Shown here: positions 1-64,000 of the stretch, in pieces
Numbering within the stretch: the first letter of the stretch is position 1
Layout of the letters: every line of letters starts with the position of its first letter
Assembly: GCA_038245785.1 (NCBI GenBank)
Contig: JBBRSB010000005.1
Location: 32,001-96,000 of the forward strand
Length of the DNA stretch: 64,000 nucleotides
Source of the DNA: Gloeobacterales cyanobacterium
GTDB lineage: Bacteria; Cyanobacteriota; Cyanobacteriia; Gloeobacterales; PMM-0068
Direction: 5' to 3'
Notes under the pieces: model-generated
What the model was told of the DNA's origin: nothing
The model's database searches: none
What the model saw: only the letters and a program-made list of their open reading frames with translations
Position numbers and translations under genes: made by a program

Positions 1-1
1 T

Positions 2-3000
2 GCGCCGCTCCTCAATCGGCTCAATCCCATGCATCAGGGCATTGGTAGTGAGGTGGGTGAGCGGGTCATATAGCTCTTCTAAGATCGCCTTATCGAGTAA
101 GGTTTCGCGTCCCAGCAGTTCTAGCTCAACTTCTTTACCCATGTTGATCGAGAGGTCGCGCACGGCGCGGGGTAGACGGTCTACCAGTTCGCTGAGCGGC
201 AACATCCGGATCTGGTTGAGTCCGTCCTGGAGTTGGGATGAGGTCTGCCGGAATTGACGGCTGGTTTCATCCGACTCATCCGTGACAAATTCAATATCGT
301 CGGAAGCTTCTTTAATCCGTACGATCAGTTCCATAATCTCCTGAGAGAGGGTATGGAAGGCGGTGTAGCGGTCCATCTCTAGAGCATCAAAAGCTTCTTG
401 GCCCCGATTGATATCGGCAATTGGGCTGGAAGTAGCTCCTGGAGCCTGAATGCCAAGTACAGATTTGTCGTAGTATTCCTCTAGCTCTCGGCTGACTCGG
501 TCCATTTTGGTAACCCGCTGCTGGAGCATTTCCAAGGAAGCCCGGAGACGAGTCTGCTGATTCTCGAGGGTATTGCGGTTGATGACGAGTTCGCCTACCA
601 AATTGCTCAAACCATCTAAGTGGCGCACTTCTACCCGCATGGTGCGACGGACCACAGGTCCGGTCAACGGAGCCCGTGACTCTGCGGATGCCGCCACCGC
701 TGGTTGGGGAATTTCACGACCACCGCGCTCAGGCGGTGTTCCAGTACGGGTGGGACGACGGGCAGGACGTGCCGCAGGGGTCGCTTTGGGCGCAGGAGTC
801 GCAGGAGTAATAATAACAGGAGAAGGAAGAATATCTGTAGCTTGAGTCTGTTCCACAGCTTCTTTAGGAGCGTCAAACAAGGCTGCCAGATCCATCTCTT
901 CATCAGAATTGACGGTAGAAGCAAGTTCCTTCGAGGCAGGTGAGCTTTCCCGCTCCATCTCAGGCATGGAGGTAAACAAGTCGGCCAGAGAGTCTGCTGT
1001 TTCCGAGACCGCAACTGGTTCCTGTAAGCGCAGCTCACGTGCCAAGTCGTATCCGGCAGCCGAAGGCGAGAAGGGGGGTTCGGCTTCGTCTTCGGGGAAA
1101 AGACTGGAGAGCGATGCTATCGTATCTTGCTCTTGGGCCTGTTCTTGCTTGACTAGCTGTTCGAGGACAGGAGCTGGAGCCACAATGAAGTTGTCTTTGG
1201 GCGGAGCAAATAGTTGAGCGAGGATGTCGCCAAGGGATTCCTCTTCGGAAAGCTCCGCAACTGCAGCCATCGGCTCTACCGCTGGAGCTTCTAGAGAAAC
1301 CAGAGGGACCACAGCTTCGGCTACAGGAAGTTCTAACTCTTCTGATAGTAGAGACTCTAAAGCTGAAGCGGTCAGCCCCATACCAAGGGTGACTTCTAGG
1401 ACTCCTGGGATTTCCAAAACTGCTGTTTCTTCTGCCGCAGTTTCCACGACCTCTGGTGCGAACAGGTCGAACAGTTCTTCTGGCACAACCATGGGAATTT
1501 CAGGGAGCACTTCTGGGGCCAGAACTTCCGCAAGGATTTCTTGCGTAAGCTGCTCTTCTGCAAGAACCTCTGACAGGATTTCCTGTGTGGGCCGCTCTTC
1601 TACTTCTTCAATCACCGGCACTGGGAACCCAGCACATTCCATGAGCCAAGGAGAAGGTTTTACCTGAGCGCCATCGCCCTGCAGAATCAGCGCTTTTGAT
1701 TGCTGGAATTCTGCCAGTACCCTGAAGCCCATCTCTTGCCAGCAAGAATCTCCACTGCGCAAGAGCGCCATCGCCAAGGTTTGACAGAGATTTTCCCACT
1801 GGGAGTATCCGTTGGCTGTGCCTAGCTCTGTCAGAGTCCGAGCCAGGGTCAGTATCTCTTCGCGCACAGGCTCAAACCGAGGCTGGATGAAGCATTCCTG
1901 TAGAGCGTAAATCCCTTCATCGACTTCTTCTAAGAATTCAGCGGGTAGCGTAAGCGGTTCTGGTTCTGCGGGGGCTGCGACTAATTCGGGTTCTGCCTGG
2001 GATAGGACAGCAAAAATCTCTACTGGTTCTGGCTCTATCGGTTCTGGCGCTTCGAAGGCTAGAGGGACAGTAACAAGTTCTGCTTCAACAAATATGGGTT
2101 CTTCTTGAGGTATGGCTTCAACAATTTCTGCTATTTCTGTTGCTTCTACTAGCGGTGCTGTGACCTCGAGCGGTACTTCCAGAGAGGCCAGAACGAGTTC
2201 AGGCTCTGTCTCTTGCCCTGTAAGGTCCCCAGTAGATGCAATGGCCTCTACTACAGGAACTGCAAGCGGTACTTCAGGAGCCAGGACAAATTCAGGTTCT
2301 GTTTGGGAGAGCGCTTCTATTTCAACAGCCACAGGTTCATAAGCTGCTACCTCAATGCCGTTGAGCTTTTGCTCAATGCGCATCAGCAGAGGTTCAACTT
2401 CTTGCAGGGCGGCTTCGTCTAGTTCAAGATTGACAGCCGGTAGTCGATCAACGACACCTTGTAAGATAATCCGAGCTTGATCTAAATAGCTATGGAGGAC
2501 GGCATCAAAAAGCGCAGGCTGATTGTGGATTTCACGGCAAAAATGCTCCAAGCGAAAGGCAATTTGCCGGATCGCTTGCAGGTGGAGCATAGCAGCTCCT
2601 CCCTTGAGGGAGTGAAAAGACCGATATAGCTCTTCGCGGATTTCGTCTAGATCTAGGCTTGGGTCAAAATCTGGGGTGCTTAGGGACAGCAAGTTCCGCT
2701 CGGCAGTCACTAAGTTCTCTTGGGCTTCTTCAATAAAATATCCCAAAATTCTCTGTTGGTCAGGACTGAGCGGCGTATGCACTAAAGTCGTTACTACAGG
2801 AGCAGGAAGCCCGGTTATAGGAGCGACGGGAGGGACAGAAATTTCAGGTTTTTCTTCTTCAACTTCTTCAACTAGTGTTGCCTGTTCTAACTCAAATGGT
2901 TTTAATGTTTCTACTGCTTCTGGCTGTTCTAGCCAAAGCTGTTCTATCTCAAAGGGTTCTAAAGTTTGTATAGAATCTGTGCTTAGGTTATTGAGCTTGG

Positions 3001-3388
3001 CTGCAATCTTCTCTCCGATTGGCCCCATATCAGCTAAACACTTCTCATTGATGACTGGGTCAATCGTCGGTAGCGCGTAGAACATAACCTTGAGCAGATC
3101 TAGCCCCTGCAAGAGGTAGCCTTCTAACTCTTGGTCTATGTGCAGTTGGCGGTCTTGCAAGATGTTGAAACAATCTTCTAGTTTGTGAGAGACACCCAGG
3201 ATTGCCTGGAGGCCCAGCATGGCGGCTCCACCCTTGACTGAGTGCGCAGCCCGAAATAGTTCTCTGAGAACATCTGCAGGGTCATCACTGTACTGTAGCT
3301 CCATCAAGCCCTGTTCCATCGTATTGAGATGGTCACGGGCTTCCTCGATAAAGTACTCCAGGATGCGTTGCTGTGCGTCTTGCTCCAT
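2..3388 (-). CDS. pilL: CheA-like hybrid histidine kinase (PilL/HmpE type); C-terminus runs off the window edge
   Basis: Missing from the ORF track because there is no stop in the window. ATG at 3388 reads MEQDAQQRILEYFIEEARDHL. Two Hpt motifs (AAHSVKGGAAM, SFHSLKGGAAM), a dimerisation motif (TMRVEVRHLDGLSNLVGELVINR) and the HATPase start (DPLTHLTTNALMHGIE). Lies downstream of the MCP/CheW/CheY genes. Confidence 0.93.
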   Translation of the reverse strand, partial: MEQDAQQRILEYFIEEARDHLNTMEQGLMELQYSDDPADVLRELFRAAHSVKGGAAMLGLQAILGVSHKLEDCFNILQDRQLHIDQELEGYLLQGLDLLKVMFYALPTIDPVINEKCLADMGPIGEKIAAKLNNLSTDSIQTLEPFEIEQLWLEQPEAVETLKPFELEQATLVEEVEEEKPEISVPPVAPITGLPAPVVTTLVHTPLSPDQQRILGYFIEEAQENLVTAERNLLSLSTPDFDPSLDLDEIREELYRSFHSLKGGAAMLHLQAIRQIAFRLEHFCREIHNQPALFDAVLHSYLDQARIILQGVVDRLPAVNLELDEAALQEVEPLLMRIEQKLNGIEVAAYEPVAVEIEALSQTEPEFVLAPEVPLAVPVVEAIASTGDLTGQETEPELVLASLEVPLEVTAPLVEATEIAEIVEAIPQEEPIFVEAELVTVPLAFEAPEPIEPEPVEIFAVLSQAEPELVAAPAEPEPLTLPAEFLEEVDEGIYALQECFIQPRFEPVREEILTLARTLTELGTANGYSQWENLCQTLAMALLRSGDSCWQEMGFRVLAEFQQSKALILQGDGAQVKPSPWLMECAGFPVPVIEEVEERPTQEILSEVLAEEQLTQEILAEVLAPEVLPEIPMVVPEELFDLFAPEVVETAAEETAVLEIPGVLEVTLGMGLTASALESLLSEELELPVAEAVVPLVSLEAPAVEPMAAVAELSEEESLGDILAQLFAPPKDNFIVAPAPVLEQLVKQEQAQEQDTIASLSSLFPEDEAEPPFSPSAAGYDLARELRLQEPVAVSETADSLADLFTSMPEMERESSPASKELASTVNSDEEMDLAALFDAPKEAVEQTQATDILPSPVIITPATPAPKATPAARPARRPTRTGTPPERGGREIPQPAVAASAESRAPLTGPVVRRTMRVEVRHLDGLSNLVGELVINRNTLENQQTRLRASLEMLQQRVTKMDRVSRELEEYYDKSVLGIQAPGATSSPIADINRGQEAFDALEMDRYTAFHTLSQEIMELIVRIKEASDDIEFVTDESDETSRQFRQTSSQLQDGLNQIRMLPLSELVDRLPRAVRDLSINMGKEVELELLGRETLLDKAILEELYDPLTHLTTNALMHGIEPIEERR

Positions 3389-3407
3389 GGAAAAGCTCCT
3401 TTATCCG

Positions 3408-5501
3408 TTAGCTATTAAAAGATATGAACGGGTTGCCGTGGCTTTCTAAAGCCGATTCCACGGAGTCTTCTGCGGTAGGCCTATCGTCAGACTGCGGGCT
3501 TTTTGAGACCTGGAAACGGTCGGTGGAGGTCTCCAGACTATTGGACACCGCTACGAGCTCATGCAGAGAGTCAGAAACACGACGAGCTTCTTTTGAAGTT
3601 GTTTGAGCAGTACCTTCTAGCCCTTCCATGACCTTGGCTACCACACGCGCTGTTTCTTCTTGATCTACAGCCGTATGGGCAATGCCTGTAACTAGCATGT
3701 CAATCTGGCGTGAGACGGTAATAATCTCATCCAGAGAAGCTTTAGACTGTTGAGCTACGGCCGTTCCCTGAATGACCTGGTTAATTCCGGTATCCATGGC
3801 CGCCATAACACCGCTGGTCTCTGATTGAATATTTAGTACAATCTGTTCGATTTCTCGGGTTGCTTTGGCTGCCCGGTCGGCCAACTGGCGCACCTCATCC
3901 GCTACGATAGCGAACCCCCGTCCTGCCTCTCCGGCCCGTACCGCTTCAATACTGGCATTCAGCGCCAGCAGATTGGTTCGAGAAGAGAGCTGGTTGATCA
4001 GAGCAACGATCTTAGAAATTTCTTGCGTAGATTCTGCTAAGCGCTTTACTTTCTTGCCGGTCTCTGAGACCGTTTCGCGGATCGCTAAAATTCCTGCTAC
4101 TGTCCGCTCTACCGCTTCTCCCCCGCGCGTTGCCGTTTCGCTGGCTTGACGTGCTACCGTCTCCGCTGTCCGTGCGTTTTGGGCTACTTGCTGGATAGAC
4201 TCCGTCATATTGCGCACGGCCCAGAGGGTCTGACCAATTTCCTCGGATTGGCGTAAGGCATCGGTGGATAGACCACGGGCAAACTGTTCGTTCTCCAGAG
4301 CAGAAAGGCTGACCTGTCCGGCCGTTAGCTTGACCTTGCGGACCAGTTGGCTGAGGTTCTGAATAGTCAAGTTGAAGGAGTCTGCGACTGCTCCCATAAT
4401 GTCTGCGGTGACTTCCGCCTGGACTGTCAGGTCTCCCCGCGCAGCGCCCTCAACTTCATCCAAAAGTTTGATTACTTGGCGCTGTAGATCTTCTTTCTCT
4501 TGCTTTTGTCTGCTGGACTCTTGCTGCTGTTCCTTCAGAAAGGTACCGAGCTTGCTCATCAAACTCTTGGCAGGGTCTATCAGCTTTTTAGAGGTTTGGG
4601 AGAGAAGTACTAAGGAAGCTGCTGTTCCGAGCAGGACCGGCAAACCATAGAAAGCGGCTTTATCCAGCGGCAGTCCTTCTGTGATGGCCCAACCTAACCC
4701 TAAAAAGCCTCCTATTCCTGGAATCAACACGATCGGGAGCAAAGTTTTCCCGATTTGCTCTTGTTGTGAAACTGCACTTTCAAACTCTGCTGGGCTCAGG
4801 AGGTCTTCCTGTTTGCTGGGAGGAGTATTGGACGCTGGAGCCTGCGAAGAACGGTCTTCTAACATTGTGCTCATCATCGGACTGGGTAAGCCCATATCTG
4901 CATAGGAACTTTGTTCTCTCATTTCTTCTCGGCTGGGCTCATTGGAACGGGTTGCATAGTTTGGAGCAGGATAATCTTGCGCAGAAGGGGCCGTCGATTC
5001 AGTCTCTGGAGAGGAGAAAGGTTCCAGATAAAAATTTTGATAAGCGATCGCTTCTGACGGCGAAGGTTCCTCTCTAGGTTCTTCTTGCAGAAAATTTGTG
5101 GGACCCAGGTTGCTAGTTGGATAGGGGAGTTCAGATTCTGGACTGGCAAAACTGGAGTCTGGGGATTCGTAGTTGTTCATTCCAAAAAAGGGCTCGGATT
5201 CGCTTGCAGACATAGGACTGGCCACCGTTTGGGGTTCCATATTTTCCAGGTCCAATCGCTGTAGCGCCTTGTGCGCTGTTTGGTGAATTTCAGGATCAGC
5301 ATTGAGCCCTAGAACCTTCTCATATTGGATCCGTGCCATATCAGGGCGACCTATTTGCTGTTGGGCTGAAGCCAACCAGAGACGAAGATTTGGGTCTTCA
5401 GGCTGGACATCTACAAGATGGGTAAACAGATTGACGGCTTCCTCGTAATTCTCTTGAGCAAAAGCCTCTACTGCTTGTTGATATTCGGTTGCCGAAACCA
5501 T
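3408..5501 (-). CDS. pilJ: Methyl-accepting chemotaxis protein with N-terminal TPR (PilJ/HmpD type)
   Basis: MCP signalling hairpin [34 protein letters not shown], two close TM segments and a TPR-like N-terminus. Start moved from 5579 to the ATG at 5501 (MVSATEY), which has GAGG upstream and avoids overlapping cheW. Confidence 0.93.
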
Positions 5502-5563
5502 GGTCCTACCTCTTTTGAAACTCGTCTTTGAAAACTCATCTTGCATGCGCTGGGTGAATGGTC

Positions 5564-6115
5564 TTAGGCTGCTGCCCATTGTTTGGCGGTGACGATGGAG
5601 CCAGGAGTAAGGAGGATCACAGGTTGGTCCTCAGTGTGGAACTTGCCCTGAATATGTTGGGCCAATCCTTCTTCTAAAGATTGATTCACCATCTCTTCAA
5701 TCTGGTCTGCATTGATCCAGGCCATACCTTGGATAGCGTGCACGGCCAATCCCAAAACTCCTTCTCCCTCTTGCACAACAATCACGGAACAGGAACCGAT
5801 AAATTCTGTACTGGCCTGACCGTAGAGCTGGCGAAGGTCCAGAATCCAGATAATTTCTCCCCGTAAATTAAAGGTTCCCAAAAGGAGTGAAGAGATATTG
5901 GGCATAGGCGTAATTTGCTCTGGCAAAATCTCTACGACTTCGACAACGGTAGTAGCGGCGAAAGCAAATTGTTCTTCTCCAGACAGACCAAAGCGCAGGT
6001 AAAGGTCTCCTTGCGGTATGGGCATGCGGGGAGCGTCTTCTAAGGGAGTGAGGTCTATCCCTCGGAAAGCGGTGTTTACTGCGTTCGAGTCTCGTGCGTT
6101 CAAGTCTTGTGCCAT
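5564..6115 (-). CDS. cheW: CheW-like adaptor (PilI/HmpC type)
   Basis: [27 protein letters not shown]heW motif; operon position. Confidence 0.92.
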
Positions 6116-6121
6116 GCAGCC

Positions 6122-6487
6122 TTATCTCTTAAGTAGATTTCTAACGATTTGAATCAGTTCTTGGGCAATAAAGGGCTTGGTGATGTAGGCATCTGCTCCC
6201 TGCTTCATACCCCAATAACGGTCAAATTCTTCCCCTTTAGAACTGCACATCACCACGGGCAACTGTTGGGTAACCGGGTTGGATTTCAGCCTGCGGCATA
6301 CTTCGTAGCCATTCAGCCGAGGCATAATGATGTCCAGAACTACAAGATCAGGGCGGATACGCTCCACCTGATTGAGCGCTTCCAGTCCATCCTGGACAGA
6401 GATTACTTCAATCCCGTTTTCGCGCAGCACACTCGCAATCATTTCTCGCTGGGATAAATTGTCTTCGACAAGCATTACGGTGCTCAT
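6122..6487 (-). CDS. pilH: Single-domain CheY-like response regulator (PilH/HmpB type)
   Basis: Receiver motifs LVEDN, DLVVLDIIMP, GADAYITKPF. Confidence 0.93.
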   Translation of the reverse strand: MSTVMLVEDNLSQREMIASVLRENGIEVISVQDGLEALNQVERIRPDLVVLDIIMPRLNGYEVCRRLKSNPVTQQLPVVMCSSKGEEFDRYWGMKQGADAYITKPFIAQELIQIVRNLLKR

Positions 6488-6494
6488 GGCAATC

Positions 6495-7676
6495 TCATGA
6501 AAGGGTTTTAGAAGAAGGGGTAGAAGAAGAGGAAGGAGAAGATACAGAATTGTTCTCAGCAGAGCCTACATACTTATCAACAATGGCCAACAGCTCCTGC
6601 TCGCCAAAGGGCTTGGTCAGGTACTCTGTGGCCCCAGCCATACGGGCTCTCACTCTGTCAATGAAGCCGTCTTTGCCTGTGAGCATGACCACAGGAGTTT
6701 TATGAAACGCTCCTGATTTGCGAATCATGGCGCATAGCTCATAGCCATCCATCTTCGGCATGGCAATATCCATGAGGATCAGGTCTGGCATCAGCTTGTA
6801 CAAATCGGCAATTGCCTTAACCGGGTTGGCAATGGTATGAACCTGATACCCTCTGCCACCGAGGAAATTTTCTACACTTTTCTGAATGACAATACTGTCA
6901 TCAATGCAGACTACGACCCGGCTTCCGCTAGAAGCACTAGAAGCACGTATCGGAGCAACTTCCAAGTCGCGAATACCTAGAATTCCCTCTTCTACGTAGG
7001 GCATGATGGCCTTGGTTACGGTCACGATGTCGCGGCAGAGAAAGCGAGCAATAGAGCGGAGACTATGGGTCCCGTTTATCCAGCGAACGAGTTGGTCATA
7101 GGCTGTTTTAGGTAGCTTTTGCTGTAGCAGGTCTTGAGAATTGATGAAAGGACGCTGTTCAGGGGAGAGCACACGAGGCTGGAGTTTTTGCCACTCCGTC
7201 ATCCGAGCGCCGACCCGCTTGAGGGTCAAGCCTACTTCCAAGGGGAGCAGCACCGCTGCCATCGATGGTTTGTCATCAAAAATAAAAGAGCCCTGGTTCA
7301 GGGTCATCAGATCGAAAAACACTTCTTCGACCATGGCTTGAATGATCTGTTTAGCCTGGACGGACTCAAGCTGTCCCTGGTTCACCAATTGAACGAGAAA
7401 GGCGTACTCCGGAGCTGTTTGATCGGCGGAAGGTTCTAAAATATGCCGATCTTCAACCAAATGTGTGAGGTTGAAGCGCTGCAAATAGTCTTTGAGCCGT
7501 CTAAATCCGCCTTCCGTCTCAGCGGCATAAATACAACGCCCTTGCTCAAAGGCGACGACCCAGAAGCGGTTCTTCTGTTCCGTTTCCAGAAAGAGTTCTC
7601 CGGAGCGTTGACCTAATTCAATGAGCTGAAGAAGGTTAGAGGCATCCATCTCATGGAGTTTTCCCTGCATCGGCAT
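6495..7676 (-). CDS. pilG: PatA-family response regulator (DUF4388/PATAN plus receiver; PilG type)
   Basis: N-terminal MQGKLHEMDASNLLQLIELGQRSGEL and C-terminal receiver (CIDDS, DLILMDIAMP, YLTKPF). Confidence 0.92.
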   Translation of the reverse strand: MPMQGKLHEMDASNLLQLIELGQRSGELFLETEQKNRFWVVAFEQGRCIYAAETEGGFRRLKDYLQRFNLTHLVEDRHILEPSADQTAPEYAFLVQLVNQGQLESVQAKQIIQAMVEEVFFDLMTLNQGSFIFDDKPSMAAVLLPLEVGLTLKRVGARMTEWQKLQPRVLSPEQRPFINSQDLLQQKLPKTAYDQLVRWINGTHSLRSIARFLCRDIVTVTKAIMPYVEEGILGIRDLEVAPIRASSASSGSRVVVCIDDSIVIQKSVENFLGGRGYQVHTIANPVKAIADLYKLMPDLILMDIAMPKMDGYELCAMIRKSGAFHKTPVVMLTGKDGFIDRVRARMAGATEYLTKPFGEQELLAIVDKYVGSAENNSVSSPSSSSTPSSKTLS

Positions 7677-7771
7677 CCTTGTCCTGATCGTGATGGTTTG
7701 CGATCTCTAAGACCGTCCGCTACTCGCAGAGGTAACACCATGGGGCGTCACGCACTATGAGGAGCCTGATC

Positions 7772-7783
7772 TCAGTCTTCCCT
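7772..7783 (-). promoter_or_regulatory. Putative SigF/SigJ-type promoter box for the pilG operon (AGGGAAGACTGA)
   Basis: 11/12 identical to the box facing hmpF; resembles the GGGAATACT J-box described for Nostoc motility genes. Confidence 0.45.
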
Positions 7784-7899
7784 CCGTGAGCTCACGGACC
7801 TCTCGCTGCAATATAAAGATTTGGTTAATTCTCTGTGTATTAGCGCGATTACGGAGCCACAGGAATTTCGAGCGCAGGTAATAATACGCGCAGCGGAAA

Positions 7900-7911
7900 A
7901 GGGTAGACTGA
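7900..7911 (+). promoter_or_regulatory. Putative SigF/SigJ-type promoter box for hmpF (AGGGTAGACTGA)
   Basis: 40 bp upstream of the hmpF GTG; mirror copy at 7772-7783. Confidence 0.45.
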
Positions 7912-7951
7912 TTTATAAAGACACCGACTAACCTTTACCCTTCATCAACAC

Positions 7952-9739
7952 GTGCGCTACCTAGGAATCATTCAGCGCAAAAGCAAAACTTTTCTGGGCC
8001 AGCAGGAGCTTTATCTGCTAGCGAAAGAAGAGGGCGACTATGTTTGGAAAGCGACGCAAGGTCAGCTTTCTTCAGACCAGCTAAGCCGATTTGGACCCGG
8101 TGCGATGGTGATTGCAGAAATCACGCAAGGGAAACAACTCCAGCGGGTAGAAGATGCAGCGCCTCATCTCGTAGCGATTCTTCAAGGATTTGTACGCTTT
8201 ACGGACAATTTGCGGAATCAGTCCAGTGAGATAGATCTTTGGCGCAATGCTCTAGATCTTCAAGCGAAGGCGGTTTCAGACCGTGAGCAAGAGTTGATGG
8301 ATTGGGAAAATCGTCTGGCGCTATTTCAGCAAGAATTGGGCATTCAGCAGAGTCCCTCAGGCGGAATAGTCGGTGCTAGTGAAGCAGGTTCCCAGCAAAA
8401 CGAAGCCGAATTCATCAAGTTGCGTTCTGTCTTAGACAACAAAGAGCAGCAACTCATAGCTATGCATGGTGAGCTTGACCAACTCAGAAGCAAAATCCAA
8501 GGACAAGAAGAACTAGGTCAGCTCCTTCAAACTTCCAATGCGGATCTACAAAAGGAGTTAGAGCAAGCCCATGAGCGCTATGAGCAATTGACTTGGGCCA
8601 ATCAAAATCAGCAGGCTGACCGTTCTGTCTCTGTGGATAACACCTTAGTAGTCTCTCTGCAGGAAGTTCTACAAGCCCAACAGCTACATCATCAAGAAAA
8701 TGATCAAAATTTCAATGCCCTGCTGCAAGACCTGGATACCACACTCGACAAGCTCCGGATGCAAGCGCAGCAATTGGCGGAGAGCCAGCAGGCGCATCAA
8801 GCTGAAACGCTAAATTTAGCAGAGCTCTATCGACACCTCCAATCCCAAAATCAAGAAGCTCTTGCCCAAAGTCTGCAGTGGGAACAGACCGAGGGTGTGT
8901 TTCAAGCCTATAGTCAGCACTATCAGAAGTATCAAAAGTTCCTCGCGAGTCTTGAGGACCTCTATACCCAGCAGCGTCAGGCTTCTGCCCTGTTAGAAGA
9001 GCAAGTAGGACCTGCAGGGGTCACCGAAGCGCTTTCTCCAGAATTAGAGAAAAAACGTCAAGAGCTTCGTCGTTCTGCTCAACAGGTCCAAGACCAAGAG
9101 TATGAACTGCTAGAGATAGAGCAGCATGTCCAAAGTTTGCAAGACCGTTTAGAAAAGATGAAGAAGGAAGGCGCTTCCGAGGACGATATTGAGGAAGTCG
9201 TAGATGATTTGGACTTCCAGCAGCAGCGCTGTCAGATTCTAAAAGAAGGCCTTGCACCCCAGCAACAACGGTTAAAACAATCGGAAGAAGAGCTACAGCA
9301 GCAAATCAATGCCTTCCGGCAAAGCTCGGGTGCAGGCTCGTCTTCAATTCCAGTGCCCGAGGTACTAGAGCCCCTGGTCCATCAGATGGCAGAACGGGTC
9401 CAGCAACTTGCTCAATATCTGAAAACTCAAGAAGAAGAGCTATCTTCTTGGTGGCAGCAGGTTCAGGAGCAACTGCAGCAGCATCAGCAGCAAAAAAGTC
9501 TATGGCAAGAATTGACGGACCACCTAACAGCCCAAGAAGCGTCCTATCAGCTTCAGTGGTCTGCATATCAAGACCAGCAACAAAAGCTCCAAGAACAGAT
9601 CCAGGTTATTCAGCACACTCAAGAAGTATTGCTTCAACAACGGAATGATTTGGTTACTTTGCAGGGGAGCCTGAATGGCCATTTAGAGCAACCTTTGCAG
9701 ATGCTTCAAGATCTACTAGAGGGCGAAGTTAAAAACTAA
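7952..9739 (+). CDS. hmpF: HmpF pilus-motility coiled-coil protein
   Basis: N-terminus MRYLGIIQRK...ELYLLA...W followed by EIDLWRNALDLQ and a long Gln/Glu-rich coiled coil; divergent from the PatA-CheY-CheW-MCP-CheA cluster as in other cyanobacteria. Confidence 0.85.
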   Translation: MRYLGIIQRKSKTFLGQQELYLLAKEEGDYVWKATQGQLSSDQLSRFGPGAMVIAEITQGKQLQRVEDAAPHLVAILQGFVRFTDNLRNQSSEIDLWRNALDLQAKAVSDREQELMDWENRLALFQQELGIQQSPSGGIVGASEAGSQQNEAEFIKLRSVLDNKEQQLIAMHGELDQLRSKIQGQEELGQLLQTSNADLQKELEQAHERYEQLTWANQNQQADRSVSVDNTLVVSLQEVLQAQQLHHQENDQNFNALLQDLDTTLDKLRMQAQQLAESQQAHQAETLNLAELYRHLQSQNQEALAQSLQWEQTEGVFQAYSQHYQKYQKFLASLEDLYTQQRQASALLEEQVGPAGVTEALSPELEKKRQELRRSAQQVQDQEYELLEIEQHVQSLQDRLEKMKKEGASEDDIEEVVDDLDFQQQRCQILKEGLAPQQQRLKQSEEELQQQINAFRQSSGAGSSSIPVPEVLEPLVHQMAERVQQLAQYLKTQEEELSSWWQQVQEQLQQHQQQKSLWQELTDHLTAQEASYQLQWSAYQDQQQKLQEQIQVIQHTQEVLLQQRNDLVTLQGSLNGHLEQPLQMLQDLLEGEVKN

Positions 9740-11388
9740 CGGGTCCGCGCTAAGGTCCAACCTTGAACTTGCCCCAAGGATTGGTAAACAAAGCCAACTT
9801 TGTCTAGCGCTTGGCGTGATTCTGGGGAGAGCCACAAGACTTTTGGTTCTTCGGTACTAATCACTTTCGCTGCGGTTGTTTCATTTCCTGGAGTAGGCGC
9901 ATAAAAAGCGAGGGCTGCGAACTCTGTGAAACGGTCACCGTTGCCTTCAAAAACCAAATCAATCGGTTCTTGGGAATTTACTAAAGTGATTAATTTCTGC
10001 TGGCTAAATTCTTTAAAAGCAGGACTATAGTTCCCCAGAGAAGTGGTCCCTGCCGCCAGAATCAGGGTTAGCCAGGGAGCTCCAATTACGCTGCCAGCCC
10101 AAAAAGGAAGCCACTGTCCTAACCAGCCTCGATTCATATAGCAGACCAAAGGGAACAGCCAACCGATGCCTAAAGCCGTCGCTAAAGGAAGATAGGGAAA
10201 TGCACTAGGAATCAGACTGGGCGAAAGATAGAGCGCTACAACAAGACCCAGTAAAAGCAGGGCAAACAACCCAATCAAGTAGCTTAACCAAGCAATTCCC
10301 TGTTCAGGACGTGCTACATAAGCCCCTGCATAGGTAGCACTTCTACTTTGCTCACGGGTGGTCTGCTGCCAAAGTCGGTCTAGCGCAACTCCAGCCAAAA
10401 GTGCCAAAAAAGGACAAATCTGGACTAGATAATAGGGGGTTTTTGTTTGAAAGATCTGGAGGAGTACAAGGAAAGCAAAAGGGTAGGTGAGTGGTAAAAA
10501 ATTGGATTCTTTTCGCTCTTGCCAAAGCACCCAAGCGCCTGCCAACGCGAAAAGAGTCCAAGGGAATGTATTGGCTGGCAGGTTCCATAAATAGTAGAAA
10601 GGTCCTACATGGTGAAAGTCTCGCTTGCTTAGAGAGAAGAGAATGCCGAATAGCCCATCATAGACAGCAGTTCCATAGGCTTTGCTGGCTAGCCAGTACC
10701 AGACACCAAAGAGGGCTAAACCCGCTCCAGCCCCAATATAGAGATAGGAATTTTGGAGCAGTTTATGTCGTTTGTTTTGAAAAAGGAAGTAGGGCAGCAG
10801 AGCGACAACGGGAACTAAAGCCATAGAACTTTTGAGCAAGATACTGAGACCCAGCATCACGCCCCACCCGATAGCCACAAAACGCGTTCCAGTCTTAGGT
10901 GCTTGCAGGAGACACCAAATGCCCACTAATTCCAAGAAGGTTAAAACAACATCCTGCCCGGCTAACCGCCCATTGCTCATCCACAAATAGATGGTCGGTA
11001 ATATCAAGGCTCCCAAGAAAGCCCGGCGAGCCTCAAAAAATTCTCGCCCAATAAAATAGGTCATCAAAACGCCCAGAAGGGCGGCCAGGCTGCTTGGGAA
11101 ACGCGCACTCCACTCACTCACACCGAACAGGCTATAGCTGGTGGCGATCAGCCATTGATTAAGCGGGGGTTTTTCAAAATAGGGATTGCCCAAAAAAGTA
11201 GGAGCCAGCCAGTTTCCACTGAGGTACATCTCACGGGCCATCTGCGCATAGTAGCCTTCGTCAGACCCCGCCATACTCTGCTGGCCTGAGTTTACCCATA
11301 GGGTGGGTATAGTCCAGAGGAGCAGCAGGCCACTGTACAACCAATCTAGAGCAGCAGGTGTACGGTTGGGTTCGTAGCGGACAATCAT
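9736..11388 (-). CDS. ArnT/GT39-family membrane glycosyltransferase
   Basis: DEGYYAQMAREM, FEKPPL and FGVSEWSARFP motifs; many TM helices. Confidence 0.9.
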   Translation of the reverse strand: MIVRYEPNRTPAALDWLYSGLLLLWTIPTLWVNSGQQSMAGSDEGYYAQMAREMYLSGNWLAPTFLGNPYFEKPPLNQWLIATSYSLFGVSEWSARFPSSLAALLGVLMTYFIGREFFEARRAFLGALILPTIYLWMSNGRLAGQDVVLTFLELVGIWCLLQAPKTGTRFVAIGWGVMLGLSILLKSSMALVPVVALLPYFLFQNKRHKLLQNSYLYIGAGAGLALFGVWYWLASKAYGTAVYDGLFGILFSLSKRDFHHVGPFYYLWNLPANTFPWTLFALAGAWVLWQERKESNFLPLTYPFAFLVLLQIFQTKTPYYLVQICPFLALLAGVALDRLWQQTTREQSRSATYAGAYVARPEQGIAWLSYLIGLFALLLLGLVVALYLSPSLIPSAFPYLPLATALGIGWLFPLVCYMNRGWLGQWLPFWAGSVIGAPWLTLILAAGTTSLGNYSPAFKEFSQQKLITLVNSQEPIDLVFEGNGDRFTEFAALAFYAPTPGNETTAAKVISTEEPKVLWLSPESRQALDKVGFVYQSLGQVQGWTLARTR

Positions 11389-11520
11389 GACGTAGCCCTG
11401 AAGATTTGACGAAGAATTTGGTAGAAGTGAAATATTTCACCAAAGGTATTGTTTATTAGCTAGTTACTCAAGGCATCATATGTTTTATAGTTAGAGATTG
11501 TCAGAGAACGGAGCGGATCA

Positions 11521-11811
11521 GTGCCCAATATTAAGTCGGCTATCAAACGCGTGGAAGTGGCGGAGCGTAACCGTCAGCGTAATGTGCAGTACAAGTCTAC
11601 AATCAAGACCTTAGTTAAGAAATCCTTAATAGCCGTGGATGCTTACGGACAAAATAACACACCGGAGACCCTGTCCAGCGTCAATGCAGCGATCGCAGAA
11701 GCTTATTCAAAAATTGATAAGGCTGCTGGTCATGGGGTAATGCATAAAAATACTGCTAGCCGCAAAAAAGCTCGTTTGGCTGCTGCCCTGCAAAGAGCGA
11801 CCAAAGTTTAG
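11521..11811 (+). CDS. rpsT: 30S ribosomal protein S20
   Basis: MPNIKSAIKRV...IDKAAGHGVMHKNTASRKKARL. Confidence 0.98.
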   Translation: MPNIKSAIKRVEVAERNRQRNVQYKSTIKTLVKKSLIAVDAYGQNNTPETLSSVNAAIAEAYSKIDKAAGHGVMHKNTASRKKARLAAALQRATKV

Positions 11812-12479
11812 GTCTTGGGCAATAGGGGGACGTGGTCGCTACTCTGAGCATCCCTAAGCTCTAGATTGAAAACCTGGGCGAAGCTCTGGATGACCATGGG
11901 CTGAATTTGCTCTATGGTCACATTGGGAAGCCATTGTTGTATAGACCCTACCTCCCGGCCCGTAAGCCCACAGGGCACAATCCGCTCGAATCCCTTGAGG
12001 TCTGGACAGACATTCAAGGCAAATCCGTGCATGCTAATCCAGCGAGAAACCTTGATCCCTAGGGCACAAACTTTACGGCCCTGGCACCAAACTCCCGTTA
12101 AACCAGCGATTCGTTCTCCTGGTAGCCCTAGGTGCGCCAAAACTCCAAGCTGGACTTCTTCGAGCTGACGCAGATATTGATGAAGGTCTTTGCCGTGATG
12201 GGTGAGATCCAAAATCGGATAACCGATCAATTGCCCTGGGGCATGATAGGTGACTTCTCCTCCTCGTTCGATACGGTGAAGCTCTGCCTCACCTTGGGTG
12301 AATAGAACGTGGCGGGGGTCTGCTCCTTGGCCCAAGGTATAGACGGGAGGATGTTCTAAGAGCATCAAAAGGTCGGGCCGACTACGGTCTTGCACTTTCC
12401 AGGCCAAGAGCATTTTTTGCCACAGCCAGGCCGTAGTGTAGGGAACGGTTCCGAAAGAAAGAACGATGCAGTCCCTCAT
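11808..12479 (-). CDS. lipB: Lipoyl(octanoyl) transferase
   Basis: LEHPPVYTLG, RGGEVTYHAPGQ, HGFALNV and IVPCG motifs. Start set at ATG 12479, which overlaps the upstream stop. Confidence 0.96.
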   Translation of the reverse strand: MRDCIVLSFGTVPYTTAWLWQKMLLAWKVQDRSRPDLLMLLEHPPVYTLGQGADPRHVLFTQGEAELHRIERGGEVTYHAPGQLIGYPILDLTHHGKDLHQYLRQLEEVQLGVLAHLGLPGERIAGLTGVWCQGRKVCALGIKVSRWISMHGFALNVCPDLKGFERIVPCGLTGREVGSIQQWLPNVTIEQIQPMVIQSFAQVFNLELRDAQSSDHVPLLPKT

Positions 12480-12880
12480 AGCTCTAGAGAAATAGCATCC
12501 ACAGGACAAACGGGGATGCATTGCTCACAGACAACGCAACGACTACGGGTGAACTGTAGTTGGAAGGTCTGCTTGTTGAGCGATAGGGCACCTGTGGGGC
12601 AGACGGCGGTACAAAGGCCACAGTGGACACAGGACTGTTCATCAATGGAAATTTCCTGCCCCAGTTGCGACACCTGAATGCTTTGATCTCGCATCCAGCT
12701 CAAAGAGGCTTCCATCTGGTCAATATCCCCAGAAAGCTCCACGACTAATTTTCCGACTTCATCCGGAGCCACCTGAGCTCGGAGGATATTACAGGCAATA
12801 TTGAAGTCTTTAGCCAGTCGATAGGTGACGGGCATGTGCACGTTTTGAGGAGAAAAAGTCAGAATGACTCGTTTACGCAT
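12476..12880 (-). CDS. NIL-domain 2x[4Fe-4S] ferredoxin
   Basis: NIL motif (CNILRA) and two CxxCxxCxxxCP motifs. Confidence 0.93.
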   Translation of the reverse strand: MRKRVILTFSPQNVHMPVTYRLAKDFNIACNILRAQVAPDEVGKLVVELSGDIDQMEASLSWMRDQSIQVSQLGQEISIDEQSCVHCGLCTAVCPTGALSLNKQTFQLQFTRSRCVVCEQCIPVCPVDAISLEL

Positions 12881-12917
12881 AGCAATCTGAGCCTGTTGGT
12901 TTGCCCTCTCCCATCAT

Positions 12918-12984
12918 ATAAGTAGCTAGGTAGAATTAAATAGAAGTCCCCCTCGAGGGGGACGGCGATAGCCGGAGGTTATCC
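12918..12984 (+). repeat. Small dispersed palindromic repeat, copy 1
   Basis: ATAAGTAGCTAGGTAGAATTAA followed by GTCCCCCT-CG-AGGGGGACGGCGATAGC; homologous to the reverse complement of 59112-59209. Confidence 0.8.
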
Positions 12985-13172
12985 TAGGAAACTTTTAGAA
13001 TCTCAAGCTGATACTTTTACATGGTTAACCGAGGTAGATAGCAAGCCTGTCCATGGTTTTGCCTGCCCTAGCTTTGATGATGTGATGAAGCGTAGTCCTT
13101 TTGCTGAATAGGGGTTGAACTTTATCTGCAATGTTATTACATTAGTATTACTGCTTCTTTAAGGATGCGACT

Positions 13173-13397
13173 ATGTACACGCTAAAGATTCGTCGAGTTG
13201 GAAATTCTCAAGGCATTACTCTGCCCAAAGAGCTTTTGCAAAAGTTAAATGTGCGCGAGGGGGATAGTGTATTTGTCACTGAAACTGCTGAGGGGGTTCA
13301 ACTCACTGCCTATGACCCTGAGTTTGAAAAAGCGATGGCAGCTTATAGAAAAGTGAGCAGCAAGTACAAAAATGCCTTGCGTGAACTCGCTCAATGA
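13173..13397 (+). CDS. AbrB/MazE-family antitoxin
   Basis: LKIRRVGNSQGITLPKELL; ATGA overlap with the Doc toxin gene. Confidence 0.92.
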   Translation: MYTLKIRRVGNSQGITLPKELLQKLNVREGDSVFVTETAEGVQLTAYDPEFEKAMAAYRKVSSKYKNALRELAQ

Positions 13398-13783
13398 AGG
13401 AACCTTTTTGGCTAAATGAGCGCATGGTCAGGGCCATGCATGCTGACCAAATATTACAGCATGGGGGTAGTTCAGGCATTCGAGATGAAAATTTGCTCTC
13501 GGCTAGTCTAGCTAGGCCGCGACACGTATTTACCTATGCGGATACTCCGACTTTATTCGATTTAGCGGCAGCATATGGTTACGGCTTGGCAAAAAATCAT
13601 CCATTTATAGATGGGAACAAAAGGACTGCCTTTGTTGTAATGGCAGCTTTTCTGGAGTTAAATGGCTATTCTCTCAATGCTCCGGAAATGGAAGTCGTTT
13701 TAATCATGGAACGTTTAGCGACCGATCAGGAAAGTCAAGAATCATTGTCTGAATGGCTTAGGGAGAAATCAGTCCTGCTTTAA
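13394..13783 (+). CDS. doc: Doc/Fic-family toxin
   Basis: Fic/Doc motif HPFIDGNKRTA. Confidence 0.93.
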   Translation: MKEPFWLNERMVRAMHADQILQHGGSSGIRDENLLSASLARPRHVFTYADTPTLFDLAAAYGYGLAKNHPFIDGNKRTAFVVMAAFLELNGYSLNAPEMEVVLIMERLATDQESQESLSEWLREKSVLL

Positions 13784-13809
13784 GTCGCTAAGATGAAACA
13801 TCGAAGTTC

Positions 13810-16485
13810 TTAATCTTTTTGCAAGACAAAAGCAATAGCATCAGCTCGATTTTTAAGCTCACCATCTAATTGCTTTTCTCGGAGTGTAGCTAAGATGCTC
13901 TTAAAGGCCGGGCCTGGTTTTAAACCTAAACTCTTGAGATCATTTCCGGTGAGCAAGGGAGCTGTTTCTTTCCAGGCTTTTAGATACTGGTGAATTGTCT
14001 GACGCAAAGGTGAAGAAGCACGAGCTGCGAGCAGGAGTAGGAGTTCATAGGAAATAGCTTCCAAGTGTCCATAGACCACACTGGCTTTAGCATTTACCTT
14101 CAAGGCTTGCTCTAGCTTTTCTTCTAGAGCGAACAGCTGCTCTAAGCGTTCAAAAGATTCTCCAGAGAGATTTAATTGGCCTGCTACTTGTAGAGATTCT
14201 CTCAAAGACAAAGTAGACAGAATCAGTTCTAAGCGCAATAGCCAGGGATGTTGGAGTCGGTTACTTTCAGGCATTTGATGTTTCAGAATAGACCACCAAC
14301 GATTCATTCTATGTAGTTGGCGAATGAATGCGGGTGACTGAGTGATTCCTTCAAGCTTAGGATGAATACAGCGGAGGGCTCCCAGTACATCCAAATGTTT
14401 AAGCGCTGCCAGCCAATGCCCTGATTCCAGAATGTAGCGGACTTCTGTTTTTAAGCGATCCCCACCGACTCCATCATGGAGACCCGATTGAAGGGCATAA
14501 AGGATATGGCTCTCCGTTTGTGGCTCCAACGCGAATTGCAAACGAGTCGCAAAGCGTACGGCTCGAAAAATACGGGTTGGATCTTCGATAAAACTATTGG
14601 CATGAAGAACACGGACTTGTTTCTTTTCAAGATCGTCCAAGCCTCCGAAGAAATCTAAGAGCACCCCTTGCTCGGGGCCATTTAAGCAGATAGCCATCGC
14701 GTTAACCGTGAAATCTCGACGATAGAGATCCTGACGAATAGAAGAAGACTCTACCTCTGGGTTGGCTGCGGGGTAAGCATAAAACTCAGTGCGGGCCGTG
14801 GCAATATCCAACATCAAACGGTCAGGCCATAGAAGCGTGGCTGTTTGATAGCGACCATAGACTTCTAGGCGAGTTTCCGGATAATCCTGTTGCAGTTGTT
14901 CGGCTAAATGAACAGCCATACTCGAAGAAGACCCGTCTGTCGGCACTTCCCCGGTTTCGAGGTTTCCTAGCTCCACCACTACGTCTAAATCAATATTTTC
15001 GGTAGGGTGATCCAAGAGCACATCCCGAACGGCACCGCCTACCAGATAGAGTTTCAGTTCCAGGGTATCGGCGTGCTTACCCGCTTGCGTGAGAATAGAC
15101 CACACCCGTGCCGGTAACTTTTGGGCCAGGAGGTCTACATTGCGGTAAGGAGTGATCGCATAAGTGGGTTTTCGGCCGTTTCTAGAGTTTTGCAGCGTAA
15201 GATGCCGCAATACGTCAGTGCGAGAAACAATGCCCACCAATCGGCCAGCCTGCATCACGGGTAAACGACCAATATCAAATTTGACCATCAGCTCTTCGAT
15301 TTCGGACAGGGGCGTGGTGGGGGTGATCGTTCTTACCAGGCGCGGCATATATCCCTTCACCGGAGCGTGACCAAAACCGTGGTGAAGAGCGATGTCTATA
15401 TCTCGACGGGTCACAATCCCTGTAAGCGCACCTGTTTCATCAACTACGGGTAAGCCCGAATGGCCATAGCGCAATAGGACCCGCTGAGCTTCCTGAATCG
15501 TGCACTCCGGGCGAACGGTTCGTACTGGGCTGGACATTAATACTTTTGCTAAAACGGGACGGGGCAGAAGTTCTAGAAGTTTCTGTTTGAGTTCCTCTAA
15601 AATTGCCTCACTGCTACTTCCTCTGATTTGGGCTGAGGCTGCCTGGGCATGACCGCCACCGCCATAGTCACTAAACAAAACGCCAAGGTCTACCCCTTCG
15701 ATACGCGAACGCCCAATGAGACTGTTACGGACTACCTCTCGGTCTTGATGACCGGCGACGAAAAGACAGAGGTCTAGATTCTGCATATCTACTAAAGAAG
15801 AGACCAAGGCAGAAAGCCCAACCGTAAATTGGGGAAGGGTAATCGCTACGTACCCCAGACGATAGTGCCCATGAGTTTCTACGACTAATTGCTCTAAGAC
15901 CTCAGGCAAAAGCAGCTGCACTTCCTCCGTCAGCCCTCCCTCCACATACTCCTGGACCACCTTGAGATTTACACCTTGGGTCATCAACCAAGCCAGGGCT
16001 AAGGCATCGCGCGAGGTACTGGCTGGGTAGGTCAAAGAGCCAGTGTCTACATGAATACCAAGCGCCATGACCGTACTTTCATTGGCGTTCACAGAAAGAG
16101 ATTGGGACTGCAATTTTTCCGCGATGATCGTGCAGGTAGACCCCACAGGCTCGATCCAAGATTCAAAGGGCTTGAACGTAGCAGGCTGTCCTGGATGATG
16201 GTCGAATAGATAAACTTTTTGGGCTTGCTGAATCCAGGCTCCACAGGCTCCAAATCGCTCTTCGTCCTGAGCATCCACCAGAATGAGCGAGCGAATTTTT
16301 TTAGGATGGACGGCACGAGCTTCTATAAAAGGAAATTCATCTCGATAGAGCGCGAGAAACTTTTTAAGGCTGGGATGAGCCCCTCCCGTCAACACAATCT
16401 TGGCCCCAGGCCATAGCCGAGCGGCCCCCACCGCTGCGCCGAGGGTATCGAAATCTGCCGTGGTATGACAAAGAATTAGATCCAC
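13810..16485 (-). CDS. DHH-CBS-PolA-family tRNA nucleotidyltransferase (probably A-adding)
   Basis: HTTADFD, DHH and GGGH motifs, CBS pair, VGGAVRD, DLYRRDFTVNA, EDPTRIFRAVRF. Confidence 0.92.
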   Translation of the reverse strand: MDLILCHTTADFDTLGAAVGAARLWPGAKIVLTGGAHPSLKKFLALYRDEFPFIEARAVHPKKIRSLILVDAQDEERFGACGAWIQQAQKVYLFDHHPGQPATFKPFESWIEPVGSTCTIIAEKLQSQSLSVNANESTVMALGIHVDTGSLTYPASTSRDALALAWLMTQGVNLKVVQEYVEGGLTEEVQLLLPEVLEQLVVETHGHYRLGYVAITLPQFTVGLSALVSSLVDMQNLDLCLFVAGHQDREVVRNSLIGRSRIEGVDLGVLFSDYGGGGHAQAASAQIRGSSSEAILEELKQKLLELLPRPVLAKVLMSSPVRTVRPECTIQEAQRVLLRYGHSGLPVVDETGALTGIVTRRDIDIALHHGFGHAPVKGYMPRLVRTITPTTPLSEIEELMVKFDIGRLPVMQAGRLVGIVSRTDVLRHLTLQNSRNGRKPTYAITPYRNVDLLAQKLPARVWSILTQAGKHADTLELKLYLVGGAVRDVLLDHPTENIDLDVVVELGNLETGEVPTDGSSSSMAVHLAEQLQQDYPETRLEVYGRYQTATLLWPDRLMLDIATARTEFYAYPAANPEVESSSIRQDLYRRDFTVNAMAICLNGPEQGVLLDFFGGLDDLEKKQVRVLHANSFIEDPTRIFRAVRFATRLQFALEPQTESHILYALQSGLHDGVGGDRLKTEVRYILESGHWLAALKHLDVLGALRCIHPKLEGITQSPAFIRQLHRMNRWWSILKHQMPESNRLQHPWLLRLELILSTLSLRESLQVAGQLNLSGESFERLEQLFALEEKLEQALKVNAKASVVYGHLEAISYELLLLLAARASSPLRQTIHQYLKAWKETAPLLTGNDLKSLGLKPGPAFKSILATLREKQLDGELKNRADAIAFVLQKD

Positions 16486-16611
16486 AAGATTTGTATGAGC
16501 CTCCGCTTCTATCCTAGAGCTAGAGCAGCAACCCCGGCGATATTGCCCACGAGCAAGACATCCGAATTCAACACTTGTATAGAATGGAGATTCATCGTGG
16601 AGTGAAGCTGT

Positions 16612-16836
16612 ATGTCAGACTTACTCAAGAGAATTACGGTTAACCCTAAACAGTGTGGTGGTCGCCCCTGTATCCGAGGGATGAGAATTCGAGTATCAGA
16701 TGTACTAGACCTGTTTGCTGCCGGACTTAGTGCTGAACAAATTTTGGAAGAGATGCCTGATTTGGAGGCAGATGATCTGAAAGCAGCACTTCTATATGCC
16801 TCACGTAAGCTCAATCATCCAGTGTTAGTGGCATGA
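16612..16836 (+). CDS. DUF433 antitoxin
   Basis: RITVNPKQCGGRPCIRGMRIRV. Confidence 0.92.
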   Translation: MSDLLKRITVNPKQCGGRPCIRGMRIRVSDVLDLFAAGLSAEQILEEMPDLEADDLKAALLYASRKLNHPVLVA

Positions 16837-17174
16837 CAATCTGGGTAGATGCTCATTTGTCCCCTGCGATTGCAACTTGGATCACTAGCACTTTTTTTGG
16901 CATAACAGCATTGGCTTTGCGCGATCTTGGTTTGAGAGATGCTGAAGACCCTGAAATTTTTGAAAGAGCAAAAGCTCAAGATGTGATTTTCATGACTAAG
17001 GACAGTGACTTTGTGGATTTGGTTGATCGATTTGGAGCGCCACCAAAAGTCATTTGGTTGACCTGTGGAAATACATCAAATGCTCGGCTACGGGAGATTC
17101 TGAGTACAACGTTGTTAGCAGCACTCGAACTGTTACGAGCAGGCGAAGGATTGGTCGAGATCAGTGGAGATTAG
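16833..17174 (+). CDS. DUF5615 PIN-like toxin
   Basis: IWVDAHLSP...D.EIF...TKDSDF; ATGA coupling to DUF433. Confidence 0.9.
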   Translation: MTIWVDAHLSPAIATWITSTFFGITALALRDLGLRDAEDPEIFERAKAQDVIFMTKDSDFVDLVDRFGAPPKVIWLTCGNTSNARLREILSTTLLAALELLRAGEGLVEISGD

Positions 17175-17416
17175 CCTAATATGTGCCCTGAGGCAGACTA
17201 CTGAAGAGGTCCTATAGAGGAAATTGAGACCTAAACCTAAAAAATTGGGCAGTAAACTTCCCGCTATCCACTGAAATTTACCGAGGTTGTCTGCCTAGTG
17301 TGCTATTCAGGTGACTAGATAAAGAAAGTCAGTCAAAAAACAGGTGGCTTACATAGTCTACATACTCACTTAGTAAAAGATTATGATTGAAGCTGTAACA
17401 ACTATGAACAAAGCTT

Positions 17417-18127
17417 ATGCATTCATCCCAAGGTTCGCAGAATCCATCGCACAGAAAGACTTTCCAACTAATTTGTGAGTGCTTGGATGAAACAAAAAAA
17501 CTAAAAAAAGAGAAGGTTACTGAAAAACTTAAGGATTATGGAGGAAAACTAGCTCAATTACAACGCTTGCTAATTATTTATCCGAGAACTTCTTCTTCTG
17601 TTTTGCTTATTGTAAATTTTGTATTTTTTGTTGCCAGTTTGTTAATTATTAACTATTTTCCAATTCCTGATGAGATTCGTTTGACCCTATTTTGTATTTT
17701 CTTCGTTCTGTACTTCGCAATACCAATATTCCTTGAATGGCACATTTCTCAATTTAATATGGAATGGGATGAGAAATGGGGACGTGTTTTAGGTAGCTAT
17801 TTGGATAAAACAAATCTTAATCCGATTCAAGCAGAACGTAGAATTAAAAGAGCAATTCGTTACTACAGTAGTAAAGGTAGACCTTTTAGTTTTATTGTCA
17901 ATCTTTTGGGAAGTGGGATCTTTATAGGTTGTCTTTCTGATCCAGCTTTTCAAAAAGCTCTTATGACAATGTCATGGACAGAAATATATAAAGCTAATTT
18001 GCTGGGGGCAGTGTGTACAGTTGTTATGCCACTTATCTATTACTACTGCATCATTAAGTACGACATACCTATAGCTTGGATGGAGAATGTTGCAATGCAA
18101 ATTGAGCTTGAAGGCTTAGATGATTAA
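17417..18127 (+). CDS. Hypothetical multi-TM membrane protein, AT-rich
   Basis: 236-aa ORF with about 4 hydrophobic segments; visibly lower GC than the core genes. Confidence 0.7.
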   Translation: MHSSQGSQNPSHRKTFQLICECLDETKKLKKEKVTEKLKDYGGKLAQLQRLLIIYPRTSSSVLLIVNFVFFVASLLIINYFPIPDEIRLTLFCIFFVLYFAIPIFLEWHISQFNMEWDEKWGRVLGSYLDKTNLNPIQAERRIKRAIRYYSSKGRPFSFIVNLLGSGIFIGCLSDPAFQKALMTMSWTEIYKANLLGAVCTVVMPLIYYYCIIKYDIPIAWMENVAMQIELEGLDD

Positions 18128-18154
18128 CTGCATAAAACTTGTACTTTCCAGCGA

Positions 18155-18355
18155 TCAAGATGCAAATAAAAGACACGCTCTAGTATCTGCCTCAACCAAA
18201 CCTTCATATTCTTCCAGAATCTCTGTCATAGTTGCGCCATAGGCGAGAAGATTCAGAATATACTCAACTGTAAGACGTGTTCCTCTAATGACTGGCTTTC
18301 CCGCCATGACTTTGGGATTGGTGGCGATTCGGTTCAAAAGTTCTTGGTCTGTCAT
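18155..18355 (-). CDS. Orphan DUF433 antitoxin, possibly C-terminally truncated
   Basis: RIATNPKVMAGKPVIRGTRLTV; no toxin gene follows. Confidence 0.8.
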   Translation of the reverse strand: MTDQELLNRIATNPKVMAGKPVIRGTRLTVEYILNLLAYGATMTEILEEYEGLVEADTRACLLFAS

Positions 18356-18475
18356 GATTCTAAAATGCTGTGTTTAATCGGTTATGACTATCATAAGCAA
18401 TCTTGCCATCTAGCAGAATCTATTGGTCCGGATGCAGCTATTGCGCAGATGGGAAATATGCGCAGAATTGAACAT

Positions 18476-18958
18476 ATGGCTAGCCCAACCGAGCATATTC
18501 AGCAACAGTTGCGAAATCAGCTAAATGAAGGTTCCTATATTCTTCCTCCGCTCAAGCGTTGGGGAGATGGGTCGCCTTTCTGGGGCGTATTGATTCGGCT
18601 CTCGCGAGATGAGGCGGAATCCTTCCGGACCCAGCCACCGCTTCACTCTCTTATTCCAGGAGAAGCGCCTGTCTTAGGACTTGCGATCGGGGGCAGCTAT
18701 GCCAAAGAAAGCGAACGTTTGGCTTCTGATATTGACCACCAAGGCTATGGCGGTATCGTCCAGTTCAATGACTACACCCATGACGATACATTTCTGCGTA
18801 TTGTCTTTGGAGAATTTCAGTATCCGATTTTGGTCCCCATAGACCATCTCAAAGACTTCTGGGCCGAATTAACCCTAGGTTGTTGTCGCCACTTCCTGAT
18901 GGTGGCCCATGAAAGCAATTGCTACGGATGGTGGGAATCGGACCTGCTATTAGGATAA
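18476..18958 (+). CDS. Hypothetical protein
   Basis: Part of ORF 18344-18958; ATG at 18476 (MASPTEH) preferred; family not recognised. Confidence 0.55.
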   Translation: MASPTEHIQQQLRNQLNEGSYILPPLKRWGDGSPFWGVLIRLSRDEAESFRTQPPLHSLIPGEAPVLGLAIGGSYAKESERLASDIDHQGYGGIVQFNDYTHDDTFLRIVFGEFQYPILVPIDHLKDFWAELTLGCCRHFLMVAHESNCYGWWESDLLLG

Positions 18959-19109
18959 GTGTTGCGAGATGTGTGCCAATGCTTAAGAGAATCTTAAGAA
19001 ATTTATTTTATCGGGGATCGCTTGAAGGCTCTCTGGATAAGAGCTTTGAGGGGATCGTCAGAAATTTCAGCTACTGAGATTATTTAAGAATATATTTTCA
19101 ATCTTCTTC

Positions 19110-19406
19110 ATGAAACAAGCTCTTTTAAAAAAATGCAGGTTTTGTAAATACTACGGCCAAGATCACGGCACACAGGGCGTCTGTACGCTCATGAATGTAC
19201 CCGTGCATGGTGAATGGCAAGCCTGTCGTATGGGAGTACTTGTTTTTACCTGTGAAGAAAGACTTGATGCTGCCTCTTTAGACGCTGACGCTATTTCTCC
19301 TTCCGCTCAGCCTTTTCAATATACGCATGCGCATATCCCCCAAGATGAAATGTGGCTGACCGGAAGTACTCATCATTCTCGTCACATGAAACAGGAAGCT
19401 ATATAG
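19110..19406 (+). CDS. Small Cys-rich cyanobacterial hypothetical protein
   Basis: CRFCKYY...GVCTLMNVPVHGEWQAC pattern seen in small cyanobacterial proteins. Confidence 0.7.
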   Translation: MKQALLKKCRFCKYYGQDHGTQGVCTLMNVPVHGEWQACRMGVLVFTCEERLDAASLDADAISPSAQPFQYTHAHIPQDEMWLTGSTHHSRHMKQEAI

Positions 19407-19529
19407 CTTGCTTCGGATAGGCATTTACCTCGACCATGTTCCTTTTTCTTCAACAAGAACTTTAGTCCCTTTTGAGATAGTCAAGGTCCTCACCGCCGCT
19501 CGGTCTTAAGGCAGGCGTAGAGTATCTTT

Positions 19530-20150
19530 CTACTTCCCTGCTTTGAAGATTTGCTCTGCGGTTAATTTCAAGTCAGGGAAAAGGGCTGATGCGATCGGGT
19601 CTGAATCTCTGAAATATTGAACCTGATATTCACCTTCTACTAGGGTGTATATCGAAAGGGTGGGTTGTTTAGAAAAACCGATGTAACGCTTGGCTCCCAG
19701 GGCTCGGTAGTCCACAATCCAGTACTCTGGAATCCCCATTAGCTCATAATCTGTGAGCTTGCGCCCGTAGTCATCTCGCCAGTTTGTGCTGACTACTTCG
19801 ATAGCAAGCTTAACCGATAAACCAAGGGTAATCGTTGAAGACTTCTTCCACAGAGACTCTGTCTCCATTGCATTTCGGTCCAGCACTAACAGGTCAGGCT
19901 GGTAGCCAGAGACAGCATTGGGAGACTTAACCAGGTAGGTTCTAGGAATGAAAAAGGGCAAATTGAGGCGATCGATGGCTACATTCAGTTTGCGGTTGAG
20001 AAACGCAGCGACCTCCTTGTGGTCCCCCGTTGGATTCATTTCAACGACCACCCCATCGATTAATTCATAGCGTCCTCTACCATCTGGATACCACTCCAGA
20101 AATTCTTCAAAGGTTCTGAAGGTTAGGACTGCGGGTAATGCTTGAGTTAT
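19530..20150 (-). CDS. Uma2 (DUF820) family endonuclease; expected start codon reads ATA
   Basis: AIEVVSTNWRDDY and GIPEYWIVD motifs. The frame extends upstream of the called GTG to ATA-ACT-CAA-GCA (ITQAL...TFEEFLEWYP) behind a GAGGA RBS. Confidence 0.85.
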   Translation of the reverse strand: MTQALPAVLTFRTFEEFLEWYPDGRGRYELIDGVVVEMNPTGDHKEVAAFLNRKLNVAIDRLNLPFFIPRTYLVKSPNAVSGYQPDLLVLDRNAMETESLWKKSSTITLGLSVKLAIEVVSTNWRDDYGRKLTDYELMGIPEYWIVDYRALGAKRYIGFSKQPTLSIYTLVEGEYQVQYFRDSDPIASALFPDLKLTAEQIFKAGK

Positions 20151-20301
20151 TTCAGTTCTTCCTCACCTGAGGTGCTGAGACCGTTGCCTAATTGTGGTCT
20201 GTAGGTATAGCGATTCCTAAGTTCTATCCTTTCGCCGCTCGTTTCTCCGCGAGAGAATGTTGGCCAACTTTTACCTTTATCAAGAAGAAGGAAGCACTGT
20301 A

Positions 20302-20628
20302 ATGGAAGCCAAATTTTATACCTACCGAGTGTTTTGGTCTGAAGAGGATGAAGAGTTTGTTGGCTTTTGCTCCGAATTTCCTGGCATGAGCTGGCTGGAT
20401 GAAAATCACCAAAAAGCTTTCTCTGGCATTGTTGCTTTAGTCCAAGAATGCCTTAATGATTTGGAGGCTAGACATGAGCCTATTCCACCTCCCCTATCCA
20501 AAAAACAATAAAGTGGCAGGTTCATGGTCAGAATTCCGCCTGAACAGCATCGAGAGCTGGCGCTCCAAGCGGCTGAACAAGGCATCAGTCTAAATCGTCT
20601 TGCAAGCAGTAAATTGATTGCAGATTAA
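20302..20628 (+). pseudogene. hicB: HicB-family antitoxin with a nonsense codon
   Basis: YTYRVFWSEEDEEFVG...PLSKKQ, TAA at 20509-20511, then in frame SGRFMVRIPPEQHRELALQAAEQGISLN; no hicA upstream. Confidence 0.88.
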
Positions 20629-20745
20629 GGGACAGTGCGCTCAAGTATCAAATATTTTTTGGATATTTGCTTTTGGCTGAGGGACTTAGGGATAGCAAGA
20701 TACACAAATACCTAAAAGTATTAGCCAGGTAAGCATTGTGTAGAG

Positions 20746-21117
20746 CTACATTCCTACTGCAACTTGCTGGAAAGGCTCACCCTCATGATGCTGTGAGATC
20801 TGGATAATGACCTTTTGATTCAGTTTATTCAGAAAGCCAAAAAGCCGACCTTCAGAAAATAAATAGTATTTCCCTTGCATCAGATTGGAGACTTCTGGCT
20901 GCTTGATATCTAGTAGCTCGGCAATCTCACGTTGTCTGAGGCCACGCTCTTTCAGCATTTGTCGCACCGAATAGCCGAGCTGCGCCCGAGTCAATAGCTC
21001 ATCTGCTTCTTCAAGACCCATATTGGCAAAAACATTGCCGCTGCTTTCAACATATTCATGGGGTGTAGATATATTCGTTATTTGGCCTCCTGTTGGCTTG
21101 ACTCGCTCACTCTTCAA
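20746..21117 (-). CDS. Orphan XRE/HTH_37-type antitoxin
   Basis: SSGNVFANMGL...QREIAELLDIKQPEVSNLMQGK; no toxin ORF upstream. Confidence 0.85.
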   Translation of the reverse strand: MKSERVKPTGGQITNISTPHEYVESSGNVFANMGLEEADELLTRAQLGYSVRQMLKERGLRQREIAELLDIKQPEVSNLMQGKYYLFSEGRLFGFLNKLNQKVIIQISQHHEGEPFQQVAVGM

Positions 21118-21332
21118 TTCTATAAGTAAACACTTATAAAAACAAGGCCAAGCGGAGAAGAGAAAAATTCGCCATTCATCGCACGGGCAGAAGTCGAATG
21201 TCTACGATTACTGGCGACGTTGCGGCTAGACCCTGCGAGATCTCAGCTTATTTTATGTGGATACCTGGCTGCGGCTGAATGTTCAGAGAGCAGGTGTTTC
21301 AGACAGCAGTTGGTACATTAGGAGAGGCTGGA

Positions 21333-21669
21333 CGGATTATCAGCGCGCGCCGGGCAACACGCATGAAAGGAGGGCTTATGAAGAAGGGACCATCTAATTC
21401 GGTACCGCCGAAAATACAGGCTGAAATTGATGCTCTAGCCGCGTTGGAAGAGCCGATCCGTACTGACCTTATCCCGGAGGCAAACGGAGATTGGAGTAAT
21501 GCGCGGCGTGGAGTTTTTTATCGCCCAATCAAACAGCAGATCACGCCATGCCTTAATGAATGCCGACCTTATAGATTGGTTCAAAACCCACGTCACCGAA
21601 GGGGAGGGGTATCAGACCCGCATCAACCGTACCCTGAGGGAATATATTACCCAGCGGCTAAATGGCTGA
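21333..21669 (+). pseudogene. BrnT C-terminal remnant plus frameshifted BrnA antitoxin
   Basis: RIISARRAT...HERRAYEE (BrnT tail). BrnA starts at ATG 21378 (...FYRPIKQQIT), frameshifts, then continues NADLIDWFK...GYQTRINRTLREYI to TGA at 21669. Confidence 0.85.
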
Positions 21670-21840
21670 GGAATATTTCCTAAGTCTATACATAGTCTCC
21701 CAATCTCTTGAGATGCCTCGCAATATAGGGATCTGGGAAGAAATGCCCTCTGGCCTTTGGATTTGTCAGCCCTCCGGCGATAAATATTTTTATTTTTTGG
21801 AGGAACGCTGGCAGGTCATCGGTCAGCACCGCATTCATAG

Positions 21841-21969
21841 CTCCTCACCAATCAGCCAGAGGCATAGGTCATCGAATTAATCCGCAAGCATCACAAGTCT
21901 GGCAAGTCTTTCCAGCAAATCGCTATCTGGCTCAATGGTCAGGGCTACTCGCCCAAGCGTGGCGAGAGC
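21841..21969 (+). pseudogene. Fragment of a serine-recombinase C-terminal domain
   Basis: Reads PEA*VIELIRKHHKSGKSFQQIAIWLNGQGYSPKRG, the IA..LN..G..KRG recombinase-domain pattern, with an internal TAG. Confidence 0.65.
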
Positions 21970-22210
21970 TTGAGAATCAGCTAGTAAAGAAATTTCAGTC
22001 ATAGAACCCCTTATAGCGAACTCCTCACTGAGCATCATCAAAAGTGCGCAAGACCCATCATGTGAGCCCAAGATCACCTTGTTTGCAAGCTGGTGTGATT
22101 ATGATTGCAGTCTCTTACACATAGATGCGTGTTTCACTGTGGGGTCGCTATGCTCTTCAAGAAAAGCGTAAGGGTTGGGCACTATATATTCGGACCGACA
22201 GGAAAACATC

Positions 22211-22654
22211 ATGAAAAAGATAGCAACAACTCTTATATTGCTCTATCTGTCCACGGGGGTCGCTAATTCTCAAACATTAGACGCCCCGTCTCCCCCCACT
22301 GTCAATCCGGTGCATTCTGGGGCATACCTTGCGAGGAAAGCGGAGGTTGCAACTGAAATAGTTTCTTATATTCAAGCAGGCATAGAGTTGCCTACATGCG
22401 AGATAGCTACCCAAGCTTGGAATAAGGCAGAGACAGATAGAGCAGCCAATCAAAGCGCTACCGATTCTGATAGATTCTGGTGGGGGCCATGGGGCGTTAC
22501 CCCCAGAGATAATTCAAAGCAGATGGCTATGTTGTTTTACAGTGCCGAGGCAGCACAAAGATTGTGTGGAAATTCTTCTCTTGTAGACAATTTGGAAAAA
22601 CGCTTTAACGCTGCTGTTCCGAGTGAGGAATTGCCTTCAAATCGCAAACACTAA
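22211..22654 (+). CDS. Hypothetical secreted protein
   Basis: Signal peptide MKKIATTLILLYLSTGVANS with AGGA upstream. Confidence 0.75.
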   Translation: MKKIATTLILLYLSTGVANSQTLDAPSPPTVNPVHSGAYLARKAEVATEIVSYIQAGIELPTCEIATQAWNKAETDRAANQSATDSDRFWWGPWGVTPRDNSKQMAMLFYSAEAAQRLCGNSSLVDNLEKRFNAAVPSEELPSNRKH

Positions 22655-22913
22655 CCTATTTTCTAAGCTAGAAAAATATCAGCTTAAATTTCTTTTTTGC
22701 TTAAGGAAAAAAACAGATGGATGCTGTGAGAAATGACAGTACCACGGTGGATTCTCTCTCTAGAGTGGCTTTTTCATATTGCTTTCTCTTAGGGGAGTTG
22801 AGTTAATGGAAAATCTACATTCGGGGTAGTCTGTTTATTTTTTAGAGTGACAGATATTACTTAGACTTCACTCTTAGCCGCGACTGGCTAGTGGACAAAT
22901 TCTATAGGACATC

Positions 22914-23624
22914 ATGAAACGATTACTTGCAATTACCTCTCTAATGGCTCTTTTGACTGGCCCTGCCATGGCCGCGCCAAGCAAGCTTGAACAAGTTTTT
23001 GATCCTGAAATGCTCTCGGTAGATCTTTCATACTTCGAGCTAGTGACTGGTCCGGCTAGAAACACTCACGGAGGCACTAAAATCTACAAAGTTGACGGCT
23101 GTGAGGTGACAGCTACCTTAGACGGTAGCACGATTCAATCACTTAGATTGGAGTTAAGCCCCTCTTGAACGTTCGACATAAACAAGTTCTTGCATGGATA
23201 CGGAAAGTTCCCCGCCCCTCATCTCATGACATTTGGGCAATTTGATGCATTAACAGGTAACGTTGGACAGTTCATGACTGCCTGCCTGAACGAATGCGGC
23301 AATATCACGGACCCGAGCGTGTATGAATATAGGTCTGGACCTCATTCAGATGGTTGGCTTGACGTAATGCTAGAGGTCAAACTAGTTGACACCCCCTCGA
23401 TAGATGCATCGTTTAAATGGGCGAAAGCGATGAAGAAGACAGAAGGAGAGGAATGGGTTCTCCAGACCAAATTTAATTGCCAACTCACGAAGTACGATAC
23501 TGTCGCCCACAACACTTTCAAGAAAGTCAGAATCACGGCAATCACAGTTGGACATAACATCAAGACTCCGGGTCATGGACTTTTAACCACATGGTCTGGT
23601 GCCGATGATTGCGGCGGAGGTTAA
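22914..23624 (+). pseudogene. Secreted Cys-containing protein interrupted by an in-frame TGA
   Basis: ORFs 22914-23168 and 23190-23624 are in the same frame, separated only by TGA at 23166-23168; signal peptide MKRLLAITSLMALLTGPAMA. Confidence 0.75.
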
Positions 23625-23874
23625 CAGTACTAGTATTTGAAATGCTTAACTATAGAGAATTACGCTAAGGCTATAACTCTCACTGAACGGTGCTCGGCGT
23701 GGGGACATGGCAATAGAAGACCCCTGGGTTTTGAATTTTTTCCATCCTGCGATTAGGATTTGTATTTCTCGGTCGAGGGCTGGCAAATTGTCGGGTTAGT
23801 AATCTAGTTGATTGCTCAGGTCTGATAACCCTCTTGAGCGAAATTTGAAAGCACATTCTCACTAGAAGACAATC

Positions 23875-23922
23875 GACTAACGATGGAAATTAGTGGCGCG
23901 CGTCCGCCTGAATTGGTTAGGA
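23875..23922 (-). other. Degenerate, internally shortened integron attC site
   Basis: Minus strand TCCTAAC-CA-ATTCAGGCGGACGCGCGCCACTAATT-TCCATC-GTTAGTC; the FRG stop codon lies inside R''. Confidence 0.65.
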
Positions 23923-24705
23923 ATCATACCTATAGATTCTGTTGGCTAACATTTCAGCAAGGCTTTCCTCAGATCCATATAGTGAATATGCGTTTATGTT
24001 CATTGCGTCAAGGTCAGCAAGTGCTTCAGCCCTAATGCATGAAGGGATAATATACCTGGTTGCAATATCTTGGTGATCGTTGCTGGGCTGAAGGGCTTCT
24101 TCGTGGCTCCCGTAATGCCAAGTACTACCAATTTTCTTCCTGCAAAAGGTGTATTCCGCCTGCTGAATATAATGCCGTCTGTGCGTTCGGATGGTTGGGC
24201 CACACCCAATTATTTGTGATTCAGATGACCACCCGCCCTTAGCGCCATCCGCGTATTCTCTGAACGAGTAAATTGCGACAGTCTTTTCTGGGCTTGGGTG
24301 CTGAAAGGCAAAGAAGGAGGCAATGTATGGAGATCTGGTCCAATCCAAAATAGGCGTTGGGAAACCGTGATGGCGTAGATAAACCATGAATTCGTAGTTC
24401 TTTGGAGGGGATGGATGATCAGCGTTGTCAAAAGCGGTGACCCATACATTATTGGTGTATGACTCAAAGGCGTGTTTTGCTACCTCTACCGTGGTTCCAT
24501 ATTCATCAATAGAGGGAAGGCTGCTTCTTCCCTTTCTTTCAATAGTGGATTCAAGACGCCAGCTCGAACACTTGTGTCCGCGAAACAATAGCGGTGATAT
24601 ATATAATTCTCCGTTAACCTGTTTGGATTCTTGGTCTAGAAGTTGGGATATTATTTCTTTCCAAGACGCCCAACTGGATAGTTCTTGACTTTTCATTCTT
24701 AGCAC
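23917..24705 (-). CDS. FRG-domain protein (gene cassette)
   Basis: LFRGH, RHHGFPTPILDWTRSPYIASFFA and R...QQAEYT motifs. Confidence 0.92.
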   Translation of the reverse strand: MLRMKSQELSSWASWKEIISQLLDQESKQVNGELYISPLLFRGHKCSSWRLESTIERKGRSSLPSIDEYGTTVEVAKHAFESYTNNVWVTAFDNADHPSPPKNYEFMVYLRHHGFPTPILDWTRSPYIASFFAFQHPSPEKTVAIYSFREYADGAKGGWSSESQIIGCGPTIRTHRRHYIQQAEYTFCRKKIGSTWHYGSHEEALQPSNDHQDIATRYIIPSCIRAEALADLDAMNINAYSLYGSEESLAEMLANRIYRYDS

Positions 24706-24748
24706 CTCACTTGCTGGGATTCCTAACTATTTATTGGACTGAATCAAA

Positions 24749-24900
24749 TCTACCTATCACACCCAATAGGGATCTTAGGTAGATTCATTTCCACCTATTT
24801 ATTCCAAGCAGGTAATTGGGTAGAAAGACTCATACTCTAATTCTACCTTGCACCTCTAATAGGGATCTTAGGCTGAAACATAACCACCTATCCGATTCCA
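24749..24900. repeat. Two imperfect ~58-bp direct repeats, period 93 bp
   Basis: 24749-24806 and 24842-24900 share TCTACCT...AATAGGGATCTTAGG...CCACCTAT...ATTCCA. Confidence 0.8.
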
Positions 24901-25124
24901 CACTATACTTTCATGAAATTTTAATCAGGGCAGAGAGTTAATTTTCTACTTCACTCAAGCAGCTATGGAACCCTGCCCAAAAAACTGGTCTAACTATTAA
25001 GTGCACATACCCAGGCATCAGAAAATTTAAGAGCGACAGCCATTTCACGTTCGCTTAATCCTTAACTTGAACTTGGAAGGCCAGAAGATAAATTTCAAAC
25101 TACTGACATAAACTGCAACTTAAG

Positions 25125-25182
25125 CGCTAACGTTTAATTCACCAGCGAGCTTCAGCGAGTCCGGTGGAATGGCTGGTTGGGC
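25125..25182 (-). other. Canonical integron attC site (58 bp)
   Basis: Minus strand: R'' GCCCAAC, 5-nt spacer CAGCC, L'' ATTCCACC, inner stem, L' GGTGAAT, spacer TAAAC, R' GTTAGCG; begins 3 nt after the stop of the upstream gene. Confidence 0.9.
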
Positions 25183-25185
25183 ATT

Positions 25186-25719
25186 TTATTTTTCATTTAT
25201 AATTTTTTGCCTAATTGGTTCCCAAATTGAAGTGATGTCGTCTCTACTTAACCCATTTTCTTCCGCATAATTATATACGATTCCGTGAAGTAACTTTATT
25301 GCTACACCATGAAGACACCATTGTGGTTCATCGTTGGGAACAGCCTCAAGTTTATCTGAGATTGCTTGTAATCTTGAAGATACCTCTTTGTCATCACTCA
25401 GAAGAGTTACGCCATGAGCAAGATCGTTACGTAAGTCTCTAAGCATATGAATTCCTTCGGCTGTTATGTCATTAACAATGCCGATTAATTGAGCTGTATT
25501 TATTGCTTTAAAAAAAGTATTGTAGGCTTCTTTGCCTTTTATTAGGTTCTTTATAGCTTGCTTTTTCTGACTTGTATCCTGCTCAATAAGTTCCTTTAGT
25601 AAGGCTTCAAGAGCAGCGCATAACACAATTACATTTCCCCTAGTTGATTCTGTAAATAGATTACGATCATAAAAAATACGTAGCCTAATGACTCTTTCAA
25701 TGATCTTATCTATTTCCAT
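25186..25719 (-). CDS. AT-rich MtlR/DUF4145 (HEPN-like) hypothetical protein (gene cassette)
   Basis: ESTRGNVIVLCAALEALL...LRDLRNDLAH contains an RxxxxH motif; bracketed by GTTGGGC and the attC. Confidence 0.8.
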   Translation of the reverse strand: MEIDKIIERVIRLRIFYDRNLFTESTRGNVIVLCAALEALLKELIEQDTSQKKQAIKNLIKGKEAYNTFFKAINTAQLIGIVNDITAEGIHMLRDLRNDLAHGVTLLSDDKEVSSRLQAISDKLEAVPNDEPQWCLHGVAIKLLHGIVYNYAEENGLSRDDITSIWEPIRQKIINEK

Positions 25720-26068
25720 AATTTTGCTCTAGTTTTAGTGCCCAACCAGTGATTATACAGTTTCTGGATATCTCCACGGGGAGAATATCAGCGCATTTGT
25801 AAGGATAGACAGCAGAAACAGCCATAAATAAGTTCCCAGAGATTGACGCTAGATAAGAAGAGCTGCTCAACTGGCAAGATCAGAGTTCAGCGCGGGTAAA
25901 TGCTTCCGTGAGGTTTGTTCCAGCCGACTAAGAATCATAAGCTACCTGGTGGCAGCAAGATAATGAAGACTGGGAGTTAGACTTTCTTTCATGGTCGTAT
26001 GCTCCTTAATGCATGGATAAATATGCTATAAGCTAATACTTAGCCATCTTTCGATTAGGATTAGGGGG

Positions 26069-26341
26069 TTAGTTTATGTCATGGTTGTTTAGAGTCTCTT
26101 CCAAATGATCAACTTTGCTTTCCAGGTCAGAAACTTTTTCTTCAGTTTTTTCCTCTCGAATGTCTGTATTGTTTTCTAGCTGCCCAAGGCGGGTTTCCAT
26201 TTCATCTACGCTGGATTGCATATTCTGGAAACTTGAAATAGCAAAAGTAGCTGTCGATAGCAATAACAAAACTAGCGCTATACCGATTACTCGATTCATG
26301 ATTTTCTCATATTTATGTATGTGGACTGTTGTAAGTTGCAC
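26069..26341 (-). CDS. Small membrane-anchored coiled-coil hypothetical protein
   Basis: One hydrophobic helix followed by an acidic heptad region; the true start may be the internal ATG (MNRVIG). Confidence 0.55.
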   Translation of the reverse strand: MQLTTVHIHKYEKIMNRVIGIALVLLLLSTATFAISSFQNMQSSVDEMETRLGQLENNTDIREEKTEEKVSDLESKVDHLEETLNNHDIN

Positions 26342-26625
26342 GGCATATAGCCATTCAGCATTACGCGGACCTCTCTTTGAATATGCCCCTTAATCGGGGC
26401 CGATCCATCGCCCAAAGCTTCTCCCCTGATAGAGAAGTTGGGGGGGGTGCATATCCCTCGAAAAGGTATATTTCGGGGTCTAAGCAGCGAAGAATTAGGC
26501 GTTAAGAAGCCCTGATATAAAGGCTTCTGCCGATCCTTTGGACTCATAGTTTCCGTAACTCTCTTTGACCTTCCCTCGAAAAAGTGGACATTCCCGAAGA
26601 GTCGTTAACCGAGGAGAATGTTCAG

Positions 26626-26934
26626 ATGTCGCAAAAACCACGCAGACTATTTACTCCTGAGCAAAAAGCTGAGGCAGTTCGCATCGTCACTCAATCTGGC
26701 AAACCCGTCAGCCAAGTTGCCAAAGAGATGGGTTTAACCGAAAGTGCCCTTCGCCAATGGGTTAAACAAGCCCAGATCGACCATCAATCAGACCCACAGG
26801 GTCCATTGACCTCTACTGAACGTAAAGAACTGATTACTTTACGCCGGGACTTGAAACGGGTTCAAATGGAGCGGGATTTCCTAAAAAAAGCAGCGACCTT
26901 CTTTGCGAAGGAAAGCTCAGACCCTATGAGCTAA
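26626..26934 (+). CDS. IS3 OrfA (HTH)
   Basis: RRLFTPEQKAEAV...VAKEMGLTESALRQWV...ERDFLKKAATFFAK; ATG about 26626 after GAGGAG. Confidence 0.92.
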   Translation: MSQKPRRLFTPEQKAEAVRIVTQSGKPVSQVAKEMGLTESALRQWVKQAQIDHQSDPQGPLTSTERKELITLRRDLKRVQMERDFLKKAATFFAKESSDPMS

Positions 26935-26966
26935 TCCATGCAGAGAAGGTTAACTTTTCTATTGCC

Positions 26967-27806
26967 TTGATGTGTAAAGTGCTCAATCTGTCCAGGAGTG
27001 GCTATTACGCCTGGTTCAAGTGCAAAGCATCCCCCAGAACTCAGGAGAATGAAATCTTGTCACAACAAATTCAACAGATTTACCAAGCAAGTCGTGAAAC
27101 CTATGGCTCCCCCCGGATTCATGCATCGCTAGTGGACAAAGGCTTTCAGGTCGGTCGTCAACGGGTCGTGCGATTAATGGCAAAGCTCGGTATCTGCGTC
27201 CGCCCTAAGCGTAAATTCAAGGTCACGACCGATTCTGGACATGACTTACCGATTGCTGAGAATGTTCTGGATAGGGACTTTACAACGAGTGAACCTGACC
27301 GGTCTTGGGCAGCAGATTTGACGTATGTCTGGACCACTGAAGGATGGCTTTACTTGGCTGTCATTATCGACCTGTTCTCCCGACGGGTAGTGGGGTGGTC
27401 CATGGCTGAGCATATGCGTACAGAATTGGTTTTGACAGCTTTAGACGCAGCTTTGGGGCAGCGCATACCCTCACAAGCTGGGTTGGTCTTTCATTCTGAA
27501 CGGGGCAGCCAATACGCCAGTGGAGACTACCAAGCTGCTCTCCAGAAGGCTGGCATAACCTGTAGTATGAGCCGTCGAGCCAATTGTTGGGATAACGCCG
27601 TGGCTGAAAGTTTTTTTGGTACCCTCAAAACCGAGTTGATCTATCCGAGGATTTTCTCCTCAAGAGCAATCGCCAGGACAACCATCGCGGAGTGGATCGA
27701 AGTGTTTTACAATCGACAACGAATGCACTCGACGATTGGATATCTTTCCCCAGTTCAATTTGAAGAAAATTACTGGTGCACCCTAAATCACCCCATGGTA
27801 GCTTAA
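26967..27806 (+). CDS. IS3 OrfB integrase core (expressed by -1 frameshift)
   Basis: WAADLTY, HSERGSQY (D changed to E), DNAVAESFFGTLKTE. Confidence 0.93.
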   Translation: MMCKVLNLSRSGYYAWFKCKASPRTQENEILSQQIQQIYQASRETYGSPRIHASLVDKGFQVGRQRVVRLMAKLGICVRPKRKFKVTTDSGHDLPIAENVLDRDFTTSEPDRSWAADLTYVWTTEGWLYLAVIIDLFSRRVVGWSMAEHMRTELVLTALDAALGQRIPSQAGLVFHSERGSQYASGDYQAALQKAGITCSMSRRANCWDNAVAESFFGTLKTELIYPRIFSSRAIARTTIAEWIEVFYNRQRMHSTIGYLSPVQFEENYWCTLNHPMVA

Positions 27807-27952
27807 GTTACCTGTCCACTTTTTTGGGGTAAGGTCACTTTGAGCACGGCAGAGATGAGTTCGCAATCCACCTAGAAATGCGAACTCTCTGTCTATTTCG
27901 CTCTACTGGTCAACATAAAGCTCGGCCACACAAGTAGATATTCTGGATGAGG

Positions 27953-28816
27953 CTACGGTTTATAGAAAGCAGGCCCAGTACATCCTTTCAGAGCATTGGG
28001 CATAGATGGAGTTGCACATTGTAATTTCATGTCTTCAACTTCAGTTAGCGCACCATCTTTACTAAGCACTACTGCGCAATCATTTGCAAGGTAATCCCTT
28101 CTTGCTCTGTTGCGCTCTTCTTGCCCAATATACGCTCCTGTGTATGGGTTGTAAGGTTGATACTCTGACTTTGCGCTGTTCAGAAAATAGCACATGTTCA
28201 CGGAATAGTCACTGAGGATGCGGTCACAGTGCATCGATTGAGACCAATGCTTACCGATTGAAAGGTATGGCTCTTCCCACGGAATTGCTAGCGCCCCAGT
28301 AAAAGGATCAAATTTAGCTTTACCCGTCAAATGGTCGCTTTTTATTCCGCACGATTGAGACGTGAATAGAACGTATCTAGAAGGTTTGTTCTCCTTCACC
28401 TCAAGTTTTGCATTTTTTAAAAAACTTTCAAGAGTTCCATCACTGAAAGCAATCTTTATCTGAGTTTTGTGAGCGCTAGCTTTAGGGCAATTCAACTTAT
28501 CTTCAAAAAGATTGTCTGCTATCCATGAACTAATAGTACTTTGCTTCTGCTCCTCAAGTGAGCCTGGATAAAGAGGTTCTAGTAAGTTAATTTGGTCGCT
28601 TCCCATAGAAAAACTTTTATCTATTGATTGGCAATTTTGTCCTAAAGCACTATCGGCTAATACTTCAAATTCAAGTTCTTGCGCATTAGATTGTATGTAT
28701 TGTTCCAAAGTCTTAGGTAAAGGGGCAGCTTGCCCAGCATCGCCCGTCAAAACAACGGTCGAGAAAAGAACACAGAGAACAGTTAGTCGAAAGAGTAGGG
28801 TAGACATAGTGGTCAT
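27953..28816 (-). CDS. Hypothetical secreted Cys-rich protein
   Basis: Part of ORF 27953-28999; the signal-peptide-like stretch after MTTMST suggests a start near 28816. Confidence 0.65.
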   Translation of the reverse strand: MTTMSTLLFRLTVLCVLFSTVVLTGDAGQAAPLPKTLEQYIQSNAQELEFEVLADSALGQNCQSIDKSFSMGSDQINLLEPLYPGSLEEQKQSTISSWIADNLFEDKLNCPKASAHKTQIKIAFSDGTLESFLKNAKLEVKENKPSRYVLFTSQSCGIKSDHLTGKAKFDPFTGALAIPWEEPYLSIGKHWSQSMHCDRILSDYSVNMCYFLNSAKSEYQPYNPYTGAYIGQEERNRARRDYLANDCAVVLSKDGALTEVEDMKLQCATPSMPNALKGCTGPAFYKP

Positions 28817-28946
28817 GGGAACTCCTAAATTGGATGGGAACACGGTCTGATCTACGAGGTTGAGACAGCTATGGCTTTTGAAACTCAAACTTGCGGGGGA
28901 TGTTTTACAGAGATTGCAGTTACAAATATTGGAGGTAAGGCCCTTT

Positions 28947-29780
28947 TCATTTCTTTTTTTTAGTGCTTGCGGTGTGGGCGACGATAGCCTCTCGCCCATA
29001 GAGAAGTGCTGAGTATGCTGTAGGTGCTTCAGGCCACCCCTCGGGCGGAAGAGGGCGAAGACTGAGCGGCAGTTCCGTTTCCATATCGAAGGTGCTGTTC
29101 CGCCAGGGATTCAGGCTTTGCACGGGAAAGGGAAGAGTGGGCGAAGCGTCCCACGCTACCAAGAAAGCTAGTGGGAAGAACTTGATGAACCAGGCGAGGA
29201 ATGGCTCTTGTCTTCCGAGATCTATGTATGAGGCGTCTCGCACCAAGACTTGCGGCTTGTGCGGGTACGCCCAGTAGTACATAGACAAAGCCTGCGGTAA
29301 TGGTTTCGACAAATCAAGAATGTAGTCTCGGACTTCTTCGGTATGCGGCCCCTTTCTGTATCGATCTACCCCTTGTGCTGCGATATGGCCGAGCACCGAA
29401 CGCATGATCGCCTGCGGGCGGGCAGGCACTGCCAAGGGCGACGGCAGATACAGACTACTCTGAAGGAGCGCTGCGGTCCCATTGGCGACGGCAATCAAGT
29501 AGGGATCGTACGTGTGGCCGAGAAGTTTGTTGTTGCAGCGACCGCAGAGCGTTCGGTACTTGACCCCATTCTGCGAGAATGACCTTTTCACCTTAGGCAC
29601 CGAAGCGGAAAGTGCGTGAGTGATGTGTAGAAGTTCGACTTCTGTCGGACGGACACAGCCTTTTGGTGGAGTGTGATCCTCCGTGAGTGGACCTACTTCT
29701 CCGCAGATATTGCAAGCGCCGTTCCTTGGACCCCTAGTCTCAACGCTGAAACCCTTATTTGACTTTGAATACTTCCGCAT
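28947..29780 (-). CDS. HNH-like Zn-binding protein
   Basis: CNICG...TEDHTPPK...LCGRCNN pattern of HNH-type nucleases; higher GC than its neighbours. Confidence 0.75.
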   Translation of the reverse strand: MRKYSKSNKGFSVETRGPRNGACNICGEVGPLTEDHTPPKGCVRPTEVELLHITHALSASVPKVKRSFSQNGVKYRTLCGRCNNKLLGHTYDPYLIAVANGTAALLQSSLYLPSPLAVPARPQAIMRSVLGHIAAQGVDRYRKGPHTEEVRDYILDLSKPLPQALSMYYWAYPHKPQVLVRDASYIDLGRQEPFLAWFIKFFPLAFLVAWDASPTLPFPVQSLNPWRNSTFDMETELPLSLRPLPPEGWPEAPTAYSALLYGREAIVAHTASTKKKK

Positions 29781-30019
29781 AGCAGCTTAAATTAGCAGGA
29801 TACCCAGAAAATTTCTGGATATAACTCAATATTGGAATGTCATCTGGAAATGCCTAGACCAAGGGAGAGATGTAATCGGAATCCATCAATTTCTAGGGAG
29901 TCAGGCGGGCAAACTCTCCCAAAAGAGTCTCTACTTACAAAAATCTGTAGAAGGGGAATTGAAGCATTAGAGCAGTTTTATAGATTTAAGTAGTTGCATG
30001 AATTTTAATTAGCAATCAC

Positions 30020-30427
30020 TTAATAGTTTGCGAAGAAAACACTAGGTGAAACGTGAAGATATTCTGCAAGTTTCTGAATGTTCTCAACCGTGAGATTGCG
30101 CTCTCCGTGCAGCACTGCAGACACAATAGATTCGGTCTTAAAGATAGGAACTAAGTCTTTCTGCCGAAGCTCATGCTCTTCGATGAGTACCTTCAGCAAC
30201 TCGACTCCATAAATATCAGGAATGGGATGATGAATCTGCTCATACTCATGAATAAGGGTACCGAGCACATTAATGTACTCACGCTCTGCTTGTCCCATCG
30301 GTCCTTGGTCCAGTATTGAATTAACAGCATTTTGTGTCTGCTTCAACTCTTCCTCCGATTTGATGGGCCGGGGAGGGAATGCTAAAAGCAGTTCTGCGTA
30401 TCTGCTATCGCTTAAACCAACGGTCAT
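30020..30427 (-). CDS. higA: HigA-type HTH antitoxin
   Basis: PRPIKSEEE...LRQKDLVPIFKTESIVSAVLHGERNLT. Confidence 0.88.
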   Translation of the reverse strand: MTVGLSDSRYAELLLAFPPRPIKSEEELKQTQNAVNSILDQGPMGQAEREYINVLGTLIHEYEQIHHPIPDIYGVELLKVLIEEHELRQKDLVPIFKTESIVSAVLHGERNLTVENIQKLAEYLHVSPSVFFANY

Positions 30428-30581
30428 TTCTTTTCCATTTTTCCTTGTCATATTCAGCGTGTGTCAGGACATACCTGATAAAAACTTTTTGGAGCTCAAA
30501 ATCTACATATGCGATGAGCCTGTGTTTGTTGCCACCAATGTTGAAAACTACGAAATTTCCAACGAGGTCAGCATAGATCAT
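30405..30581 (-). pseudogene. higB: 5'-truncated HigB toxin
   Basis: ADLVGNFVVFNIGGNKHRLIAYVDFELQKVFIRYVLTHAEYDK is the C-terminal half only. Confidence 0.85.
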
Positions 30582-30630
30582 GTGTGAATTGGAGTGTTCA
30601 ATTTGATATTCAGATCGCTTATACCTCTAA

Positions 30631-30659
30631 TTGTTGCGTAGTGCGCAACGCGCTATAGT
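30631..30659 (+). promoter_or_regulatory. higBA promoter with palindromic operator
   Basis: TTGTTG-17 bp-TATAGT overlapping the inverted repeat GTTGCG-N5-CGCAAC. Confidence 0.65.
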
Positions 30660-30665
30660 TGAAAG

Positions 30666-30944
30666 GTGATTAAGTCGTTCCGCCACAAAGGGCTAGAAAA
30701 GCTTTACGAAACGGGCAGCACCGCTAAAGTACAAGCTAATCATGCCAACCGTCTTCGAATGCAACTGGCAGCGCTTGATACTGCCCAATCTATCGAGGAT
30801 ATGGACGTCCCAGGTTTTCGTCTGCACCCACTCAAAGGCAAAGCGAAAGGGCGTTGGTCTATTTGGGTGAATGGCAATTGGCGCATCACATTTGAATATC
30901 GAGATGGGAATGCCTACGTTTTGGACTATGAGGATTATCACTGA
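30666..30944 (+). CDS. higB: HigB (RelE/ParE-family killer) toxin
   Basis: MIKSFRHKGL...PGFRLHPLKG...WSIWVNGNWRITF...DYEDYH. Confidence 0.95.
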   Translation: MIKSFRHKGLEKLYETGSTAKVQANHANRLRMQLAALDTAQSIEDMDVPGFRLHPLKGKAKGRWSIWVNGNWRITFEYRDGNAYVLDYEDYH

Positions 30945-31237
30945 TGGCTATGCACAATCCACCGCACCCTGGCGAGTTTATCCGGTCTGTTTATCTCGAG
31001 CCTTTCGAGATGAGCGTACGCACATTGGCCAAAAACCTCGGAGTTGCTCCGTCTACGCTCAATCGAATAGTTACCAGCAAGAGTGGCGTGAGTCCAGAAA
31101 TGGCGTTACGTCTGTCAAAAGCACTAGGGCGGTCTCCTGAAAGCTGGCTTGCCATGCAGGATCATTATGATCTTTGGCAGGCAAAACAGTATGCCAATCT
31201 GGACAAAGTGCATCACATTGAATTTGTAGTCCTATGA
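30944..31237 (+). CDS. higA: HigA/VapI antitoxin
   Basis: MHNPPHPGEFI...SPEMALRLSKALGRSPESWLAMQ. Confidence 0.95.
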   Translation: MAMHNPPHPGEFIRSVYLEPFEMSVRTLAKNLGVAPSTLNRIVTSKSGVSPEMALRLSKALGRSPESWLAMQDHYDLWQAKQYANLDKVHHIEFVVL

Positions 31238-31281
31238 CCGCTGCGACAAGGTTTCTAATCGAGACCCTGCACAGAAATGCT

Positions 31282-33834
31282 CTAATTTAGGTGGCAGCGG
31301 TGGCTATGCACTAACTGAATAGCATGCTCTTTCCCTGTCATGGTCCTGTACTCAGCCTGGACTAACTGTTCGACATCACTGGGCTTGATAGTAGCTCCAT
31401 CTTTGGTATAGCTGGAGCGATAGCGGAGTACGGCGGCTTGGTTCTTTACTTCCACTAGCTCTAAGTTATGGAGCCAAAAACGCACATCGAGAGGCCAAAC
31501 TTTCCCTGATTTGCGATGGGTCCGCTGGACAAATAGCTTAGGACTCTGGTGTAAGCGCTCGACTAAGTGGGGCCAATCTTCACCACCGACAAAAGTTAGG
31601 TCATAGCCTACTTCCTTGAGGACAGCGCCAGCATGGGCAGCGTTAGTCTCTACGACCTCTGCCTCAAAGAGCGGAATTTCCAGGGGAAGTTGGGCCTGCA
31701 GTTGGACCAGAAAATCTTGGGTTGCCATATCTTGATGCAGTTCAAATTCCGCAATTTCTGCCGTACTGGTCATGCCTAAGGGCAGGGCTGTAGCCACGGA
31801 TATTTTAGGCAGCGGGTGAAAACCTTCGCTAAAGTGCATAGGCAGCTGAGCACGACGGCAGGCTCGCTCAAAAAGCCGAATTAAGTCTAAGTGGCCGATA
31901 AATCGCAGTTCATCTAGTTTCCCAAAACGCACCCGCAGGCGATAGCGTTCCTTTGGGGGAGTGGGCTTTTCTGTATAAGCTTTAGGCATCGCTGGAATCG
32001 GCAGCGATAGATTGGCCCCAAAATCCTCTCCGCAGATGCCACAGTGGGAGCATCCCTCAAACGAACAGTCTGGAACTACTGTAGTCGCCAAGGCCCGCGC
32101 ATAGTCTGCCACCAGCCATGCTTTATCGATGCCCGTATCGATAAAATCCCAGGCAAGAATATCCTCTACGTTTGGAACAGGGCTATTCCAATCGAGTCCA
32201 TGTTCGGCCAGCGCTTGAGACCAAGCTTTATAGACCTTTCCCACCCCGTCATACCAGGCGTCCATGCCTGCCCCTAATTCCCAGGCTCGTTGCACAATCG
32301 GTGCAAATTCCCGTCCGGCTCGGCCCAGTACTTCTTCCATCGCAGAAAGCCGGACATCACTGTAGTTCACCCTGACGCCATTCATGCCGTGAAAAGCATC
32401 TTTTAGGAGAGCCTGTTTATGCTCGAACGCTTCGGTGGACACATGATGCCACTGAAAAGGAGTATGCGGTTTGGGTGTGAAGTTGGAGATGGTCAATTGG
32501 AAATACATCGGTCCTCGGCTGTTGCACTCCTTGCGTAACCAGCGAATAGTCTCGGCGATGCCGACCACATCTTCATCGGTTTCCGTTGGATGACCAATCA
32601 TGAAGTACAGTTTGACCTGTTTCCAGCCATTTTCGTAAGCTGTCTTAATCCCTCGGAGCAGCTCAGGATCGGTAAGCCCTTTGTTAATCACGTCCCGTAG
32701 ACGCTGGGTTCCTGCTTCGGGTGCAAAAGTGAGATTCGGTTTGCGGTCTGCTTGGCCAAAAACTTGAGCCAATTGGTCATCAAAGCGATCTACCCGCTGA
32801 GAGGGCAAACTGACGGAGACTTCTTTGCCCGCCAAGGTTTCTTGGAGGCGTGTCCCGACATAAGGCAGCGAAAGATAATCGGAGCAACTGAGGGAAGACA
32901 GAGAAAATTCGTTATAGCCTGTGGCTTCTAAGCCCTCTTCCATCGCCTGGATCAGCTCTTCGGGGTCCACATCACGGGCAGGACGGGTCAGCATCCCTGG
33001 TTGGCAAAAACGACAGCCTCGAGTACAGCCACGGCGCACTTCCATCACCAGTCGGTCATGGATCGTCGAGACATAGGGGACTAAGCCAATCGAGTAGCGG
33101 GGCATCGGGTCAGCTACCCGACGTAGGATTCTCTCTGGAATGCCCTGGACGAGCGGTTTCAAATTTCCTTGTTCATCCCGTGCATACAGGCTGGGTACAT
33201 AAACGCCTGGCACATGAGCTAAGTCCAAAAGCACTTCTGCACGGCTGAGACCCTGACTTTTTGCTTCTTCCAGGACCAAGCCGATCTCAGGCAAAACCTC
33301 TTCACCATCTCCCAGCACAAAGAAATCAAAGAAGGCACTATAAGGCTCTGGGTTTGAGGTGGCGGTCGGTCCGCCAGCAAAGACTAGAGGAATACTGTTT
33401 TCTTCAGCATCTCCTGCCCATTGAGCAGGTCGGTCTTGGGCGAGTAAAGGAATTTGGGCTAAATCCAGCATTTCCAGAACATTGGTTGCGCCCAATTCAT
33501 AGGCCAGGGAAATACCGATGACATCGAAGTCCTGGAGCGGTTTTCTAGATTCCACGGCAAATAGAGGAATCTTCTGCTGGCGAAGTTTTTGGCTAAAATC
33601 CGTAGCCGGAAGATAGGTCCGGTCACACAGTTGCCGAGGCTGAGTATTGAGGATGGTGTAGAGGATGATATGCCCCAGGTTAGAAGCACCCACCTCATAG
33701 ATTTCGGGGTAGCTCAAGACCCAGTGCACCTGTCTCGCCTCCCAAGGTTTGCGAAAAGCGCCCCACTCATTGCCCAAATAGCGAGCGGGCGTCTGAATAT
33801 CTGGAGTGATCAGGGGCGTAATATCGACAGGCAT
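31282..33834 (-). CDS. TIGR03960-type radical SAM protein fused to a DUF2344 (TIGR03936) domain
   Basis: PARYLGNE, RGCTRGCRFCQ and APEAG motifs; C-terminal RFIGHLDL...EGFHPLPK. Confidence 0.92.
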   Translation of the reverse strand: MPVDITPLITPDIQTPARYLGNEWGAFRKPWEARQVHWVLSYPEIYEVGASNLGHIILYTILNTQPRQLCDRTYLPATDFSQKLRQQKIPLFAVESRKPLQDFDVIGISLAYELGATNVLEMLDLAQIPLLAQDRPAQWAGDAEENSIPLVFAGGPTATSNPEPYSAFFDFFVLGDGEEVLPEIGLVLEEAKSQGLSRAEVLLDLAHVPGVYVPSLYARDEQGNLKPLVQGIPERILRRVADPMPRYSIGLVPYVSTIHDRLVMEVRRGCTRGCRFCQPGMLTRPARDVDPEELIQAMEEGLEATGYNEFSLSSLSCSDYLSLPYVGTRLQETLAGKEVSVSLPSQRVDRFDDQLAQVFGQADRKPNLTFAPEAGTQRLRDVINKGLTDPELLRGIKTAYENGWKQVKLYFMIGHPTETDEDVVGIAETIRWLRKECNSRGPMYFQLTISNFTPKPHTPFQWHHVSTEAFEHKQALLKDAFHGMNGVRVNYSDVRLSAMEEVLGRAGREFAPIVQRAWELGAGMDAWYDGVGKVYKAWSQALAEHGLDWNSPVPNVEDILAWDFIDTGIDKAWLVADYARALATTVVPDCSFEGCSHCGICGEDFGANLSLPIPAMPKAYTEKPTPPKERYRLRVRFGKLDELRFIGHLDLIRLFERACRRAQLPMHFSEGFHPLPKISVATALPLGMTSTAEIAEFELHQDMATQDFLVQLQAQLPLEIPLFEAEVVETNAAHAGAVLKEVGYDLTFVGGEDWPHLVERLHQSPKLFVQRTHRKSGKVWPLDVRFWLHNLELVEVKNQAAVLRYRSSYTKDGATIKPSDVEQLVQAEYRTMTGKEHAIQLVHSHRCHLN

Positions 33835-33904
33835 GGGAACAGCGTAGACAATCTATCTACTATGTACGCCATGAGGCGAAGGGTTCACAAGACTGCTATG
33901 TTCT

Positions 33905-34294
33905 TTAAAGCTTCTTAACGCCACATTTGGTTAACCCTTTGGACTTTTTTGCAAACCGCTCATCAAATGTACATAGCTCTGCACAGTGTTGACTATGAGA
34001 CAGATGAAGGGCATCCGCAAAATCTAAGCCATTCTCATGCCATTGAAGTACTTGAGCCATGGAGTTGTCATGAGCAAGGTACACGTTGGATAAACCAAAA
34101 AGATTTCTAAAGGCTAGAACGATTTCGGTGGGTTTGAACTTGTAAGCAAAACGTAGCACCCACTCAGTTTCTAGGACCACGGTATCTGCAATGAATATTT
34201 CCTGGGCTTTGAAAATCTCGACACTCTTTTGGAACTGTACGGCATCATCCTGGGTTAGCAGTCGGACAATAATATTGGTGTCAACTGCGATCAT
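33905..34294 (-). CDS. vapC: VapC PIN-domain toxin
   Basis: MIAVDTNIIVR, LETEWVL, DFADALH, TFD. Confidence 0.92.
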   Translation of the reverse strand: MIAVDTNIIVRLLTQDDAVQFQKSVEIFKAQEIFIADTVVLETEWVLRFAYKFKPTEIVLAFRNLFGLSNVYLAHDNSMAQVLQWHENGLDFADALHLSHSQHCAELCTFDERFAKKSKGLTKCGVKKL

Positions 34295-34544
34295 GCCATA
34301 GCTCCTCTACTCCTTGGCGAATCGCATCCTCCATATCCACAAGGCTTTTGGGCGGTCCTTGATACTTTAGACAACCTGCTACGTCCTCTAAGGTGGTCTC
34401 GGAAAATGGTTTTTTAGGCTTTAATAAGATGCCATCCCCCATATCAATCGCAACCAACTCCTGACCCACTTCCCAGTGATGAGCCGTACGTAGAGATTTA
34501 GGAATAATTACCTGCCCTTTACTCGACAATTTTGTGGTTTCCAT
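34281..34544 (-). CDS. AbrB/MazE/SpoVT antitoxin
   Basis: TKLSSKGQVIIPKSLR; overlaps vapC. Confidence 0.92.
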   Translation of the reverse strand: METTKLSSKGQVIIPKSLRTAHHWEVGQELVAIDMGDGILLKPKKPFSETTLEDVAGCLKYQGPPKSLVDMEDAIRQGVEELWHDRS

Positions 34545-34708
34545 CAGGCTCCAAAGCCAACAAAGTAAGAAACATGTAAGAATTCTAGCATTTTCAAAAG
34601 AAGTAGGGAGAGCTGATAAGAACTCTTCGAAGCCTCAGTTCCTCTATGAGAGCATACAGTGGCTCCAGTCTTTCCTCGATGAAGCTCTGAGCCACTAAGG
34701 GCAAAATT

Positions 34709-34769
34709 ATTGCAACTATTCTCTACAATGCGTTGCTATTATGTGTATCTATTGAGAATTATATTTATT
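34709..34769. promoter_or_regulatory. Putative Fur boxes upstream of the iron-uptake operon
   Basis: ATTGCAACTATTCTCTA and ATTGAGAATTATATTTATT resemble ATTGAGAATnATTCTCAAT. Confidence 0.6.
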
Positions 34770-34775
34770 TAGCCC

Positions 34776-35789
34776 GTGTTCCCCAAACCTTTTCAATTGA
34801 TTAATCGGCGAACATTACTTCAACTGGGACTTGCAGGGGTAGGGGTGACTGGAGCTGCGCTTGCCTTTAGACAGTTTACTGGGCAAAAGGCCGTTCAGAT
34901 CCCTCCTCTTCCCACCGATGCTCCTACGATTACAGGTCTAAATCCGCTGAAGATGCTGCGGGAGTTCGATTATGGGACGCTCAAGCAGGAAGGCGGAAAG
35001 ACGATCCGAGAATTTCAGATTACGGCGGGAACTTCCACGATTCAGTTAAACAGTGCGGTCTCTTTTGTGAGCTGGAACTTCAATGGCAGAGTTCCAGGGC
35101 CAACCCTGAGGGCTACGGAAGGGGACAGAATTCGGGTGGTGTTTTTCAATAAAGGGGGTCATGCTCATTCCATGCACTTTCACGGGATGCATCCAGCAGG
35201 TATGGATGGTCTAAAACCCATTCGCAATGGTACCGCCACCGTCTACGAATTCGATGCCGAGCCTTTTGGCGTGCATCTCTACCATTGCCATGTGGCTCCT
35301 GTTACCCGTCATGTGGGCAAGGGATTGTATGGCATGTTTATCATTGACCCGCCTGGAGGACGTCCCCCTGCCGATGAAATGGTCCTGATTATGGGTGGTT
35401 ATGACGTCAACGAAGACTTAAAGAATGAGTTTTATGCCTTCAATGCTTTGCCGGATTACTATATGCGTCATCCGATTCCAATCCAGCAGGACCAGCTGAT
35501 TCGGCTCTATTTGCTCAATATGATTGAACTAGACCCCGTAGTCACCTTTCATCTGCATGCCAATATGTTTCAGGTCTATCGGACAGGCCGCACGCTGAGC
35601 CCCACTGAAGAAACAGACGATATCACCATGGGCACTACTGAGCGGCACATTTTGGAGTTTAGTTACCGCTATCCAGGCATGTATATGTTTCATCCTCACC
35701 AGGACTACATCGCCGAACGGGGCTGCATGGGCTCTTTCCAGGTACTAGCGAAAGAGGGAAGTCCATCAACAGGGCACACCATGTCCTGA
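34776..35789 (+). CDS. Tat-exported two-domain multicopper oxidase
   Basis: NRRTLL Tat motif; HSMHFH, YHCH, FHLH and MFHPH copper motifs. Confidence 0.92.
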   Translation: MFPKPFQLINRRTLLQLGLAGVGVTGAALAFRQFTGQKAVQIPPLPTDAPTITGLNPLKMLREFDYGTLKQEGGKTIREFQITAGTSTIQLNSAVSFVSWNFNGRVPGPTLRATEGDRIRVVFFNKGGHAHSMHFHGMHPAGMDGLKPIRNGTATVYEFDAEPFGVHLYHCHVAPVTRHVGKGLYGMFIIDPPGGRPPADEMVLIMGGYDVNEDLKNEFYAFNALPDYYMRHPIPIQQDQLIRLYLLNMIELDPVVTFHLHANMFQVYRTGRTLSPTEETDDITMGTTERHILEFSYRYPGMYMFHPHQDYIAERGCMGSFQVLAKEGSPSTGHTMS

Positions 35790-35806
35790 ATGTAAGGCTA
35801 AAATTT

Positions 35807-35825
35807 GTTGACAACTATTCTCATT
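35807..35825. promoter_or_regulatory. Putative internal Fur box
   Basis: 19-bp imperfect palindrome GTTGACAACTATTCTCATT; shares CAACTATTCTC with the 34709 box. Confidence 0.6.
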
Positions 35826-35875
35826 AGAAATAAAGTAATGAGGTCAGATTTTCAAAAGTAGATAGCTCTTTTGAA

Positions 35876-36898
35876 ATGTGTGAGCAGCTTCTGGAGGTTG
35901 GTGTGCGGATTGTTAAATTCTTTTCAGTGTTGCTCTGTCTTTCAGCTCTGGCTGCCTGTGGAAATGACAGTTCTGTGGCGACTAAAGAAACTCCTAAGGC
36001 TGCGGCAGAGGCTACGACAGGAATGGGGGAAATGGGCACTAGCAAGAGCCCCAAAATCAACATTAACTCCGCCATCCTCTCAGAATTAGACAAATTTGAA
36101 GCCAAATTGGGGGTGGCCGGGCTATCGAATCGTATTCAGGCAGAGCGACCCTATGGTAGTCCCGAAGACTTAGTAGCGAAGAAGGTTGTCACTCAAGAAC
36201 AATTTGACCAAATTAAGGACATGGTGAGCATTGAGGATGTGGTGCTCACGGGTGAAGCCAAAGATGTTGATTACATGCTCAAACTGGGTTTAATGAAAGG
36301 ACACATGCTTGTCGCCAAAGAACTACTAGACCTCAAAAAACCTGACCAAGCCGAACCCCATATTGGGCATCCGGTCGAAGAAATTTATGTAGATGTAGAA
36401 GACCAACTTAATGAGCGCAAGGTTAAAGAGTTTAAAACGGTGCTCATTAACCTCCAGGAATTGATCAAATCTGCGCCCAATGATCCAAAAATGGCAGCAT
36501 CCTACAGCACAGCGATGACAGCTATCAATGATGCCATCAAGGCTCTTCCAGAAGCACAGCGCCAGTCTCCAGGATTTATAGTTCAGGTGATAGATAGTTT
36601 GCTCCAGGCGGCCAGTACGGAGTACACGGCTGCCATCGCCAATGGGAAGATTTCAGCGGCCATTGAGTATCAAGACTCTCGTGGTTTTGTGCTCTATGCC
36701 AATGAACTCTACAGAGGGGTTGCGCCACAGATGCTCAAGTCTAGTCCCGAAGCGCACAAAATCATGGAGGCTAGACTATCTCAGCTTTTAAAGGCATGGC
36801 CAACTGCCACCGCTCCCGCTACTCCTGTTCTAACTACCAAGGAGGTTTCTAAGCTAGTGCAAGATATACAGGCCGCTAAACAAAAGATGACGGCGTAA
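35876..36898 (+). CDS. Lipoprotein with an HhH-like domain and an acidic putative metal-binding domain
   Basis: Lipobox LAAC, KININSA...PYGSPEDL, HPVEEIY and EYQDSRGF; start uncertain. Confidence 0.8.
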   Translation: MCEQLLEVGVRIVKFFSVLLCLSALAACGNDSSVATKETPKAAAEATTGMGEMGTSKSPKININSAILSELDKFEAKLGVAGLSNRIQAERPYGSPEDLVAKKVVTQEQFDQIKDMVSIEDVVLTGEAKDVDYMLKLGLMKGHMLVAKELLDLKKPDQAEPHIGHPVEEIYVDVEDQLNERKVKEFKTVLINLQELIKSAPNDPKMAASYSTAMTAINDAIKALPEAQRQSPGFIVQVIDSLLQAASTEYTAAIANGKISAAIEYQDSRGFVLYANELYRGVAPQMLKSSPEAHKIMEARLSQLLKAWPTATAPATPVLTTKEVSKLVQDIQAAKQKMTA

Positions 36899-36915
36899 AT
36901 GCTTTTTCAGGATAC

Positions 36916-37917
36916 TTGAGGATGTTCATGAATTTTAGTGCTGCCTTACCCACTTTTGTGATTACGCTACGTGAAGGCGTAGAAGCTGCTCTAGTGGTAG
37001 GTATTGTCCTGGCCTATCTCAAGAAAGCAGGGCGTACCCAGCTTAATCCTTGGGTCGGAGCCGGCGTAGCGGTTGGGCTTGTGGCTAGTGTCCTCGTTGG
37101 TATCTTATTTAATGCTTTGATTCAAGGGTTAGGGTCCTCCGATAGTCGATATGCGCCTGTATTCGAACCTTTGTTAGAGGGGACTTTTAGTGTTCTAGCG
37201 ATTGTGATGTTGAGCTGGATGTTGGTTTGGATGACCCAGCAAGCCAAATTCCTTAAAGGACAAGTGGAAGGTGCGGTCGGAACAGTACTCCAAGATGGAC
37301 GCGCTGGTTGGGGAATCTTAGGGCTTATTCTATTTGCTGTCTTGCGAGAAGGCTTTGAAACCGTACTCTTTATCGCTGCCAAGTTTCAGCAAGGACCGAT
37401 GCCCGCACTAGGAGCAATCGCAGGCATAGGAGTCGCTTCTTTGATCGGGATGTTGCTCTTTAAGTGGGGCATCAAAATTAATATCCGTCTCTTTTTCCAA
37501 GTGATGGGTGTTTTTCTGATTTTGATCGTGTCTGGTTTGGTGATTACAGCCCTGAGCCATTTTGATAATGCTGTGCAGATCTTGTCTCAAATGGACCGTC
37601 AGTCTGCATCTCTGTGTTTTTATTACGAGCGTTTTTCTAGAAACCCTTCTTGTGTTTTAGGACCGATGGTCTGGAATGGAACCCATATCCTGCCTGATGA
37701 GAAATTTCCTGGCGTGGTGCTAAGTGCCCTATTCGGTTATTCCCAGAAGCTTTATTTGGTTCAAGCGCTAAGCTACATTGCATTTCTCATGAGCCTAGGA
37801 ATCATCTATTTCAAGAGTATTTCTGTCAAAGCGTTGAGTGCGCCTATAGGTAAGAACGAAAAAAACTTGAGAAATCCAAGTAAGAGTGCCGGGTTACAGG
37901 CTGAAGCCAGACGCTAA
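36916..37917 (+). CDS. FTR1/EfeU-family iron permease
   Basis: Two RExxE motifs (LREGVEA, LREGFET). Confidence 0.95.
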   Translation: MRMFMNFSAALPTFVITLREGVEAALVVGIVLAYLKKAGRTQLNPWVGAGVAVGLVASVLVGILFNALIQGLGSSDSRYAPVFEPLLEGTFSVLAIVMLSWMLVWMTQQAKFLKGQVEGAVGTVLQDGRAGWGILGLILFAVLREGFETVLFIAAKFQQGPMPALGAIAGIGVASLIGMLLFKWGIKINIRLFFQVMGVFLILIVSGLVITALSHFDNAVQILSQMDRQSASLCFYYERFSRNPSCVLGPMVWNGTHILPDEKFPGVVLSALFGYSQKLYLVQALSYIAFLMSLGIIYFKSISVKALSAPIGKNEKNLRNPSKSAGLQAEARR

Positions 37918-38013
37918 CCGGGTTTTGGTTTGAGTTTTTGTTAGGTCTATTCCTAAAAGTTTGTCTTTTAACTAATTTCACTTCTTAAAAACTTATGTAC
38001 TGCTTTTTGTTGT

Positions 38014-38031
38014 TTTACGTAGGTTTACGTA
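38014..38031. promoter_or_regulatory. OmpR/RpaB (HLR1)-like direct repeat upstream of the pilin cluster
   Basis: TTTACGTA-GG-TTTACGTA, 8+2+8 spacing. Confidence 0.4.
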
Positions 38032-38127
38032 GATAGGAGGCACAAAAGTTCTAAGATCGAGCTTGATAGGTCCTACACACAAATGGGGTACTAATACCTT
38101 AATCTGGTTGTTAGTAGAAGCTATGAG

Positions 38128-40653
38128 ATGACAAAGGTGAGACGCGGTAAGGGTGGCTTTTCACTGGTAATGACCCTCTTCATCGGAATCATTCTGACTG
38201 GGGCTTCCTTAGCCATTGTTTATCGGTCTTCGAATGAGGTGCAAATATCTACCGCTCAAAGCGGCTCTGTAAGTGCTTTAAATGCTGCTGAATCAGCGGG
38301 AGCTTCAGCCCTTCAAGAACTCCTCACCCGTGCCAACAGCGTGTCGTTTGCCAATGCGCTGAGCAGTGATAACTTTCTTCCCTATCTCTGTAAAAATACT
38401 CCAGACTGGGCACTCGTCGAAAAGGCCAGTGGAACCATGATTTCTGCTGCTTCTGTGGTGACGGAAGACTCCAGCAGTCCGTCTAGCAATTCCTCAAAAG
38501 ACTATCCGGCACAGACATTTGATCCTCTACTCTTAGCGACCAATCAGAATTTAAGTGCTGGAGGGATTACAGATCCTAAGGATCTGGGATTGGTTAATCT
38601 AACCCTGACTAGCTGTACCGGAAGCGAGCCGAATACAGCCAGTGGCGGAAAAGCATTCCTTCCAGGTTCGGCAGCCGGACCTGGCTTGACCTGGACTACT
38701 GCTCAAGTAGATCCTGGGCCAGGTCCAACGGCGGGTGGCCTTGAAATCAGCCGTGCGAAGAAGATTGGGAATGCAGGAAATAATGAAGTTTGGAGCAGAG
38801 CCGTCCTCAAAGATTTCAAACTGAATGTGGTAGAAGCCATTGCTGGAGCAGATCCGGCCAATGCCGCCACCTTTAATAAGCCGACCGGTGTATTTCGCCT
38901 AATCTATACCTTTAATATTGTGGCTGAAGGTACCATCCGCACTGCTGGCGGGGCGATTACGGGCCGCCAGATTATTCAAGCCCCCAATCTGCTTGTCATC
39001 GATATCAGACAAAAGACTCAAGGAAATTCAAGTTTTTCCCAGTACTCTTTCTTTATTGATGATTCAGATGTTTGCTATGGTACCAATCAAATCATTACGG
39101 GCAGAGCGCATGTGAATAAAGATATTTGCTTCTTCAATCCTGCGCCTGGTGAGACCAAGATAGAATTTACCGATGAATTTACTACTGCCCAATGTCAGTT
39201 TATAGGGAATTGCCCCTATGGCGTAGTCGGTCGCCCTAGAGCTGCTAACTTTTCAGGGGGAGCTAAGTTCAAAGAGCAAGGTATTGGCTATATTCAAAAA
39301 CCTGATATCGGGAACTATCAACTTAAAGCTGCACTTTTCGGACAGGCTAGCCCTTCTCTTAATCCTGAAAACGACACTTTAAAAAATTCAGAAATTCGCA
39401 CCCAAATTGGTATAAATTCATCTTCCACGCCTCCGCCTGTCGGGGTCTACTGGGTTAATCCCACGGATAAGGCAGCGAGCAATACAGACCCGACAACGTA
39501 TAGTAATTGGCTGGCTCAAGCTACCAATAAGGCTACGAATCCCAACAACATAGAAGACAATCTACTCCCTGGCATTTTTATTCAAGGCAATGTGGACTAT
39601 GTCAACATGTACGCAGCAAAGTCTAGTGGAAGCAATGACCCTGATCTGCAGATTATAGAAATTCAACAGATTACAGCAGGAGAGACTCGAAAGACCAGGT
39701 TTTCTTTGAATAAAGAGGCTAATACAACTGCTGTTGAAGTAGCTTCTGGAACGGGGACCTACGGTGCACCGATTAGCTATAACAAAACTTTTAATGGCAT
39801 TATTTTCATCGATGGTGATGTGGGAGATAATACAAAAGCCTGTTCTCCTAACAATAAAAATACTTGTCGCGGGGTGATTAGTATTTCTGGTAATGATTTG
39901 CCCACGGGGGTCACAGCCCCTGCGACTCTTTCTGTAGGTCCGCCCTCTAATCTTGATAGCATCAAGGACACGCCAACGATTCAAAAAGACTGGGGTATCA
40001 CGCTGGCAGTGAATGGAGATATAGCGATTCAAGATAATTTAGATTATCAGGTCGATCCAAGGGGGGCAGACCGTAAATTTGGCACAAACCCTTTTACGAA
40101 TAGCCATGATGATCCAGAGGTAGCAGAGGCGAAAAATGCCCTGGGTATCATTGCTTTTGACAAAAGACAATACAAGAATGAAGACGGCACGGTGGCCTCT
40201 CCTATCCAAGTAAACGGCACTATCTACTGGGGACAGGGCCTGAAAGATAATGTTCGACTGGGTAGAGATCCTGCTGACAGTAAGGACGTCGATGTTGTCA
40301 ATGTCCAAGCCTCTCTCTATGGCTACAGCGAAACTTTGAACTACGATAATGATCGCCTCGCTGAATATATACAGGTACTCGGTAGTGAGATTATGACGAA
40401 GGCCAAGGGAGATTACCGCTTTGGTTGCTCTTCCCGAATTACTCCACCGGGAGGGGCCACTTTCACTTCTGACTTTTGCAGTGGCAGTAAGGTGAAAATT
40501 ATTGGCGATAAGCGTTTTTCTAATGGTACCTATGCTCCACCCGGATTTCCCACCGTTGCCCAAACGATCACAGGTCCTTTTCCTTATGATGTAAAGGCTG
40601 CAGGTAAACAATCTATTGGTAAGGTCCGCTGGCAAACTCTTGAATATCAGTAA
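38128..40653 (+). CDS. Large PilX/ComZ-like minor pilin (841 aa)
   Basis: Class III signal RRGKGG|FSLVM lacking Glu5; SSFSQYSFFID...GRAHVN and ITLAVNGDIAIQDNLDY...NALGIIA blocks. Confidence 0.75.
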   Translation: MTKVRRGKGGFSLVMTLFIGIILTGASLAIVYRSSNEVQISTAQSGSVSALNAAESAGASALQELLTRANSVSFANALSSDNFLPYLCKNTPDWALVEKASGTMISAASVVTEDSSSPSSNSSKDYPAQTFDPLLLATNQNLSAGGITDPKDLGLVNLTLTSCTGSEPNTASGGKAFLPGSAAGPGLTWTTAQVDPGPGPTAGGLEISRAKKIGNAGNNEVWSRAVLKDFKLNVVEAIAGADPANAATFNKPTGVFRLIYTFNIVAEGTIRTAGGAITGRQIIQAPNLLVIDIRQKTQGNSSFSQYSFFIDDSDVCYGTNQIITGRAHVNKDICFFNPAPGETKIEFTDEFTTAQCQFIGNCPYGVVGRPRAANFSGGAKFKEQGIGYIQKPDIGNYQLKAALFGQASPSLNPENDTLKNSEIRTQIGINSSSTPPPVGVYWVNPTDKAASNTDPTTYSNWLAQATNKATNPNNIEDNLLPGIFIQGNVDYVNMYAAKSSGSNDPDLQIIEIQQITAGETRKTRFSLNKEANTTAVEVASGTGTYGAPISYNKTFNGIIFIDGDVGDNTKACSPNNKNTCRGVISISGNDLPTGVTAPATLSVGPPSNLDSIKDTPTIQKDWGITLAVNGDIAIQDNLDYQVDPRGADRKFGTNPFTNSHDDPEVAEAKNALGIIAFDKRQYKNEDGTVASPIQVNGTIYWGQGLKDNVRLGRDPADSKDVDVVNVQASLYGYSETLNYDNDRLAEYIQVLGSEIMTKAKGDYRFGCSSRITPPGGATFTSDFCSGSKVKIIGDKRFSNGTYAPPGFPTVAQTITGPFPYDVKAAGKQSIGKVRWQTLEYQ

Positions 40654-41414
40654 TGGATGCGATGAACGGTTTTAGCTTATCTATCCCCAAGCGACAGGTT
40701 AAAGGCTTAACACTGATTGAAGTGCTTGTCTCGATCGCCTTTGCTGCTATCCTTTTATCCGCTCTATCGGTCCCCCTAGCGATTGGCCTTATTAATCGCA
40801 TTCAGGGGAGAAAACTTACAGAAGCAACCAATTTGGCGCAGACTCAGATGGAAGCTATCCGTGCGAGTTGGTCAGTACCCACTGCTGTGAGCGCAAGTAC
40901 AGCAATGCTAACGATAGGACAGCAGAATTTTGATAACAATAGAATCAATATTCCCTGGAATACCTTGAATGCTATCCAAACCTGTCCTCCAACTCCCGTA
41001 GGCGAAAAAACGATCTATGCAGCTACCAACAAAGACTTAAACTATAGCGATGCCACCAAAAGCCCCAAGTTGCTGACAGACCCCTCCTTAGTCGCACCCA
41101 ATAATGTCAATATTCCTAGTGTGGTCAAAGCGATTGAGATTGATGCTGATGGGAAGCCTGATCTGAACGGAAAATGCACTCAGGACTATTGGGGACAAAT
41201 CATGTTTGGCAATGCGCCTGATGATAATACGGGCGTAGCACTCAAAGACACGAAGCGCATTGTAGTCCGCATTTTTACCTTGGAAGAAGACCCAAAAACG
41301 CTTAATATTGCGCTTGCTCCTACTGCTAAACTCACTACCTATAGTCTCAATCCAAACCAACAAAATTTGGGTTTGCCTTTAGTCGTACTTATTTCTGATA
41401 TTCCCCGTCCCTAG
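40653..41414 (+). CDS. Type IV minor pilin (PilV-like)
   Basis: KG|LTLIEVLV prepilin motif; ATNLAQTQMEAIR. Confidence 0.88.
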   Translation: MDAMNGFSLSIPKRQVKGLTLIEVLVSIAFAAILLSALSVPLAIGLINRIQGRKLTEATNLAQTQMEAIRASWSVPTAVSASTAMLTIGQQNFDNNRINIPWNTLNAIQTCPPTPVGEKTIYAATNKDLNYSDATKSPKLLTDPSLVAPNNVNIPSVVKAIEIDADGKPDLNGKCTQDYWGQIMFGNAPDDNTGVALKDTKRIVVRIFTLEEDPKTLNIALAPTAKLTTYSLNPNQQNLGLPLVVLISDIPRP

Positions 41415-41424
41415 AGAAATTCCC

Positions 41425-41931
41425 ATGCACCGCCAGCGTAGTGGTTTTACCTTAACAGAGATGCTCGTTACTATTTCGATGGTAGGAATTTTAGCAGCGA
41501 TTAGCACAGCGTCTCTTCAGCCTTTACTCCAAAGACAAAGACTTGCCCAAGCTGCTCAACAGGTTGAACAAGCAATCCGCAAAACACAGCAAACAGCGGT
41601 TACACGCGCTCAGCAGATTTATATCGAATTTGATAACGACTCCTACACGCTTGGCTCTGGAAACCCTTGCACAGTGCCACGGAGTATTCTAGCGACAGAG
41701 CGTCTTCCTGTTCAAATACAGATAAATTTGGCGATGCCCGGAGGTAGCACGCTCAATACAGGCGGTTGTCCTCCTGCCCTAAAGCCTCTGGTCCTCTTTG
41801 ATTTTCAGGGTATGGCGAGAATGAATGATGCTGGTAAATTTGTTCGCTTAAATAGTTCATCTCTGACAGACATTAATTATGACGTTTACATCTTGAGTAT
41901 TTTGGGTGATGTGGGTACTGCAAAACCATAG
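41425..41931 (+). CDS. Type IV minor pilin (FimT/FimU/GspH-like)
   Basis: SG|FTLTEMLV; FDFQG motif. Confidence 0.88.
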   Translation: MHRQRSGFTLTEMLVTISMVGILAAISTASLQPLLQRQRLAQAAQQVEQAIRKTQQTAVTRAQQIYIEFDNDSYTLGSGNPCTVPRSILATERLPVQIQINLAMPGGSTLNTGGCPPALKPLVLFDFQGMARMNDAGKFVRLNSSSLTDINYDVYILSILGDVGTAKP

Positions 41932-41945
41932 GATTTCAAACCATC

Positions 41946-42725
41946 ATGAAGACTAGATATGTACGTAAAAAAAGCGGCTTTACTCTTTTCGAAGTGCTGG
42001 TCACCGCTGTAATCTCCAGTGTGATGGTCTTAGCCTTGATCAGTGGAGCCACAGGATTTTTTAGCCGTGATAGTCAGGAACAACAAAGAGTTCTTGCTCA
42101 GCAGCGTTTGCGCTTAGTAACTTCTGTAATCAGTGCTGACCTGCGAGAAGCTGCATATATCTATCGAGATGCAGACCTGAATATAGTTGTCGGTCTAGTG
42201 AATGGAGGAACCAGCAGTGCAAAATTGAACGGAACAACCCCAAAACTAGCCATGTTGGTTCCTTATAAAGGGACCTCTATTAGTGACAAAGATAAATTCA
42301 GATTAGTGATCTATGCGCTTGGTCCCGTTCCCAATGCCGAACCTTTCAACTCCATTCGTTCTATCAAGGGGAAAGGCAACGTTATTTATCGCTGGTTTTC
42401 GGCGCCGGAAGAATTCGATCCAATTATCCAAAATCAGGGAAACGGCAAACCCCCTAATGCATTGAATGGCAGTTTTATGACCTATGGCGGTACAGGGACC
42501 GACACTCGCCCTCCAGTATTGGTCGTGGGGGTAGCCAATGATGGCCTATCCACAACTTCTACTGGTGGGCAATTCGGACCAGCGAATAGTGACCTTGGCA
42601 AAAATATAACGGTCCAGGCCTATCAAGATTCTTCGCTTGTGGGGGATGCTCCGAAAGTCAGCTTTTATGCTCAGGCCCGCAATTTGGGGCTACCGTCTAC
42701 GCCCATTCCCCCTTCGAGCCTCTAA
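41946..42725 (+). CDS. Type IV minor pilin (PilW-like)
   Basis: SG|FTLFEVLV; ISADLREA. Confidence 0.88.
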   Translation: MKTRYVRKKSGFTLFEVLVTAVISSVMVLALISGATGFFSRDSQEQQRVLAQQRLRLVTSVISADLREAAYIYRDADLNIVVGLVNGGTSSAKLNGTTPKLAMLVPYKGTSISDKDKFRLVIYALGPVPNAEPFNSIRSIKGKGNVIYRWFSAPEEFDPIIQNQGNGKPPNALNGSFMTYGGTGTDTRPPVLVVGVANDGLSTTSTGGQFGPANSDLGKNITVQAYQDSSLVGDAPKVSFYAQARNLGLPSTPIPPSSL

Positions 42726-43240
42726 TCCCCTAAGCTTTGCCTGACTTTCACCATCATCTGGATCATTTGGGCTTGCTCTTGCTCACTCAAAATGCTGTCT
42801 AACATCTGTGCAACATGCTGGTCATACGCAGGGGTCAGCGTTTGCATCAGCGTTTTGGCCTTATCGGTCATTTCGATGAGCGTTACCCGACGGTCATTAG
42901 GGTCGGCCACTCTTCTAACCAAACCCTCTCGCTCCATTCGGTCAATGATGCCTGTCATATTGGCCTTGGAAACCCCCTGACTGTGGGCAATCTCAGTAAT
43001 CGGCATCCCTGCGTCTGGAGAACGAGCATTCAGAGTCCACAGAACATTTCCTTGCGGCAGGGTCAGACCATAGCGAAACAAGTAGTCTTCCATCTCGCGA
43101 TAAAGTAGCGTGCCCGCCCTGATCAGGTTCAACATCAGGATTACCGGAACTGCTTTGCAGTTTTCATCTAAATAAGAGAAGACCCATGCAGGAGGAATAA
43201 CTTGGGCAGAGGATGGCATAAGAGTAGATAGTCTCCACAC
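42722..43240 (-). CDS. MarR-family transcriptional regulator
   Basis: VSKANMTGIIDRMEREGLVRRVADPNDRR; start may be the ATG at 43219. Confidence 0.92.
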   Translation of the reverse strand: MWRLSTLMPSSAQVIPPAWVFSYLDENCKAVPVILMLNLIRAGTLLYREMEDYLFRYGLTLPQGNVLWTLNARSPDAGMPITEIAHSQGVSKANMTGIIDRMEREGLVRRVADPNDRRVTLIEMTDKAKTLMQTLTPAYDQHVAQMLDSILSEQEQAQMIQMMVKVRQSLGD

Positions 43241-43441
43241 TGAATTATCAATATATTAACAGATCAGTTGAAAGTAGCTGTTTGTTTCAAGATGCGCTTT
43301 CTTTATAGTTGTTGTAAAACAATAGGGGGCTAATCCGTGAAGGGGCGTCATCATAGCAGGGAGCCACAGCCGTGTTCAAAGGTCCAATTGCACGCGGTTG
43401 CTTGATGAAGTTAATTTTGGGATGTCAAAAAAAGGAGTCCT

Positions 43442-43942
43442 GTGATGTCAAAACAATTTAATCTTCTCTTCCGCGCAAAGCTCAAGCATACCCGTTCAGA
43501 ATCTTTGTTCGCAGGGCTCTTGGTGGTTGCCCTGTCCATACTGCCCGCCCATAAGCTTTTAGCCCAAGAACAGTTGCTGCTGCCTCCTAGCTCCGCTCAA
43601 GTTGCTTCCTTAACGCCCAAAGCCGCACTCGAACGCTTTTTCACTACAAAGCCAAAGAACTACCGCGCGGAGTGGTTTGCTCCCAACTTCAAGCTTCAAG
43701 GTTCCAACACTGAGGTTGCGCCAGGAGTTGCATCCTACATTTCGCAGCTCAAGTCCCAGCTAGGACCCTATAAGGGTGTGGAACAGCGTGGCCAGGAATT
43801 GATAGTAGGATTGAATAGAGGTTCAGTCCCAGCCCAAATTCAAATTAATCCCCAGGGCCAAATAACAAAACTGGCCTTCCCAAAAATAGATTTTCCCGCC
43901 CCTTCCCATGCTGCTTTACCTTCAGGAAAGGCGTATCGCTAG
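43442..43942 (+). CDS. Secreted protein resembling the N-terminal domain of cyanobacterial serine hydrolases
   Basis: Signal peptide; AALERFF...EWFAP...LGPY...GSVP.QI.INPQGQIT; no catalytic domain. Confidence 0.65.
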   Translation: MMSKQFNLLFRAKLKHTRSESLFAGLLVVALSILPAHKLLAQEQLLLPPSSAQVASLTPKAALERFFTTKPKNYRAEWFAPNFKLQGSNTEVAPGVASYISQLKSQLGPYKGVEQRGQELIVGLNRGSVPAQIQINPQGQITKLAFPKIDFPAPSHAALPSGKAYR

Positions 43943-44142
43943 GCTTAGAGACCAGCAAGCATTCCTCAAGCATCTGACCGAGATTTGGAAGCCTGCTTCT
44001 GAAAACTCGTAATGCTTGTGCCTAGATTCAAGGAGGCGCCCTGTACAAAATTAGTTAATGTACTTATTATTAATAGGTAGAATAATAGTGCTTGAAGAAT
44101 GTAGAATTGTGAAGTGTCAGACCTGCCTATGAGGATCGTGCT

Positions 44143-45579
44143 ATGACCAAATCGTCAGAGAAGCCAACGTTTTCTTCAGAGTCTTCGGACTTAGTCCAAA
44201 ATTCTGAACAAGACAAAGGCAAGCAGGCTCTATCCTCTCCTCGATCAACAGAAAAATCAGTGGCCTCAGACCCCACAGATTCAGAACAGTCTACCAAACA
44301 GCTTTTTGAAAACAAAGGAACCAGGCTAGCACTCCCTCCCGCAAAGAAAAATCAGGGTTGGTTACCTCTGCTTATTAGTCTGGGGGTTATATCCCTAGGC
44401 GCTTTTGCCTTACACCTTAATGCGGCCAATAAACCTGAAGCGGCTCCGCCTGTGGCGTCAACCCCGCCCCGTCCAAGCTTGACCGTGACGGTGCAGCCAG
44501 TGGTCTCCAAATCTTTTCCCAAAACTCTCTCGGTTTCAGGTTCTCTAGCAGCTTGGGATGAACTACCGCTCGCGGCAGAGGCAAGTGGACTGCGCATTGA
44601 CAACATTTATGTAGATGAAGGAGACCGAGTCCGCAAAGGACAGGTTCTCGCTACACTCAACAACCAACTGCTAAAAGCACAAATGCAGCAGTCTAAGGCT
44701 CGCGTTAGCAAAGCGATGTCTGGAATCCGCCAGCAGCAGGCAGCGATTAGGGAAGCAGAGGCGCTCAAAATAGAGGCCGACCGCAATTTCAAGCGATACG
44801 ACAATTTAGTGCGCGAAGGAGCTATTAGTCAGCAAGAGGCCCAAAGTCGACAAACTAGCGCAGCTACCTCACAGGCAAGGGTGGATTCTGCTCGCCAAAG
44901 TCTTGCCGTTGCCCAAAGCGATCTGGCTGCAGCCAAAGCTGACCTGCAAGAATTTAGAGCTCGGATGTCACAGACCCGGATTGTGGCACCTGTCGATGGT
45001 TTTATCAGCAAGCGACAGGCCAAATTGGGAAGTACGTCAGGTTCTACAGCCCTATTTAACATGGTGCGGGATGGGCGGATTGAACTGAATGCTGAAGTTT
45101 CAGAACTGGATTTGCCAGGCATCAAAGCTGGACAACCCATAGTGATTACCTCTGATGCAGACCCTTCCAAGCGCTATACGGGACGGGTACGCGAAGTAGC
45201 GCCGGTGGTGGATGCGCAGACCCGGATTGGCCTTGTGCGGATTAAGCTACCCCCAAATCCTGAGTTAAGACCGGGGATGTTTGTTCGAGGACAACTGCGA
45301 CTAGGTTCTGCTCCAGCGGTGGTAGTTCCAGAGACAGCCCTTCTATTTAAAGATGGTAAGCCCTTCGTTTTTATTGTTAAAGGGGAGCCTAGCCAAGGTG
45401 GTACAGCTCAGGCAACCGTTCGCTTGATCCAGACGGGGGCAAGGGATGCAGGTTTTGTTGAAGTCCGCTCTGGTCTTAGAACTGGAGAGCAGATAATTCT
45501 TTCCGGGGCAGGTTATCTAAAAGATGGTGATACCGTCCGGATTGGCAGTTTGGATAGTGGGACAGGAGGGCGTCCATGA
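44143..45579 (+). CDS. RND efflux membrane fusion protein
   Basis: VDEGDRVRKGQVLA, IVAPVDG, LRPGMF. Confidence 0.93.
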   Translation: MTKSSEKPTFSSESSDLVQNSEQDKGKQALSSPRSTEKSVASDPTDSEQSTKQLFENKGTRLALPPAKKNQGWLPLLISLGVISLGAFALHLNAANKPEAAPPVASTPPRPSLTVTVQPVVSKSFPKTLSVSGSLAAWDELPLAAEASGLRIDNIYVDEGDRVRKGQVLATLNNQLLKAQMQQSKARVSKAMSGIRQQQAAIREAEALKIEADRNFKRYDNLVREGAISQQEAQSRQTSAATSQARVDSARQSLAVAQSDLAAAKADLQEFRARMSQTRIVAPVDGFISKRQAKLGSTSGSTALFNMVRDGRIELNAEVSELDLPGIKAGQPIVITSDADPSKRYTGRVREVAPVVDAQTRIGLVRIKLPPNPELRPGMFVRGQLRLGSAPAVVVPETALLFKDGKPFVFIVKGEPSQGGTAQATVRLIQTGARDAGFVEVRSGLRTGEQIILSGAGYLKDGDTVRIGSLDSGTGGRP

Positions 45580-48500
45580 ACTGGAACATTTCAGCCTGGT
45601 CTATCCGCAATCCGATTATTACCAGCGTCCTCTTTTTAGTTTTGACCCTCGCTGGGTTTGTCTCTTTTAGTCTGCTCAATATTGATGAAAATCCGAATAT
45701 CGATGTCCCAACGGTAGCGATTACTGTTACTCAAATAGGGGCTGCGCCTTCGGAGCTAGAAACTCAGGTAACGAAGAGAGTCGAAGATGCTGTAGCGGGT
45801 GTTGGCAATGTCGATCACATTCGCTCTGTGGTCAATGACGGAGTTTCCTCAACGACCGTAGAATTCATTCTTGGAACCAGTACTGACCGGGCTGTAAACG
45901 ATGTGCGCGACGCTGTTACCAAGATTCGGCAGAACCTCCCCCAAGATATTCAAGAGCCGATCATCTCGCGCATAGACTTCACAGGCTCAGCGATGATGAT
46001 CTACTCCGTGGCTTCGTCTTCGCGTACAAACGAAGAATTAAGCTGGTTCGTTGACAATGAAATTAGTCGAGAGCTTCTGTCGGTTCGCGGCGTTTCTAAG
46101 GTAGACCGTTCTGGTGGCGTCGACCGTGAGATCCGTGTCAATCTTGACCCTAGCCGCTTGCTGGCTCTGGGAATTACGGCTGATGATGTCAACCGTCAGG
46201 TCCGTGCCCTCAACATCAATCTGCCAGGGGGACGTGGAGAACTAGGAGCTCAAGAACAATCGATCCGCACCTTGGGCAGTGCCCAGACCATAGAGCAATT
46301 AAGCAATACAGAAATCATTCTTCCCAATGGCCGAAAAGCCCGCTTGAGCCAATTAGGCAAAGTAGAGGATGGCACTTCCGAACCTCGGCAGTCTGCTCGT
46401 CTGGATGGAAAGCCTGTTGTTGCTTTTTCGATCGAGCGTTCTGTGGGTGCCAGTGAAGTAGCAACAGAAAAAGGAATAGAGGAAAAGATTGCAGAGCTTC
46501 GCAAAACATTCCCTGACGTCACTTTTACCTTGATTCTCAACAGAGTTAAGTTCGTCCATGAGTCCTATGAAGCTTCCGTAGAAGCCTTGCTCCTGGGAGC
46601 CGCTTTAGCCGTAGTCGTAATCTTTATTTTTCTGAAAGACTGGCGGGCAACCTTGATTTCAGGTTTGGCCATGCCTCTTTCGGCAATCCCAACCTTTGCC
46701 GTGATGAAGGCTTTGGGCTACACCCTCAATAACTTAAGTCTGTTGGCTTTTGCCTTAGTCGTTGGCATCTTGGTGGACGATGCGATTGTAGAAATTGAAA
46801 ATATTGTCCGTCACATGAAGATGGGCAAAAGCCCATTCCGGGCAGCTTTAGATGCTGCAGATGAGATTGGTTTGGCCGTCGTCGCTACGACCATGAGCAT
46901 CGTTGCGGTTTTCCTACCCGTAGGATTCATGGGTGGAATCCCTGGACAATTTTTCCGGCAGTTCGGTGTGACAGTGGCCGTAGCGGTCATGTTTTCACTT
47001 TTAGTCGCTCGTTTAGTTACGCCCTTGATGGCCGCTTATTTCTTAAAGGACCATGATGCTAGTGAAGAATCACCCTGGTATGTTCAGCGCTACAACAGCA
47101 TTCTGAATTGGTCGTTAGATCATCGTTTTGCCACAATCCTGATTGCTGTTGCTATATTTGCTGGTTCTTTAGCCTTGGCCCGCTTTATTCCGACCGGGTT
47201 TATTACGCCTACAGACCGTGGCCAATCCATCTTAACGGTGGAACTGCCTCCAGGCTCTAAGTTAGAGGACACAGACCGAGCCACGCAACAAATCAGCCGT
47301 TTGATGAAAAAACGGTCTGAAGTCGAAAGCGTCTTTGTCTCTGCGGGCACCTCTGGCAGTCAGGGAACTGGCGGTAACGGTGGAACCGGGAAAGTTACCA
47401 AGGCTACGGTGTATATCAACCTGAAGCCCCGTGGAGAGAGGGAACTCTCACAGCAGAAATTTGAACAGGATGTGCGGCCTCTGTTAGACCAGGTTCCTGG
47501 AGCCCGTCTCAGCTTCTTCGGCGGGAGTGTGAGTGGCGGCAAAGAAGTGACGGTAGTCCTCACGGGAGATGATGCCGTATCGCTAACCAAGACGGCTGAT
47601 GCTCTTACCTCTCAAATGAGAGGAATTCCGGCTCTGGTAGATGTCAGCAACTCGGCCAGTCTATTGCGAGCAGAACTCCTGATCAATCCCAAATTCGACC
47701 GAGCTGCCGACCAAGGCGTGTCTGTACAACAGATTGCCCAGACCGCTAAAATTGCAACCTTAGGAGATATTGATGCCAACCTAGCTAAGTTCAACCTGGC
47801 TGACCGTCAGATCCCTATTCGCGTTCAGATAGATCCCAAATACCGTAGCAATTTGGATATCATCGAGAACCTGAGGGTTACGGGCAATGGCAGCAAAATG
47901 GTCCCGCTCAAGTCGGTTGCAGAGTTCACGGTGGGGAGTGGAGCTGCTCAGATAGACCGCTATGACCGAGCGCGAAAAGTATCCGTCGAAGCCAACCTGA
48001 ATGGAGTGCCGCTTGGACCTGTGATTAAACAGGTATATGCGCTGCCTGCCTTAAAGAACCTGCCTGCTTCTGTGCGGATTCAAAACTCTGGCGATGCAAA
48101 AGTTATGGCTGATGTATTCTCTCAGTTCGGTCTAGCTTTGGGGGCAGCGGTCATTCTGATCTTTGCAGTCTTGGTCTTGCTGTTCGGTAGTTTCTTCCAT
48201 CCGTTCACGATTATGGTGGCGCTCCCACTTGCTTTGGGAGGAGCGCTGGCCGGTCTCTTGGTCTTTGGCAAATCCCTAGGACTCTATGCCTTGATTGGGA
48301 TTGTCATGCTGATGGGATTGGTCACCAAAAACTCTATTTTGCTGGTGGAATACGCTATCGTCGCTATGCGAGAAGGTACTCCTCGACGGGAGGCCATGGT
48401 AGAAGCTGGGGATAAGCGGATGCAACCCATTCTTATGACTACCATTGCCATGATCGCGGGGATGATGCCGATTGCCTTAGGGCTTGGCGCTGGTGCTGAA

Positions 48501-48677
48501 GCGCGCTCGCCAATGGCCGTAGCTGTAGTCGGTGGTCTGGTGACTTCTACCCTCCTTACCTTGGTCGTTATTCCCGTAGTCTTCACCTATGTGGACGACT
48601 TGCAAAACTGGTTCTCTCGGACTTTTGGCAAGGTAGTCAATCAGCCTACGCCTCTGCCCAGCCAGCAGCAGGAATAG
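45576..48677 (+). CDS. AcrB/AcrD/AcrF-family RND permease
   Basis: GILVDDAIVEIEN, KNSILLVE, RMQPILMTT. Confidence 0.96.
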   Translation: MNWNISAWSIRNPIITSVLFLVLTLAGFVSFSLLNIDENPNIDVPTVAITVTQIGAAPSELETQVTKRVEDAVAGVGNVDHIRSVVNDGVSSTTVEFILGTSTDRAVNDVRDAVTKIRQNLPQDIQEPIISRIDFTGSAMMIYSVASSSRTNEELSWFVDNEISRELLSVRGVSKVDRSGGVDREIRVNLDPSRLLALGITADDVNRQVRALNINLPGGRGELGAQEQSIRTLGSAQTIEQLSNTEIILPNGRKARLSQLGKVEDGTSEPRQSARLDGKPVVAFSIERSVGASEVATEKGIEEKIAELRKTFPDVTFTLILNRVKFVHESYEASVEALLLGAALAVVVIFIFLKDWRATLISGLAMPLSAIPTFAVMKALGYTLNNLSLLAFALVVGILVDDAIVEIENIVRHMKMGKSPFRAALDAADEIGLAVVATTMSIVAVFLPVGFMGGIPGQFFRQFGVTVAVAVMFSLLVARLVTPLMAAYFLKDHDASEESPWYVQRYNSILNWSLDHRFATILIAVAIFAGSLALARFIPTGFITPTDRGQSILTVELPPGSKLEDTDRATQQISRLMKKRSEVESVFVSAGTSGSQGTGGNGGTGKVTKATVYINLKPRGERELSQQKFEQDVRPLLDQVPGARLSFFGGSVSGGKEVTVVLTGDDAVSLTKTADALTSQMRGIPALVDVSNSASLLRAELLINPKFDRAADQGVSVQQIAQTAKIATLGDIDANLAKFNLADRQIPIRVQIDPKYRSNLDIIENLRVTGNGSKMVPLKSVAEFTVGSGAAQIDRYDRARKVSVEANLNGVPLGPVIKQVYALPALKNLPASVRIQNSGDAKVMADVFSQFGLALGAAVILIFAVLVLLFGSFFHPFTIMVALPLALGGALAGLLVFGKSLGLYALIGIVMLMGLVTKNSILLVEYAIVAMREGTPRREAMVEAGDKRMQPILMTTIAMIAGMMPIALGLGAGAEARSPMAVAVVGGLVTSTLLTLVVIPVVFTYVDDLQNWFSRTFGKVVNQPTPLPSQQQE

Positions 48678-48755
48678 CAGTTCAGATTCAGCAGCGGATA
48701 GTTAACCTTCTCAAAGGTCGCCTAAAATGAAGGCACTATCAAGGAGTTACCCTAG

Positions 48756-49327
48756 ATGGTTGTGAGTATTAGCTATCCTCAGTTTTCACCAGAAGAATAT
48801 CTGGAAATTGAGGAAATGAGCACGGTTAAACATCAATATATCCATGGACAAATTTATGCCATGGCAGGAGCCGGTAAAGCTCATGTCATTATTGCTGGTA
48901 ATTTAGTCACTTTATTGAACAACCATCTGAGGGGAAGTGGTTGCATTGTTTATTCCGCAGATATGAAAGTCAAAATAGCTGCTGCCGATGTCTTTTACTA
49001 TCCAGATGTAACGGTAACCTGTAACGAGGAGGATAGAAAATCTTCAGAAAATTTATTCGTTACCCCTGCTTCATTATTGAAATACTGTCTACGAAGACAG
49101 AAGCTTTTTACAGAGGAGATAAGTTCTCTGACTACCAGAAGTTGGAATCACTGGAAGAGTATGTTTTCATTGATCAGAAAAAGATGCGTATAGAGTCTTT
49201 TCATCGAAATTCTAAAGGCATGTGGACTCCCACTGTCTATGAAGAAAATGCAAAAGCCTACTTCACCAGTCTTAATTTTGACTGTCCGACTATGGCAATT
49301 TATGAAAATGTTAAATTATTGACTTGA
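48756..49327 (+). pseudogene. Frameshifted Uma2 endonuclease
   Basis: YYPDVTVTC, then a 1-nt loss near 49053; the second frame continues IRYPCFIIEILS...RGDKFSDYQKLESLEEYVFID. Confidence 0.88.
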
Positions 49328-49370
49328 TGTATTATTCAGTCTTCATTACTGGACTAGAAATATTAGCTTC

Positions 49371-50390
49371 CTATTGCTTATTTTCTAGCGCTCGTTCCAG
49401 TCTGCGTAACCGTTTAGACAGTTCAGGAAGATTTTTCAATTGGGTAATGTAGCGTCTCCAGATATCTACATCGACAGCAGGATAACCGGCGATCACCTTG
49501 CCGTTAGGCACAGAGTGGGTAATTCCGGTCCCAGCCGCCGCAATCACGTCATTACCAATCGTAAGATGACCCGATACGCCTGACTGCCCAGCAAGCACGA
49601 CTCGGTCCCCGACAATGGTCGAACCCGCCAGGGCAACCTGACCACAGATCACAGTGTCTTTTCCCACTTTGCAACCGTGAGCGATCTGTACCAGATTATC
49701 GATTTTGGTACCTTGACCAATTGTTGTCGCTTCCAGGGTGCCTCGGTCCACGGAACTAAGAGACTGAACTTCCACATCGTTGCCTAAGATTACCGTCCCG
49801 ACCTGGGGAATTTTGTGATAACTTCCATTGCCAACAGGTGCAAAGCCAAAACCATCGGCTCCAATCACTGCCCCATTTTGCAGAATTACACGCTGACCAA
49901 TCTGGACCTCTTCACGAACCACTACATGACTGTGCAGGAGCGATCCATCCCCGATAACAGCCCCGTCGTACACCACACAATGGGGATAAATGGTCACATG
50001 ATCCCCAAGGGTTACATTATTGCCGAGGACTACGTAGGCCCCGATGAAAATGTCTTTACCCAGGGTGCAGCTCTGACCAATCACCGCCGTTGGATGGATG
50101 CCTCTGGGAGGCAGAGGCTTGCTATGGAAAAGCTCAATCGCACGGGCAAAAGCTAGATAAGGGTTATTCGTATAAAGGGCGGGAAGAGGAAGCTTGCCTT
50201 GAAATTTAGGAGAAATAAGAATAGCTCCGGCTTTGCATCCTTCCAATTTCTGAGCGTACTGAGGATTTGATAAAAAGGTAAGATCGCCCGGCTCAGCTTC
50301 TTCTATAGGCGCAACCCCAGTGATCTCTATATTCAGCTCAGGGTCTACGCTTAGATCTAGAAGTTGTGCTAGCTTTTGAACGGAATACAT
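49371..50390 (-). CDS. lpxD: UDP-3-O-acylglucosamine N-acyltransferase
   Basis: IGADGFGF, KIPQVG, TKIDNLVQIAH, hexapeptide repeats. Confidence 0.96.
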   Translation of the reverse strand: MYSVQKLAQLLDLSVDPELNIEITGVAPIEEAEPGDLTFLSNPQYAQKLEGCKAGAILISPKFQGKLPLPALYTNNPYLAFARAIELFHSKPLPPRGIHPTAVIGQSCTLGKDIFIGAYVVLGNNVTLGDHVTIYPHCVVYDGAVIGDGSLLHSHVVVREEVQIGQRVILQNGAVIGADGFGFAPVGNGSYHKIPQVGTVILGNDVEVQSLSSVDRGTLEATTIGQGTKIDNLVQIAHGCKVGKDTVICGQVALAGSTIVGDRVVLAGQSGVSGHLTIGNDVIAAAGTGITHSVPNGKVIAGYPAVDVDIWRRYITQLKNLPELSKRLRRLERALENKQ

Positions 50391-50399
50391 AACACCTCG

Positions 50400-51332
50400 C
50401 TACAAATTTTTAAGGGGCATTAGGCTGATAGCCTGAGGAAGAATTTCTTTTTGAAATGCGCGGGTGGCCCGTGATACATAGCGTTTAGGATCTGTCAGAA
50501 TCCGAAGCGTACGATGCACATTCAAACCTTCTACCGGAATTTGGCGTAGAACACCTAAAGATAGTTCCTGACTGACAGCGATGGTTGAGATAAACGCGAT
50601 ACCCAACCCTGCTTGTACTGCCACTTTAATCGCTTCCAAAGAACTCAATTCCATTTCGATATTGAGTTTAGAAGGTTCAATGCTCGATTCAAGGAGGACT
50701 TTATCGATCACACGTCGGGTGGTAGAGCCTGGGTCCAGCGTGATGAATTTTTCTTTATACAATTGTTTCTTCTCAATCATAGAAGCACTAGCTAAAGGAT
50801 GGTTAGCCGCCGCGATCAAAATGAAGGAATCATCAATAAAATCTTCAACTTCTAAGCGTTCACCGAGTTCTGTCGGCACCGCCCCGCCCACAATACCAAG
50901 CCCCCATAGCCCTTCGATAATCCCTAAGGCAACTTGGCGCGTCGAACGAACCTGGAGCTGGACTGCCACTTCTGGATAAGACTGGCGAAACATACCAATT
51001 AGCTGGGGCATGAGATAGGTTCCTGTGGTCTGAGATGCCCCTAGGGTGAGTACGCCTCCCCGCAAACTTTCCAAATCTCCAATAGCTCTGACGGCTTCTT
51101 TCTGAAGGTTAATCATCTGTTCGGCATAGGAAAGGAGAACATGTCCTGCCTGAGTAAGTTCGGCACTGCGACTGGAGCGGTCAAACAGCATAGCCCCCAC
51201 TGCTTTTTCCAAATTCCTTACCTGTAGACTAACCGCAGGCTGGGAGATAAACATAGACTCAGCTGCTTTTTTGAAACTCCCTTCGTGCGCAATCGCTCTC
51301 AGGATTCTGATTTGGTCAAAACTAAAGCTCAT
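50400..51332 (-). CDS. rbcR: LysR regulator, RbcR/Ycf30 type
   Basis: FSFDQIRILRAIAHEGSFKKAA...GASQTTGTYLMP. Confidence 0.85.
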   Translation of the reverse strand: MSFSFDQIRILRAIAHEGSFKKAAESMFISQPAVSLQVRNLEKAVGAMLFDRSSRSAELTQAGHVLLSYAEQMINLQKEAVRAIGDLESLRGGVLTLGASQTTGTYLMPQLIGMFRQSYPEVAVQLQVRSTRQVALGIIEGLWGLGIVGGAVPTELGERLEVEDFIDDSFILIAAANHPLASASMIEKKQLYKEKFITLDPGSTTRRVIDKVLLESSIEPSKLNIEMELSSLEAIKVAVQAGLGIAFISTIAVSQELSLGVLRQIPVEGLNVHRTLRILTDPKRYVSRATRAFQKEILPQAISLMPLKNL

Positions 51333-51737
51333 AGATAAGAAAATTTGATGACAGGTATAACCATATATAAGAATAGCGGAAATCGAGTCCCTACGTCATG
51401 CCTAAGGGTGGATAGGGGAATCGGAGGAGATTTATGGCAGGGGTCAGGACTGTTTAAAAATTTCAATACAACCTTGATGTAACCCCAATGCGTGTTCAGT
51501 TCTGCTGAAACCTTGGGCTGCGGCTACAAAGTTGTGTGTTTATTCTTGCCACACGGCTGCGACATGAAAACTACACAGGAAATATATGCTAGGTTTACAT
51601 CACCCATACGTGCAAACTGCCCCTCGAAATCTTGCTCTTCTTCAGACATGTTCTAAACGACTTTGAAAAAGTAGAGACTAGAAAGTAGAGTGCTGAATTC
51701 ATAAGTCTTACTTTTCTTCTCAAAAAGGTAACATTAC

Positions 51738-52016
51738 ATGAAATTTTCTCCTAGCCAAGATTTAAAAGCTTTTGACGTTCTTATCGATAGCGATCCCATG
51801 GAAGATTTGGAGGGTTCAACGGCTGTTCTTGAAAGATGGCTCAAGGACTCAGAGCAAGAACAATCAGAGAAGCTAGAACTCTGCCTAACACTTTTGCTCA
51901 GTATGGAAGAGCGAGCTAATGCCCATCGCCAGGAAGCGCTCAAAGTGCTGGAGCGCGCCCATGCCGATGAGGAAAAAGCCCTATATCTAGAGACTCTTGT
52001 TCATAAATATCTTTGA
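51738..52016 (+). CDS. Small coiled-coil protein resembling the N-terminal half of siphovirus Gp157
   Basis: ERWL...EKL...EERANAHRQEA...DEEKALYL pattern, recalled from memory. Confidence 0.5.
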   Translation: MKFSPSQDLKAFDVLIDSDPMEDLEGSTAVLERWLKDSEQEQSEKLELCLTLLLSMEERANAHRQEALKVLERAHADEEKALYLETLVHKYL

Positions 52017-52086
52017 AGAGCACACATCGCCTTAGTCGCGGGCTCATGCTCTAGACTGCTGCTAAGTTCGAGTAGTTCTTCGAGTT

Positions 52087-53448
52087 TTATTCTCTAGGTT
52101 GCTTCGGCTTCCAATTTTCTTTAACGACTTGCTTGGCACGAGCTACGACCAATGCCCCATCGGGGACATCTTTTGTGACGACAGAACCCGCTCCTACATT
52201 CACATCTTCTCCCAAAGTAATTGGGGCAATTAGTACTGTATTAGAGCCTGTTTTGCTGCCTTTACCAATAACAGTAGGATGCTTACGGAAGCCATCATAG
52301 TTAGCCGTAATCGTCCCGGCGCCAATATTGACCCGCTCACCGACGGTGGCATCACCCAAATAGCTTAAATGAGCACTGTTGGTATGGTTGCCGAGGGTGG
52401 ATTTTTTGATTTCTACAAAGTTTCCAATCCGGCACTGATCACCAATTACAGCCCCATCCCGGATATGACTAAAAGGACCGATGGCGCACTTTGAACCTGT
52501 CCGGCTCCGTTCAATCACAGAATAGCGAACCACACTCTCTGGGCCAATCTCACTATCGACGATCAAGGTTCCTGGACCGAGCAAAGCTCCAGACCGAATC
52601 ACGGTATTCCCCCGCAAATGTGTTTGCGGTTCAATCACGACATCCGGTTCTAGCTGAACCCCATCTTCAATCGTGGTAGAACGAGGGTCTAGAATAGTCA
52701 CCCCTTCTAGCATCCAGTGTTGCAAAATCCGCTGATGATAAATTTCAGCCACTTCTGCCAGCTGTAGCCGATTATTCACACCCAGAATTTCTCTATAGTC
52801 ACTAATTTCGAGAGCAAAGGCTGGTGTTAGTTGCGCAATCACATCGGTGAGATAATATTCGCCTTGGTCGTTGTAGTTGCTCAGATCCTTTAGAATCGGC
52901 CATAGGGTCTGCCAATCAAAGCAATAGACTCCCGCATTGACCAAGGGATGGAGCCTCTCTTCTGGCGTGCAGTCCCGATGTTCAACAATGCGCTCTATCG
53001 ATAAGTCAGACTTCAAAAATACGCGACCATAGCCTGTAGGGTCCGCTAGGCGAGACGTTAATAAGCTCGCCCTAGCTCCTGAACTATGATGGCGATCTAA
53101 AAGCTGTTGGATCGTTTGGGGGGTGATCAAGGGCATGTCACCGTTGACGACGAGAAGCGTTCCCTTGAAATCTTTCAGAGCTGGAGCTATTTGCTGAACG
53201 GCATGGCCTGTTCCTTTCTGTTCATGCTGATAAATAATGCCCACGTCTTGGTTGGACAAGCTGGCTTCAACCGCTTCTGCTCCGTGGCCGATGATAACCT
53301 GGGTCTGCTCAACTTCTGTTTGCTGTATGGCATAGAGCACATGATCGACCAGCGTCCTTCCGCCAAATCTATGCAGGACTTTAGGCATATGGGACTTCAT
53401 CCGGGTTCCTTTCCCTGCAGCAAGAATACAAGCAACCGTATTAGGCAT
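52087..53448 (-). CDS. glmU: Bifunctional UDP-GlcNAc pyrophosphorylase/acetyltransferase
   Basis: LAAGKGTRMKS, EYYLTD, GNFVEIK, HLSYLGD, NYDG. Confidence 0.98.
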   Translation of the reverse strand: MPNTVACILAAGKGTRMKSHMPKVLHRFGGRTLVDHVLYAIQQTEVEQTQVIIGHGAEAVEASLSNQDVGIIYQHEQKGTGHAVQQIAPALKDFKGTLLVVNGDMPLITPQTIQQLLDRHHSSGARASLLTSRLADPTGYGRVFLKSDLSIERIVEHRDCTPEERLHPLVNAGVYCFDWQTLWPILKDLSNYNDQGEYYLTDVIAQLTPAFALEISDYREILGVNNRLQLAEVAEIYHQRILQHWMLEGVTILDPRSTTIEDGVQLEPDVVIEPQTHLRGNTVIRSGALLGPGTLIVDSEIGPESVVRYSVIERSRTGSKCAIGPFSHIRDGAVIGDQCRIGNFVEIKKSTLGNHTNSAHLSYLGDATVGERVNIGAGTITANYDGFRKHPTVIGKGSKTGSNTVLIAPITLGEDVNVGAGSVVTKDVPDGALVVARAKQVVKENWKPKQPRE

Positions 53449-53743
53449 CTGAATCTACCAGCTAATCGCCACCAGACTACTACAGACCTGAGGTCCAAAA
53501 CAGCCAAGACTTTCCAAACTACTAATCTGCGCCTATGAGAACCTGTATCTAATTCTTTGCTCTATCCCGACGAAAAGCCAGGATTAAGACTATAGGCAGA
53601 TAACAAAAGAGTCTGAAGCCTTTAGCCTGAAATTAATCCCAATGCTTGAGCTGTCTTTTTCAAGCGATAAAACCCGACTTTTTAGAAGAGCCGGGTCTCA
53701 ATCTGAATTGGAGCGTTGCAATCAAAGTCTTGGAGCCTTAAAG

Positions 53744-55438
53744 ATGGAATCGTATGACGTCATTATTATTGGGGCAGGGCACAACGGATTGGTTTGTGCC
53801 TCCTATCTACTTAAATCGAGATATAGCGTTTTGCTCCTAGAAAAACGTTCCATCCCAGGCGGAGCCGCCACAACAGAGGAAATTTTACCTCAAGAAGCTC
53901 CTGAATTTAGGTTTAATCGTTGTGCGATCGACCATGAGTTTATCCACTTGGGACCCGTGGTTGAAGAGTTGGAACTTCACAAACATGGTCTGGAATATCT
54001 TTTCTGTGATCCAGTCGTATTTTGTCCTCACCCTGATGGGAAATACTTTTTGGCCCACAAATCTGTAGAAAAAACCTGTGCCGAGATTGCTCGCTTTAGT
54101 AAACGGGATGCACGAAAGTATCAAGAATTTATAGAGGGATGGCAGCGCATTCTAAGAAGTATCATCCCTATGTTCAATGCACCACCTAAGTCGGTGATGG
54201 ATATTGCAACAAACTACGATATTAGTAAAATCAAAGATCTATTTTCAATTTTGGGTCCACCCAATCAAACACTGGATTTAGTGCGAACTTTTCTGAACAG
54301 CGCCGAAGACAATTTAAATGAATGGTTTGATTCAGAATTTTTGAAAGCGCCTCTAGCGCGATTGGCCTCTGAGTTGGGCGCGCCTCCTAGCCAAAAGACT
54401 TTGGCGATTGGGGCGATTATGATGGCAATGCGTCATAGTCCTGGCATGGCTCGACCAAAGGGTGGCACAGGAGCTTTAGTCGCAGCTCTACTTAGCTTAG
54501 TGAGAAGCTTGGGGGGCAAGGTTTTAACTGATCAAGATGTAGATAAAGTTTTAGTAGATGATGGGAAAGCAGTGGGTGTTCGCATAGGTAGTGGAACAGA
54601 ATATCGGGCAAATAAAGGGGTAATTTCTAATATTGATGCTAAGCGACTATTCTTACAGATGATAGATAAAAAAGATGTCGATGATGCCGATCCCGAGCTA
54701 AGAGAACGACTAGCACGACGGATTGTTAATAATAACGAGACGATTCTTAAAATTGATTGTGCCTTATCAGAACTCCCCCGTTTTGAGCATCACAACCATC
54801 AGGATGAATACTTGACAGGTTCTATCCTCATTGCAGACTCAATGAAGCATGTTGAAATAGCCCATAGTGAGCCAAGTATCGGCAAAATTCCAGATGCCGA
54901 TCCTTCTATCTATGCAGTCGTTCCAACCTTTCTAGACCCATCCATGGCCCCGCCTGGCAAACATACTCTTTGGATTGAGTTTTTTGCGCCTTACCAGATT
55001 GAGCATGCAGAAGGTAGTGGTCTCAAGGGTACGGGGTGGACAGATGAGTTGAAGAATAAGGTTGCAGATCGGGTGATTGATAAACTGGCTGAATATGCTC
55101 CTAATTTGAAAAACTCGATCATTGCTCGTCACGTAGAAAGCCCTGCAGAACTTGGAGAACGTCTAGGTGCGTTGAAAGGAAATTACTATCATATTGATAT
55201 GAGCTTGGATCAGATGATATTTTTCCGTCCACTTCCTGAGCTAGCTAACTACAAAACTCCTATAGAAGGGCTTTTCTTAACAGGAGCAGGTACTCATCCA
55301 GGAGGGTCTATTTCTGGAATGCCCGGTCGAAATTGCGCTCATGTATTTCTTCAAAGCCAGCGATCATTTACGAAGGTGCTTAAAGATGCTAGAGACTCTT
55401 TCGGGGAAAGAATTCATAACGTGAGTAAACTCTTTTAA
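53744..55438 (+). CDS. crtO: Beta-carotene ketolase, CrtO type (phytoene-desaturase-like FAD enzyme)
   Basis: YDVIIIGAGHNGL, CAIDHEFIHLGP, GAGTHPGGSISGMPGRNCA; start set at MESYDV. Confidence 0.88.
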   Translation: MESYDVIIIGAGHNGLVCASYLLKSRYSVLLLEKRSIPGGAATTEEILPQEAPEFRFNRCAIDHEFIHLGPVVEELELHKHGLEYLFCDPVVFCPHPDGKYFLAHKSVEKTCAEIARFSKRDARKYQEFIEGWQRILRSIIPMFNAPPKSVMDIATNYDISKIKDLFSILGPPNQTLDLVRTFLNSAEDNLNEWFDSEFLKAPLARLASELGAPPSQKTLAIGAIMMAMRHSPGMARPKGGTGALVAALLSLVRSLGGKVLTDQDVDKVLVDDGKAVGVRIGSGTEYRANKGVISNIDAKRLFLQMIDKKDVDDADPELRERLARRIVNNNETILKIDCALSELPRFEHHNHQDEYLTGSILIADSMKHVEIAHSEPSIGKIPDADPSIYAVVPTFLDPSMAPPGKHTLWIEFFAPYQIEHAEGSGLKGTGWTDELKNKVADRVIDKLAEYAPNLKNSIIARHVESPAELGERLGALKGNYYHIDMSLDQMIFFRPLPELANYKTPIEGLFLTGAGTHPGGSISGMPGRNCAHVFLQSQRSFTKVLKDARDSFGERIHNVSKLF

Positions 55439-55453
55439 GGTTAGATAGCGCTC

Positions 55454-56557
55454 ATAGAAAAGCAAGTCTTGATTATTGGTGGAAGAGGGCGGATCGGCCG
55501 TTGTGTGGCAGCTGATTTAATCGACAACATATCAGCAGACATTATAATTACCGGCCGCAATCCCACCCCCTTTCTTTATTCGCCCGATCAAACTCAAGCT
55601 CGGGTACGTTACCTTGAATTGGATTTGCTTGATCATGAGAAGCTAGGAAAAACGGTTGCTACCAGCGATTTAGTTGTTCATTGTGCGGGTCCTTTCCATA
55701 AACGAGATACCTGGGTCTTGCAGACTTGCATTGAAAAGGGCGTTCCTTATATTGATGTCAGCGATGATCGGGGCTTTACTCAGAGAGCTTTATCTCTTCG
55801 TGACGCTGCTATCGCCAGTGGCGTTACAGCTATTATCAACTCTGGCGTTTTCCCAGGCATCTCCAATAGCATGGTACTACAAGGGGTAGAGCATTTAGAG
55901 ACTACCCATAAGATTCATCTCAGCTATGTTGTAGCGGGGTCAGGCGGAGCAGGAGTAACAGTTATGCGTACGACATTTTCAAATCTGCAACGGCCCTTTG
56001 AAGCATGGATTGAGGGTCGATGGCAAACAGTTACTCCCTATACAGATCGTGAAAGCATTGAGTTTCCGGCTCCTTTTGGTCGGGCCGGTGTCTATTGGTT
56101 TGATATGCCTGAAGCCTTGACTTTAGTTTATAGTTTCCCTGTAGACACTGTGATTACCAAGTTTGGTTCCGTTCCAGATTTTTATAATCACCTAACTTGG
56201 ATGACGGCTCATTGGTTTCCCCCTAAACTAATGCAGAACCCCAACGTCATTGAGTTTTTGGCCCACGTTAGCCATAGGATGACGGGTGTTAGCGATCGAT
56301 TTAGCGGTATAGGGGTGGCAATCCGGTTGGAAATAACAGGAAAAAAAGAGGGGCGGTTAGTTCGATATCGTTCTGATTTTGTTTATGACAGTGCAGCCGT
56401 TGCTGCAGGGCATGGCACAGGGAGTATTGCCCAATGTATTTTGTCTGGTCAACTTACTAAACCAGGCGTTTGGGCAGTTGAGCAAGCTTTAAGCACAGAA
56501 TTATTTGAGAAAGTGATGCAAAGTCGTAACCTAGTAATTCACCAAACCTGGCTTTAG
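55454..56557 (+). CDS. Saccharopine dehydrogenase-like oxidoreductase
   Basis: VLIIGGRGRIG, VHCAGPF, GVFPGISN; the in-frame start region has ATA rather than ATG. Confidence 0.88.
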   Translation: MEKQVLIIGGRGRIGRCVAADLIDNISADIIITGRNPTPFLYSPDQTQARVRYLELDLLDHEKLGKTVATSDLVVHCAGPFHKRDTWVLQTCIEKGVPYIDVSDDRGFTQRALSLRDAAIASGVTAIINSGVFPGISNSMVLQGVEHLETTHKIHLSYVVAGSGGAGVTVMRTTFSNLQRPFEAWIEGRWQTVTPYTDRESIEFPAPFGRAGVYWFDMPEALTLVYSFPVDTVITKFGSVPDFYNHLTWMTAHWFPPKLMQNPNVIEFLAHVSHRMTGVSDRFSGIGVAIRLEITGKKEGRLVRYRSDFVYDSAAVAAGHGTGSIAQCILSGQLTKPGVWAVEQALSTELFEKVMQSRNLVIHQTWL

Positions 56558-56768
56558 GAAGCCTAGCTCCTCTAGGCAAGGAAAGTATTATAAGGGCGGA
56601 TGACAAAACATTTCTTTGCCATAGCCATCCCAGATTTTCCGATTACAGGATTGACTTCAAGCATATGCACACGACTAAGAAATTAATCTGCAGCTGGTTC
56701 TGGCTTGGGTATTTCTTCATAGACCAATAAAAGCGTGAAAAAACATAACTCTTATAGATTGTCAAACG

Positions 56769-57689
56769 CTATTTTTGGCAGTAACAAATGTATCGATTAA
56801 TCGAATAAAAGAATTCACTGCTCAAGGCTTGAGCTTCTAGGTCTAATAACCATTGTTCTACTTCCCCTTGAGCAACTAAAGATTTTTTAGTCAGCTCCTC
56901 TACCATTATTCGAGCCATATTGTAGGCATATAAATTTGGATGCCATTGAGTATTGGTAAGACTATAGACACCTGTTTGTACACTGCTAAATCCGGCTTGT
57001 TGGCAAAGACTATGAAGCTCTCTTCCTAGCTGACCCTTAGTACTAGAATCGGAGAACAACTGCACAATTTTGCGGCAGAGCCGTTTGTCCTTAGCATTAA
57101 AGACTTGGGTATCAAAATCTGAATGAATAATAACAGCGGAACCATCTACTTTCAGGACTCTATGAAGTTCCTTAAGAGTGATCAGCGGTGAAGTCGTACA
57201 TTCAAGCATTTCCACACAAAGAGCCCGGTCAAATTCCTCTTCAGAGAAAGGTAAGTTATGAGCATCCGCCAGTTGGAATTCAATCTTCTCAGGACTTCCA
57301 TCTTTTTGCCATTGGTTGATGGCCTGGTTATATCGGTTGGGATTATTTTCAATACCGATGATCTTATCGATCTCAGGATAGTTTTGTAGGAGTAATCGCT
57401 CTGCATCTCCGCTACTGCATCCTACATCAATGATTTTGTGCCCAAAGGATGGTTGTAGGGCAGCGAGATAGAATAGCCACTGCGCAATGACATCGGGCAT
57501 CGGATCATCCAAGAATTGCTCCTGACCTGTATCACTGGGTGCCGTGTACTTTTTAAGAAGATTGCGGGAATACATGAAGGATGCAGCTCTATTAACTAGC
57601 TTATCGGTCCAACCTAGGCATACGGCTAGAATTCCACAAAGAGGAAGGAATAACGACAAAGGAAGGTATGTACTTCCGGGCCAGATCAA
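56769..57689 (-). CDS. Class I SAM-dependent methyltransferase (UbiE-like)
   Basis: IIDVGCSSG, ADAHNLPF, ELHRVLK; start uncertain and probably internal. Confidence 0.85.
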   Translation of the reverse strand: MIWPGSTYLPLSLFLPLCGILAVCLGWTDKLVNRAASFMYSRNLLKKYTAPSDTGQEQFLDDPMPDVIAQWLFYLAALQPSFGHKIIDVGCSSGDAERLLLQNYPEIDKIIGIENNPNRYNQAINQWQKDGSPEKIEFQLADAHNLPFSEEEFDRALCVEMLECTTSPLITLKELHRVLKVDGSAVIIHSDFDTQVFNAKDKRLCRKIVQLFSDSSTKGQLGRELHSLCQQAGFSSVQTGVYSLTNTQWHPNLYAYNMARIMVEELTKKSLVAQGEVEQWLLDLEAQALSSEFFYSINRYICYCQK

Positions 57690-57855
57690 TGAAGCTTTTT
57701 CTTTATCCCTTATCCTCCCACAGGAGCGTAGGCTTACCGTTCGTATTCTTGCCCATAATGTTTTGCCGCTTAGGTACAGTAGGGCAAACCATAACCTTTA
57801 GTAAATCGGCGATCGGAAGCCTGTAGGCCTTGTCGTTGATTATGATCAGCAGGCT

Positions 57856-59109
57856 GTGTGTTTAAGAAATCTCTTGCCTAACGCTCCATCCCGCGCTGAC
57901 CCCTATGCGGCCCTTCGATTTCGAGACTATCGCTTATTTGCGCTCGGCAACTGGGCGTCGAATATGGGCCAACAGATGCTGAGTGTCGCGATTGGTTGGG
58001 AACTTTATGAACGCACGCATTCGGCGCTGGCCTTAGGCCTTGTTGGTCTTGTCCAGGTATTGCCCGTGATTTTTTTAGCTCTACTGGCGGGGCAGGTCGC
58101 AGACCAGCTTGACCGGCGAGGAATTGTACTGATTACGCAAGGAGTCTTGGCGCTTTGTTCCATTGGATTAGCAATGATTTCCTTTGGGCAAGGGCCTGTG
58201 TTTTTGATCTATCTTTGCCTATTTGTAATTGGGACAGCCCGCGCTTTTAATAACCCAGCCCGTGCAGCATTACTCCCGCAGCTCGTACCCAAGGAAATTT
58301 TTAGTAATGCCGTGACCTGGAATAGCAGCGGATTTCAGTTAGCTGCTATGCTCGGACCTGCTTTGGCGGGATTGCTGATTGCGGTGCAAAAGAGTTCCAC
58401 TTGGGTCTATATATTTTGCGCGCTCTCTGCCCTGATCTTTTTTGGATCTCTATTCCTGATTAAAGGTCGTCAAGCAGGACGTTCAACAGAACCAGTTACC
58501 TTCAAATCCCTAGCTGCAGGTTTCAGTTTTGTCTGGCAAACCAAAATAATCCTGGCCGCCCTCACTTTAGATTTGTTTGCGGTATTGCTAGGCGGCGCCA
58601 CCACGTTACTTCCAATTTTTGCTAAGGATATTCTCCATGTCGGGCCCGATGGTTTAGGTTGGCTCCGCGCTGCACCTGCTATCGGCGCTTTCATTATGGC
58701 TTTGACGATTACCTATCTACCGACCATGAGTCAGGCTGGTAAAACCTTGCTGTGGGCCGTAGGAGGATTTGGAGCAGCGACGATTGGCTTTGGTCTTTCT
58801 CAGTCTTTTTGGTTTTCACTTTTCATGCTCGTGCTGATTGGCGCTTTGGATAGCATTAGTGTTGTGGTTCGCCAAACCTTAGTCCAGTTGCGTACGCCCG
58901 ATGAAATGCGCGGTCGCGTATCTGCGGTCAATGGAATGTTCATCAGCACCTCCAATGAATTGGGAGGTTTTGAATCAGGCATTGCTGCCAGCCTATTCGG
59001 TCCGGTGCTTGCTGTTGTCGGTGGCGGAATTGGGACTATTGCTGTAGTCCTTGCCGTAGCGATTGTTTGGCCTGAGATCCGAAAATTAAAATCTTTAATC
59101 CCAGATTAA
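57856..59109 (+). CDS. MFS transporter (EntS/MFS_3-like)
   Basis: AGQVADQLDRR, TPDEMRGRV, about 12 TM helices. Confidence 0.92.
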   Translation: MCLRNLLPNAPSRADPYAALRFRDYRLFALGNWASNMGQQMLSVAIGWELYERTHSALALGLVGLVQVLPVIFLALLAGQVADQLDRRGIVLITQGVLALCSIGLAMISFGQGPVFLIYLCLFVIGTARAFNNPARAALLPQLVPKEIFSNAVTWNSSGFQLAAMLGPALAGLLIAVQKSSTWVYIFCALSALIFFGSLFLIKGRQAGRSTEPVTFKSLAAGFSFVWQTKIILAALTLDLFAVLLGGATTLLPIFAKDILHVGPDGLGWLRAAPAIGAFIMALTITYLPTMSQAGKTLLWAVGGFGAATIGFGLSQSFWFSLFMLVLIGALDSISVVVRQTLVQLRTPDEMRGRVSAVNGMFISTSNELGGFESGIAASLFGPVLAVVGGGIGTIAVVLAVAIVWPEIRKLKSLIPD

Positions 59110-59111
59110 AT

Positions 59112-59209
59112 GGAAACCCCCAGCTATCGCCGTCCCCCTTTTAGGCAAAGCCTTCCCAAAGGGTAGGGGGACGGCGATAGAGTCTTCTTAATTCCACCTA
59201 GCTACTTAT
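59112..59209 (-). repeat. Small dispersed palindromic repeat, copy 2; possible bidirectional terminator
   Basis: Perfect 16-bp IR CTATCGCCGTCCCCCT/AGGGGGACGGCGATAG between convergent genes; both ends match 12918-12984. Confidence 0.8.
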
Positions 59210-59218
59210 GGTGGTTGC

Positions 59219-59536
59219 TTAAAGCTTTTCTAGTTTTGATTGAACACTGATCACTTTATCTTCCATCGTCTGTTCTCGGTCCGTTCGCGTTCCTGCATTT
59301 ATTGTCGTGAAAATTCTGGGAGCACCCATTGTATGAATCACTTCATGGCATCTTTTAATCGCATCAAAAACAGTATCCCATTCTCCTTCAACATTGGTGC
59401 CATTAGCATGGAGCTGATAGGTAAGCCCACATTCTTCTAAGACTTTCTCACAGGCGGCTACATACTCAGAGAGAGATAGGCCAACACCAATCGGGACAAC
59501 TGTGAAATCAATAATTACTTTCATCTTAGTTACCAA
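59219..59536 (-). CDS. MTH1187/YkoF-like thiamine-binding protein
   Basis: VVPIGVGLSLSEYVA...HANGTNVEGEWD...GTRTDR. Confidence 0.92.
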   Translation of the reverse strand: MVTKMKVIIDFTVVPIGVGLSLSEYVAACEKVLEECGLTYQLHANGTNVEGEWDTVFDAIKRCHEVIHTMGAPRIFTTINAGTRTDREQTMEDKVISVQSKLEKL

Positions 59537-60817
59537 TTAAAACCAATGCTTACGGCTACCCTGAGCCACTGCTTGAACTATCCCTAAAGCAACAAAGTTA
59601 GTAAGCAAAGCGGAACGTCCGAAACTTACAAAAGGAAGAGGGATTCCAGTTACAGGAGCCATGCCAATATTCATACCAATATTGATAATGGTTTGGAACA
59701 AGAGCATGGCAAAAACGCCAACGACGAGGAGAGAACCAAAATCATCACGGGCATCATTAGCAATCAGAATCAGACGCCAGAAGAGCGTAAAGAAACAGCC
59801 CAACAGGACTAGACAGCCCAGAAATCCTGTTTCTTCGCCAAGGGCCGAGAAGATAAAGTCTGTATGCTGTTCAGGAATAAAGTTAAGTTGCGTTTGCGTC
59901 CCGGCAAATAAACCACGGCCCCAGAATTGACCGGAACCGACAGCAATTTGAGATTGAAGAATATGATAGCCGGAGCCTAAGGGGTCTTGATTCGGGTCTA
60001 AAAAGATAGTTAAACGCTTCTGCTGGTAGGGTTTGAGCACATTCCAAAACTTTTGCCCCAGACCGCCAGAAATTAAATTGACCACTACCGTAGTGAGCAT
60101 CCCAATCGGTTGCCACATCGAGGATTTGGACAGCGTCCACCAAGCGAGGACCCCTATCCCCGCACACCAGATCATCCAGGCAGGGACCCACAGAGCAAAC
60201 AAAATGGCTGCCACGAGCGGGGAAGTTAGCATAATCAGCCAGGGGAGGCGAGCGCCGCCCCAATAAAGCATGGCTAAAGAGACCGCACCAAAGACGAGAG
60301 AACTTCCCAAATCTGGTTGTTTGAAGATCAGAAGGGCAGGAACAGCTACCACCGCCAGGGCCATCCAAACGCGAACAAAACTAGTAATCGGAAAACGACG
60401 AATAAAGGCAGCTAAGACAATGATGATCCCCAGCTTGGCAAACTCAGAAGGCTGAATACTCACTCCGCCAATTTCTATCCATCGTTGGGCTCCAAGAGCC
60501 TCACGGCCCAAGAACATGACAGCGAGCAGACTGGCATTCACCAAAGCGTAGATCAGCCAACTCCCGCTCTGGAGCCATTGATAAGGGAAACGCGATAGGC
60601 CCAACATAATGCCTATACCGATGATCCCCATGCTCAGTTGACCACGAAAGTCCCCTTGGCTAGGGTCTGTACTGTAGATAGCAATACAGCCGAACCCCAG
60701 CAAAACTAAAGGCATTAAAAGAACGAGGAAATCGAATTCACGCCAGTTCCTGAGCCAGCTTTGTTCAAATCCCAAAGGACGTAGGATATCCACCACAGGT
60801 TTTCCAGTCCTCTCCAT
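59537..60817 (-). CDS. rodA: Rod shape-determining SEDS protein RodA
   Basis: GAQRWI, QPSEFAK, QPDLG, PEQHTDFIF, PVTGIPLPF. Confidence 0.95.
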   Translation of the reverse strand: MERTGKPVVDILRPLGFEQSWLRNWREFDFLVLLMPLVLLGFGCIAIYSTDPSQGDFRGQLSMGIIGIGIMLGLSRFPYQWLQSGSWLIYALVNASLLAVMFLGREALGAQRWIEIGGVSIQPSEFAKLGIIIVLAAFIRRFPITSFVRVWMALAVVAVPALLIFKQPDLGSSLVFGAVSLAMLYWGGARLPWLIMLTSPLVAAILFALWVPAWMIWCAGIGVLAWWTLSKSSMWQPIGMLTTVVVNLISGGLGQKFWNVLKPYQQKRLTIFLDPNQDPLGSGYHILQSQIAVGSGQFWGRGLFAGTQTQLNFIPEQHTDFIFSALGEETGFLGCLVLLGCFFTLFWRLILIANDARDDFGSLLVVGVFAMLLFQTIINIGMNIGMAPVTGIPLPFVSFGRSALLTNFVALGIVQAVAQGSRKHWF

Positions 60818-60929
60818 TCAGTTTCCGGCGACCTTAATGTACCCAATGTAGCAGTCTATTCCCACAAATATAGGGGGGCTTAATTATGACCAAAGGACCC
60901 CCTGATCATGTATACGTGGTGATAGGAAA

Positions 60930-61868
60930 CTAAGGCTGTTGGGCCGCTGCTTTCACCTTTTGGGATTCCACATTTAAGAAGATTGTAGATTTATCTCCTT
61001 CTACACGGATAACGTTCAGAGGGCTCTCTTTTCCAGCTTCTTTGGCCTCAGTGATCCGGTCCTGTAATCGCTCATAAAAAAGCAGATCGGCCAACTGGGC
61101 GTTTTTGGCTGCAGCCTGTCCCTGCAATTCAATTGCTTTTTGGTTAGCCTGTGACAGGATCAGTCGGCGGGTGGTCTCCTTCTCTTGAATTTGAGCTTTT
61201 ACTCCAGCCGTTTGAGCGGTAATTGAAGCCACTTGTTTCTGCTCCAGAGAATCCTTCAGACCTTCAGGAAATTGTGGCGTTCCTAGAAATATCCCTTCAA
61301 TCAATACAAGGGGAACCGCCTGCCCGTTCAGATTGGTTTTAGCCATATCCTGGTTCATCACGTTTTTCATTTGTCCTTCCATCAGGCCCCTTTTGGCTTT
61401 GATATAGTACGCTTCTGAACCAAAGCCAGCGGAAACATCCCGCACTTTCGAGCGGACCAAAGGCACCACCACTGTTTCCATATAGCGGATACCTACTTTG
61501 CTGTGCAGAACATCCAAAACCGCTGGGTTTGGCTTGAGCGCTACAAACACATCCACCTTGAAAGCCTGCCCATCGGCTGTATTTACTCCAATCGCACCCC
61601 CACCTCTGTTTGGAGCATCTTCAACATCGGTGAACTGCCATACCCTGGTCCGAATATTGTAGGTAATCGGGTTTTCTACGCCGGGTGTGATCCAGGTAAC
61701 TCCTGGCTTTTCAACGCGTCCTGCCTGAATGCCTGTGAAGTTATTGAATATGACCGTGGCATTGCCAGGTTCTGTGACATAGGTAAAGGGCCTCCACAAA
61801 AGGAGCAAAACAGCGGCGACCAGTATTCCTACAGGGAGCCACGCTTGTGTTTCTTGATTCAGCTTCAT
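60930..61868 (-). CDS. SPFH/prohibitin-family protein
   Basis: N-terminal TM helix, TADGQ, VRSKVRD, coiled-coil tail. Confidence 0.85.
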   Translation of the reverse strand: MKLNQETQAWLPVGILVAAVLLLLWRPFTYVTEPGNATVIFNNFTGIQAGRVEKPGVTWITPGVENPITYNIRTRVWQFTDVEDAPNRGGGAIGVNTADGQAFKVDVFVALKPNPAVLDVLHSKVGIRYMETVVVPLVRSKVRDVSAGFGSEAYYIKAKRGLMEGQMKNVMNQDMAKTNLNGQAVPLVLIEGIFLGTPQFPEGLKDSLEQKQVASITAQTAGVKAQIQEKETTRRLILSQANQKAIELQGQAAAKNAQLADLLFYERLQDRITEAKEAGKESPLNVIRVEGDKSTIFLNVESQKVKAAAQQP

Positions 61869-61909
61869 GAGTCGGTCCTCAAGGTTCGCAAACCTGATGT
61901 GAATAATGA

Positions 61910-62710
61910 TTACTTCGTGACAAGCGTTTCGAGGGTACTCCCCAAGACACCAGATTTGACGACCCGTAAATATTCTGGATTTTGCTTGAGGGCATTGGCT
62001 TTGGCACTAAGGCTGCCTGCTTCTGCTTGAGCCTGAGAGATAACCGTTCTGGCGTCTTGACGGGCTTGGTCTATTTCAAAGACTTTTTTAGACAATTGGT
62101 TCTCAGCAATCGTCTTAGCTTCAATAGAAGATACAAAGTCCTTATTGAATTCCACATCTCTCAGCAAAAGTTCCTGCACCGTGATGCCATACTGGCCCAG
62201 GTCTTGAGCAATACGCTCCCGAATTTGGGCTTGTAGGGCAGGGCGCTTCGTAGAATAGACATCCTGGGCAGAAAATCCTGCTGTTTCCGTAGAGATGACT
62301 GAACGAACAATCGGGGCAATCCGGTCGATATAGTCAGTACCTAAGGTGGTGTACACCTTAGGTGGGTCTGAAACTACAAAGTTGAGGGTTACCTCCGCTC
62401 CAATTTCTTGGCCGTCTCGGGTAAGTGCCGTGATTTTAGAGCCGTAAACATCTACGGTTTGCTCTTTAGCCGTTCCTCTCCACGTCAAAGCTTGGGTTTT
62501 GACATCGAAGGGAATGGTCTCTGTAAAGATAGGAACAACCAGATGAAATCCAGGCTCTAAGGGAGTAGGTTGCACTCCACCCAGCCAAGAGAAGACAACT
62601 AGATTTTCTCCGTTACCGACAAAGCGAGTGGGATTACTCACAGAAACGATTAATACGATAAGAGCTGCGATAGCGGCTTGAGGAGCCCAACGAGGTAAAT
62701 CTGTTTGCAT
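61910..62710 (-). CDS. SPFH/prohibitin-family protein
   Basis: LEPGFHLVVP, ALTRDGQ, LLLRDVEF...IEAK. Confidence 0.9.
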   Translation of the reverse strand: MQTDLPRWAPQAAIAALIVLIVSVSNPTRFVGNGENLVVFSWLGGVQPTPLEPGFHLVVPIFTETIPFDVKTQALTWRGTAKEQTVDVYGSKITALTRDGQEIGAEVTLNFVVSDPPKVYTTLGTDYIDRIAPIVRSVISTETAGFSAQDVYSTKRPALQAQIRERIAQDLGQYGITVQELLLRDVEFNKDFVSSIEAKTIAENQLSKKVFEIDQARQDARTVISQAQAEAGSLSAKANALKQNPEYLRVVKSGVLGSTLETLVTK

Positions 62711-63017
62711 AGCTCTAACCTATCCACTTATATATTCTTCTAATCTAGTCAAAACTTATATTGCCCTGCATGAGCTTCTGAATCAGCAGTGTTACAATTA
62801 AGTCAAATCGCCGGGCCAAATACGGACAAAGTACTCGGCATAGTAATACAACCCAGAGAGTCTAGCTCTAGGAAAGAACGGGTGAAAATACCCAGAGCTC
62901 TCTCTAAAACAAGAGCTTGGACCATGCCTCTCAAAGCGGCCAAGCAAATGCACTCAACTGACACGTTTAGGTGACCTTACACGGATGGATAAAAACGGTT
63001 TGCAGAAAAACATCCCC

Positions 63018-64000
63018 ATGTCTAGTGGAAATGACGCGAATGGAGCACTAGGCTCCGGTACATTTTCTCTAAAAGCGCTGCAAGAAAGCTCTAGCGAGCC
63101 TGTTTTCCTGCGGGGAGCCCGTTATTTTCTCCGGAATCGAGTCTCTGGCTACAAAGAATTAGATAACCAGCATGTTGAAGCACAGGTAGAGGGCTCAGGG
63201 GAGGACCCCTACACCCTAAGTATCGAGTTTTCCTCGCTACAGAGCTTTGTCAGCAACTGTAGCTGTCCTTATTTTGAGGATGTTTGTAAGCATGCTGTTG
63301 CGGTCGTTCTTACCTATATCCAGCGGCGAGACCGGAATCTGCGCAATACGATCAAGCAGATTTTGGAAGAAAGGCCAAGAGAACCGAGGCAGACTTTCTC
63401 TGAAGTTAAAGTAGAGGATTTTCTCAATGCGAAAGGGCTTACCCTTCCTGAAGAGATCCCCTTTACCTTGGGCATGCTGATTTTGCCTAAACCCTTGGCG
63501 CTGATTTTGGGGATGCTTCCCACTTCGCCGTCGGGAAAAGTTACCATTCTCAAGATTCCTGAGCCTGTAGTCTCTACCTTGCCCGAAGGTTCTCCTTTGA
63601 GATCTTTGGCTAATTACCTATTACGGGTGCCCCAGACCACAAGTGGTCCTGCTGGAGGTCATCGTGTTCCGCTCGGGGATGAGGGGATTGTGCTTGACTT
63701 TGTGCGTTATGCGGCCAATCTGGTCAACGTACAGACAGGCGCGCCGATCACCTTCTCTGACCAACGCCCTAAAGTTCATGTTGAGCTGGCTGAACAAGAA
63801 GAGGGAGCCCTGAGTTTGACGCTAATGGCAACCCTAGGCGAACGGACCTTGAAAGACCCGATGTTTGTCTTCGGTTCACCCTCTTGGGCTCTAGAAAACA
63901 ACGTGTTCTATAAACTCAGTGACGAAGCAGAACCGCCTGGTTCCCTGATGCGCATGCTTCAATCCGATGGAAAAGCGATCATCAAAGCCGACCAAGTGCC
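63018..64000 (+). CDS. SWIM zinc-finger protein, probably the N-terminus of an SNF2 helicase; runs off the window
   Basis: Missing from the ORF track. Reads MSSGND...RGARYF...VEGS...CSCPYFEDVCKHAVAV (SWIM CxC...CxH); alternative start at 62985. Confidence 0.8.
   Translation, partial: MSSGNDANGALGSGTFSLKALQESSSEPVFLRGARYFLRNRVSGYKELDNQHVEAQVEGSGEDPYTLSIEFSSLQSFVSNCSCPYFEDVCKHAVAVVLTYIQRRDRNLRNTIKQILEERPREPRQTFSEVKVEDFLNAKGLTLPEEIPFTLGMLILPKPLALILGMLPTSPSGKVTILKIPEPVVSTLPEGSPLRSLANYLLRVPQTTSGPAGGHRVPLGDEGIVLDFVRYAANLVNVQTGAPITFSDQRPKVHVELAEQEEGALSLTLMATLGERTLKDPMFVFGSPSWALENNVFYKLSDEAEPPGSLMRMLQSDGKAIIKADQV

Follow-up and report, generated by a model that had tools for sequence, protein, structure and literature searches.

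Three decayed integron heads stacked on one strand in a Gloeobacterales genome and their likely origin from integrons inserted like cassettes

The window, a stretch of 64,000 nucleotides from a Gloeobacterales cyanobacterium (genome G000; C-numbers denote its contigs, and G003 is a complete relative), contains three decayed integron heads with 5' stubs of the integrase gene intI, two attI sites and two cassettes. There is no intact intI in the window, and thus no complete integron, understood as an intact intI beside attI; the attC at 25125-25182 and the decayed attC at 23875-23922 make the region a CALIN. Four 19-nucleotide candidate sites listed by the first-pass annotation were all found, at 24721, 24988, 25740 and 29785, and are called here sites 1 to 4.

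Site 1 (24721-24739, minus strand) is the attI simple site of head D and consists of the L box GTCCAAT, a 5-nt spacer and the R box G|TTAGGA. Crossover is predicted between 24727 and 24726 by alignment with paralogues on C17 and C43, which follow head D through G|TT and diverge after it. The site is similar to the intI-linked attI of locus L028. Head D (24721-24987, minus strand), delimited by homology to C17 and C43, comprises attI, paired-box repeats and the region upstream of intI; it matches C17:44094-44368 at 80% over 275 bp, where the match adjoins an intI stub, and C43 at 83%. Its repeats, with a 93-bp spacing and an internal repeat D2, are likely accessory IntI sites. No copy of head D was found in 20 relatives, nor by exact pattern in the genome collection. 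The 5' intI stub (24965-24987, plus strand) covers about codons 1-7 (M-E-P-C-P-K), ends exactly at site 2 and aligns with the intI starts of C17 and C2.

Cassette 1 (23875-24726, minus strand) carries an FRG-domain gene at 23917-24705 (Pfam FRG, E 2e-19) and a decayed attC at 23875-23922 with R'' TCCTAAC and R' G|TTAGTC. The right half of this attC scores 12.3 bits, the left half is degraded, and its folding is no better than that of shuffled sequences (z 0.08). Past the crossover of cassette 1 lies a unit at 22914-23880 made of about 250 nt and a lipoprotein-like gene that is inverted and has an internal stop; its paralogue on C19 starts at the same G|TT behind a different cassette and a head of lineage B.

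Site 3 (25740-25758, minus strand) is the attI simple site of head C, with L box GTATAAT, spacer CACTG and R box G|TTGGGC. Its crossover is predicted between 25746 and 25745 from the divergence of homologues at G|TT: 16 metagenome loci part from it just past this point, and 11, 4 and 2 contigs of three runs have loose ends at 25740-25744. The region is 84-85% identical to C38 and C25, both of which head ordinary attC arrays. Head C (25740-25876, minus strand) includes a 5' stub of a long-form intI (25824-25876, plus strand), which aligns with the start of the full-length intI at locus L072, whose product passed TIGR02249 with 354 bits. The gene of cassette 2 (25186-25719, minus strand; 177 aa, 35% GC) has a sub-threshold match to DUF3644 as its sole Pfam match. 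It is followed by an attC (25125-25182, minus strand; R'' GCCCAAC, R' G|TTAGCG) with a score of 33.4 and L boxes pairing at 7/7 positions, and a contig of run X6 has other DNA from the R' of this attC on (loose end 25127).

Both sites thus have an L box, a 5-nt spacer and an R box of the form G|TTRRRY, each with one mismatch to the consensus, and both lie directly upstream of a divergent intI start, to which the two stubs belong. Full intI genes adjoin the homologous lineage C attI at L072 and L149. The heads, 135-270 bp long, are 80-95% alike among paralogues until just past G|TT, where the homologues part company, with differing cassettes beyond. The R box is exactly complementary to the R'' of the cassette's attC in both window cassettes; among 11 heads of the genome with a strong attC within 2.6 kb, this complementarity was exact in 6 and near-exact in 1, and 4 were unmatched or mis-parsed. 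Paired repeats upstream of both sites are candidate accessory IntI-binding repeats. Judged by extended homology and cassette anatomy, the motif aside, sites 1 and 3 are real attI sites.

The bare motif gives a different picture. RYYYAAY-N5-RTTRRRY is matched with 1, 2, 1 and 4 mismatches by sites 1 to 4, respectively, and the pattern is not enriched above chance: the 16.5-31.5 kb region has 3 matches with at most one mismatch (1.7±1.4 in shuffles) and 22 with at most two (19.0±4.7). A matrix derived from 8 intI-linked attI ends, all from other cyanobacteria, gave 14.9 bits for site 1 (41 equal or better places in the genome and 21 in the reversed genome) and 12.7 bits for site 3, which alone is not significant (102 and 91 places). 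Site 2, with 6.6 bits, was at background, and site 4 scored -2.3 bits. The supposed weaker sites near 18409 and 26345 dropped out, having negative matrix scores and no register within 6 nt with three or fewer mismatches.

Site 2 had been taken for another attI, and this could not be upheld: no homologue of a head family lies upstream of it, and its region has none in the genome. It probably represents the right end of an attC that has decayed. Together with the 118 nt beyond it (24988-25124, minus strand), it offers the candidate L' TGTGCAC, a 6-nt spacer and R' G|TTAGAC, the same L'-6-R' shape as that of the attC end at L149. The attC-right matrix gives it a weak 2.7 bits, no R'' was found for 24988-25124, and its outer arms pair with one extra base at a folding z of +0.7.

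It might be supposed from such results that every site is either a chance match or half of a decayed attC. The unenriched bare motif agrees with this, and the supposition is true of both look-alikes and, in the given parsing, of site 4; it is probably true of site 2 as well. It is refuted for sites 1 and 3, which end conserved heads beside intI stubs and whose homologues diverge at G|TT, and as an account of the whole it is, in our opinion, extremely improbable.

Site 4 (29785-29803) was rejected as attI, since it lies inside head A, in the middle of both the promoter and the family A model. The head A relic (29745-29883, minus strand) consists of an intI stub (29854-29883, plus strand) and boxes of the promoter region; it matches family A with an nhmmer E of 1.8e-16 over model positions 28-135 of 217. 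It lacks attI and runs into the start of a 277-aa open reading frame, and contigs of runs X2, X6 and X7 span this junction. Sites 3 and 4 are indeed both followed by TTTCTGGATAT, at 25761 and 29812, a sequence that occurs 18 times in the genome. Contigs of the same three runs lack the recent IS3-family insertion at 26566-27837 (plus strand), recognized by Pfam and by terminal inverted repeats. A partial lineage B head occupies 17278-17338 on the plus strand, opposite to the stack (nhmmer E 4.6e-7); lineage B is that of the intact intI of the genome. An Rfam scan of the window gave no match. A sigma-70 scan of 23.5-30.1 kb gave 5 matches against 10 expected, none of them in the heads, and no cassette promoter was located.

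The statement that each cassette is headed by attI rather than by attC holds for the FRG gene and the 177-aa gene, the two identifiable cassettes. It fails at site 2, where an intI stub comes next, and at site 4, where an open reading frame starts within head DNA. Serial modules of attI and cassette are likewise supported at sites 1 and 3.

By their similarity to integrase genes, the three heads of the window come from three intI lineages, A, C and D, of which A and D are short-form and C is long-form. The genome has about 30-40 heads and one intact intI (contig C2, the only match over the cutoff). The head search of the reversed genome gave no match below E 0.6. For attC, the matrix scan above 16 gave 68 matches in the genome and 62 in its reverse, and this parity persists below about 25; only scores of at least 25 were counted, with about 2 false matches expected. 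Within 6 kb downstream of attI-bearing heads were found 20 of the 38 strong attC sites of G000. Internally deleted intI genes with both ends kept occur on C17, C38 and C8. Breakpoints clustered at a box at codons 8-9 were considered, which fits W1, W4, C53 and C9a, most other stubs ending elsewhere; a start of heads directly at the attC R' is not general either.

Neighbouring heads of G000 within 15 kb are on the same strand in 6 of 7 pairs (7 of 8 before the two ends of one head were merged), a weak bias with p of about 0.06 after merging. Clusters of heads are found elsewhere too: three in 7 kb on C7, four in about 17 kb in G003, and similar layouts in other cyanobacteria. In three genomes of another genus, the head found at an orthologous locus lacks intI and carries three different first cassettes, one per genome; the family search gave only partial intI matches there.

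These data bear on one interpretation in the first-pass annotation, namely one repeated site serving as an integrase-less capture platform, that is, a dedicated system with several attI sites kept as such and loaded in trans by the single IntI of the genome. The excess of heads over intact intI, the differing first cassettes in the other genus and the 87-95% identity of head C across samples with varied cassettes speak for it, and loading of intI-less heads in trans is plausible from the first two of these comparisons. However, the sites are the ends of three unrelated heads, each of which still bears the 5' part of an intI of its own; attI is present at only two of the four sites and at neither look-alike, and heads occur in every state of decay. 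The IntI that belongs to site 3 shares only 44% identity with the intact one, and G000 retains just fragments of the former. About 30-40 heads, three intI lineages and one intact intI therefore argue against a purpose-built platform, which we regard as improbable.

Entry junctions cannot be read in the window, because no intI 3' end survives there, and the window may be viewed as a late, decayed example, the clean one being G003. The order in G003 (L149) is a head, two cassettes, a complete attC, an intact intI, its head and further cassettes: the long-form intI, with its own attI, sits within the cassette array of another head, and the attC R' G|TTAGAT overlaps the stop codon of the intact 440-aa IntI (363 bits). 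The same junction was found at three loci of a Leptolyngbyaceae MAG, each with another left flank, of which just one is a complete attC. Homology stops exactly at G; two of these intI ends are 98% identical over 126 nt, and the third comparison was out of register. In L072 and on C38, the intI stop is followed at 18-20 nt by an attC-type right end bearing G|TTAYGC. Altogether, a G|TT core occurs at or within 20 nt of the intI stop at 6 of 9 long-intI loci of the cyanobacterial type (G003, the three MAG loci, L072 and C38). Left starts at G|TT with unrelated left flanks among copies, as in cassettes, are thus seen for long-intI integrons at these 6 of 9 loci. The other three, L095 (degenerate), L102 and G374, lack a clean core.

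Such a core was found in none of 33 non-cyanobacterial relatives. The 3' ends of 21 short-form intI genes showed no attC right half of at least 9 bits within 100 nt of the stop; in one of them, that of G269, an attC left half lies about 170-190 nt from it. A 17-nt junction pattern had 17 matches in 16 of 401 genomes, with intI next to one only, and two viral matches, both without intI. The G003 array showed no terminal attC bearing the matching R'' ATCTAAC, and the last ordinary cassette accounts equally well for the GCATAAC R'' of L072 and C38. The attC-intI junction itself could equally well represent cassette insertion at that core or a deletion between attC and a secondary site that joined two nearby integrons.

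Nesting in G003 and the G|TT at the intI stop nevertheless suggest that whole integrons may travel as cassettes. A G|TTRRRY core at the 3' terminus of intI would recombine with an attC of the integron's own array and release a circle with intI, promoters, attI and cassettes. The circle would then integrate as a cassette does, with attI, attC or a secondary GTT site as its target, and would come to lie either at a new locus or, in the same orientation, within an older array. In raw-read run X21, consulted for signs of excision, no reads fell on the stretch. Evidence for these two steps is best for lineage C, to which site 3 belongs; for A and D it is weak. Deletions, as the presumed cause of the end state seen in the window, would take intI away and leave its 5' stub, the promoter region and attI, which are probably kept through the head driving cassette expression. 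The remaining attI sites could be loaded by an integrase made elsewhere.

An ordinary history has to be weighed against this scheme, in which relics of common integrons reached an insertion hot spot one by one, through transformation, IS activity or duplication at repeats, and deletions then joined them, IntI playing no part. The island is rich in toxin-antitoxin genes and fragments and has an IS3, a head on the opposite strand lies 7 kb off, intI breakpoints are widely variable, short intI genes lack the 3' junction, and the tandem heads of the other genus are same-family duplicates joined at a repeated element with no clean G|TT. Left unexplained by this history are the three intI ends of one MAG with different left flanks all stopping at G|TT and the clean attC-intI junction in G003, and same-strand stacking in both G000 and G003 is against it. 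We consider it rather unlikely.

It may be concluded, with somewhat more confidence than doubt, that three decayed heads of different intI lineages are stacked on one strand in the window, two of them keeping a real attI and one cassette each, and that IntI probably inserted whole integrons at att sites before intI was lost. A more general proposal is only tentative: some cyanobacterial integrons could be self-mobilising, a core at the intI stop letting intI, promoters, attI and cargo move as one cassette, also into other arrays, and cycles of insertion and intI deletion could seed dozens of orphan attI sites loadable by one integrase. The new element of the finding is a likely route to head stacking by way of the integron as a cassette. 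Provided that the G|TT junction by the intI stop is functional, integrons can move themselves.

This touches on two open questions, the transposon-free spread of chromosomal integrons between loci and genomes and the origin of CALINs. As to the first, Gillings et al. are said to have found in 2008, in chromosomal class 1 integrons of Betaproteobacteria, the same integron at different loci without a transposon, and reportedly left the mechanism of movement open. Full-text searching, with most subscription papers outside its scope, revealed no literature on multi-attI arrays or cassette-like integron movement in cyanobacteria; an earlier description of IntI-driven movement is possible.

As to the second, Cury et al. 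2016 (PMC4889954) name intI loss, and exchange with an integron at another place, among the origins of CALINs, and give 95% of CALINs as lacking an intI pseudogene. Pseudogenes were searched there by the C-terminal domain, and most attI were unsearchable, so heads like those of the window would be missed by this approach. Standard searches would generally overlook decapitated heads, because just the 5' end of intI remains, and many 'integrase-less' arrays may therefore be decapitated integrons.

Among known systems, as described in the available parts of the sources cited, the window is like CALINs and SALINs (PMC4889954; bioRxiv 10.1101/2022.09.11.507474) in having attC-ended cassettes and no intact intI nearby, but its cassettes retain attI and a 5' intI stub, and heads of several lineages share one array. 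The classical intI-Pint/Pc-attI head is resembled in the divergent intI start, 5-nt spacer, G|TT crossover, repeated upstream boxes and complementary R'/R''; in the window, however, intI is cut to 7-17 codons, and a genome has about 30-40 heads, not one. In the attI1 model of the head of a sedentary chromosomal integron, L and R boxes are accompanied by DR1 and DR2, and chromosomal integrons are regarded as non-mobile (PMC9892861, PMC8876359), whereas the upstream boxes of the window are long paired repeats over 100-250 bp. Recombination at secondary sites (attG, GWT) and between attI sites provides the chemistry needed, that is, G|WT insertion and imprecise excision taking adjacent DNA, but the moving unit there is a cassette or cassette array and not intI with attI (bioRxiv 10.1101/2022.09.11.507474; Escudero et al. 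2016, PMC4792948).

The island of the window (16.5–31.3 kb) carries toxin-antitoxin genes, foreign ORFs and an IS3 element and is flanked by two housekeeping genes. We are confident of its anatomy, which comprises three heads (a head being a 5' intI stub, the intI upstream/promoter region and attI) of three of the four intI lineages A–D, two attI sites, two cassettes and no integrase in cis. The genome search for intI proposed in the first-pass annotation gave one gene above the TIGR02249 cut-off, on contig C2 (321 aa, 480 bits, with the catalytic motifs), plus a broken one on contig C8; neither lies in the window. The IS3 copy (26566–27837) is missing from contigs of public runs X2, X6 and X7, which have 7 other letters there instead, and is a recent, strain-specific insertion. 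A pilin-like four-gene cluster with N-terminal methylation-type leaders is located at 38128–42725, and a ~40-nt sequence at 22770–22815 matches a repeat present at least 7 times on C20:17315–33777, which may be a CRISPR-like array.

Four attI-like 19-mers had been proposed at 24721, 24988, 25740 and 29785 (sites 1–4), with look-alikes at 18409 and 26345. The four were found at these coordinates; the expected motif enrichment did not appear, the bare pattern being no commoner than in shuffles with one mismatch (3 matches versus 1.7±1.4) or two mismatches (22 versus 19.0±4.7) allowed. A matrix from eight intI-linked attI ends, all of other cyanobacteria, gives 14.9 bits for site 1, 12.7 for site 3, 6.6 for site 2 and -2.3 for site 4, and negative scores for both look-alikes. 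Since the bare pattern carries no meaning, and in view of these scores, the sites were judged by context. The attI claim stands for two of the six candidates, sites 1 and 3, and falls for sites 2, 4 and the look-alikes; the feature is real, but half of it was over-read.

On the minus strand, site 1 consists of an L box, a 5-nt spacer and G|TTAGGA (the bar marking the crossover point). It ends a 267-bp lineage-D head block with 80% identity to C17:44094–44368 and 83% to a copy on C43, and all three copies part ways directly past G|TT. The block's other end consists of the first ~7 codons of intI, directed away from it; in the C17 copy, 31 codons continue and are then joined to the final codons of intI. 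Downstream of site 1, the decayed attC of an FRG-domain gene opens with a sequence exactly complementary to the site-1 R box. Judging from these alignments, site 1 is a putative lineage-D attI with one cassette.

The block ending in site 3 has 84–85% identity to homologues on C38 and C25, both heading ordinary attC arrays. A metagenome scan for this head gave 16 loci, some mutually identical, most of them 87–95% alike and every one diverging directly past G|TT. One of these loci, L072, retains intI of the long form at full length (354 bits; a single in-frame stop close to its start; product 44% identical to the C2 IntI), and window 25824–25876 is a 5' stub of this intI type. The attC of the site-3 cassette (25125–25182) starts with the complement of the site-3 R box, and a run X6 contig differs from its R' onward. 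Loose contig ends at 25740–25744 (11, 4 and 2 contigs in three public runs) may belong to other head copies, not the window locus. Site 3 is predicted from sequence to be the attI of a lineage-C head. Past this head, at 25880–26514, depth in runs X2 and X6 is still 3–6 times that of the flanks, with loose contig ends at 25880, 25949 and 26448, probably owing to small dispersed repeats.

Site 4 was rejected as attI, as it maps centrally within a lineage-A head (model positions 28–135 of 217, E 1.8e-16), which has an intI stub at 29854–29883, has lost its attI and continues into a 277-aa ORF. The sequence reported as common to sites 3 and 4, TTTCTGGATAT, is present but represents a box of head promoter regions. 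No head was found behind site 2, which fits L'–6 nt–R' of a decayed attC with weak scores and a shape matching the attC end in L149, a locus of complete genome G003 (same order). Its R box coincides exactly with the cut point of the lineage-D intI stub, a junction that may reflect insertion or deletion. Some intI breakpoints (window 24965–24990 and 29854; C53:12236; C9:385) lie at a TTAGAC/CTAGAC box in intI codons 8–9, possibly a self-inflicted secondary site; the majority of other stubs break off away from it. A plus-strand decayed attC-like sequence (22646–22700), overlapping the stop codon of a 159-aa gene (22175–22654), folds no better than shuffles. Paralogous units at window 22914–23880 and C19:241–1230 (a stretch of ~250 nt and a lipoprotein-like gene in inverted orientation, with an internal stop in the window copy) start at the same G|TT behind different cassettes and head lineages.

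A profile search of the whole genome with four head families gave ~30 clear copies; in the reversed genome no hit had an E-value under 0.6. The hand-curated list holds 41 entries on 27 contigs, ~6 of them weak, or 40 loci once one head's two ends are merged; many heads bear intI stubs cut at varying codons. Twenty of 38 attC sites scoring ≥25 lie downstream of a head at a distance of no more than 6 kb, and 7 of the remaining 18 sit on two tiny contigs. A strong attC lies no more than 2.6 kb from 11 heads; R and R'' are exact complements in six of these, nearly so in one and not complementary in four. Contig C7 has three heads on one strand inside 7 kb, and neighbouring heads share a strand in 7/8 pairs (p 0.035), or 6/7 after the above merging (p ~0.06, by hand). 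Small contigs C81 and C213 carry a homogeneous array of seven 90-bp attC sites with no head, possibly that of the intact C2 integron split off by assembly. An element presumably of IS110 type, by its end sequence and transposase, occupies one same repeat box in lineage-B heads (C2:1–145, C53:12440–12470, C7:26196–27488), including the head of the sole intact intI (C2), which suggests that it targets integron heads. Around a lineage-C integron island, ~1 kb of toxin-antitoxin/ABC-permease sequence is repeated (C38:21290–22580 and 28300–29320).

The intI bodies are gone from the window, so entry junctions are not readable there. G003 has four lineage-C heads on one strand over ~17 kb, in which the second head is followed by two cassettes, a complete attC, an intact intI, its own head and more cassettes; the R' of this attC, G|TTAGAT, shares bases with the stop codon of that intI, which encodes a 440-aa IntI (363 bits). 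One such junction says nothing on direction. One Leptolyngbyaceae MAG shows this G|TTAGAT-stop junction three times, at as many loci; its left flank is a complete attC in one case and unrelated DNA in the other two, and two of the three intI ends have 98% identity over 126 nt. This three-flank case alone requires movement. In L072 and on C38, an attC-type right end with G|TTAYGC lies 18–20 nt past the intI stop, only three letters preceding the core in L072 because the contig begins there. The core is at or near the stop in 6/9 cyanobacterial-type long-intI ends from 4/7 genomes or samples. Counting against whole integrons travelling as cassettes, L095 is degenerate, L102 and G374 lack the core, and none of 33 non-cyanobacterial relatives has it, in a survey that covered the 38 of 45 loci retaining a 3' end. 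It is also absent in all 21 short-form ends (G269 has an attC ~170–190 nt away), and the exact junction with intI was found in just 1 of 401 genomes.

Among 301 cyanobacterial genomes, 17 have intI over the cut-off, and 5' intI fragments are common. Regions upstream of retrievable intI starts in other cyanobacteria mostly end in an L-5-G|TT site, with close likenesses to sites 1 and 3 in L028 and L032. DNA searches of 14 genomes with four heads from other cyanobacteria revealed several dispersed copies in G037, G269, G145, G151, G294, G205, G155 and G129, and 1–4 matches only, in part intI itself, in others such as G110, G099 and G058; serial modules on one strand are also present. Three genomes of one genus have an intI-less head beside the same gene, which we take by motif to be cobS, with a different first cassette in each and only partial intI matches in a family search. 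This fits continued loading in trans there, not for the window. Where heads of this genus stand in tandem, they are duplicates within one family that meet at a repeated element, and such duplication is a separate route to serial heads. In metagenome locus L064 (reverse, ~200–423), a partial lineage-B head is directly upstream of a lineage-C head, and in L062 (157–231 and 3731–3979) lineage C and D heads face each other, 3.5 kb apart.

Summarizing these data, we propose that IntI would have delivered whole integrons to att or secondary sites, most plausibly for lineage C, that intI would then have been deleted and the head retained, and that loading in trans may go on at retained heads. This combined account of anatomy, delivery and intI loss is, on balance, the probable one; self-mobilisation of integrons as a real process is put forward tentatively, at somewhat less than even chances. 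An integrase-less capture platform by design, as first suggested, is not borne out, the window sites being relics in three decayed heads of three lineages. The main weight of the finding falls on a testable integron-as-cassette junction, seen in relatives.

A search of the accessible full-text literature gave no account of cyanobacterial multi-attI arrays or cassette-like integrons. In the papers compared (also PMC9892861, PMC8618304, PMC5460862 and PMC8876359), CALINs are defined, 95% of them without an intI pseudogene as judged by the C-terminal domain, and attI is not searchable for most integrons (Cury et al. 2016, PMC4889954). Others of these papers describe insertion at GWT attG sites and excision at positions outside the point of insertion (Loot et al., bioRxiv 10.1101/2022.09.11.507474), attI x attI recombination (Escudero et al. 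2016, PMC4792948) and the ability of IntI to act in trans on CALIN cassettes (Ghaly et al. 2022, PMC9668308).
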